A stretch of 36,546 nt of DNA from Rhodospirillales bacterium (GTDB lineage: Bacteria; Pseudomonadota; Alphaproteobacteria; Rhodospirillales; JASLQF01), in contig DASCNF010000235.1 in NCBI GenBank assembly GCA_036011345.1, positions 1 through 36,546 on the forward strand, read 5' to 3'. The notes beneath the pieces are model-generated. The model saw only the letters and a program-made list of their open reading frames with translations. It had not been told where the DNA came from and searched no databases. Position numbers and translations under genes: made by a program. Shown one piece after another: positions 1 to 36,546 of this stretch (its first letter is position 1; each line of letters starts with the position of its first letter).

Positions 1-192
1 GATGGCGTACTTCGAGTGCTTGGACAGCTTGTGCATGTCGGGGATGTCGGTCAGGGTCTTGACGATGGCCCCCCCCGCCCCCGCATCGATGCACCGCTTC
101 AGCTTATCAACGCTGTTGGTGGGCTCAATCGAAGAGACCACCAGCGGGTTCCTGAACTTGACGCCGCAAAATTCGGTTTCCAAATTGGCCAT
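1..192 (-). CDS. Dihydroorotate/dihydropyrimidine dehydrogenase family (PreA/PyrD-like) flavoprotein, N-terminal part; runs off the window
   Basis: Not in the ORF track. Manual translation from ATG at 192: MANLETEFCGVKFRNPLVVSSIEPTNSVDKLKRCIDAGAGGAIVKTLTD..., the typical L-x-T-x-F-x-G-x-x-F-x-N-P ... GAGGxxxKT start of this family; GGGGAG RBS upstream. Confidence 0.8.
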   Translation of the reverse strand, partial: MANLETEFCGVKFRNPLVVSSIEPTNSVDKLKRCIDAGAGGAIVKTLTDIPDMHKLSKHSKYAI

Positions 193-254
193 GTCATCGC
201 TCCCCGTCAGGCACCTTGAGATTTGCTGGCTAGCACACAGCTCCCGCCACGCCC

Positions 255-268
255 TTGACCGAAGTCAA
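255..268 (-). promoter_or_regulatory. FNR/FixK-type box upstream of the PreA/PyrD-like gene
   Basis: TTGAC-CGAA-GTCAA; candidate -10 (TGCTAGCCA on - strand) about 22 bp downstream, matching class II FNR promoter spacing. Confidence 0.65.
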
Positions 269-434
269 CCACGCGAGGGCACAGCAATCGGCCAGCGCCA
301 CGGCTAAGTCCGGCCCACCCCGGGGAGAGTCGGCGCGCCCGGGACCGATCGCCGTTGTTTGACGGTCGCATTCTGTCCTATGTTCTTGCCGCCGGCGCGG
401 CAAGCGCCGGCGCACAATTGAAACAGGGGATTTC

Positions 435-2129
435 ATGAACCAACTTTCGGGCGCCGAAGCCTTCGTGCGCATGCTCCAGCTTCATGGAATCCGCCACATT
501 TTCGGACTGTGCGGCGACACCAGCCTGCCTGTCTATGACGCGCTGTCCCGGCTCGACCACGGCATGACCCATATCCTGACCCGCGACGAACGCTCGGCCG
601 CCTACATGGCGGATGTCTACGCCAGAGTCAGCGGTGGCATCGGCGTATGCGAGGGACCAAGCGGCGGCGGCACCACCTACATCCTACCCGGCGTTGTCGA
701 GGCCAACGAGTCCTCGGTCCCCGTGCTCGCCGTGACCACCGACATCTCGGTGACGAGACGCGGCCACTACACTTTGACCGAACTCGACCAGGAAGCGCTG
801 TTCCGACCCCTGGCCAAGATGAGCCGCGTCGTCGTCGACGCTCGCGCCATCCCTCATACACTGCGCGCTGCCTTCGCCGCCATGACCACGGGGCGCCCCG
901 GCGCCGCCCACATTGGCCTCCCCTTCGACGTGCAAAAGGCGCCGCTCGACGAGACGGAGGTGTGGGCCGATGCCTCGCTCGCCGCTTGTCCGTCGCGGCG
1001 CACAGGCCCCGACCCGGCCGCCGTGGCGGCGGCGGCCGATGTCATCCTTAGCGCCGAGAAACCGATGTTCGTTTGCGGCGGCGGCCCCGTCATTTCCGGC
1101 GCCGAGGCGGAACTTGTGGCCCTGGCCGAGTTCTTGGAGGCGCCGGTAGCAACCTCCATCAGTGGCCGGGGCAGCATCTCGGACGATCACCCGCTAGCCG
1201 TCGGCGTGGTCGGCAGCAACGGCGGAACACCGGAGACCCGCGCCGTGGTCGACACCGCCGATCTCATCGTCTTCGTCGGCTGCCGTGCCGGCTCGGTGAC
1301 CACGGAGCACCGGAGTCACCCGAAGCCCGATGCGGCGCGCATCGTTCACATCGACGTCGATCCCGCCGTCATCGGCACCAATTACGAAACGGAAGCGGCA
1401 ATGGTTGGCGACGCCCGGCTTTGCCTTTTGGCACTTCTCAAAGAGATGACGCGACGCCTCGATGGACCGCCCAAGCGTCCCAACGTCCGCGAATTGATCG
1501 CCCAGGCGAAAGCACGCAAGTTCGCCGCCTTCGAGGAGCTGGCACGCTCCGGCGACACGCCCATCAAGCCCGAGCGTGTGGTCGCCGAATTGCAGGCGCT
1601 GCTTCCCGCCGACGCCGTCGTCGTCGCCGACCCGGGGACGCCGTGCCCCTATTTTTCCGCCTACTACCGGCTCGCGGAAACGGGCCGTCATTTCGTCAGC
1701 AACCGTGCCCACGGCGCCCTCGGTTATTCCTTGCCGGGCGTGGTGGGGGCCCATTACGGGCGTCCCGACACCAAGTGCGTCGCTGTCATGGGTGACGGCA
1801 GTTTCGGCTTTGCCGTCGGCGAACTCGAGACCATCGTTCGCCTCGACCTGCCCGTCACCTTGATCGTCATCTCCAACAGCGTCTACGGCTGGATCAAGGC
1901 GGGCCAGAAGAGCGGCTTCGACGCGCGTTACTTCTCGGTCGACTTCAGCCGCGGCGATCACGCCAGGATTGCCGAGGCCTTCGGCGTCAAGGCGTGGCGG
2001 GTGGAGGGCCCGGAAGACCTGCGCCCGACCCTGACCAAGGCCCTGGAGGCCGGCGGGCCGACCCTGGTCGACATCGTCGCTCAGCCCCTGCAGGAAGCGC
2101 GCGCGCCGGTCAGCGAATGGGTGGCGTGA
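435..2129 (+). CDS. Thiamine diphosphate-dependent enzyme, acetolactate synthase large subunit-like family
   Basis: 564 aa; TRDERSAAYMAD catalytic Glu region, GDGSF...N ThDP/Mg motif; no ilvH/ilvN small subunit adjacent, so probably catabolic. Confidence 0.9.
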   Translation: MNQLSGAEAFVRMLQLHGIRHIFGLCGDTSLPVYDALSRLDHGMTHILTRDERSAAYMADVYARVSGGIGVCEGPSGGGTTYILPGVVEANESSVPVLAVTTDISVTRRGHYTLTELDQEALFRPLAKMSRVVVDARAIPHTLRAAFAAMTTGRPGAAHIGLPFDVQKAPLDETEVWADASLAACPSRRTGPDPAAVAAAADVILSAEKPMFVCGGGPVISGAEAELVALAEFLEAPVATSISGRGSISDDHPLAVGVVGSNGGTPETRAVVDTADLIVFVGCRAGSVTTEHRSHPKPDAARIVHIDVDPAVIGTNYETEAAMVGDARLCLLALLKEMTRRLDGPPKRPNVRELIAQAKARKFAAFEELARSGDTPIKPERVVAELQALLPADAVVVADPGTPCPYFSAYYRLAETGRHFVSNRAHGALGYSLPGVVGAHYGRPDTKCVAVMGDGSFGFAVGELETIVRLDLPVTLIVISNSVYGWIKAGQKSGFDARYFSVDFSRGDHARIAEAFGVKAWRVEGPEDLRPTLTKALEAGGPTLVDIVAQPLQEARAPVSEWVA

Positions 2130-2138
2130 GGCCCAAGC

Positions 2139-2375
2139 CTAGAGGCTTACCACTTCTTCGACGGCGAGCGCCATGGCGAGCAGGCGCCGGTCCTCGCCGT
2201 GCTCGCCGGCGACCATGAGGCCGACCGGAGCACCATCGGGCTTGTGGCACGGCAAGGAGACCGCGCACCGGTCGAGGAAATTGAAGATCAGTGTGTTGCG
2301 CAGCAGCAGCACATTGTTGCGGGAGAAGGCCCTCTCGTCCTCGATCTCGGCGAAGGTGGGGGCAGGGTAGAACAA
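2139..2375 (-). pseudogene. C-terminal remnant of an amidase-signature family enzyme
   Basis: APTFAEI...LLLRNTLIFNFLDRCAVSLPCH...PVGLMVAGEHGEDRRLLAMALAVE is the characteristic amidase C-terminus; the N-terminal part including the catalytic signature is absent. Confidence 0.75.
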
Positions 2376-2513
2376 ATCGGCGGGAAGTAAGGTGCACCGC
2401 TGGCCAGCGGGTCAACGCCACCAAGAGCCCGAACAGGCCGCCAACCAGGAGAAAGACGACGGCGGGCGCCCACCGAAGCCTTGGGACACCCAAAAACACA
2501 AAACCGCCAAAAC

Positions 2514-2527
2514 TTGACTTAAGTCAA
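2514..2527 (+). promoter_or_regulatory. FNR/FixK-type box (perfect palindrome) with -10 element TACCGT at 2549-2554
   Basis: TTGAC-TTAA-GTCAA; centre 2520.5 puts a -41.5 class II start site at about 2562. Confidence 0.75.
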
Positions 2528-2561
2528 TGCGGAGGCTGTCCGGGGCCCTACCGTGGCCCTT

Positions 2562-2677
2562 ATGGATTCGGGCGGAATACTCGAGCCTGGGGCCGTATAG
2601 GGTCCCTCGTCTCCCCGACGAAAAGTCTCCCTGTCAATCTCGCGGGGCCCTTGGGCCCCGCGATTTTTTATTTTTTT
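2562..2677 (+). ncRNA. Candidate FNR-dependent small regulatory RNA
   Basis: Lies between an FNR box/-10 and a strong + strand intrinsic terminator; three small hairpins (2564-2587, 2589-2606, 2607-2621) and two CTCCC anti-SD motifs; only a 12-codon ORF starts inside it. Confidence 0.55.
2640..2677 (+). terminator. Rho-independent terminator
   Basis: TCGCGGGGCCC-TT-GGGCCCCGCGA inverted repeat followed by TTTTTTATTTTTTT on the + strand. Confidence 0.9.
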
Positions 2678-2710
2678 GAAAGGCCGGGATACGCCGCGTG
2701 GCGCCCGGCG

Positions 2711-3442
2711 TCACAGGTAGTCTTCGTGCTCGAACTCGTCTAGAAGACTGGCGATCCTGGGAACATGCACGGTACGCCCCGAGAAATGGGCGATGCCGTC
2801 GTCCTCGAACTGGCGGATGGTCCGCGACATGGTCTCGGGACGGATGCCGATCATGGCCGCCAGGTCCTGCCGGGACAGTGGAAGCTCCAGGGAAATCGCG
2901 CCGTCCTCGACATCGGTGGCGTAGCGGTCCTTGAGAATCAGCAAGAGATGGGCGAAGCGGGCGCGCACGGTGAGGGTGACGCTTTCGAGGAATTTGTTTT
3001 CGGCCTCGCCCAGATCCTTGACAGCGCGCCACAGGAAACGGTGGCCGAGCGACGGATTGTGGTCGAGCAGGGAGCGCACCGTGCCTTCGCCGATCAAGCA
3101 TACGGAGCCCTTCTTCAGCACCTCGGCGCTAACTTCATGGCCCTGCGCCATGAGCAGCGCCCGGTAGCCAAGCGTGTCCCCCGGATAGGCTAGGCCCAGA
3201 AGCACCGAGTTGCCGTCGGCGTCGATCTTGCGGATGCCGATCATGCCACTCTCGATGCAGACAATGCCCCGGCAGGCGTCCCCCTGATGATAGAGCACCT
3301 CGCCAGGAAGGCATTGGCGAGACTTCTTGGCGTCGTTGATGCGCTTCAGATCGTCTTCGTTGAGGACGCACCATTCGGTGCGTTGCCGCGCCTGACAGCT
3401 AAAACAACCCGCGAGAACGCGGGGGCTAGAACGCCTTGCCAT
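2711..3442 (-). CDS. Crp/Fnr family transcriptional regulator, FNR-type with N-terminal Cys cluster
   Basis: CFSCQARQRTEWC (C-x2-C-x8-C) plus an internal Cys (GSVC); cNMP-binding fold; HTH SRQDLAAMIGIRPETMSR with the E-x-x-S-R recognition helix of FNR proteins. Start set at ATG 3442 rather than the ORF-track 3499. Confidence 0.9.
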   Translation of the reverse strand: MARRSSPRVLAGCFSCQARQRTEWCVLNEDDLKRINDAKKSRQCLPGEVLYHQGDACRGIVCIESGMIGIRKIDADGNSVLLGLAYPGDTLGYRALLMAQGHEVSAEVLKKGSVCLIGEGTVRSLLDHNPSLGHRFLWRAVKDLGEAENKFLESVTLTVRARFAHLLLILKDRYATDVEDGAISLELPLSRQDLAAMIGIRPETMSRTIRQFEDDGIAHFSGRTVHVPRIASLLDEFEHEDYL

Positions 3443-3590
3443 CAAACCGTTTCCCACACCACCGAGTGCGCAATCCCCCCCATAGAAACCGCGGGGCAAG
3501 AGATCCGAAAACGGAATATACCGCGTTGTCCGCCAAATACCAGTATCACTTCACGCCTGCGGAAAAAATGGCAAACGCCGTTCATGCCGC

Positions 3591-3604
3591 TTGATTAATG
3601 TCAA
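3591..3604. promoter_or_regulatory. FNR/FixK-type box between the regulator and the divergent small ORF
   Basis: TTGAT-TAAT-GTCAA; candidate + strand -10 TGCTAACCA about 23 bp downstream. Confidence 0.7.
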
Positions 3605-3720
3605 AGACTCCGGGATCGGGCGTTTGCTAACCAGTCAGGAGACGCGGCTGAGTGCGCACTCTGAAAGCAGGGGGGGAGAGAGGAGCGCGACCGTTGGGTT
3701 GCGCTAATACTTAATAAAAC

Positions 3721-3921
3721 ATGATCGACACAGTTGAAAATAGGCGTGCCGCCAAAAAGTTCATCGAGCGATTCGGCGAGGACGCGGCGCGAGAGGCCAA
3801 GATCCGAGCGGTTGAGCTGCGCGCCGCCGGAGACACCGAGGGCCACAAAAACTGGATAGCCATCCACGGTGAAATCGAGTCCCTTCTGAAGGAAACGCCG
3901 GGCACCGCGACCAAGCAATGA
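3721..3921 (+). CDS. Small hypothetical protein (66 aa, predicted helical)
   Basis: Protein-like composition (RAAKKFIERFGEDAAREAKIRAVELRAAGDTEGHKNWIAI); ATG after an AT-rich leader; resembles small alphaproteobacterial hypotheticals from memory only. Confidence 0.65.
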   Translation: MIDTVENRRAAKKFIERFGEDAAREAKIRAVELRAAGDTEGHKNWIAIHGEIESLLKETPGTATKQ

Positions 3922-4012
3922 AGGCTGCGGCAGCCCCTTCCCCATCCCCTGATCGGCAGGGCAACCCGGCGTCCGGCTGATACATTCACCACAACGATGG
4001 GAGGTTCGCCCC

Positions 4013-4904
4013 ATGCGATGGGAGCGCGCATGTATCCTTGGCCCCGATCACGGGCTGCCCGTGCTCGCCGAGGTCCATATCGCCGTGGTCGGCAGCGGCG
4101 GAGACGGCGGCGCGTCACGCATCGTCCGTCCTTCTCATCGAGCGCTACGGGTTCTGCGGGGGCGCCGTGGTGGCCGGCCTATCCGGCACCATCTGCGGCA
4201 TGTACCCCTCCACCGAGCGCGAGGCCAACCGCCCGGAACAGGTGGTCTTCGGCTTCACGGAGCGTTTCCGCGCCGCCATGGAGGCGCGGGGCGGCATCAC
4301 CGCGCCCCAGAAATACGGCAAGACCTGGACCGTCACCCACGACCCCCTGGCGTGGCGCGAGGTGGCGGACGGATTCTTGGCGGACGCTGGCGTCCGGGTG
4401 CTGTTTCACAGCCTTGTGGTCGGCGTCATCATGGAAAACAACCGGGTGCTCGGTATCGCCGTCGACAGCAAGGCGGGTCGCGGCGCCGTGCATGCGAAGA
4501 CGGTCATCGACGCCAGCGGCGACGGCGTCCAGGTCGGCGTTCGACAAACGCGCTCGATCAACGATGTAGAGCGCCTGACCAACGACGACGTGGTGGTGCG
4601 CCGCAAGCGCCCGGACGGCGTGGTGCGCTTGTCTTGGCTGATCGAGTTGCACTCCGGCGAACGGCCCAAGCTCGAATGGATTCACGACGATTACTACGAG
4701 GGGCCCTTCGATGCGCTGCTGCCCGAGAAGGGCGAGAATCTGATCACCACCGAGCGCTGTCTCAGCGCCGAGCACGAGGCCCTGACCTCGGCCTGGGTCA
4801 CCGCCCAGTGCTTCGGCTACGGGAACGCCACCGGCCTCGCCGCCGTCACCGGGCAGGAGTTCAGGGAACTGCTCGATAAGGATGGGGCGCGGCTGTCGGA
4901 GTAG
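4013..4904 (+). pseudogene. FAD-dependent oxidoreductase pseudogene (frameshift plus internal deletion)
   Basis: Rossmann start LPVLAEVHIAVVGSG in one frame continues as ETAARH..VLLIERYGFCGG in another (break near 4100); VIDASGDG is joined directly to QVGVRQTRSI, skipping the middle domain normally present. Confidence 0.75.
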
Positions 4905-4991
4905 ATCGCCCCCTTGTCAACGTTTCCTCCTCATCAACCAACATGATCCTTTGAAACCTAAACCCCACCCACGGGCAATCTTAATCGTAAA

Positions 4992-5321
4992 TTGTTATTG
5001 CGAACACGACGCAATTGCGTTTGTTTGGCGGCGGACGAGGCCAACGTTGTCGCCTTCGTCGGCGCCTGTCAGCAGGGCGACTGGCACAAGGCGCGGGCGC
5101 ATGCCGAATGGTTGGTGCACCCCGACGCGGTCCCCGGGTTGGTCTTGGCAGATGATTCCCTGGCCCGGGCCATATCCCGCCATGCTTTGACTTTTCCGGA
5201 AAGACCGGCTCCGAGGCCGGCGACGCCGGCGAAGCTCGTCCAAGTGGTTGCCGAAAAACTGGAAGTTGTTCCTACCGCAGCAGGAAGCCGCCGCCCAGCG
5301 CGTCGCCGTCCTCCAGAGTGA
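4992..5321 (+). CDS. Hypothetical protein, doubtful
   Basis: 109 aa ORF with non-ATG start filling the gap after an AT-rich stretch; 3' end overlaps the convergent gene; no motif recognised. Confidence 0.2.
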   Translation: MLLRTRRNCVCLAADEANVVAFVGACQQGDWHKARAHAEWLVHPDAVPGLVLADDSLARAISRHALTFPERPAPRPATPAKLVQVVAEKLEVVPTAAGSRRPARRRPPE

Positions 5322-6282
5322 AGCACGCCGTCCCCGTGTAGTAGGGACGACCGGAGACCTCCACGGTCAACGCGTCGAACCTCCCCACCTTGCAGGCGCG
5401 AACCGCCGTACCCGTGAACACGTCGCCGGTAACGCTTTCGAAGCGGCGCGTCTGGCCGATCTCGATGAGCCCACGTCTGAGTTGCAGCGCCATGCGCGCG
5501 GTGACGCCGGAGCCCGTGGCGCTACGGTCGACCTGAGCGTCGGCGAACACACAGACGTTGGCGCTCGGCACGTCCGAAAAGGCGTCCCGGCCATCGGTGA
5601 GGATGGTGCCGTACAGGTAGGCGAGATCATCGTCTTCGGGGTGGCTCAACGGCACCTGAACCTTGGCCGCTTCGGTGATCTCCGTGGCCGCATCGACCAG
5701 GTCGCGAACTGGCGATTCCCGGACGTTGAGGCCGATGTGGGGCGCCGCCAGAAACACGTAAAATGCGCCGCCGTAACCAATGTCGAGAGTGACCGGCCCC
5801 CAGGTGCGGGTGTCGACCACCTTGTCCAGGACAAAGGCAAAGGCGGGCACGCTCTCGAAGGCAACGGCGCCGACTTTTCCGTTCTCGATGGCGACGCGGG
5901 TCCGCACCAAACCGCACGGGCACTGGATGTTGACCGCCACCTCGTTCCTACCGTCCGCCTCGACGGCGCCGGTGTCCACCGCCCAACGGCCCAAGGCCAG
6001 AGTGGCGTGGCCGCACATGGTGCTGTAGCCCTCGTTGTGCATGAACAGGACCGCGATGTCGGCCTCCGGGTGGTCGGGCTCGACCGGGATGACGCCGTAC
6101 ATGTCGTGGTGGCCGCGCGGCTCGAACATGAGCATGCGGCGCAGATGCTCCAGGTTCTCGCGCACATAGCGCCGCTTGGCGAGGAGGGTATCGCCGGCGA
6201 TCGGCGGATAGCCGGACGTGACGATGCGCACGGGCTCGCCGCCGGTGTGCATCTCGGTGGTCTCGATGACGATGTCGCTCAT
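5272..6282 (-). CDS. Proline racemase family protein, probable trans-3-hydroxy-L-proline dehydratase
   Basis: MHTGGEPVRI, EPRGH, STMCGH (catalytic Cys) and DRSATGSG (Thr in the second catalytic position). The Cys/Thr pair is the established dehydratase signature, versus Cys/Cys in racemases and epimerases. Confidence 0.85.
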   Translation of the reverse strand: MSDIVIETTEMHTGGEPVRIVTSGYPPIAGDTLLAKRRYVRENLEHLRRMLMFEPRGHHDMYGVIPVEPDHPEADIAVLFMHNEGYSTMCGHATLALGRWAVDTGAVEADGRNEVAVNIQCPCGLVRTRVAIENGKVGAVAFESVPAFAFVLDKVVDTRTWGPVTLDIGYGGAFYVFLAAPHIGLNVRESPVRDLVDAATEITEAAKVQVPLSHPEDDDLAYLYGTILTDGRDAFSDVPSANVCVFADAQVDRSATGSGVTARMALQLRRGLIEIGQTRRFESVTGDVFTGTAVRACKVGRFDALTVEVSGRPYYTGTACFTLEDGDALGGGFLLR

Positions 6283-6294
6283 CGAAAGGAATAT

Positions 6295-6325
6295 GGCGGG
6301 GACGCCGCGGTCCGGCGCCCCCGCC
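6295..6325 (-). terminator. GC-rich hairpin between the DapA-like and proline-racemase-family genes
   Basis: GGCGGGGACGCCG ... CGGCGCCCCCGCC, one mismatch, followed on the - strand by ATATTCCTTT (weak U tract). Confidence 0.35.
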
Positions 6326-6343
6326 CGCCGCTACCTGCCTGTC

Positions 6344-7264
6344 CTACTCGGCCGCCTGGGCGTAGGCGGCAAGAAGGCCGCATTCCTCCATCAACCGCTT
6401 GAGCTCAGCTTTGTCCTCGGGCCCGAGTTCGCCGATCGGCGGCCTCGGCGGCCCTACAGGCCGGCCCAGGATCTCCAGGGCCGCGTGGGCGCACCGCACG
6501 TGGCTCTTCTGGCACATGAACTCGCAGAGCGGGAAAATGCGGTCGAACAGTTCCTGCGCCTTGGCCAGGTCCTTCTTTTCGACCGCCAGGTCGAAAAGCT
6601 CGACGCATTCGCGCGGCGCCACGTTGGTCATGCCGCAGAACCAGCCCTCGGCCCCGGCCACGAAGGACTCCAGGGTCAACGACTCCCAGCCCGAAAAGAT
6701 GGTCATCGTCCCATTGGTCAACCGCTTGATCTCGGAGATGCGCGTCAGGTTCGAGGTGCTCTCCTTGATGGCCACGATGTTGTCGATGTCGTTGAGCCGG
6801 TTGACCAGCGGCGGCAGCATGTCGATGCCCGTGGTCCACGGGTTGTTGTAGAGGACGATCGGAAGATTGGTGGCACCGGCCACCCTCTCGTAGTGGCGGA
6901 AGAGCTCATCCTCGGTCAGCGGCCAATAGGTGATGGGCACCACCAAGAGGCCGTCGACGCCGGAGTCGCCCTCCATGGCCTTGGCCAGTTCGATGGTTTC
7001 CTTGGTGGTGATCGAGCCGATGCCGGAAAGTACCGGGACCCGGCCATTCACCTGCTCGACCGCCGCCTTGGCCGCGGTCAGGCGCTCCACCGAAGTGAAC
7101 GAGCCGTTCGAACCCGTGCTGCCGAACACGACGAGGCCGTGCACGCCGTTCTCGACCACAAATTCCGCTAGGTCGCGGAGCCCGTCCATGTCGATGGTGC
7201 CGCCGCCGTCCTTCAGCGGGGTCGCGTTGAAGGCATAAACGCCCCTGAACTTCTTGGTCGCCAT
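6344..7264 (-). CDS. Dihydrodipicolinate synthase (DapA/NAL) family aldolase/lyase, paralogue 1
   Basis: 306 aa; GSTG, VVPITYW, LYNNP, Schiff-base Lys in IKES; AGGAGG RBS. Confidence 0.9.
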   Translation of the reverse strand: MATKKFRGVYAFNATPLKDGGGTIDMDGLRDLAEFVVENGVHGLVVFGSTGSNGSFTSVERLTAAKAAVEQVNGRVPVLSGIGSITTKETIELAKAMEGDSGVDGLLVVPITYWPLTEDELFRHYERVAGATNLPIVLYNNPWTTGIDMLPPLVNRLNDIDNIVAIKESTSNLTRISEIKRLTNGTMTIFSGWESLTLESFVAGAEGWFCGMTNVAPRECVELFDLAVEKKDLAKAQELFDRIFPLCEFMCQKSHVRCAHAALEILGRPVGPPRPPIGELGPEDKAELKRLMEECGLLAAYAQAAE

Positions 7265-7489
7265 CGCAGTCCTCCTTACCTATGTCCAAGCCCTTGGAAA
7301 AGGACAGCTCGTGGCGGGCGCCGTGTCAAGGACTTGTTTGCAAGGGCGGGAGGCGCCCGACAAGATTCCGCGCCCAAGCGAAAGTTCCCTGGCATTTCCA
7401 ATTTCGACGCGATAGTGTTTTTTGCAATGCAGCAAAAGCCGGTGGGAATTGAAGGACCGCTGGAATTAGCTGAATGAAAGGGGCAAGGA

Positions 7490-8470
7490 ATGAAGTTCTG
7501 CATATTCGGCGCCGGAGCCATCGGCGGGTATCTCGGCGTGCAATTGGCGCTGGCCGGCAACGACGTTACCCTGGTCGCGCGCGGCAAGAACCTGGAAGCC
7601 ATTCGCAAGAACGGCATGAAGCTGCTCATCGGCGACGAAGAGCGGGTTGCCAAGGACGTCTTCGCCACCGACGACACCGAAGAGGCCGGACCGCAGAACT
7701 ACGTAATCGTCGCCACCAAGGCCCACCAAGCCTATGAGAGCGCCCATCAGATACCGCCCCTCCTCGGCCCCGAGACGGCGGTGGTGACGGCGATGAACGG
7801 CGTGCCCTGGTGGTATTTCTACAAGCACGGCAACACCGTCCAGCCGCGCACCCTGGACAGCGTCGATCCCGAGGGCCTCCAGTGGAAGTCCATCGGTCCC
7901 GACCGCGCCATCGGCTGCGTCGTCTTTCCCGCCACCGAGCTGATCGGTCCCGGCGTCGTCAAGCACGTCTACGGCGACAAGTTCACCCTGGGCGAACCTG
8001 ACGGTTCGCTCTCGGACCGCGTACAGGCCTTGAGCACGGCGCTCATCGGGGCCGGTCTCCAGGCCCCTATCCGCGATAACATCCGCGACGACATCTGGAA
8101 GAAGCTGTGGGGCAATCTCTGCTTCAACCCGGTGAGCGCCCTCACCCATGCCACCCTCGACATCGTCACCGTGGATCCGGGCACCCGCGCAATCTGCCGC
8201 AAAATGATGCTGGAGGGCCAAGAGATCGGCGAAAAATTGGGCGTCCACTTCCGCATCGACGTGGACCAACGCATCGAGGGCGCGGCCAGCGTAGGCGCGC
8301 ACCGTACGTCCATGCTCACCGACCTGCTCAAGGGCCGCCTCATGGAAATCGACGCGCTGGTCGCCGCCGTCCAGGAACTGGGGCGCATGACCGACGTCGA
8401 CACCCCCTACATCGACACCGTGCTCGCCCTGGTGCAGCAGCGGGCGCGGGTGGCGGGCCTATACCACTGA
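7490..8470 (+). CDS. panE: 2-dehydropantoate 2-reductase (ketopantoate reductase family)
   Basis: GAGAIGG Rossmann motif, MNGVPWW, WKKLWGNLCFNP, HRTSMLTD...EID motifs. Confidence 0.85.
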   Translation: MKFCIFGAGAIGGYLGVQLALAGNDVTLVARGKNLEAIRKNGMKLLIGDEERVAKDVFATDDTEEAGPQNYVIVATKAHQAYESAHQIPPLLGPETAVVTAMNGVPWWYFYKHGNTVQPRTLDSVDPEGLQWKSIGPDRAIGCVVFPATELIGPGVVKHVYGDKFTLGEPDGSLSDRVQALSTALIGAGLQAPIRDNIRDDIWKKLWGNLCFNPVSALTHATLDIVTVDPGTRAICRKMMLEGQEIGEKLGVHFRIDVDQRIEGAASVGAHRTSMLTDLLKGRLMEIDALVAAVQELGRMTDVDTPYIDTVLALVQQRARVAGLYH

Positions 8471-8937
8471 AGGGCCATCGGCCGCTATTTACGCCGCTGG
8501 CACTGCGCTATTTGTGCCGATGATATTGGCCGGCAAGCTCTTTCGTAGCTTCCTTGCCGGAAGTTCGCGGGTCGGTAACGGTCCTCGTCGCCATGAGCAT
8601 CGCCGCCGCCGTCGTGACCTTTGTCGAGATCACCGACAGGCCGCCCTTTGCACAGCTCGCGCATGTTGGTTTTACTCTTGACCGAACTGACGATGGCCGT
8701 GGCCTCGTCACTTGGTGCCAGAGCCACCGGCGCGTTGAAGGCAAAACCAAAAAATACGGCGGCGATCGCCGCAGCTCGTAAAACACCTTGTTCCCCTAAG
8801 CGCTCTCTTAATCATTGGATGACCTCTAATTGGTTGGCGCGGGCGGCATTACCGTAACCGCTCATCCATGATTTCATACATAAGCTCAGATAGAGACCGC
8901 CGCCCGCAAATTCCCGTGGCGATCACGCCCGCTTTCC

Positions 8938-10119
<1,182 letters not shown>

Positions 10120-10157
10120 CGGTCTTTCCTCCTGCGATGTTTGGCGGCGAGCCGGGG

Positions 10158-12257
10158 CTACAGGTCGCCGAACCCCTTGCCCTCCTTCGCCAGCTTCTTC
10201 AAGAGCGGCGCCGGCTTCAGCCACTCGCCGTGTTCCTCGTAGAGGCGGCTCATGGCGTCATAGATCTTGTCCGCCCCAATGAGGTCGGCGTAGAACATGG
10301 GGCCGCCACGGTAGCGCGGAAACCCAAACCCGTAGATCCAGATGATGTCGATGTCGAGGGCGCGCAACGCGATGCCTTCCTCGAGGATCTTGGCGCCCTC
10401 GTTGATCATGGGGTACATGCAGCGCTCGAGGATTTCCTGGTCGCTGATGGCGCGCCGCTCGATGCCCAGTTCCTCCGACACCGAGACGATCAGCTTCTCG
10501 ATCTCGGGATCGGGGGTGGGCGCGCGGCTGCCTTTCTCGTAGCGGTACCAGCCGGCCTGGGTCTTTTGCCCATAGCGGTCCATCTCGTAGATGCGGTCGG
10601 CGATGTCCGAGTAGCGCAGGTGCTTGGGCCGCGTCGGCTCCTGGGCCTGGCGCACCAGCCAGCCGACGTCGATGCCGGCCAAGTCGCCCATGGCAAACGG
10701 ACCCATGGGCAATCCGAAATCGTAGATGACCTTGTCCACCTGCTCGGGCAACGCGCCCTCCTCGAGGAGGAAACCGGCCTGGCGGGTGTAGGCGTACAGC
10801 ATGCGGTTGCCGACGAAACCGTCGCAGATGCCGACCAGGACGCCGACCTTGCCGATGGCCTTGGAGAAGCCCATGACCGTGGCGATGGTTTCCTTCGAGG
10901 TCTTGGCGCCACGCACGTTTTCGGCCAGGCGCATGACGTTGGCGGGGCTGAAGAAGTGGGTGCCCATGACCTTTTCCGGGCGCCCCGTGGCGGCGGCGAT
11001 CTCGTCGATGTCCAGCGAAGACGTGTTGGAGGTGATGATGGTCTCCGCCTTGCACGTCTGGTCGAGACGCTGGAAGATTTCCTTCTTGAGCGCCATGTCC
11101 TCGAACGCCGCCTCGATGACGATGTCGGCGTCCGCCACGTCGCCGTAATCCGTCGAACCGGCGATCAGGCCCACGCGCCTGTCCATGTCGTCTTGCGAGA
11201 GGCGCCCCTTGGCAACGGTTGAGGCGTAGTTCTTCCGCGTCACCTCGAGGCCTTTCTCGAGGACATCGGCGTCGACCTCGATGACGGTGACGGGAATGCC
11301 AGCGTTGGCGAAGTTCATGGCGATACCACCACCCATGGTGCCGGCACCGATGATAGCGGCACTTTCGATGGACTGGGTCGGCGTGTCCTTGGGAACGTCG
11401 GGGATCTTGGCTACCTCGCGCTCGGCGAAGAAGACGTGGCGCTGCGCCTTGGACTGATCAGAGGCGACGAGACGCGTGAAAATTTCGCGCTCGTTGGCGA
11501 GGCCCTCCGCGAAGGGCAGGTTGACCGCCGCCTCGATGCTGTCCACGCAAGCGTAGGGCGCCTGGAAGCCGCGGGCGCGGCGCGCCATGCCTTGGCGGAA
11601 CTTCTCGAAGATTTCGGGCTTGCCGCGCGCCTCGGCGATCCTGTCCTCGAACTCGCCGGTGCGTCTGGGCGGCGTGCCGGCGGCCACCAGTTTCTCGGCA
11701 AAGGCAACGGCGTCGGAGACCAGATCGTCGCTCGAAATCTCGTCGACGATGCCGAGCGCGTGGGCCTTTTCCGACGGCATCAAGTTGCCGGCGACGACGG
11801 CCTCAAGGGCCGCCTCGACCCCGATGAGCCTGGGCAGGCGCTGAGTACCGCCGGCCCCGGGAATGATGCCCAGCGTCACCTCGGGCAACCCGAGCCGCGC
11901 ACCCGGCGCCGCCAGGCGCCAATGACAGCCCAGCGATATTTCCAGCCCGCCCCCCGCCGCCACGCCGTGGATGGCGGCGATGACCGGCTTGGACGCCCCT
12001 TCGATCACCGTGATGACATCGGGCAGGGACGGCACGCCGGCCGGCCGCTCCTTGCCGAACTCCTGGATGTCGGCGCCGCCGCTGAACATGCGGCCGGCCC
12101 CGGTGATGACCAGGGCTTTTGCGCCGGCGTCGTCGAGAGCGGCCCGCACCGCATCGGCGAGGCCGCTTCTGACGGTGGCGCCCAGTGCGTTGACGGGTGG
12201 GTTGTCGATGGTGAGGACGGCGATGTTGCCGCGTCGTTCGGTGGTGACGGCGCCCAT
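10158..12257 (-). CDS. Bifunctional enoyl-CoA hydratase / 3-hydroxyacyl-CoA dehydrogenase (FadB/PimF-like)
   Basis: 699 aa; crotonase domain (FSGGADI, GGGLE, LPEV) followed by [26 protein letters not shown]. Confidence 0.95.
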
Positions 12258-12379
12258 TTGGCCAACCTCCGCTTTGCGTCGTAGCTATTTTTATTAGGTG
12301 CGGTCTCGTTCACGGTTCCGCACCGCCCACGCCCTTAATATATAACGGCTTTGGCCGCCGGCAAGGATTCAGAAGCCCC

Positions 12380-14014
12380 TCACTGATCGGGCAGCTTGTA
12401 GTCCTTCAGCCTCTCGCGCAACTGCATCTTGGAAATCTTCCCGGTCGCCGTGTGGGGGATTTCATCGACGAACACCACGTCGTCGGGCAGCCACCACTTG
12501 GCCACCCTGTCCTCGAGGAAGGCGAGGATGTCGTCGGGCGCCGGCTCCTTGCCCTCCACCGGCACCACGACGAGGATGGGGCGCTCGTCCCATTTCGGGT
12601 GCGCCACGCCGATGACCGCGGCCTCCGCAATGTCGGGATGGCCGACGGCGGTGTTCTCGAGATCGATGGAGCTGATCCACTCGCCACCCGACTTGATGAC
12701 GTCCTTGGAGCGATCGACGATCTGCATGAAGCCGTCCTCGTCGAGGGTCGAGACGTCGCCGGTGCCGAACCAGCCATCACCGGTGAACGACGCCTTGGTG
12801 CCCTCGTCGTCGTTGTAGTATTCGCTGGCCACCCACGGGCCGCGTACCATGAGCTCGCCGAAGGCCTTGCCGTCGCGCGGCAGCTCGTGGCCGGCATCGT
12901 CGACGATTTTCATTTCGACGCCAAAGATCCCCCGCCCCTGCTTGAGCTGGATGTCTTGGCGCTTTTCCTTGGGCAGGTTTCGCATGTGCCCCTTGAGCCG
13001 GCCGGTGGTGCCGACGGGGCTCATCTCGGTCATGCCCCAGGCGTGGAAGACCTGCACGCCGAAATCGTCCTGGAACGCCTCGATCATCGAGCGCGGCACC
13101 GCCGAACCTCCAATCACCGTGCACTCGAGGTGGGGAAGCTTCTTGCCGTTCTTCTTCATGTAGTCGAGAAGCATGAGCCAGATGGTCGGCACACCGGCCG
13201 ACTTCGTCACCTGCTCGTCCTCCAGGAGTTCGTAGACGGCCTCGCCTTCGTAGTTGGGGCCGGGCAGGACGAGCTTGGCGCCGACCATGGCGCAGCAGTA
13301 CGGGATTCCCCAGGCGTTGACGTGGAACATGGGCACCGCCGGCAGCATGGTATCCTCGCAATTGAGACCCAGACTGTCCGCACTACAAATCGAAAAGGTA
13401 TGGAGAAGCGTCGAGCGGTGGCTGTAGAGGGCCCCCTTGGGGTGTCCCGTGGTGCCCGAGGTGTAGCACAGCGACGAGGCCGTGTTCTCGTCGAACTCCG
13501 GCCACTCGAAGGTGTCAGCTTCCGCCTCCAGCAGGGTCTCGTAGCAGAGCGCCCCCGGCAGCGTGGTCTCCGGCATGTGTCCGGCGTCGGTCATGATGAC
13601 GTAGCCTTTGACAGGCTTCAGCACGGGCGCCAGTTTTTCCAGGAGGGGAACGAACGTGAGATCGAGGAAGATGTACTTGTCCTCGGCGTGATTGACCACG
13701 TACTCGATTTGGTCGTGGAAGAGGCGCGGGTTGATGGTGTGGCACACGGCGCCGATCCCCGAGACTCCGAAATAGAGCTCGAAATGCCGGTACCCGTTCC
13801 AGGCCAGCGTCGCCACCCGGTCGCCCTCGGTGACACCGAGGCGCCCGAGCGCCCGCGCCAGCCGGCAGATGCGGCCGTAGGCGTCGGCGTAGGTGTAGCG
13901 GTGGATCGGCCCCTCGACGGATCTCGATACGATTTCCGTGGTGGCATGGTTCTGCGCCGCGAAACGGATCAGCGAGCTGATCAGCAGCGGCGCGTCCATC
14001 ATCAGTCCGCGCAT
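12380..14014 (-). CDS. Fatty-acid--CoA ligase (medium/long-chain; DmdB/AlkK-like)
   Basis: [14 protein letters not shown]-binding motif, [22 protein letters not shown]; start MRGLMMD with GGAGG RBS. Confidence 0.95.
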
Positions 14015-14110
14015 GGCAATCCCCTCCCTGTTCGCGGCGCCGGGCTTATTCGCCCGGTCGTTCGCCACGCCAGATTACGCCAAGGTGGCGGCGGAGAGAA
14101 GCCCGTGACG

Positions 14111-14920
14111 TTACTCGAGACGCAACGCGGGGCGGGCGCCGCGCGGCGGCACCAGCAGGGAGGCGAAAAACAGCAGTGCCGCGACGCTGACGATCGACGG
14201 CCCGGCCGGGGTATCCCAGCTCAAGGACGCCGCGATGCCGCCGGCCGCGGCGAGGCAGCCGAGCACCGCCGCCAGCGCCGCCATCTGCTCCGGCGTCACC
14301 GCGAAGCGGCGCGCCGCCGCCGCCGGGATGATGAGCATGGAGACGATCAAGAGGACGCCGACGATCTTCATGGCCACCGCCGTGACGGCGGCGATGAGCA
14401 CCATGAAGGCGAGGCGAACCGGCGCCGACGGCACCCCGGAAACCTGAGCCAGCTCGGCGTGCACGGTGACGAACAGCAAGCGCCGCCAGATCGCCGCCAG
14501 CCCGCCGAGCACCACGGCGCCGCCGCCGTACACCCAAATCAGGTCTCCCCGGGTCACGGCCAGTACGTCACCGAAAAGATATGCCAAAAGGTCGATGCGC
14601 TGACCCTCCGCGAACGACAGGACGACGAGCCCGAGCGCCAACGCCCCGTGCGCCAGGATGCCGAGAAGGGTGTCGGTGGCCAGCCGCTTCTCGCCCTGAA
14701 GACCGACGAGCAAGGCGGAAACGGCGACGCAGACGGCGAGGATGCCGAGGTTCAAATTCACGTCGACCAGGATGCCGAGCGCGATGCCGAGAAGCGCCGC
14801 GTGCGCCAGGGTGGCGCCGAAATACGCCATGCGCCGCCAGACGACGAAGCACCCGAGAGGCCCCGACACCAGCGCCACGCCGATGGCGGCGGCCAGGGCG
14901 CGTACGACGAAGTCATCCAT
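14111..14920 (-). CDS. znuB: Zinc ABC transporter permease
   Basis: [35 protein letters not shown]; hydrophobic; coupled to znuC. Confidence 0.93.
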
Positions 14921-15737
14921 GCTCGGCGCCCGCGCCCGCCGCGGCCTCCTCTTCCTCCGGTGCCACCGCCGCCACCGGCTCCCCCGACAGGCGGTGGCGG
15001 TGGTCGTGGTCGTGGGTGTAGACGGCCAGCGCCTTGGCGGCCTCGGGCCCGAAAAGGGAAAGGTACTCGGGGTGCCGGCTCACCGCTTCCGGGTGGCCGG
15101 TGCAACAGACGTGGTGGTTGAGGCACACCACCCGGTCGGTCGCCGCCATGACCACGTGCAGGTCGTGGGAAACGAGCAGCACGCCGCAGCCCCGCCCGCG
15201 GCGCACCTCGCGGATGAGGGTGTAGAGCTCTTCCTGGCCGGTGACGTCGACGCCGGCGGTGGGCTCGTCGAGCACCAGGAGATCGGGGTCGCCGAGCAGC
15301 GCCTGGGCGAGCAGCACCCGTTTCATCTCGCCGCCGGATATGGATTGGATGGGGCCGTCGATCACGTAAGTGGCGCCGACTTCGGCCAGCGCCTCGACGA
15401 CGCGGCCGCCCGCGACCCGGCCACCCGTGGCGGGTCCCGCCAGTTGCAGGAAGCGGCGCACGGTCAGGGGCAGGGTCTCGTCGACGTGCATGTTTTGGGG
15501 CACGTAGCCGATGCGAATGCCGGGACGCCGCCGCACGGCGCCTTGCGCCGGCTCGACGAGGCCGAGGATGGCGCGCACCAATGTCGTCTTGCCTGATCCG
15601 TTGGGGCCGATGAGGGTGACGATCTCGCCGGCATGCACGGCGAGATCGACGCCGTTCACCACCGCCTCCCCCTTGATGCGGACCGTCAGGCCCAGGGCCT
15701 CGATGAGCGCCTCGTGCGCATCGGTGGCGGCGTTCAT
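14913..15737 (-). CDS. znuC: Zinc ABC transporter ATP-binding subunit
   Basis: Walker [18 protein letters not shown], and the C-terminal [12 protein letters not shown]...HDHDHRH typical of ZnuC. Confidence 0.93.
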
Positions 15738-15743
15738 GGGCAC

Positions 15744-16241
15744 CTAGCCTGCCGCATCGGCGCAGGCCGGGCACAGGCCGGTGAGCTCCACCGTCTGGCG
15801 GTCGACGCGGAAGCCGAGCTTGCCGGCGTTGCGCGACAAAACGCCGGCGATCTCCCCATCGTCGATCTCGGCGACCGTGTCGCAGGCGCGGCAGATCAGG
15901 AACTGTCCGCTGTGGGCTTGGCGCGGCGCACCGCAGCCGACGAAGGCGTTGAGGGACTCGATGCGGTGGACGAGCCCGTTCTCCAGCAGGAAGTCGAGCG
16001 CCCGGTAGACGGTGGCCGGGGCGGCACCCCGGCGCTCGCCGCGCAGCGTGTCCAATATATCGTAGGCGCCGATGGGCGCGTGGCCACCCCACACCAGCTC
16101 GAGCACGCGGCGGCGCAGCTCGGTGAGGCGGATGCGCCGCCGGGCGCACAGCTCATGGGCCGCCTCGACGGCGGAACTGACACATTCCTGGTGGTCGTGG
16201 CGGTCCCGCTGGAAGGGCTCGGGAATTGGACGGCGCGCCAT
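15744..16241 (-). CDS. zur: Zinc uptake regulator (Fur family)
   Basis: HDHQEC N-terminus, PATVYRALDFL, HRIESLNAFVGC, two CxxC motifs; in an operon with znuCB. Confidence 0.92.
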   Translation of the reverse strand: MARRPIPEPFQRDRHDHQECVSSAVEAAHELCARRRIRLTELRRRVLELVWGGHAPIGAYDILDTLRGERRGAAPATVYRALDFLLENGLVHRIESLNAFVGCGAPRQAHSGQFLICRACDTVAEIDDGEIAGVLSRNAGKLGFRVDRQTVELTGLCPACADAAG

Positions 16242-16267
16242 GTAACCTCCGGGTTGAACGCGAAGCG

Positions 16268-16309
16268 TGTTATGTTATAACATACTACATCGATGTTCTA
16301 TAATAACTT
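16268..16309. promoter_or_regulatory. Tandem Zur boxes in the divergent zur/znuA promoter
   Basis: TGTTATGTTATAACA (16268-16282) and TGTTCTATAATAACT (16294-16308) match the TGTTATnnnATAACA-type Zur site. Confidence 0.8.
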
Positions 16310-16361
16310 GTGCAGCCCCTTTCCGGCTCGACGGGAACTACGGGCGTCGACCGAGGTGGCG

Positions 16362-17258
16362 TTGAATAAACCAATCTACCTTTTCCTGGCCTGGGCCTTG
16401 CCAGCCCTCGCCCTCAGTGCCGCCGTACCGGCCCTGGCCGTGGCGGCGGCGCCCCCGGTGGTGGTCAGTGTCAAGCCCGTCCATTCGCTGGTCGCCGGGG
16501 TGATGGAGGGCATCGCGGCCCCGCGCCTGCTCATTACCGGCGGCGCCTCGCCCCACACTTACAGCCTCAAGCCTTCCGACGCCCGGGCTCTGGCCCATGC
16601 CAAAATCGTCTTCGTCGTCGGCGGCGCCCTGGAATCCTTTCTCGGCAAGGCGCTCGGCGCCCTCGTCCAAGGCGGACGGCTGGTCGAACTCACGGCCCTG
16701 CCCGGCCTGGCGCCGGCGGGCCGGGCAGGGCGCGGCCGCGGCTCCATGGACCCGCACATCTGGCTCGACGTGGCCAACGCCAAGGTCATCGTCGCCACCG
16801 CCGCCCGGGTGCTGGAAGACGCCGACGCCGCCAACGGGCGGCACTACGCCGCCAACGCGAAGCGCCTTTTGGCCCGCCTCGACGGGCTCGACGCCGAGCT
16901 GGCGCGCCTCATGGCTCCGGTAAAAGATATTCCCTACGTCGTCTTTCACGACGCCTATGGCCATTTCGAGCGCCGCTACGGCCTCGCCGCCGCCGCCGCC
17001 CTCACCGTCAACCCGGCGCGCCCGCCGGGGGCACGGCACCTCGGCGAAGTCCGCCGCACCATGGTCGCGGTGGGCGTCCGTTGCGCCTTCGGCGAGCCCC
17101 AGTTCCGCCCGGCGCTCATCGACACCCTGATCGAAGATACGGCGGTCAAGGTCGGCGTGCTGGATGCCCTCGGCGCCGCCGTCCCGCCCGGACCCGACGC
17201 CTACTTCCGGATCATGCGCGACCTGGCCCGGGCGTTGGCCGGATGCCTGTCGGACTGA
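16362..17258 (+). CDS. znuA: Zinc ABC transporter periplasmic binding protein
   Basis: Signal-peptide-like N-terminus from TTG 16362 (GAGG RBS); SVKPVHSL, ASPHTY, DPHIWL, FHDAY metal ligands. Confidence 0.9.
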   Translation: MNKPIYLFLAWALPALALSAAVPALAVAAAPPVVVSVKPVHSLVAGVMEGIAAPRLLITGGASPHTYSLKPSDARALAHAKIVFVVGGALESFLGKALGALVQGGRLVELTALPGLAPAGRAGRGRGSMDPHIWLDVANAKVIVATAARVLEDADAANGRHYAANAKRLLARLDGLDAELARLMAPVKDIPYVVFHDAYGHFERRYGLAAAAALTVNPARPPGARHLGEVRRTMVAVGVRCAFGEPQFRPALIDTLIEDTAVKVGVLDALGAAVPPGPDAYFRIMRDLARALAGCLSD

Positions 17259-17290
17259 ACCACGGTCCCCCCGACCGGCCCGTGATGAAC

Positions 17291-17794
17291 CTAGCGGCTG
17301 GAGGCGTACTGTTCGGCGAGACGCGTGTCCTCTTCCTCGTCGATGATGTCCTCGACCGCCTGGATGAGCGCCATTTCTTCTTTTTCGACGTGGGACCTCA
17401 GTCGCTCCGCGAACTCGCCACCCAAGCGATGAAACTTCGCCCAGTCATCGCCGGTCACATTGCCCGAGCGGACGGCGCCCGCAAGTTTAGCCAGTTGGCG
17501 GCCCAGCGGAAGAATGACCACGTGCTCTTCGCAAAGCAGATTGACCAGGTCGCCCTCACCTTCCCTGGCCAGGCACGGGAACAATTCGTTTTCCTCGAAG
17601 GCGAAGTGATTTGTAATCTCCCCCTCGATTCCCGCCTGAAGGTCGCCCATGAGGCGGATGACGTCGCCGTCGGCCACATCGGGAGGCACGTCGCGCCCGG
17701 CACGATTCAACGCCGACTCGAGCCTTTCGAGGAGCAGAAGTACCGTCATGTGCTCCTCATGCAGCATGCGGCTCACTTGTCGATCGAGTTCCAT
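17291..17794 (-). CDS. Hemerythrin (HHE cation-binding) domain protein
   Basis: H...HxxxE...H...HxxxE pattern: LHEEH, HFAFEENELFP, LCEEH, HVEKEE. Start set at ATG 17794. Confidence 0.85.
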   Translation of the reverse strand: MELDRQVSRMLHEEHMTVLLLLERLESALNRAGRDVPPDVADGDVIRLMGDLQAGIEGEITNHFAFEENELFPCLAREGEGDLVNLLCEEHVVILPLGRQLAKLAGAVRSGNVTGDDWAKFHRLGGEFAERLRSHVEKEEMALIQAVEDIIDEEEDTRLAEQYASSR

Positions 17795-17854
17795 GGATAG
17801 CACCTTGGCTTCCCGGGCTGGCGCGCAAAATTGCCGTTTGCGCCCCATCGCGCC

Positions 17855-17868
17855 TTGACAAGAATCAA
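17855..17868 (-). promoter_or_regulatory. FNR/FixK-type box upstream of the hemerythrin-domain gene
   Basis: TTGAT-TCTT-GTCAA on the - strand; overlaps the TGA stop of the upstream E1-like gene; candidate -10 CAATTT 21 bp downstream. Confidence 0.7.
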
Positions 17869-20342
17869 CCCCACCGAGACCTGATTCCGTTGCCGTCTTG
17901 GCCGAACGTGGAGTGATCGGGGCCAATCGCTCCGGTGATGTCCCGCTCGGCGGCGGCCGGGAGAGAAACGGCGAGGCGCCTCAGGCTGGCCTCGGCGGCG
18001 GCATCCACGATGGCGTCGGCGTCGATACGGTAGGCGCGGTAGAGGTCGGGGATGTCCCCCGCCTGGCCGAAGCGGCCGACGCCAAGCGGCAGCACCCGGT
18101 GGCGGGCAACGGAGCCGAGCCAACTGAGCGTCGCCGGATGGCCGTCGAGCACGGTGATCAGCGTCGCCCCCGGCGCCAGCGGGGCGAGCAGCCGTTCGAC
18201 GTGGGACGGCGCGGCGGCGGCGCCCCGGGCCCGCGCCTCGCCGGCCGCCATCCATCCACCGTGCAGGCGGTCGGCGGAGGTCACGGCAAGCACCCCGACC
18301 CCGGGGATGTCCTCGGCGATCTGGGCGTGGGCGTCGGCGACCTCGGGGGCGACGGCGCCGCTGTAGACGATGGCGAGCTCGGCGCCCGGCGCCGGCTCCT
18401 CGAGCCAGTAGCCGCCGGCGACGATGTCATGGCCAAGCCCGGGCGTCATGGCGCGCTCCGGTTGCTCGATGCCCCGCGTCGACAGGCGCAGATAGACCGA
18501 GCCCCCGTCCGCCGCCTGCATGTGTGCGAAACCCCACGCCATGATCGCCGCCAGCTCGTCGGCGAAGGCCGGCTCGAAGGCGCTGAGCCCGTCCTGGCCC
18601 ATGCCGATGAGCGGCGTCAGGACCGACTGGTGCGCGCCTCCTTCGGGGGCCAGCGAGACGCCGGACGGCGTCGCCACGACCATGAACCGCGCGTCCTGGT
18701 AGCAGGCGTAGTTCAGGGCGTCGAGACCGCGGCTGATGAAGGGATCGTAGAGGGTGCCGACCGGCAGCAGCCGCGCTCCGAAAAGCTGTTCGGAAATGCC
18801 CGCCGCCGCCATCAGCAGGAACAGGTTGTTCTCGGCGATGCCAAGCTCGATATGCTGTCCCTCGGGGACCTTGGTCCACTTCTGGACGGACGGCACGTTT
18901 TCCATGCGGAAGGCATCCGCCTGGCGGATGCGGTGGAACAGGCGGCGCTGGTTCACCCAGCCGCCGAGGTTGGTGGACACGGTGACGTCCGGCGAGGCGG
19001 TGACGATGCGCTGGCCGAGCTCGCTCTCTCCCTTGCCGAGATCGTTCATGATGCGGCCGAACGCCTCCTGGGTGGAAGGCCGCTCCCCCGCCGGCGCCGC
19101 GATCTCGGGGACCGGGATGGCCGGGGCGCGCGCCGGGGCGCGCTGGCGCGCCTTGAACGGCACGGCATCGAGGAAGGAGCGAAGCTCGTCACCGTCCGTG
19201 GCGAGCCCGGCCAAGGGCTCCCACTCGGCGCCGTCGGCGATGCCCATGGCTACCTTGAACCCAGCCATCTGTTGCGGAGTCATGAGCCCGGCGTGGTTGT
19301 CCTTGTGGCCGGCCAGGGGAAGCCCGAACCCCTTCACCGTGTAGGCGACGAAACAGCGCGGCGCCGCGTCGTCGACGGCATCGAAGGCCTCGAGCACGGC
19401 CTCCATGTCGTGGCCGGCGAGGTTGGTCATGAGGTCGTGCAGGGAGGCGTCGTCGTGGGAATCGAGCAGCGTTTTCAGTCTACTGGTCCCCTCGAGGTCG
19501 CTCCGTAGGTGGTCGCGCCACGCCGCGCCGCCCTTGAAGGTAAGGGCCGAATAGAGGTCGTTGGGGCAGTCGTCGACCCATCTCTTGAGGGCCTCGCCGG
19601 CCGGGCCCTCGAACGCCGCCTGCAGCCTCTTGCCGTACTTGAGGATGACCACTTCCCAGCCCACCGTGCGAAAGAAGTCGTTGATCTTCTGAAACAGGAA
19701 ATGGTCGATGACGCCGTCCAGGCTCTGGCGGTTGTAGTCGATGACCCACCACAGGTTCCTGACGTCGTGCTTCCACCCCTCGAGCAGGGCCTCGAAGACG
19801 TTGCCTTCGTCAAGCTCGGCGTCGCCCATCAGGGCCACCATGCGCCCGGCCGGCGTCCCCGCCGGCACCAGGCCATGCAAGCGCACGTAGTCCTGGACGA
19901 TGGAGCCGAAGAGGGTCGTCGCCACGCCGAGCCCCACCGAGCCCGTCGAGAAGTCCACGTCGTCGACGTCCTTGGTGCGTGACGGATAGGGCTGGGCCCC
20001 GCCGAAGGCGCGGAAGGCTTCGAGCGGCTCGCGGCTCTGGTTGCCGAGCAGGTACTGGATGGCGTGGAACACCGGCGCCGCGTGGGGCTTGACCGCGACC
20101 CGGTCCTCGGGCCTCAGCACGTGCAGATAGAGCGCCGTCAACAGGGTCACCGCCGAGGCGCACGAGGCCTGGTGGCCGCCCACCTTCAAACCGTCGCGCG
20201 AGGACCGCACATGGTTGGCGTGGTGGATCATCCAGCACGACAACCACAACACCTTGCGCTCGAGCTCCTCGAGGCAGGCCAGGGTCGTTGCCGCAGCTTT
20301 GGTGGTGGCAGAAGCCCCGGAGCGGGGCTTTCGCTTGTTCAT
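17865..20342 (-). CDS. Homodimeric 2-oxoacid dehydrogenase E1 (AceE/MdeB-like, transketolase superfamily)
   Basis: KVGGHQAS, FSTGSVGLG, GDAELDEG...NRQSLD ThDP motif, ELGIAENN, EGGAHQS. Start codon uncertain (20342 chosen). Confidence 0.88.
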   Translation of the reverse strand: MNKRKPRSGASATTKAAATTLACLEELERKVLWLSCWMIHHANHVRSSRDGLKVGGHQASCASAVTLLTALYLHVLRPEDRVAVKPHAAPVFHAIQYLLGNQSREPLEAFRAFGGAQPYPSRTKDVDDVDFSTGSVGLGVATTLFGSIVQDYVRLHGLVPAGTPAGRMVALMGDAELDEGNVFEALLEGWKHDVRNLWWVIDYNRQSLDGVIDHFLFQKINDFFRTVGWEVVILKYGKRLQAAFEGPAGEALKRWVDDCPNDLYSALTFKGGAAWRDHLRSDLEGTSRLKTLLDSHDDASLHDLMTNLAGHDMEAVLEAFDAVDDAAPRCFVAYTVKGFGLPLAGHKDNHAGLMTPQQMAGFKVAMGIADGAEWEPLAGLATDGDELRSFLDAVPFKARQRAPARAPAIPVPEIAAPAGERPSTQEAFGRIMNDLGKGESELGQRIVTASPDVTVSTNLGGWVNQRRLFHRIRQADAFRMENVPSVQKWTKVPEGQHIELGIAENNLFLLMAAAGISEQLFGARLLPVGTLYDPFISRGLDALNYACYQDARFMVVATPSGVSLAPEGGAHQSVLTPLIGMGQDGLSAFEPAFADELAAIMAWGFAHMQAADGGSVYLRLSTRGIEQPERAMTPGLGHDIVAGGYWLEEPAPGAELAIVYSGAVAPEVADAHAQIAEDIPGVGVLAVTSADRLHGGWMAAGEARARGAAAAPSHVERLLAPLAPGATLITVLDGHPATLSWLGSVARHRVLPLGVGRFGQAGDIPDLYRAYRIDADAIVDAAAEASLRRLAVSLPAAAERDITGAIGPDHSTFGQDGNGIRSRWG

Positions 20343-20482
20343 GGCCGGCGCACCATTCCCGCTTGTCCGGTCAGGCGAGGGCCATGGTAGCACGGGGGGC
20401 GCCGTCATTGGTTGCGAAGGCTCCCGGCAAATGGCATCCTGGCGCAATAATTCTTCGATATTTCGCTAAAAAAAGGTGATTC

Positions 20483-20959
20483 ATGCCGAATACGCCCCTG
20501 GATGCGATAGATCGCCGAATCCTCCACCACCTCCAGGAGAACGCCCGCATCTCCAACGTCGAGCTGGCCAGTGCCGTCGGCCTGTCGCCCTCGCCGTGCT
20601 CGCGCCGGGTGCGCGATTTGGAGGCGGCGGGCATCGTCAAGGAGTACGTGACCCTCATCGACCCCGCCGCCGCCGACCTCCCGGTCAGCGTCTTCATCAA
20701 CGTGACCCTGGAAAAACAGGTCGAGCAGGACCTCGAGGTGTTCGAATCGGCGGTCAGGGACCTGCCCGAGGTGATGGAGTGCTACCTGATGACCGGCGAC
20801 GCCGATTACCTGCTGCGCGTCGTCATCGCCGACCTGGAGGCCTACAAGGGCTTCCTGATGGACCACCTGACGCGCATCCCCGGCGTCGCCAACATCCGCT
20901 CCAGCTTCGCCCTCAAGCAGGTCAAGTACCGCACCGCCCTGCCCATTTCCGACGCGTGA
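20483..20959 (+). CDS. Lrp/AsnC family transcriptional regulator
   Basis: [41 protein letters not shown]; [16 protein letters not shown] domain; divergent from the E1 gene. Confidence 0.95.
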
Positions 20960-20976
20960 GACCACGCCACCCTTCG

Positions 20977-21975
20977 TTATTCGTCCTGGCGCTCTCCGGG
21001 CAGGGCTTCGACGAGTTCGCGGAAGGCGTCGCCGAGGGCGGCGAAATCCTCGAAGGAAGCGGGCGGCGGGGAGCCCGGCGACAGCAGCACGACGACCCCC
21101 TCGACCATTTCGTGGCGCGCCGCCGCGCCGGCCGTCTCCAGGGCCCGGGCCAGGTCGGCGGCGCTGTCGCCCAGGGGGTAACGCTGGCGCACGCGGTCGA
21201 GAAAAGGCTCGACAGCCTCCTCCTCGTCCTCGTCCCCGCCTCCGCCGCCGGCGATCCAGTAGACGTCCCCGTAGGACGACAGCGCCCTGGACGCGGCGAG
21301 CGCGGTGTCGGCGCGGGCGTCGTTGACGTAGGCGACGCCGTCGATGGTGGCCAGCCATTCCTGGCGGTGGACGAGCCCGGGAAAGCTGTTGAGGCAGGCC
21401 ATGATGACCCGCGGCTCGACGCCGGCGGTCTTGGCGGCGGCGTAGGCGGCGGCGGCGTTCTGCCAGTTGTGGGCGCCGGGCAGGGCGGCGATGGTGTTCA
21501 GGTCGACGACGGGATCGGCCTTGCCCCCGGTGTCGTCGTGGAGCATGCCGTCCTCGGCGTAGACCCCGCCCTCGACGCGCCCCAAGCCCGACACGGGAAT
21601 GACCATCTGTTCGCCCTTGGCCCGCAGTTCCCCGGCCACGGCGCGCCCGCCTTCGTCGTCGACGCCGACCACGGCGGTGCGCGGTGACGTCTGCCGGTGG
21701 AAGATCGTCTTCAGGGCCTCGGCATAGCCCGCCTCGTCGGAGTCGACGTTGAGCAGCACCGCCACGTCGAAGGTCAGGGAAACCGTGAGCCGCAGCATGG
21801 AAGGCGTCATGCCCACCACGTAGGTACCGTCCATGGCCAGGGGATGGAGGCCGAGCACGGGCACGCCCAGGCAACCGCCGACCTCGGCCTCGGCCCCCGA
21901 CGACTGCCGTATCATGGCGCAGGCGGAAGACGAATCGCTTCCCTTGGCGGGACCGCCCCGGCCGACGACGCGCAC
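20977..21975 (-). CDS. MurD-like protein lacking the N-terminal domain, with degenerate catalytic motifs
   Basis: LPGAHNWQNAAAAYAA, FPGLVHRQE, YVND, YWIAGG, VVLLSP, GDAFRELV are MurD scaffold motifs; P-loop and ligand motifs altered; not in a dcw cluster. Start uncertain (GTG 21975 or ATG 21915). Confidence 0.75.
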   Translation of the reverse strand: MRVVGRGGPAKGSDSSSACAMIRQSSGAEAEVGGCLGVPVLGLHPLAMDGTYVVGMTPSMLRLTVSLTFDVAVLLNVDSDEAGYAEALKTIFHRQTSPRTAVVGVDDEGGRAVAGELRAKGEQMVIPVSGLGRVEGGVYAEDGMLHDDTGGKADPVVDLNTIAALPGAHNWQNAAAAYAAAKTAGVEPRVIMACLNSFPGLVHRQEWLATIDGVAYVNDARADTALAASRALSSYGDVYWIAGGGGGDEDEEEAVEPFLDRVRQRYPLGDSAADLARALETAGAAARHEMVEGVVVLLSPGSPPPASFEDFAALGDAFRELVEALPGERQDE

Positions 21976-22098
21976 TACCGAGGATTACCTTCGCGAACGC
22001 GACGAGCTGCGCAAGCTCGCCGCCGAGGCCGGTGCCCGGGTGACCGAAAAAAAGAACGGAGACTGAGACCCCGGGAAACAGCCATCGCCCCTCGCCAG

Positions 22099-22338
22099 AT
22101 GGACGTCCTATACTACCTAGTCCAGGGAAAATCCAACAAGGGGATCGCCCGCGAACTCAACCTGGCGGAATCGACGATCAAGCTCCACGTGACGGCACTA
22201 TTGAAAGGTCTGCAGGCCAACAACCGCACCCAGGCCGCCGTCAAGGCGGCGCGGTATCGTCTCCATAGATTCCGCCGGCTCCTAGGCTGGCGTGGCACTT
22301 GCCTCTTCCCCTGGCGCCACGGTGGAAAGCACGCCTGA
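22099..22338 (+). pseudogene. Orphan LuxR-type helix-turn-helix (stand-alone domain or remnant of a response regulator)
   Basis: PRQMDVLYYLVQGKSNKGIARELNLAESTIKLHVTALLKGLQANNRTQAA; homology begins upstream of the ATG and no receiver domain is present. Confidence 0.65.
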
Positions 22339-22458
22339 AAGCTCGCCATCGTCCGCCGGAGCGGCGGCAATTAACGCTAGATGTCGTATCCGCGCACCAA
22401 TAATATTGCCCGTCTCGCTGGCGATCGCCGATTTCCGCATTCATACCCTGAGGACGCC

Positions 22459-23625
22459 ATGGCCCGTATCCAAAACGTCGAGACCATCCACGTTTCCCTG
22501 CCGCTGCGGCGGGAGCACAAATGGGCCGGCCTCACCGAGGACATCGGCGGCTACCTTCTCGTCAAGATGACCGACGAGGAGGGCGGCGCGGGCTGGGGCG
22601 AGGCACCGGTTCTCAAGGACTGGGGCGGCGATTTCGGGCGTTATTTCGGGGAATCGCCGGCCATCGCCAAGCTCGTCATCGATACCTACCTGCTACCGGC
22701 GCTAAGCGGCGCCGACCCCACCAACATCATCGAGCTCCACGCGCGCATGGACCGGGCCATCAAGGGATATCCCTACTCCAAGGCGGCCGTCGAGTTCGCC
22801 GCCTACGACCTGGCCGGCCGGCAGCTCGGCGTTCCCGTTTACACCCTGTTGGGCGGCCGGGCGCGCGACGCCATCCCCATGGCCCATTCCATCGGCCTCA
22901 TCGACTTCAAGGAGGCTGAGAAGGAAGTGGCGCAGGTCATCGAGGAAGGCATAAGGACGATCAAGATCAAGATCGGCGTCGATGCCGGGCGCGACGTGGA
23001 GATGGTGCGCCGAATTCGCGCCGTGACCGGCGACGGCATCGAGCTCTGCGTCGACGCCAACAACGGCTACACCACGCCCGGCCAGGCCATCCGCGCCATC
23101 AAGGCCATGGAGGCCCACAACATCAAGTACGCCGAGCAGCCGGTCGAGGGGGCGGCGCGGCTGGCCCAGGTGGCGCGCGCCGTCGACGTGCCCATCATGG
23201 CCGACGAGAGCGCCTGGAACGCCCACGACGTCATCGACCTCGCCGAAAGACGCGCCGCTCAGTACATTTCCATCTACACCACCAAGTCGGGCGGTCTTTT
23301 CAAAAGCATGGAGGTGGCGGCGGTGGCGCGGGCGGCGGGCATGCCCTGCAACGTCAACGGGTCCATCGAAACCGGCATCGGCAATCTGGCCAACGTCCAG
23401 CTTTCCGCCGCCGCCCCCGCCGTGACCCTGGCTTGCGTCTACGGCGTCTCGACGCCGCGCGAGGCGCAATTGGGACAGCTCGCCTGCATCTATTATCTGG
23501 ATGACCTCCTGACCGAGCCAATGACCCTGATCGACGGCGCCCTCCGGGTTCCGGACGGGCCGGGCATGGGCATGGAGGTCGACCTCGAAAAAGTCGCCAA
23601 GTACACGTTGCCCGACAATGCCTGA
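22459..23625 (+). CDS. Enolase superfamily enzyme, muconate-lactonizing (MLE) subgroup
   Basis: KIK motif, metal ligands DAN, EQP, DES; GWGEA; PDGPGMG C-terminal motif; GAGGA RBS. Confidence 0.9.
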   Translation: MARIQNVETIHVSLPLRREHKWAGLTEDIGGYLLVKMTDEEGGAGWGEAPVLKDWGGDFGRYFGESPAIAKLVIDTYLLPALSGADPTNIIELHARMDRAIKGYPYSKAAVEFAAYDLAGRQLGVPVYTLLGGRARDAIPMAHSIGLIDFKEAEKEVAQVIEEGIRTIKIKIGVDAGRDVEMVRRIRAVTGDGIELCVDANNGYTTPGQAIRAIKAMEAHNIKYAEQPVEGAARLAQVARAVDVPIMADESAWNAHDVIDLAERRAAQYISIYTTKSGGLFKSMEVAAVARAAGMPCNVNGSIETGIGNLANVQLSAAAPAVTLACVYGVSTPREAQLGQLACIYYLDDLLTEPMTLIDGALRVPDGPGMGMEVDLEKVAKYTLPDNA

Positions 23626-24721
23626 CATCAAAACCGTCGCCGTTCTCGGATCGGGCCATGGCGGCTGCGCCGCCGCCGCCGATCTGACACTCAGGGGATT
23701 CGACGTACGCATGCACGTGCGCCGCCCCGACAAGAGGGCCGCTCTCGCCGGCGGCATCACAGTCACCGGCGAACGTGAGGGGACCGCCACCCCGGCGCTG
23801 ATGAGCGCCGACCTGGCCGAGGTCGTGGACGGCGCCGACCTGGTGATGCTGGTGGTCCCGGCGCGCGCCCACGGGGACTACGCCAGGGACTTGGCGGCGC
23901 TCCTGCCGGCGGGCTCGGTGGTCATGCTCAACCCCGGACACACCGGCGGCAGCCTCGACTTCGCGCATGGCTTTCGCACGGCCGGCGGTCCTCCCATCAC
24001 GATCTGCGAGACGACGACGCTGACCTATATCTGCCGCATGGAGGGCGCCGCCGAGGTGGCCATCTACCGCGAGGTCCGCAACCTGGGGTTCGCCGCCCTG
24101 CCGGCGCCCGAGACGGTACCCCTGGCCCGCCGCGTTCGTCCGCTGTTCGCCAACATCATTCCCGCCGCCAACGTGCTGGAAACCGGGTTTATGAACATCA
24201 ACGCCGTGCTGCACGTCGCCGGGTGCGTCATGAACGCCGGCTGGATCGAGTTCACCGGCGGCGGATTCCTCTTCTACCGCGAGGGCATCACGCCCGCCGT
24301 CGGGCGCGTCATGGAGGTCCTCGACGACGAACGCCTGGCGGTGGCGCGCCGCCTCGGCATCGACGTCCCGGCGTTCATCGACTTCTTCTGCGAGGCCGGC
24401 CTGACCACGGAAGAGGCGCGGCGCTCCCGCTCCATCCACCGCGCCGCCGTCGAAAGCGCCCCCAACAAGACGATCGCGGCACCCCAGTCCCTCGATCACC
24501 GCTACGTGCACGAGGATGTCGGCTATGGCCTCGTACCCATGGCCGAGATCGCCGGATTGGCCGGCGTCGAGACACCGGTGACGGACTCGCTGATCACGCT
24601 GAGCATCACCGGCACCGGCATCGACTTTCGCGAACAGGGACTGACCCTGGCCAAGATGGGATTGGAGGGGATGTCCACCGACGCCCTCCTCGACGTGATC
24701 AACAAGGGGTTACCCGATTGA
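23618..24721 (+). CDS. NAD(P)-dependent opine (octopine/nopaline) dehydrogenase family protein
   Basis: GSGHGG Rossmann motif, ETTTLTYICR, NINAVLH, FYREGITP, HRYVHEDVGYGL; start overlaps the upstream stop. Confidence 0.9.
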   Translation: MPDIKTVAVLGSGHGGCAAAADLTLRGFDVRMHVRRPDKRAALAGGITVTGEREGTATPALMSADLAEVVDGADLVMLVVPARAHGDYARDLAALLPAGSVVMLNPGHTGGSLDFAHGFRTAGGPPITICETTTLTYICRMEGAAEVAIYREVRNLGFAALPAPETVPLARRVRPLFANIIPAANVLETGFMNINAVLHVAGCVMNAGWIEFTGGGFLFYREGITPAVGRVMEVLDDERLAVARRLGIDVPAFIDFFCEAGLTTEEARRSRSIHRAAVESAPNKTIAAPQSLDHRYVHEDVGYGLVPMAEIAGLAGVETPVTDSLITLSITGTGIDFREQGLTLAKMGLEGMSTDALLDVINKGLPD

Positions 24722-24755
24722 CCGGCGGGCATCGATCGAAACTGGAGGTAAAGGA

Positions 24756-25871
24756 ATGAAAGCGGACGCCGTCAAGCGCCAGCGCGCCGTCATGCGCCAA
24801 CACGGCTGGGACGCGATGATTGCCATTTCGCCGGAGAATTATGCGTTCACGGCCGGCTACATCGTCCCCACCCAGCCCCTCTTGCGCTGGCGTCACGCGC
24901 TTTCGGTGGTTCCCGCCAAGGGCGATCCGGCGCTCATCTGCGTCGACATGGAGGAGACCACGGTCAGGGGCAGGTCGCCGGACGCCGAGCTGCGCACGTG
25001 GGCCGAGTTCGGTGGCAACGCCATGCAGACTCTGGCCGGGTTGCTGAGCGACATGGGCTGCGCCGAAGGCACCGTGGGCATCGAATTCAACTACCTGCCG
25101 GCGGCCGACTACCTCGATCTTTGCAAAAGGCTGCCCAAGGCGACGATCGCCGACTCGGCACCCGTTTTCGACGAGCTCCGCATGATCAAGACGCCGGACG
25201 AGATCGAGCTGTTGCGCCGTCTGTCACGCTTGGCCGACAAGGGGATCGCCGATGCCTACGGGTCTGTGCGGGCGGGCAGCACCGAGATGGACATCGCGCG
25301 CGCCCTGATCGGCAACATCTACGCGGCCGGCGCCGAGAACTTCACGCTGCTCATCGTCGCCACCGGCGAGCGCAGCCAGCTTCCCAACGTCGGGCCCACC
25401 GAGCGCAAGCTGCAAGCACAGGATATCTGCCGCGTCGAAATATTCCCCATCATCAGCGGCTATCACGCCGGCATCTGCCGCACCGCCACGGTCAAGGCGC
25501 CGCCGCCCGAGGCCGAGCGCATCTGGGCCAACCTCACCGAATGCAAGCACCTCATCCTCGACATGATCAAGCCGGGCGCCAGCACCCGCGCCATCTACGA
25601 GGCCTATCTCGCGAAGTTCGGCGAACTCGGCCTGCCGCCCATCGATTTCGTCGGCCACGGCATCGGCCTGCACCTGCACGAGGAGCCCTATCTCGGCAAG
25701 TTCGGCGACGGACCGTTGGAGGCCGGCATGGTGCTCGGCATCGAGCCCTTGTGCTACCGCACGGGCTTCGGCTTCGGCATGCAGAACAAGGACCTCGTAC
25801 TGGTTACGGAAACGGGCTCGGAGCTTCTCTCCGACGTCACCGACACCGACACGCCGATCACCGTTGAATAG
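24756..25871 (+). CDS. M24 (Xaa-Pro peptidase/creatinase/ectoine hydrolase) family hydrolase
   Basis: Creatinase-type N-domain, RMIKTPDEI, GHGIGLHLHEEP, LEAGMVLGIEP. Confidence 0.9.
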   Translation: MKADAVKRQRAVMRQHGWDAMIAISPENYAFTAGYIVPTQPLLRWRHALSVVPAKGDPALICVDMEETTVRGRSPDAELRTWAEFGGNAMQTLAGLLSDMGCAEGTVGIEFNYLPAADYLDLCKRLPKATIADSAPVFDELRMIKTPDEIELLRRLSRLADKGIADAYGSVRAGSTEMDIARALIGNIYAAGAENFTLLIVATGERSQLPNVGPTERKLQAQDICRVEIFPIISGYHAGICRTATVKAPPPEAERIWANLTECKHLILDMIKPGASTRAIYEAYLAKFGELGLPPIDFVGHGIGLHLHEEPYLGKFGDGPLEAGMVLGIEPLCYRTGFGFGMQNKDLVLVTETGSELLSDVTDTDTPITVE

Positions 25872-25884
25872 GAAAGGAACCGCC

Positions 25885-26106
25885 GTGGCCGGCGCATGCG
25901 ACATCCTGATCGCCGGCAACGCGCGCGCCGCCTTCGAGGTGCCGGACGACATGTCGATCACCGAGGACAGCCGCGCCGTCTACCCCCCGAAGGCGCGCCG
26001 CGAAATCGCCGCCCACAGCCCCAAGCTGGCCGAGGGCTTCCGCGTCGACGACCTGGTACAGGCCTACGCCGACATGATGGAACTACGCGGGAAGTTGAAA
26101 GGATGA
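25885..26106 (+). pseudogene. Short ORF, probably an internally deleted fourth gene of the operon
   Basis: GTG start with GGAAAGGA RBS 13 bp after the M24 stop; begins like an enzyme N-terminal strand (ACDILIAG) but is only 73 aa; GC-rich third positions as in neighbouring genes. Confidence 0.4.
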
Positions 26107-26146
26107 GGGAAGCGGTCACGTCGAGGGCACGATTGGAGGTAGGATA

Positions 26147-26566
26147 ATGGAGAATTTCACACCCTGGAGTGCCTTGGCCGGGGGCGCAATGATCGGGCTT
26201 TCGGCCCTGATTTTGATGCTCGGGCTGGGCCGCGTTGCCGGGATTTCCGGCATCGCAGGCGGGCTTCTGCGACCCGACCGGCGAGAACTGCCCTGGCGCG
26301 GCGCTTTTGTCGTCGGCCTGGTGCTGGGGCCAGTGCTGTACGTCGCTGTCTCCGGAGCACCCGTGGCGCTCGAGGTGAGCGGCAATTTCGCGGTGCTCGT
26401 CAGCGGCGGCCTTCTGGTCGGCTTTGGCACCCGTCTGGGCAGCGGTTGCACCAGCGGACATGGTGTCTGCGGCCTGGCTCGGCTGTCGCCCCGTTCGCTG
26501 GCGGCAACGGTGGTGTTCATGGTGACGGCGGGTCTGGTGGTGTTCGCGGCCCGGCACGTGGTCTAG
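26147..26566 (+). CDS. YeeE/YedE family membrane protein (sulfur-compound transport)
   Basis: GRVAGISG and LVGFGTRLGSGCTSGHGVCG motifs. Confidence 0.92.
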   Translation: MENFTPWSALAGGAMIGLSALILMLGLGRVAGISGIAGGLLRPDRRELPWRGAFVVGLVLGPVLYVAVSGAPVALEVSGNFAVLVSGGLLVGFGTRLGSGCTSGHGVCGLARLSPRSLAATVVFMVTAGLVVFAARHVV

Positions 26567-26669
26567 AGCAAATCCCGAGCAAACTGAAACAGTTTGCGAC
26601 GACGTATTTGCGTAACATCAATAAGTTAGAGCGTCTTTCGTGAACCCTTGTGAACGAAAAATGCTCTAG
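26563..26669. repeat. Palindromic miniature element (Bru-RS/RIME-like, CTAGAGC...GCTCTAG ends)
   Basis: 107 bp AT-richer insert bounded by CTAGAGCA/TGCTCTAG, internal hairpin GCAAACTG-AAA-CAGTTTGC and an internal TTAGAGC repeat of the end. Confidence 0.75.
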
Positions 26670-26692
26670 AAGCCCTGAAGGACATGAAGGAC

Positions 26693-27130
26693 ATGAAGGC
26701 GGTTTTCGTCGCGCTGGCGGCCGGGCTCTTGTTCGGCGTTGGGCTGTTCGTGTCGCAGATGAGCAACCCGGCCAAGGTGTTGGGTTTTCTCGACGTGGCC
26801 GGAAGTTGGGACCCCAGTCTCGCCTTCGTGATGGGCGGCGCGCTGGCGGTGGCGGCCCTCGGCAACCGGATCGCCCGGTCGCTGCCGGCGCCCCTCGCCG
26901 CCGGCAACTTTCAATGGCCGACATCGCGCGACATAGATGCCCGCCTGATTGGCGGCGCCGCCCTGTTCGGGGCGGGATGGGGGCTGGTGGGTTTCTGTCC
27001 GGGGCCGGCGCTGGCCGGTCTCGGCTTCGGACTGTGGCCGGTGGCCTTGTTCATCGTGGCGATGTTGGCCGGCATGGCCGCGTACGCATTTCTGTTGCCG
27101 ACGCCTCGGACCCCTATCAAGGTGGCTTGA
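26693..27130 (+). CDS. YeeE/YedE partner membrane protein
   Basis: MSNPAKVLGFLDVAGSWDPSLAFVMGGA and GWGLVGFCPGPAL motifs; alternative start 26684. Confidence 0.9.
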   Translation: MKAVFVALAAGLLFGVGLFVSQMSNPAKVLGFLDVAGSWDPSLAFVMGGALAVAALGNRIARSLPAPLAAGNFQWPTSRDIDARLIGGAALFGAGWGLVGFCPGPALAGLGFGLWPVALFIVAMLAGMAAYAFLLPTPRTPIKVA

Positions 27131-27232
27131 GTCGGGACCCCGATTGTCGGCGGCGACGAGATACGGACGCCGAGTCCCATGGCGCCGGCCAATTAGCCCC
27201 AATAGACCTATCACCAACCGGGAGGAAACGCG

Positions 27233-27547
27233 ATGATCGTCGAACAGCGGGTCTACACCATCAAGACATTGAAGATGCCGGAGTATCTCGCCTACTACCG
27301 GGATCACGGCCTGTCCATTCAGGAGGAGATACTGGGCAACCCGGTCGGCTTCTTCACCACCGAGGTCGGCGCCCTCAACCAGGTGACGCTGATGTGGGGC
27401 TACTCCAGCCAGGCCGACCGCGAGCAACGCCGGGAGCGGCTTCTCAAGGACCCGCGCTGGCAGGCCTACATGGAGAACCTGCCGCCGTTGATCGAGCGCC
27501 AGGAAAACCGCATCCTGGTGCCGACCGATTTTTCGCCGATCCGGTGA
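27233..27547 (+). CDS. NIPSNAP family protein
   Basis: MIVEQRVYTIK...GFFTTEVGALNQVTLMWGY...RE.RR...DPRW...QENRILVPTDFSP; GGAGG RBS. Confidence 0.9.
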   Translation: MIVEQRVYTIKTLKMPEYLAYYRDHGLSIQEEILGNPVGFFTTEVGALNQVTLMWGYSSQADREQRRERLLKDPRWQAYMENLPPLIERQENRILVPTDFSPIR

Positions 27548-27663
27548 GCGGCACCCAATCTTCTTCTGACAAACCGGGCCGAAAACGCTAAATTCCCCAC
27601 CCTGGGCCGGCGGTGTGCCGGCGGCCCGGCAATAACGCTTGCCGCAAGGAGGACGCTGAAAGA

Positions 27664-28509
27664 ATGGCGGCCTACATACGCCCGACGACCCTCGACGAAG
27701 CGCTGGAAGCCCTTGGAACCGGCCCCCTGACCATCCTCGCCGGCGGCACCGATCACTATCCGGCCAGGGTCGGGCGGCCCCTCGACGAGGACGTGCTCGA
27801 CGTCTCCGCCATCGGCGGCCTCGGCGCAATCGAGGAACTGGACGGCCACTGGCGCCTCGGCGCCACCGCCACCTGGAGCGACGTTATCGAGGCCGACCTG
27901 CCGCCCTGTTTCGACGGGCTCAAGCTGGCCGCCCGCGAGGTCGGCGGCGTGCAGATCCAGAACGCCGGCACGGTCGCCGGCAACGTCTGCAACGCCTCGC
28001 CGGCGGCCGACGGCGTGCCGCCGCTGCTCACCCTCGAGGCCGCCGTCGAGGTGCGCTCCCGGGACGGCGCCAAGGACGTGCCGCTGGCCCATTTCATCGC
28101 CGGCAACCGGCGCACCGTGCTGGAGCCCGGCGAGATGGTGACAGCGCTCCTCGTGCCCAAGCCCGAGTCGCGTCGCGCCGTCAGCCATTTCCTGAAGCTG
28201 GGCAGCCGCAAGTACCTGGTCATTTCCATCGTCATGGCGGCGGCGGCGGCCGAAATCGCCGACAACGGCACCATCGTGCGGGCGCGCGTCGCCGTCGGCG
28301 CCTGCTCCGAGGTGGCGCAACGCCTGCCGGCCCTGGAAGACGCCCTCGCCGGGAGCACCTTCGGCGCCGGCCTTGGCGAGATCGCCGAGGCCGCCCATCT
28401 GACCTCCCTCGACCCCATCGACGACGTGCGCGGCAGCACCGAATACCGGCGCGACGCCGCGTTGACCCTGGTGCGCCGCACCCTCGACGAATTGGCGGCG
28501 GGAACATGA
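27664..28509 (+). CDS. Xanthine dehydrogenase family FAD-binding subunit (CoxM/CutM-like)
   Basis: YIRPTTLDEAL, LAGGTD, QIQNAGTVAGNVCNASPAAD, DDVRGSTEYR. Confidence 0.93.
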   Translation: MAAYIRPTTLDEALEALGTGPLTILAGGTDHYPARVGRPLDEDVLDVSAIGGLGAIEELDGHWRLGATATWSDVIEADLPPCFDGLKLAAREVGGVQIQNAGTVAGNVCNASPAADGVPPLLTLEAAVEVRSRDGAKDVPLAHFIAGNRRTVLEPGEMVTALLVPKPESRRAVSHFLKLGSRKYLVISIVMAAAAAEIADNGTIVRARVAVGACSEVAQRLPALEDALAGSTFGAGLGEIAEAAHLTSLDPIDDVRGSTEYRRDAALTLVRRTLDELAAGT

Positions 28510-31280
28510 GCGGCGACGCGGCAACCGAGGCCCACACGGGCTCCATCGCCTTCACGGTCAACGGACGACCCGTCGCGGTCGCGGCTGCGCCGATCACGCG
28601 GCTGGCCGACGTGCTGCGCGACGAGCTCGGGCTGACCGGCACCAAGATCGGCTGCAACGCCGGTGACTGCGGGGCGTGCACGGTGCTCCTGGACGGCCGC
28701 CAGGTGTGCGCCTGCATGGTCGCCGTCGGGCAGGCAGAGGGACGCGCCGTGACCACAGTTGAAGGACTCACCGAGGGACTCGCAGAAGGCACCGAACTCA
28801 ACGCGCTGCAGGCCGCATTCCGCCGCCACGGCGCCGCCCAATGCGGCATCTGCACGCCGGGCATGCTGATGGCCGCCACCGATCTCCTGGCGCGCCACCC
28901 GACGCCCGACAGGGCCCAGGTGATGGATGCCCTGGGCGGCGTGCTGTGCCGATGCACCGGCTATATCAAGATCGTCGAGGCGGTGCTCGACGCCGCCGGT
29001 GCCGACAACACCGTCGAGCCGGCGGCGGGTGCCGCCGTCGGCGCATCCATCTCGCGCATCGACGCCCTCGCCAAGCTGACCGGCACCGACCCGTTCGCCG
29101 CCGACGCCATACCCGCCGACGCCCTGTGGCTGCGTGTCGTGCGCTCACCCCACGCCCGGGCGCGCTTCGCCGTCGGCGACCTGGAACCCTTCTTGGCGGC
29201 GCATCCGGGGCTGGTGCGCGTGATGACCGCCGAAGACATCCCCTTCAACGGCCACGGCATCAACCCCGCCATCAAGGATCAGCCGGTGCTCGCCGACGGC
29301 GTCGTGCGCTACCGCGGCGAGGCGGTAGTGGCGCTGGTCGGCGAACGAACCGCCATCGCCGCCATCCGCGACGAGGAACTGCCCATCCACTACGAGCCGG
29401 ACGAGGCCGTCACCGACGTGGCGGCGGCCATGAAGGAGGACGCGACCCTGGTCCAGGAAGACAAGTCCGGCAACTTGCTCATCGAGGGCTACGTGACCAG
29501 GGGCGACACCGAGGGCGCGCTCGGGCAGTGCGCGGCGGTGGCCGAGGGCGATTTCGAGACCGCCTACGTCGAGCACGCCTACATCGAGATCGAGGCGGGC
29601 TGGGCGCGCCGCATCGGCGAACGCCTCGAGCTGCACGTCACCACCCAGGCCCCCTACATGAACCTCGAAGAAGTTGCCAACATTCTGCGGATCTCCGAGG
29701 ACCGCGTACGCATCGTGCCCACCGCGTGCGGCGGCGGTTTCGGCGGCAAGCTCGACGTCCACCTGCATGGCGTGCTGGCGGTGGCGGCCATGGCCGCCGA
29801 GCGCCCGGTGGCGGCGGTCTACGACCGCCCCGAGAGCATGGCGTCGTCGACCAAGCGCCATCCATCGACGATCCACGCGCGCCTGGGCTGCGACCGCTTC
29901 GGCATCCTGCAGGCGATGGAAATGGAGGCCGACTTCAACACCGGCGCCTACGCTTCCTTCGGCCCGACGGTGGCGAGCCGGGTGCCGGTGCACGCCTCCG
30001 GCCCCTACAAGATTCCCAATCAGCGCGCCAGGGGCCAGGCCATCCTCACCAACGGCCCGCCGGCCGGCGCCTTCCGCGGCTTCGGCGTGCCCCAGGCCGC
30101 CATCGCCCACGAGACCCTGATCGACGACCTGGCGGAGAAGCTCGGCATCGACCGCCTGGAACTGCGCCTCAGGAACGCGCTGCGCCACGGCGATACCATC
30201 GGCACCGGCCAGGTGCTGGAAGCCAGCGTCGGCATGGCCCCCTGCCTGGAGGCCCTCGAGCCGGGCTGGGAGGCGGCCCTGCAAGAGGCGGCGGCGTTTA
30301 ACTCCAAGAGCAGCGGGGCGGTGCGCCTGGGCGTCGGCGTCGGCACCATGTGGTACGGCATCGGCCAGACCGGGCTGCCCAACCCGTCGGCCATGCATGT
30401 GGTGCTGAACAACGACGGCACCATCACGCTGTTCAACGGCGCCGTCGACCTCGGCCAGGGCTCGACCACCGTCATCGTCCAGATCTGCGCCGACGCCATC
30501 GGCGTGCCGGTCGAAAGCATCGGGCTGGTCATCGGCGACACCGACTGCACCAGGGACGCCGGCAAGAGCTCGGCGTCACGCCAGACCTTCATCTCGGGCA
30601 AGGCGGCGCAAATCGCCGGCGACGACCTGCGCAGGAAGATCCTGGCCCGCGTCAACGCCGGCGCGGACTCGCGGATCAAGATCGATGGCGCGGTGGTCAA
30701 GGTGGACGACGGTGGCGCGACCCACGAGATCGACTTGAGTTCCCTGCCCGCCACCGGCGACGACGACGGCGAGGTGCTGAGGGGCGAGGGCTTCTTCGAC
30801 CCGCCGACCACCGCACTCGACGACAACGGACAGGGCATTCCCTACGCCACCTACGGCTTCGCCGCGCAAATGGCGGTGGTCGAGGCGGACACCGCGCTGG
30901 GCACCGTAAAAGTCCTGAAAATCATCGCCGCCCACGATGTCGGACGCTCGATCAATCCCCAGCAGGTAGTCGGGCAGATCCACGGCGGCACCGCCCAGGG
31001 CCTCGGCCTGGCACTCTTGGAAGAATATATTCCGGGCCGCACCGAGAACCTGCACGACTACCTCATCCCCACCTTCGGCGACATGCCGGAGATGGAGGTC
31101 ATCCTCGTCGAGGACCCGGAGCCGCTTGGGCCTTATGGCGCCAAGGGGGTCGGCGAGCCCGGCCTGATCGCCACCGCGCCGGCCATCCTGGGCGCCATCC
31201 GCCACGCCACCGGGGCGCGGCTCACCCGCGTCCCGGTACTGCCGCACCGCCTGCGCGCCGCCATCCTCGAACGGGCTTGA
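28506..31280 (+). CDS. Xanthine dehydrogenase/aldehyde oxidoreductase family molybdoprotein with fused N-terminal 2x[2Fe-2S] domain
   Basis: GCNAGDCGAC, QCGICTPG, LCRCTGY iron-sulfur motifs; GGGFGGK, AFRGFGVPQ, DLGQG, AKGVGE Moco-domain motifs; ATGA overlap with the FAD subunit. Confidence 0.95.
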   Translation: MSGDAATEAHTGSIAFTVNGRPVAVAAAPITRLADVLRDELGLTGTKIGCNAGDCGACTVLLDGRQVCACMVAVGQAEGRAVTTVEGLTEGLAEGTELNALQAAFRRHGAAQCGICTPGMLMAATDLLARHPTPDRAQVMDALGGVLCRCTGYIKIVEAVLDAAGADNTVEPAAGAAVGASISRIDALAKLTGTDPFAADAIPADALWLRVVRSPHARARFAVGDLEPFLAAHPGLVRVMTAEDIPFNGHGINPAIKDQPVLADGVVRYRGEAVVALVGERTAIAAIRDEELPIHYEPDEAVTDVAAAMKEDATLVQEDKSGNLLIEGYVTRGDTEGALGQCAAVAEGDFETAYVEHAYIEIEAGWARRIGERLELHVTTQAPYMNLEEVANILRISEDRVRIVPTACGGGFGGKLDVHLHGVLAVAAMAAERPVAAVYDRPESMASSTKRHPSTIHARLGCDRFGILQAMEMEADFNTGAYASFGPTVASRVPVHASGPYKIPNQRARGQAILTNGPPAGAFRGFGVPQAAIAHETLIDDLAEKLGIDRLELRLRNALRHGDTIGTGQVLEASVGMAPCLEALEPGWEAALQEAAAFNSKSSGAVRLGVGVGTMWYGIGQTGLPNPSAMHVVLNNDGTITLFNGAVDLGQGSTTVIVQICADAIGVPVESIGLVIGDTDCTRDAGKSSASRQTFISGKAAQIAGDDLRRKILARVNAGADSRIKIDGAVVKVDDGGATHEIDLSSLPATGDDDGEVLRGEGFFDPPTTALDDNGQGIPYATYGFAAQMAVVEADTALGTVKVLKIIAAHDVGRSINPQQVVGQIHGGTAQGLGLALLEEYIPGRTENLHDYLIPTFGDMPEMEVILVEDPEPLGPYGAKGVGEPGLIATAPAILGAIRHATGARLTRVPVLPHRLRAAILERA

Positions 31281-31441
31281 GAGTCCGGCCGATAATGTAT
31301 TGTGTGTTTTCAAAGCCTTGTGTTCGTGCCCCCGGTAGGAGAGGCGGCCGCCGTGATGCTGGAGCATCACAAGGGCGCCTCGACGCATCGGGGCGCGAAC
31401 ACAAGGCTTTGAAAACACACAATACATTATCGGCCGGACTC
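31281..31441. mobile_element. MITE-like palindromic element, 161 bp
   Basis: 46-bp perfect terminal inverted repeats (31281-31326 / 31396-31441), internal hairpin GTGATGCT-GG-AGCATCAC, flanked by TGA on both sides (31278-31280, 31442-31444). Confidence 0.8.
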
Positions 31442-31458
31442 TGAAGGAAGCCTGGCGG

Positions 31459-33084
31459 TTGCCCCAACCACCCGCAACGCCCGAAGACATCCTCATCCAG
31501 GGCGCACTGGTCATCGACGGCACAGGGGCACCGGGGCACCGCACGGACGTGGCGCTCAGGGACGGGCGTATCGCCGCCGTCGGCGACGACATCACGGCGG
31601 GCGGAGCACGCGTCATCGAGGCCAGGGGCCTGGTCGTAGCGCCCGGCTTCATCGACATCAAGACCCATTCCGACTTCACCCTGCCCCTCATGCCCCAGGC
31701 CGAGAGCAAGGTACGCCAGGGAGTGACCACCGAGGTCATCGGCCATTGCGGGTTCTCGGTGGCGCCGGCCCTGCCCGGCAAGGCCGAGGCGCTGGCCCGC
31801 TACCTGGGGCCGAGCGCCCCGTGGCTCGATTTCCGGGAGACCTCGTTCGCCGAGTACGCGGCGGGTTATCCGCCGACCTCGGTCAACGTCGCCATGCTGG
31901 TCGGCCACAACACGCTCAGGCTGATGGCCATGGACATGGAGGACCGGCCACCCGAGGCGGCCGAGCTCGACCACATGAAAGAGCTGCTCGCCGAAGCCCT
32001 GGCGGCGGGGGCGCTGGGCCTGTCGTCGGGCCTGTTCACGGCGCCCGGGTCTTATGCCGGGGGTGAGGAACTGGTCGAACTCGGCCACCTCCTGAAGCGA
32101 CACGGGGGACGCTACTTCACCCACCTGCGCGACGAATCGAACGGCGTCTTCGACGCCTTCGCCGAGGCCGCCGAGTTCGGCGCGCGAACCGGCGTCCACG
32201 TGCAGATCGTGCACATGAAGCTTTCCGGCACCGACAACTGGGGCGGCGCCGGGCGTCTGCTCAAGGCCTTGGCGGCGGCGCGACGGCGCGGCGGCGCCAT
32301 CGACTGCGACGCCTACCCCTACACGGCGGCCAGCAATCCGCTGGTCAACCTGCTGCCGGCCTGGCTGCAGGAGGGCGGCGTCGACGCCATGCTCGCGCGC
32401 CTCGGCGAAAAGGACGTACGGGCCCGCCTGGCCGAACACGTCGAGGCGCACGGCCTCAACAACTTCGGGCGCATCCCATCGTGGGACGCGGTGCGCGTCT
32501 CCATCTCGCCGAACCTGCCCGGGAACGCCGGGCGCACCATCGCCGACATGGCGCGCCAAGGGGGCACCGAGCCCTTCGCCGCGGCCCTCGACTACATCGT
32601 CGCCGACCGCGGCCAGACCCGGGTGCTGGTGACATCGATGTCCGAGGACGACGTCGGCGCCTTCGTCGCCTCGCCCGACGTTCTGGTCGGCTCCGACGGC
32701 AATTCCGTGGCCCCTGACGGCGTCACCGGCCAGGGACGGCCCCATCCTCGTTTCTACGGAACCTTCGCGCGCATCCTCGGCCACTACGTGCGCGACCTCG
32801 GGCTCTTGTCCCTGGAGGACGCCATCCGCAAGATGACCGGCGCCACGGCAACCGCGCTCGGCATCGCCGATCGCGGCGTGCTCGGCGTTGGCACCCGCGC
32901 CGACGTGACCATATTCGATGCCGCCAGGATCGCCGAGCGCGCCACCTACGAGGACCCGCACCGCTACGCCGAAGGCATTTCCACGGTCATCGTCAACGGC
33001 CAGCCGGTGTTCGAGGACGGCGCCCACACCGGCGCCCTGCCCGGCCACGTGCTCGGTCGCGACCCGGCGGCGGATGCGCCGTGA
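31459..33084 (+). CDS. N-acyl-D-amino-acid deacylase (D-aminoacylase) family amidohydrolase
   Basis: VIDGTGAP, APGFIDIKTHSD, QGVTTEVIGHCG, HLRDE, AYPYTA, GSDG, HPRFYGTF; TTG start. Confidence 0.9.
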   Translation: MPQPPATPEDILIQGALVIDGTGAPGHRTDVALRDGRIAAVGDDITAGGARVIEARGLVVAPGFIDIKTHSDFTLPLMPQAESKVRQGVTTEVIGHCGFSVAPALPGKAEALARYLGPSAPWLDFRETSFAEYAAGYPPTSVNVAMLVGHNTLRLMAMDMEDRPPEAAELDHMKELLAEALAAGALGLSSGLFTAPGSYAGGEELVELGHLLKRHGGRYFTHLRDESNGVFDAFAEAAEFGARTGVHVQIVHMKLSGTDNWGGAGRLLKALAAARRRGGAIDCDAYPYTAASNPLVNLLPAWLQEGGVDAMLARLGEKDVRARLAEHVEAHGLNNFGRIPSWDAVRVSISPNLPGNAGRTIADMARQGGTEPFAAALDYIVADRGQTRVLVTSMSEDDVGAFVASPDVLVGSDGNSVAPDGVTGQGRPHPRFYGTFARILGHYVRDLGLLSLEDAIRKMTGATATALGIADRGVLGVGTRADVTIFDAARIAERATYEDPHRYAEGISTVIVNGQPVFEDGAHTGALPGHVLGRDPAADAP

Positions 33085-33674
33085 GGCGGGGCCTCCTCGC
33101 CGCCGGCCTGATGCTGGGGCTCGTTCTCGGGAGCTGGGGAAGGCCGGCGCCGGGCGGCGACGATCCCCCTTCCTTTGACGGGATCGACAACCAGTTCATA
33201 GAGCTTCGCCCGTTGGAAAAGCCGCCGCTCGCGCCGATCACCAGGGGGGACGGGCGCACCGTCGATCTCGGCGATTTCCGGGGCCGGGTCGTGCTGTTGA
33301 ACATCTGAGCCACCTGGTGCGAACCCTGCGTCTGGGAGATGCCCGCCCTCGATCGGCTGCAGGGGGCGCTTGGGCAGAACCGCTTCGAGGTCGTGGCCCT
33401 TTCCATCGACCGCGACGGCATGGCTGCCGTGGTTCCGTTCTTTCGCCGGTACGGTCTCAAGCACCTGGGGATGTACCTTGATCCCAGACGGCGCACGGCC
33501 TACACCAATGCCGCCAACCCGAACGGCGCCGCCTTTCCCTTCTACGGCCTGTCGATTACTTATCTGATCGACCGCCAGGGCCGGGTCGCGGGCTACGTGA
33601 CGGGCCCCGCCGAATAGGATTCAAAGGACGCCAAACGACTCATCCGGCACTACATCGAGCACCCAGAAGACTGA
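33081..33674 (+). pseudogene. TlpA/ResA-type thiol-disulfide oxidoreductase with two in-frame stops
   Basis: Single frame reads VVLLNI*ATWCEPCVWEMPALDRLQ...GPAE*DSKDAKRLI; TGA at 33306-33308 and TAG at 33615-33617 both fall on conserved Trp positions (NFWATWC, GPAEWD). Confidence 0.85.
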
Positions 33675-33700
33675 GCGCTTGGCGGCCCCTGGAGTGGCCC

Positions 33701-34621
33701 CTACTCGGCGGCCTCGGCGGCGCCCTCGAGCATGCCGAAATCGCGCAGAATTTTTTCAAGCTGAGCGTGGTCCTCGCCCTCCAGCATGCGCAACGGCTTG
33801 CGGGGCGGTCCCATGTCGAGGCCGAGGATGTCGAGGCCGGTGTGGGCGACGCGCACGTGGCTTTTGTCGCACAGGAACCTCAAGAGCGGATAAAACTGGT
33901 CGAAGTATTGCCTGGCCGCCACCACGTCCTTCTTGTCAACCGCCAGGTCGAAGAGCTTGACGCACTGCGCCGGGCTTAAGGCACCCATGCCGCCGAACCA
34001 ACCGTCGGCACCCGCCGAAAAGTGTTCGAGCGCCATGGAATCCCAGCCGCAGAACACGGTCATGACGTCGCCGGTGAGTTTCCGGATCTCGGTGACCCGG
34101 GTCAGATCCGCCGAGCTTTCCTTGCAATAGCGGACGTTGTCGAAGTCCTCGGTCAGCTTGGCCAAGGTTTCCGGCATGATGTCGGTGCCCGTCGTCCACG
34201 GGTTGTTGTAGACGCAGATGGGGATGCTGATGGCCTCGGAGATGGCGGCGTAATGAGCGTATACCTCGTCTGGCGTCAACGGCCAGTAGGTGATGGGCAC
34301 GACGATGACGCCATCGGCGCCAACGCTTTCGGCATGTTTCGACAGACGCACCGCCGCAGTTGTCGTCATGGCGCCGGTTCCCGCTATCACGGGGACGCGG
34401 CCTCCCGTGTGCTCGACCGACACCTCGACGACCTGGCGGCTCTCATCCTCGCTCAAGGAACCGATCGAGCCTGTACTGCCGATGACCGCCATGCCGTGCA
34501 CGCCCTGGCCGATCTGGTAATCCAGGTAGCGGCGCAGGCGATCGAGATCGATGGACTCGCCGTCGTCGGTGGTCGGGGTCGCGTTGAACGCAAAGAAACC
34601 CCTGAATTTCTTGGCTGTCAT
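33701..34621 (-). CDS. Dihydrodipicolinate synthase (DapA/NAL) family aldolase/lyase, paralogue 2
   Basis: 306 aa from ATG 34621 (GGAGG RBS); GSTG, VVPITYW, VYNNP, CKES. Confidence 0.9.
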   Translation of the reverse strand: MTAKKFRGFFAFNATPTTDDGESIDLDRLRRYLDYQIGQGVHGMAVIGSTGSIGSLSEDESRQVVEVSVEHTGGRVPVIAGTGAMTTTAAVRLSKHAESVGADGVIVVPITYWPLTPDEVYAHYAAISEAISIPICVYNNPWTTGTDIMPETLAKLTEDFDNVRYCKESSADLTRVTEIRKLTGDVMTVFCGWDSMALEHFSAGADGWFGGMGALSPAQCVKLFDLAVDKKDVVAARQYFDQFYPLLRFLCDKSHVRVAHTGLDILGLDMGPPRKPLRMLEGEDHAQLEKILRDFGMLEGAAEAAE

Positions 34622-34693
34622 CACCTTCCTCCCCTTGCTTGCTTTCTGAGACATCACATGTTCGCACTTCGCCGGCCAAGAAAAAAGAAGCGG

Positions 34694-35407
34694 CTACGCG
34701 GCCTCGGCGCGGTGGGCGGCGACCAGGGCCTTCATGGTATGGAAGCGGAAATCTGGCGTCGCCTCGGGGGCGGGAGTGGTGCTGCTCTCACCGGCCGTCC
34801 CGTGGCGGTCGATCCAGCACGAGACGAGACCCAGTTCCTTGGCCGGCCCGTGATCGTGATAGAGGCTTTGCGCCGTATGCAGGATGTCCGCCTTGGCGAC
34901 GCCCATGGCGCCCAGCTTGTCCAGCATGTAGTGGAAATTCCCGAGATCCGGCTTGTAGGAGCCGATGTCTTCGGCGGTGAAGACGGCGTCGAAGGCGACG
35001 CCCAACTTTTCGTTGGAACGGACGAAGGAGGCGCGGTCAATGTTCGACAGGATCACCAGCTTGTAGTGCTCCTTGAGATAGGCCAACGCCACGGGACTAT
35101 CGGGAAAGGTCGGCCACTCACCGACCGAGGCACCGAAGGCCCGGGCATCGGCGTCCGACACCGCGACTCCAAAATCGGCGGCCATACCGCGCAGGGTCTC
35201 GGCCAGGATTTGCGGGTAAAGCATGGCCGGATTTACCTCCTGCACCCGATGTTCGTTGCGGTTGAAGGCGTCGAACAGGGCGGCCGGTGCGGCGTCCAGG
35301 CGGCTCGCCTCGGCCCAGGCACCGAGAGCCGTGCCCATTCCCGCCTCCCAATCGATGAGGGTGCCGTAGCAGTCGAAGGTAAGGGTCGTGAAGTCGCTGA
35401 GCTTCAT
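34694..35407 (-). CDS. HAD superfamily hydrolase (haloacid dehalogenase type II-like)
   Basis: FDCYGTLIDWE motif I, LSNID, GSYKP, HTAQSLYHDH; GGAGG RBS. Confidence 0.92.
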   Translation of the reverse strand: MKLSDFTTLTFDCYGTLIDWEAGMGTALGAWAEASRLDAAPAALFDAFNRNEHRVQEVNPAMLYPQILAETLRGMAADFGVAVSDADARAFGASVGEWPTFPDSPVALAYLKEHYKLVILSNIDRASFVRSNEKLGVAFDAVFTAEDIGSYKPDLGNFHYMLDKLGAMGVAKADILHTAQSLYHDHGPAKELGLVSCWIDRHGTAGESSTTPAPEATPDFRFHTMKALVAAHRAEAA

Positions 35408-35537
35408 TGGACCTCCGCCACGATGGGTGGGACCGACGTTCTTCCGGCGTTGCAATACTAGCATGCTCGGACGGGGGGGGGCTTGTTGCCCTGTTTTGGC
35501 CCGCGTGACCGGCTCGTGCATATGCCAGTGTCCTGGC

Positions 35538-36257
35538 TCAGAACTTCTCCCGCCACGGCCTGAGGTCAACTTCGTGGCTCCAGGCGCTACGATGTTGAGC
35601 ATGGGTCCGATAGTAGGCCTCGGCGATGGCGTCGGGCGACAGCAGGCCGTCAGCGGCGGCGCGCTCGGGCGCCCTCTGGCGGGTGCGTTCGTTGTCGATT
35701 CCGCCGTCGATCACGAAGTGGGCGACGTGGATACCCAGCGGCCCCAGCTCGCGCGCCATGCTCTGGGCCAACGCCCGCAGACCGAACTTGCTGGCGGCGA
35801 AGGCGGCAAAACCGTTGCCGCCGCGCAGACTGGCCGTGGCGCCGGTGAAGAGGATCGAGCCCCGGCCCCGCGCAACCATGCACCGCGCCGCTTCGCGGCC
35901 GACGATCATGGCGCCCAGGCAGGACACCCGCCACGCCCCCTCGAACTCGGCGCTTTCCATGTTGAGAATACTTTTGACGACGCGCTGGCTGGCGTTGTAG
36001 ATGGCCACCTCGAGGGGCCCCAGATCGGCTTCCACTTGCTCCATGAGTTGCACCACCGCCGACTCGTCGGTGCCGTCCACCACGTAGACGCGGGCGGTTC
36101 CGCCGGACGCCTCGATGCCCTCGGCAATGGGCGCCAGCTTGCCGGCGTCGCGCGCCGCCATGGCGACCTTGTGCCCGGCCTCAGCGAAACGGCGGCACAG
36201 GGACGCCCCCAGGCCGGACCCCACGCCCATGACCAGCACGCTCCCGGGCTCCTTCAT
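35538..36257 (-). CDS. Short-chain dehydrogenase/reductase
   Basis: GVGSGLG, YNA, FTGATASLRG, FAASKFGLRALAQSMARELGP, HFVIDG. Confidence 0.92.
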   Translation of the reverse strand: MKEPGSVLVMGVGSGLGASLCRRFAEAGHKVAMAARDAGKLAPIAEGIEASGGTARVYVVDGTDESAVVQLMEQVEADLGPLEVAIYNASQRVVKSILNMESAEFEGAWRVSCLGAMIVGREAARCMVARGRGSILFTGATASLRGGNGFAAFAASKFGLRALAQSMARELGPLGIHVAHFVIDGGIDNERTRQRAPERAAADGLLSPDAIAEAYYRTHAQHRSAWSHEVDLRPWREKF

Positions 36258-36422
36258 CGGCTCTTTTCTTTCCCGTACCTGAACGACGGCTCCGGCGGAC
36301 GCCGTCGCCAGCCTTCCCAGGGTCGATGAACGGGGCACTTGGCGTCAAGTCTCGTGACGGGTGGTATGGACATTGGGCGCCGGAAAGGTATTGATTGCCG
36401 GCAGATCGGGAGGCGCGTCGGG

Positions 36423-36546
36423 ATGGACGTTCGGCACTACGACTGGTTGGCATTTCACGCCGGGCGGACACCCGGCAAACTGGCGCTCGTCGACCTCGAA
36501 TCGGGCCGCCGGTTCACCTATGGCGAGTTCAACGGGCGGGCCGGGC
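36423..36546 (+). CDS. Acyl-CoA synthetase (AMP-binding) N-terminus; runs off the window
   Basis: Manual translation: MDVRHYDWLAFHAGRTPGKLALVDLESGRRFTYGEFNGRAG, a typical start for an adenylate-forming ligase. Confidence 0.75.
   Translation, partial: MDVRHYDWLAFHAGRTPGKLALVDLESGRRFTYGEFNGRAG

Follow-up and report, generated by a model that had tools for sequence, protein, structure and literature searches.

An FNR-type box, a series of small hairpins and an intrinsic terminator lie next to a convergent CRP/FNR-family regulator gene in the 36,546-nt stretch of DNA analysed here (the window), and together they raise the question of whether this interval is a small RNA gene in its own right and, if so, whether the box drives it. 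The features on which the argument is built are the following, in window coordinates, with the strand given for those that have one.

2476-2513: A-tract stretch 5′ of the box, near-identical in the same-genus genome G001, where the sequence further upstream diverges
2514-2527: FNR/FixK-type box TTGAC-TTAA-GTCAA (TTGACTTAAGTCAA), a perfect palindrome centred on 2520.5, read from the sequence
2549-2554, + strand: -10-like hexamer TACCGT, 22-27 nt past the box end, in class II geometry
2562-2672, + strand: predicted small RNA of ~111 nt, its start taken from box geometry and profile envelope, its end placed in the U tract
2564-2587, + strand: hairpin 1, from the fold
2589-2606, + strand: hairpin 2, GGGGCC-GUAUAG-GGUCCC, from the fold
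2607-2621, + strand: hairpin 3 (seed hairpin), TCGTC-TCCCC-GACGA, with UCCCC in the loop as the first CU-rich seed
2622-2639, + strand: linker AAAGUCUCCCUGUCAAUC, unpaired in the minimum-energy fold and containing the second seed
2625-2632, + strand: second seed copy GTCTCCCT, read from the sequence
2627-2634, + strand: CUCCCUGU within the linker, invariant in all aligned family copies
2640-2677, + strand: intrinsic terminator, with stem-loop 2640-2663 and T tract 2664-2677
2711-3442, - strand: convergent CRP/FNR-family regulator gene, 243 aa from ATG, with Pfam domains cNMP_binding and HTH_Crp_2
3591-3604: second FNR-type box TTGATTAATGTCAA, upstream of the regulator gene

A folded RNA body with its own terminator

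The elements that the original prediction had read from the letters, namely the FNR-type box, three hairpins, the TCCCC loop, the second seed copy and a strong terminator, are all present at the coordinates listed above. The minimum-energy fold of 2562-2677 (116 nt) consists of the three hairpins plus the terminator at -47.9 kcal/mol, with z = -2.47 and 2 out of 200 shuffles equally stable. Across the calculations made, the z-score of the window RNA fold is modest, from -2.2 to -2.5.

The terminator stem at 2640-2663 has 10 pairs, 9 of them G-C, and is followed on the + strand by TTTTTTATTT, whereas the - strand reads GATTGACAGG after the stem. The T tract is confined to the + strand, and the polarity assigned to the U tract at the outset is confirmed. 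No + strand gene could own this terminator: the upstream neighbour, a C-terminal amidase fragment of 78 aa, is encoded on the - strand and lies between the locus and the nearest + strand ORF, ending at 2129.

One fold plan (hairpin 1, hairpin 2, seed hairpin, linker, terminator) is common to the minimum-energy folds of the RNAs from the window genome (G000), from G001, from G178, which represents another family in the order, and from one canonical family copy, despite differing stem sequences. Hairpin 1 is kept in G001 by one-sided changes (G-U to G-C and U-G to U-A) and has another sequence with a like fold in G178, while terminator stem sequences vary among family copies with pairing maintained. 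As for covariation, compensatory changes are seen in hairpin 2, where two of the four predicted pairs are altered on both sides in 15 and 11 sequences of a 71-sequence family alignment; MAFFT misaligned hairpin 1 and the terminators, so that covariation is documented for hairpin 2 only and an nhmmer profile was used instead of a covariance model.

A diverged member of a widespread family

The family in question is the LysR-linked CUCCCAG-hairpin small RNA family as defined in this analysis, with a profile made from 38 metagenome sequences and the window genome absent from the training set. On the window, nhmmer aligned this profile to 2568-2669 (envelope 2564-2676; E 1.2e-8; 35.5 bits), the sole strong match in the 2.33-Mb genome. 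Homology spans the whole predicted RNA, since profile positions 5-106 of 109 are matched, and the 5′ edge of the match is consistent with the start predicted from the box.

The core pattern GTCTCC-NN-GACG-N1-2-AAG-N-CTCCCTGT was found in at least 120 metagenome stretches; of the 401 genomes of the order, 252 contain a 26-nt core, searched with a slightly looser pattern than the metagenome one, and the reversed control matched none. The canonical form GUCUCCCAGACGUGAAGCCUCCCUGU is almost invariant; the window carries GTCTCCCCGACGAAAAGTCTCCCTGT, which has four substitutions relative to the commonest form and matches the degenerate family pattern. The consensus loop is CUCCCAG in 75 of 81 family instances and CUCCUAG in 6. 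BLAST against relatives returned 87% identity across the whole locus in G001, a figure that says little alone since the two genomes are close kin (regulator 97% identical), together with partial matches to the 3′ half of the RNA in other families, often with several copies per genome. A scan of genome contigs yielded seven stretches, two of them real; the other five, in records titled for non-Alphaproteobacteria, were taken uninspected as chance matches.

Given the sole strong full-length profile match, the core in 252 of the 401 genomes, the shared fold and the covariation in hairpin 2, the locus is very probably a real small-RNA gene. Comparison with relatives upholds the view of a stand-alone + strand sRNA gene with exposed CU-rich motifs and a terminator of its own. 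The RNA is no lineage-specific novelty; it is a diverged sibling of the one whose core is spread through the order.

Canonical copies and the box-linked sibling

Canonical copies of the family sit just 3′ of a LysR-family gene in 7 of the 8 loci examined; in 5 of these 8 a convergent EF-G-like gene follows downstream, and a tandem canonical pair in a further genome (G014) is likewise 3′ of a LysR gene. Near the canonical promoter, 26 of 32 instances carry a YTGC-N3-GCAR dyad, as do 24 of 74 from metagenomes versus 1.6% of shuffles; the dyad is often longer, ATGTTGC-N3-GCAACAT. The motif GCAT-N3-TG-N3-T, a form of the VtlR/LsrB box (PMC7486931), occurs in 24 of 106 canonical upstream regions versus 1.1% of shuffles. 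TTGA-N6-TCAA was absent upstream of all canonical copies searched (0/81 within 260 nt and 0/32 within 200 nt, 0/113 in total).

Neither an upstream LysR gene nor the YTGC-N3-GCAR dyad is found at the window copy, judging from sequence and ORFs, and because both are absent we file it as what appears to be a diverged, promoter-rewired sibling and not as the canonical copy. G001 and G178 each have one canonical copy, adjoining a LysR gene in G001, and one box-linked copy with an altered loop: CUCCCCG in the box-linked copies of the window and G001, CUUUUAG in the G178 sibling. The linker of the window copy is AAAAGUCUCCCUGU. The G000 contigs (85.5% complete genome) contained no canonical copy and no orthologue of the LysR gene of G001, the best match being 34% identical; since both are missing, the canonical locus of G000 probably lies in the unassembled part. 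One conserved RNA body is in this way met behind two promoter types, LysR-linked and FNR-box-linked, at times within one genome.

The box and its association with the RNA

The FNR consensus is an inverted repeat of the TTGAT-N4-ATCAA type, and TTGAC-TTAA-GTCAA is an FNR-type inverted repeat. It exceeds chance, because TTGA-N6-TCAA is observed 4 times in the window versus 0.14 expected and TTGAY-N4-RTCAA at 28 sites in the 2.33-Mb genome versus a mean of 2.8 and a maximum of 5 in 10 first-order Markov simulations. An FNR regulon looks active in this genome.

The class II start placed at about 2562 is arithmetically sound (box centre 2520.5 + 41.5 = 2562), and the predicted start fits class II geometry, the family profile opening at 2564-2568 and the box centre lying ~40-41 bp before ~2562. 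The -10 proposed with it stands in part: TACCGT is present at 2549-2554, yet it is weak, agreeing with TATAAT at 3 of 6 positions only, and a sigma-70 consensus scan returned no promoter at the locus. At 22-27 nt past the box the hexamers are TACCGT in G000, TAACAA in G001 and TATACT in G178. The A-tract stretch at 2476-2513, for which the alignment gave no counterpart at the G178 sibling, may be an UP-like or bent region.

The G001 locus retains the box (with one spacer change), the hairpins, the seed and the terminator, whereas the gene upstream differs, COX1-family in G001 versus the amidase fragment in the window. The G178 sibling, which matches the family profile full-length at 51.1 bits, has a box TTGACTTTGGTCAA and 96 nt from the box end to CUCCCUGU, versus 99 nt in the window. 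The conservation looked for in relatives is thus present: box, hairpins, seed and terminator are kept in G001 and in the G178 sibling, with the box at the same distance. Because the box is kept in both despite other neighbours and with similar spacing, we assign it to the RNA, with which it appears to travel.

At the scale of the order, box-N50-110-CTCCCTGT matched in 26 of 401 genomes (6-7 for the reversed control), and by inspection 11 of these 26 matches, from 7-8 genera, are sRNA-like, having both the 3′ module and a terminator. When an equally wide control window was placed further upstream (N130-190), 19 genomes matched, with 1 of 19 sRNA-like. The box-linked genomes are not independent, as they include the genus pairs G000/G001, G023/G143 and G134/G275, and full-length box-linked siblings number three only (G000, G001 and G178), the other box-linked loci sharing the 3′ module alone.

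The neighbouring regulator

The best NCBIfam match of the regulator encoded at 2711-3442 is FnrL, at 85.6 bits and under the 300-bit cut-off, and the protein stays below every NCBIfam equivalog cut-off (FnrL, FixK, Fnr). It has the helix RPETMSRTI (E--SR type), the N terminus CFSCQARQRTEWC and cysteines arranged as C-X2-C-X8-C plus a fourth (VCLIG), and 236 of its 243 residues are identical between G000 and G001. It is the sole CRP/FNR-family protein in the assembly with an E--SR helix and N-terminal cysteines; the only other HTH_Crp_2 protein above cut-off lacks a cysteine cluster, and its helix, RETVAR, is CRP-like. These features make it the likely candidate binder of box 2514-2527 and suggest an oxygen sensor. 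A second FNR-type regulator, like the canonical RNA copy, may be unassembled. The box at 3591-3604 may serve autoregulation of the regulator gene or a divergent 66-aa ORF.

The idea of an sRNA linked to its own regulator holds within the genus (G000 and G001) and fails beyond it: among the 10 other box-linked loci, a CRP/FNR gene is found in the flanks in G001 only and is absent at the other nine. If the sRNA gene is real, its activation by FNR is nonetheless probable, as inferred from promoter geometry, conservation and the 10-fold enrichment of boxes in the genome.

RNA-library contigs and alternative readings

Twenty sequencing runs contain part of the stretch, six of them RNA; four of the RNA runs were compared, as assembled contigs only, from which strand, ends and level are unreadable. 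The regulator gene is covered in 4/4 of them, between 3062 and 3506. At the locus itself one 155-nt contig from one metatranscriptome lies on 2448-2602: it carries G2572A, crosses the box and the predicted start, ends in hairpin 2 and falls short of the terminator. Contig cover in 2603-3061 is zero in the four RNA runs and carries no weight. The contig could be DNA in the library, antisense read-through from the regulator gene or the product of an upstream start; it is neutral on the RNA, yet not what would be expected from a discrete 2562-2672 transcript alone.

The alternative that survives best keeps the sRNA and denies the box an activating role: transcription would be constitutive or answer to another signal, and the box would repress, serve the - strand or be a leftover. 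It can draw on the weak -10, whose letters are not conserved in G001, on the contig that spans the box, on the ability of palindromic boxes to work in both directions and on SorX, the nearest described RNA, which is reported to be RpoHI/HII-dependent (PMC5036791) and for which the effect of FnrL is left open in the accessible part of PMC4263372. We nevertheless find it unlikely, considering that the box accompanies the RNA and not the upstream gene, that three siblings preserve both its spacing and a -10-like hexamer 22-27 nt beyond it, that a box at such a distance is ~10 times commoner than in the equal-width window further upstream and that the sequence has no good -10 for a - strand start near 2479.

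Far less probable is that there is no independent sRNA and that the signals belong to the convergent regulator gene, as its terminator region or 3′ end, or mark a zone of antisense read-through. The terminator stem is indeed palindromic and lies 47 nt from the regulator stop codon, and - strand read-through could account for the contig at 2448-2602, whose left end falls at most 2 nt from the T-rich tail of a - strand hairpin at 2460-2475. However, the T tract restricted to the + strand speaks against this, as does the whole 100-nt body, which matches the family elsewhere without an adjoining CRP/FNR gene. The - strand T-rich tail, moreover, is missing in G001, for which reason a - strand terminator at 2460-2475 was rejected as a conserved feature.

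Weakest of all, and close to negligible, is a small mRNA or dual-function RNA, suggested by an ATG (2562-2564) exactly at the predicted start, from which a leaderless 12-codon peptide MDSGGILEPGAV had been proposed, and by a listed 50-aa ORF (frame 2527-2679): both ORFs were rejected, as G001 has CAG for ATG 2562, ACG for ATG 2527 and a 1-nt deletion that breaks the longer frame, while G178 has the ATG but its frame encodes unrelated sequence, and the family is conserved in structure and seeds, not in reading frame.

Proposed mechanism and meaning

On balance, we lean towards an FNR-driven RNA, with 2562-2672 (+) as a trans-acting, probably Hfq-assisted anti-Shine-Dalgarno RNA of ~111 nt that has been rewired to a class II FNR promoter and is made at low oxygen. 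In this sibling the class II FNR promoter, with its box centre ~41 bp before the start, would replace the usual promoter signals. The activator would likely be the neighbouring [4Fe-4S]-type FNR homologue, from which production of RNA 2562-2672 at low oxygen would follow. The UCCCC loop and the CUCCCUGU linker would then base-pair with target mRNAs at their Shine-Dalgarno sequences and reduce the translation of those mRNAs, in the silencing mode of AbcR1/2 and SorX; an Hfq gene is present in the genome. If this is true, the window loop CUCCCC (not CUCCCA) would silence a partly distinct mRNA set under anoxia.

A target search by longest exact complement, run on crude gene calls and without a control, gave complements of 9 nt or more for 20 of the 2202 start regions. 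Among the genes with such complements, also from crude calls, are those for a Cys/Met PLP enzyme, an ABC ATPase, a sulphur-transport protein, a glutaredoxin, an M24 peptidase and an OHCU decarboxylase. Target calls made with RNAduplex on the seed region were rejected, as they ignore the RNA's own structure and give long unrealistic duplexes, and so were cofold calls, with messy pairings that draw in the 5′ hairpins (crude gene calls).

More tentatively, it is possible that a near-universal alphaproteobacterial module of hairpin, CUCCCUGU and terminator has been repeatedly duplicated behind FNR boxes, with low oxygen feeding an AbcR/SorX-type regulon. In that case low oxygen would be a conserved, so far uncharacterised input to this type of regulon. 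Repeated placement of the box is seen in several Rhodospirillales-type genera and at SorX of Rhodobacter-type genera.

In enterobacteria, FNR-dependent small RNAs have been studied in depth. For Alphaproteobacteria, the single hint of an FNR-sRNA link in the literature found is an FnrL ChIP-seq site at SorX, as given in the accessible part of PMC4263372, and literature searches on small RNAs of this sort with an FNR link named no Rhodospirillales example.

Comparison with known small RNAs

Scanning against Rfam, one of the checks proposed at the outset, returned no family at its gathering score anywhere in the window; the nearest match, at 2602-2668, is SorX (RF02784), with 26.1 bits versus a threshold of 46.6 (E 6.6e-4). 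The G001 RNA scores 25.2 bits against the SorX model and family copies 21-40 bits, SorX being the best Rfam match for each copy tested. A very widespread sRNA, with its core in 252 of the order's 401 genomes, is seen to escape every Rfam family at threshold.

FnrS of E. coli and AniS of Neisseria are sRNAs that an FNR box drives and that repress mRNAs when oxygen is scarce. The likeness proposed for the window RNA concerns this regulatory logic only: the Rfam scan gave no sequence or family relation to either, and their hosts belong to other phyla or classes.

MmgR (alpha-r8; RF00519, suhB) shares the layout in which a hairpin is followed by a CCUCCCU linker and a terminator. Against RF00519 (threshold 41), the canonical family copies reach 29-35 bits, and the window has no match at E up to 10. 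The canonical copies have a TGC-N3-GCA-type dyad near the promoter, as is described for mmgR (PMC8401924); the window copy differs in having no dyad.

With AbcR1/AbcR2 (alpha-r15, RF02345) the window RNA has in common the arrangement of sibling anti-Shine-Dalgarno RNAs whose two CU-rich seeds are divided between a hairpin loop and a linker. The canonical family copy adjoins a LysR gene, which compares with the LysR regulator LsrB/VtlR in Rhizobiales, and the window loop is CUCCCC, to which the M1 motif of S. meliloti AbcR2 is reported to be identical (PMC5461406). According to the accessible part of PMC8844928, AbcR1 and AbcR2 have common seeds and separate promoters, LsrB versus RpoH1; we propose, by analogy, the same sibling logic of shared seeds and distinct promoters here. 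The differences are that the seed hairpin of the window RNA is third and not first, that it has neither GUUCCC nor the second motif UUCCCCUC and that the window copy adjoins an FNR-type gene, not a LysR gene. RF02345 (threshold 40 bits) had no match at the window, G001 or G014 loci at E up to 1, and on five genomes its best match was 25.2 bits, at another locus of G178.

SorX of Rhodobacter sphaeroides is the closest system. Its 3′ two-thirds consist of a hairpin, single-stranded CCUCCCUGU and a terminator, as in the window, where the RNA has two additional 5′ hairpins and no co-oriented upstream gene; SorX is described as a cleavage product of the 3′ UTR that follows an OmpR-type gene, depends on Hfq and represses potA (PMC9438474). 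The consensus of SorX, SorY and mmgR has CCUCCCU(G/A) just 5′ of the terminator, the CUCCCUGU motif being also in the SorX and SorY consensus, and by their sequences the three look like branches of one design.

An FNR-type box is also often at the class II position of true SorX genes. Two true SorX controls, from genomes of another taxonomic family, scored 70.4 and 69.8 bits, with canonical boxes lying 67 and 72 nt ahead of CUCCCUGU; box plus SorX pattern was found in 20 of 121 genera sampled of that taxonomic family, and in none for the control. FnrL ChIP-seq sites lie at the putative promoters of RSs0019 and RSs2461, with the regulatory effect left open as far as the accessible part of that report goes (PMC4263372), and RSs2461 is SorX (PMC5036791), the RNA noted above for its reported RpoHI/HII dependence. 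Both the mechanism and the FNR link proposed for the window RNA have precedents, SorX above all, and, with SorX and fnrL mutants available in Rhodobacter, a low-oxygen input to the SorX/AbcR-type network can be tested directly in that genus.

Related small RNAs in the order

Among 401 genomes of the order, 252 contain the canonical family of LysR-linked small RNAs, of which the main RNA of the window is a diverged sibling (loci L238-L268 and L067-L146, from relatives and metagenome contigs). Its gene order is LysR, small RNA and EF-G-like gene, its members often carry a 17-bp dyad, ATGTTGC-N3-GCAACAT, and no Rfam family reached threshold against it.

A second small-RNA candidate was found in the window's own genome:

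G000:C204:2907-3081, - strand, second small-RNA candidate (nhmmer E 0.013)

All that it has in common with the main RNA is the 3′ module, GCCUCCCUGUUAAACUCGC followed by the terminator, and CUCCCUGUUAA occurs once more about 100 nt to the 5′ side. Further copies of the 3′ module in two other relatives, G036 and G003 (L013, L026 and L027), have C-rich loops and, on their 5′ side, TGAAAC ... ATATCA/ATAATCA motifs with an apparent resemblance to RpoH-type promoters.

Surroundings of the main RNA

The segment immediately ahead of the main-RNA box (2460-2513) is nearly identical to that of the same-genus relative G001 and contains phased A tracts along with a hairpin (2460-2475), better paired when read on the - strand; the T-rich tail following it on that strand (2450-2459) is absent from G001. 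An RNA-library contig (run X15, 2448-2602) spans the promoter and extends 40 nt into the main RNA, and its left end falls within 2 nt of this T-rich tail. Such a contig may represent antisense read-through from the convergent CRP/FNR-family regulator gene.

Other features considered in the window are the following:

2139-2375, - strand, amidase-fragment ORF of 78 aa (profile match)
255-268, additional FNR-type box (motif scan of the window)
3591-3604, additional FNR-type box (same scan)
17855-17868, additional FNR-type box (same scan)
3721-3921, + strand, ORF of 66 aa, 3′ of the box at 3591-3604

Because three FNR-type boxes occur besides that of the main RNA, one of them (3591-3604) 5′ of the regulator gene itself, the motif scan points to a cluster of FNR-controlled genes in this region, and the regulator may control its own gene. 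One of the three lies between a TPP enzyme gene and the start of a dihydroorotate/dihydropyrimidine-dehydrogenase-like gene. Counting 41.5 nt from the centre of the box at 3591-3604 leads to 3639, ahead of the 66-aa ORF, which had no match in Pfam or NCBIfam and is a candidate FNR-controlled small protein.

Amidase profiles matched the 78-aa ORF over their last ~75 positions only (381-454 of 457), and judging by this it looks like the C-terminal remnant of an amidase gene.

Comparison with SorX

SorX genes with canonical FNR-type boxes were found in 20 of the 121 genera sampled, in family f126 (loci L270-L281), where a CTTTAA-like -10 is conserved. Since SorX genes carry such boxes, the FnrL ChIP-seq site reported at the putative SorX promoter (PMC4263372) would be accounted for.
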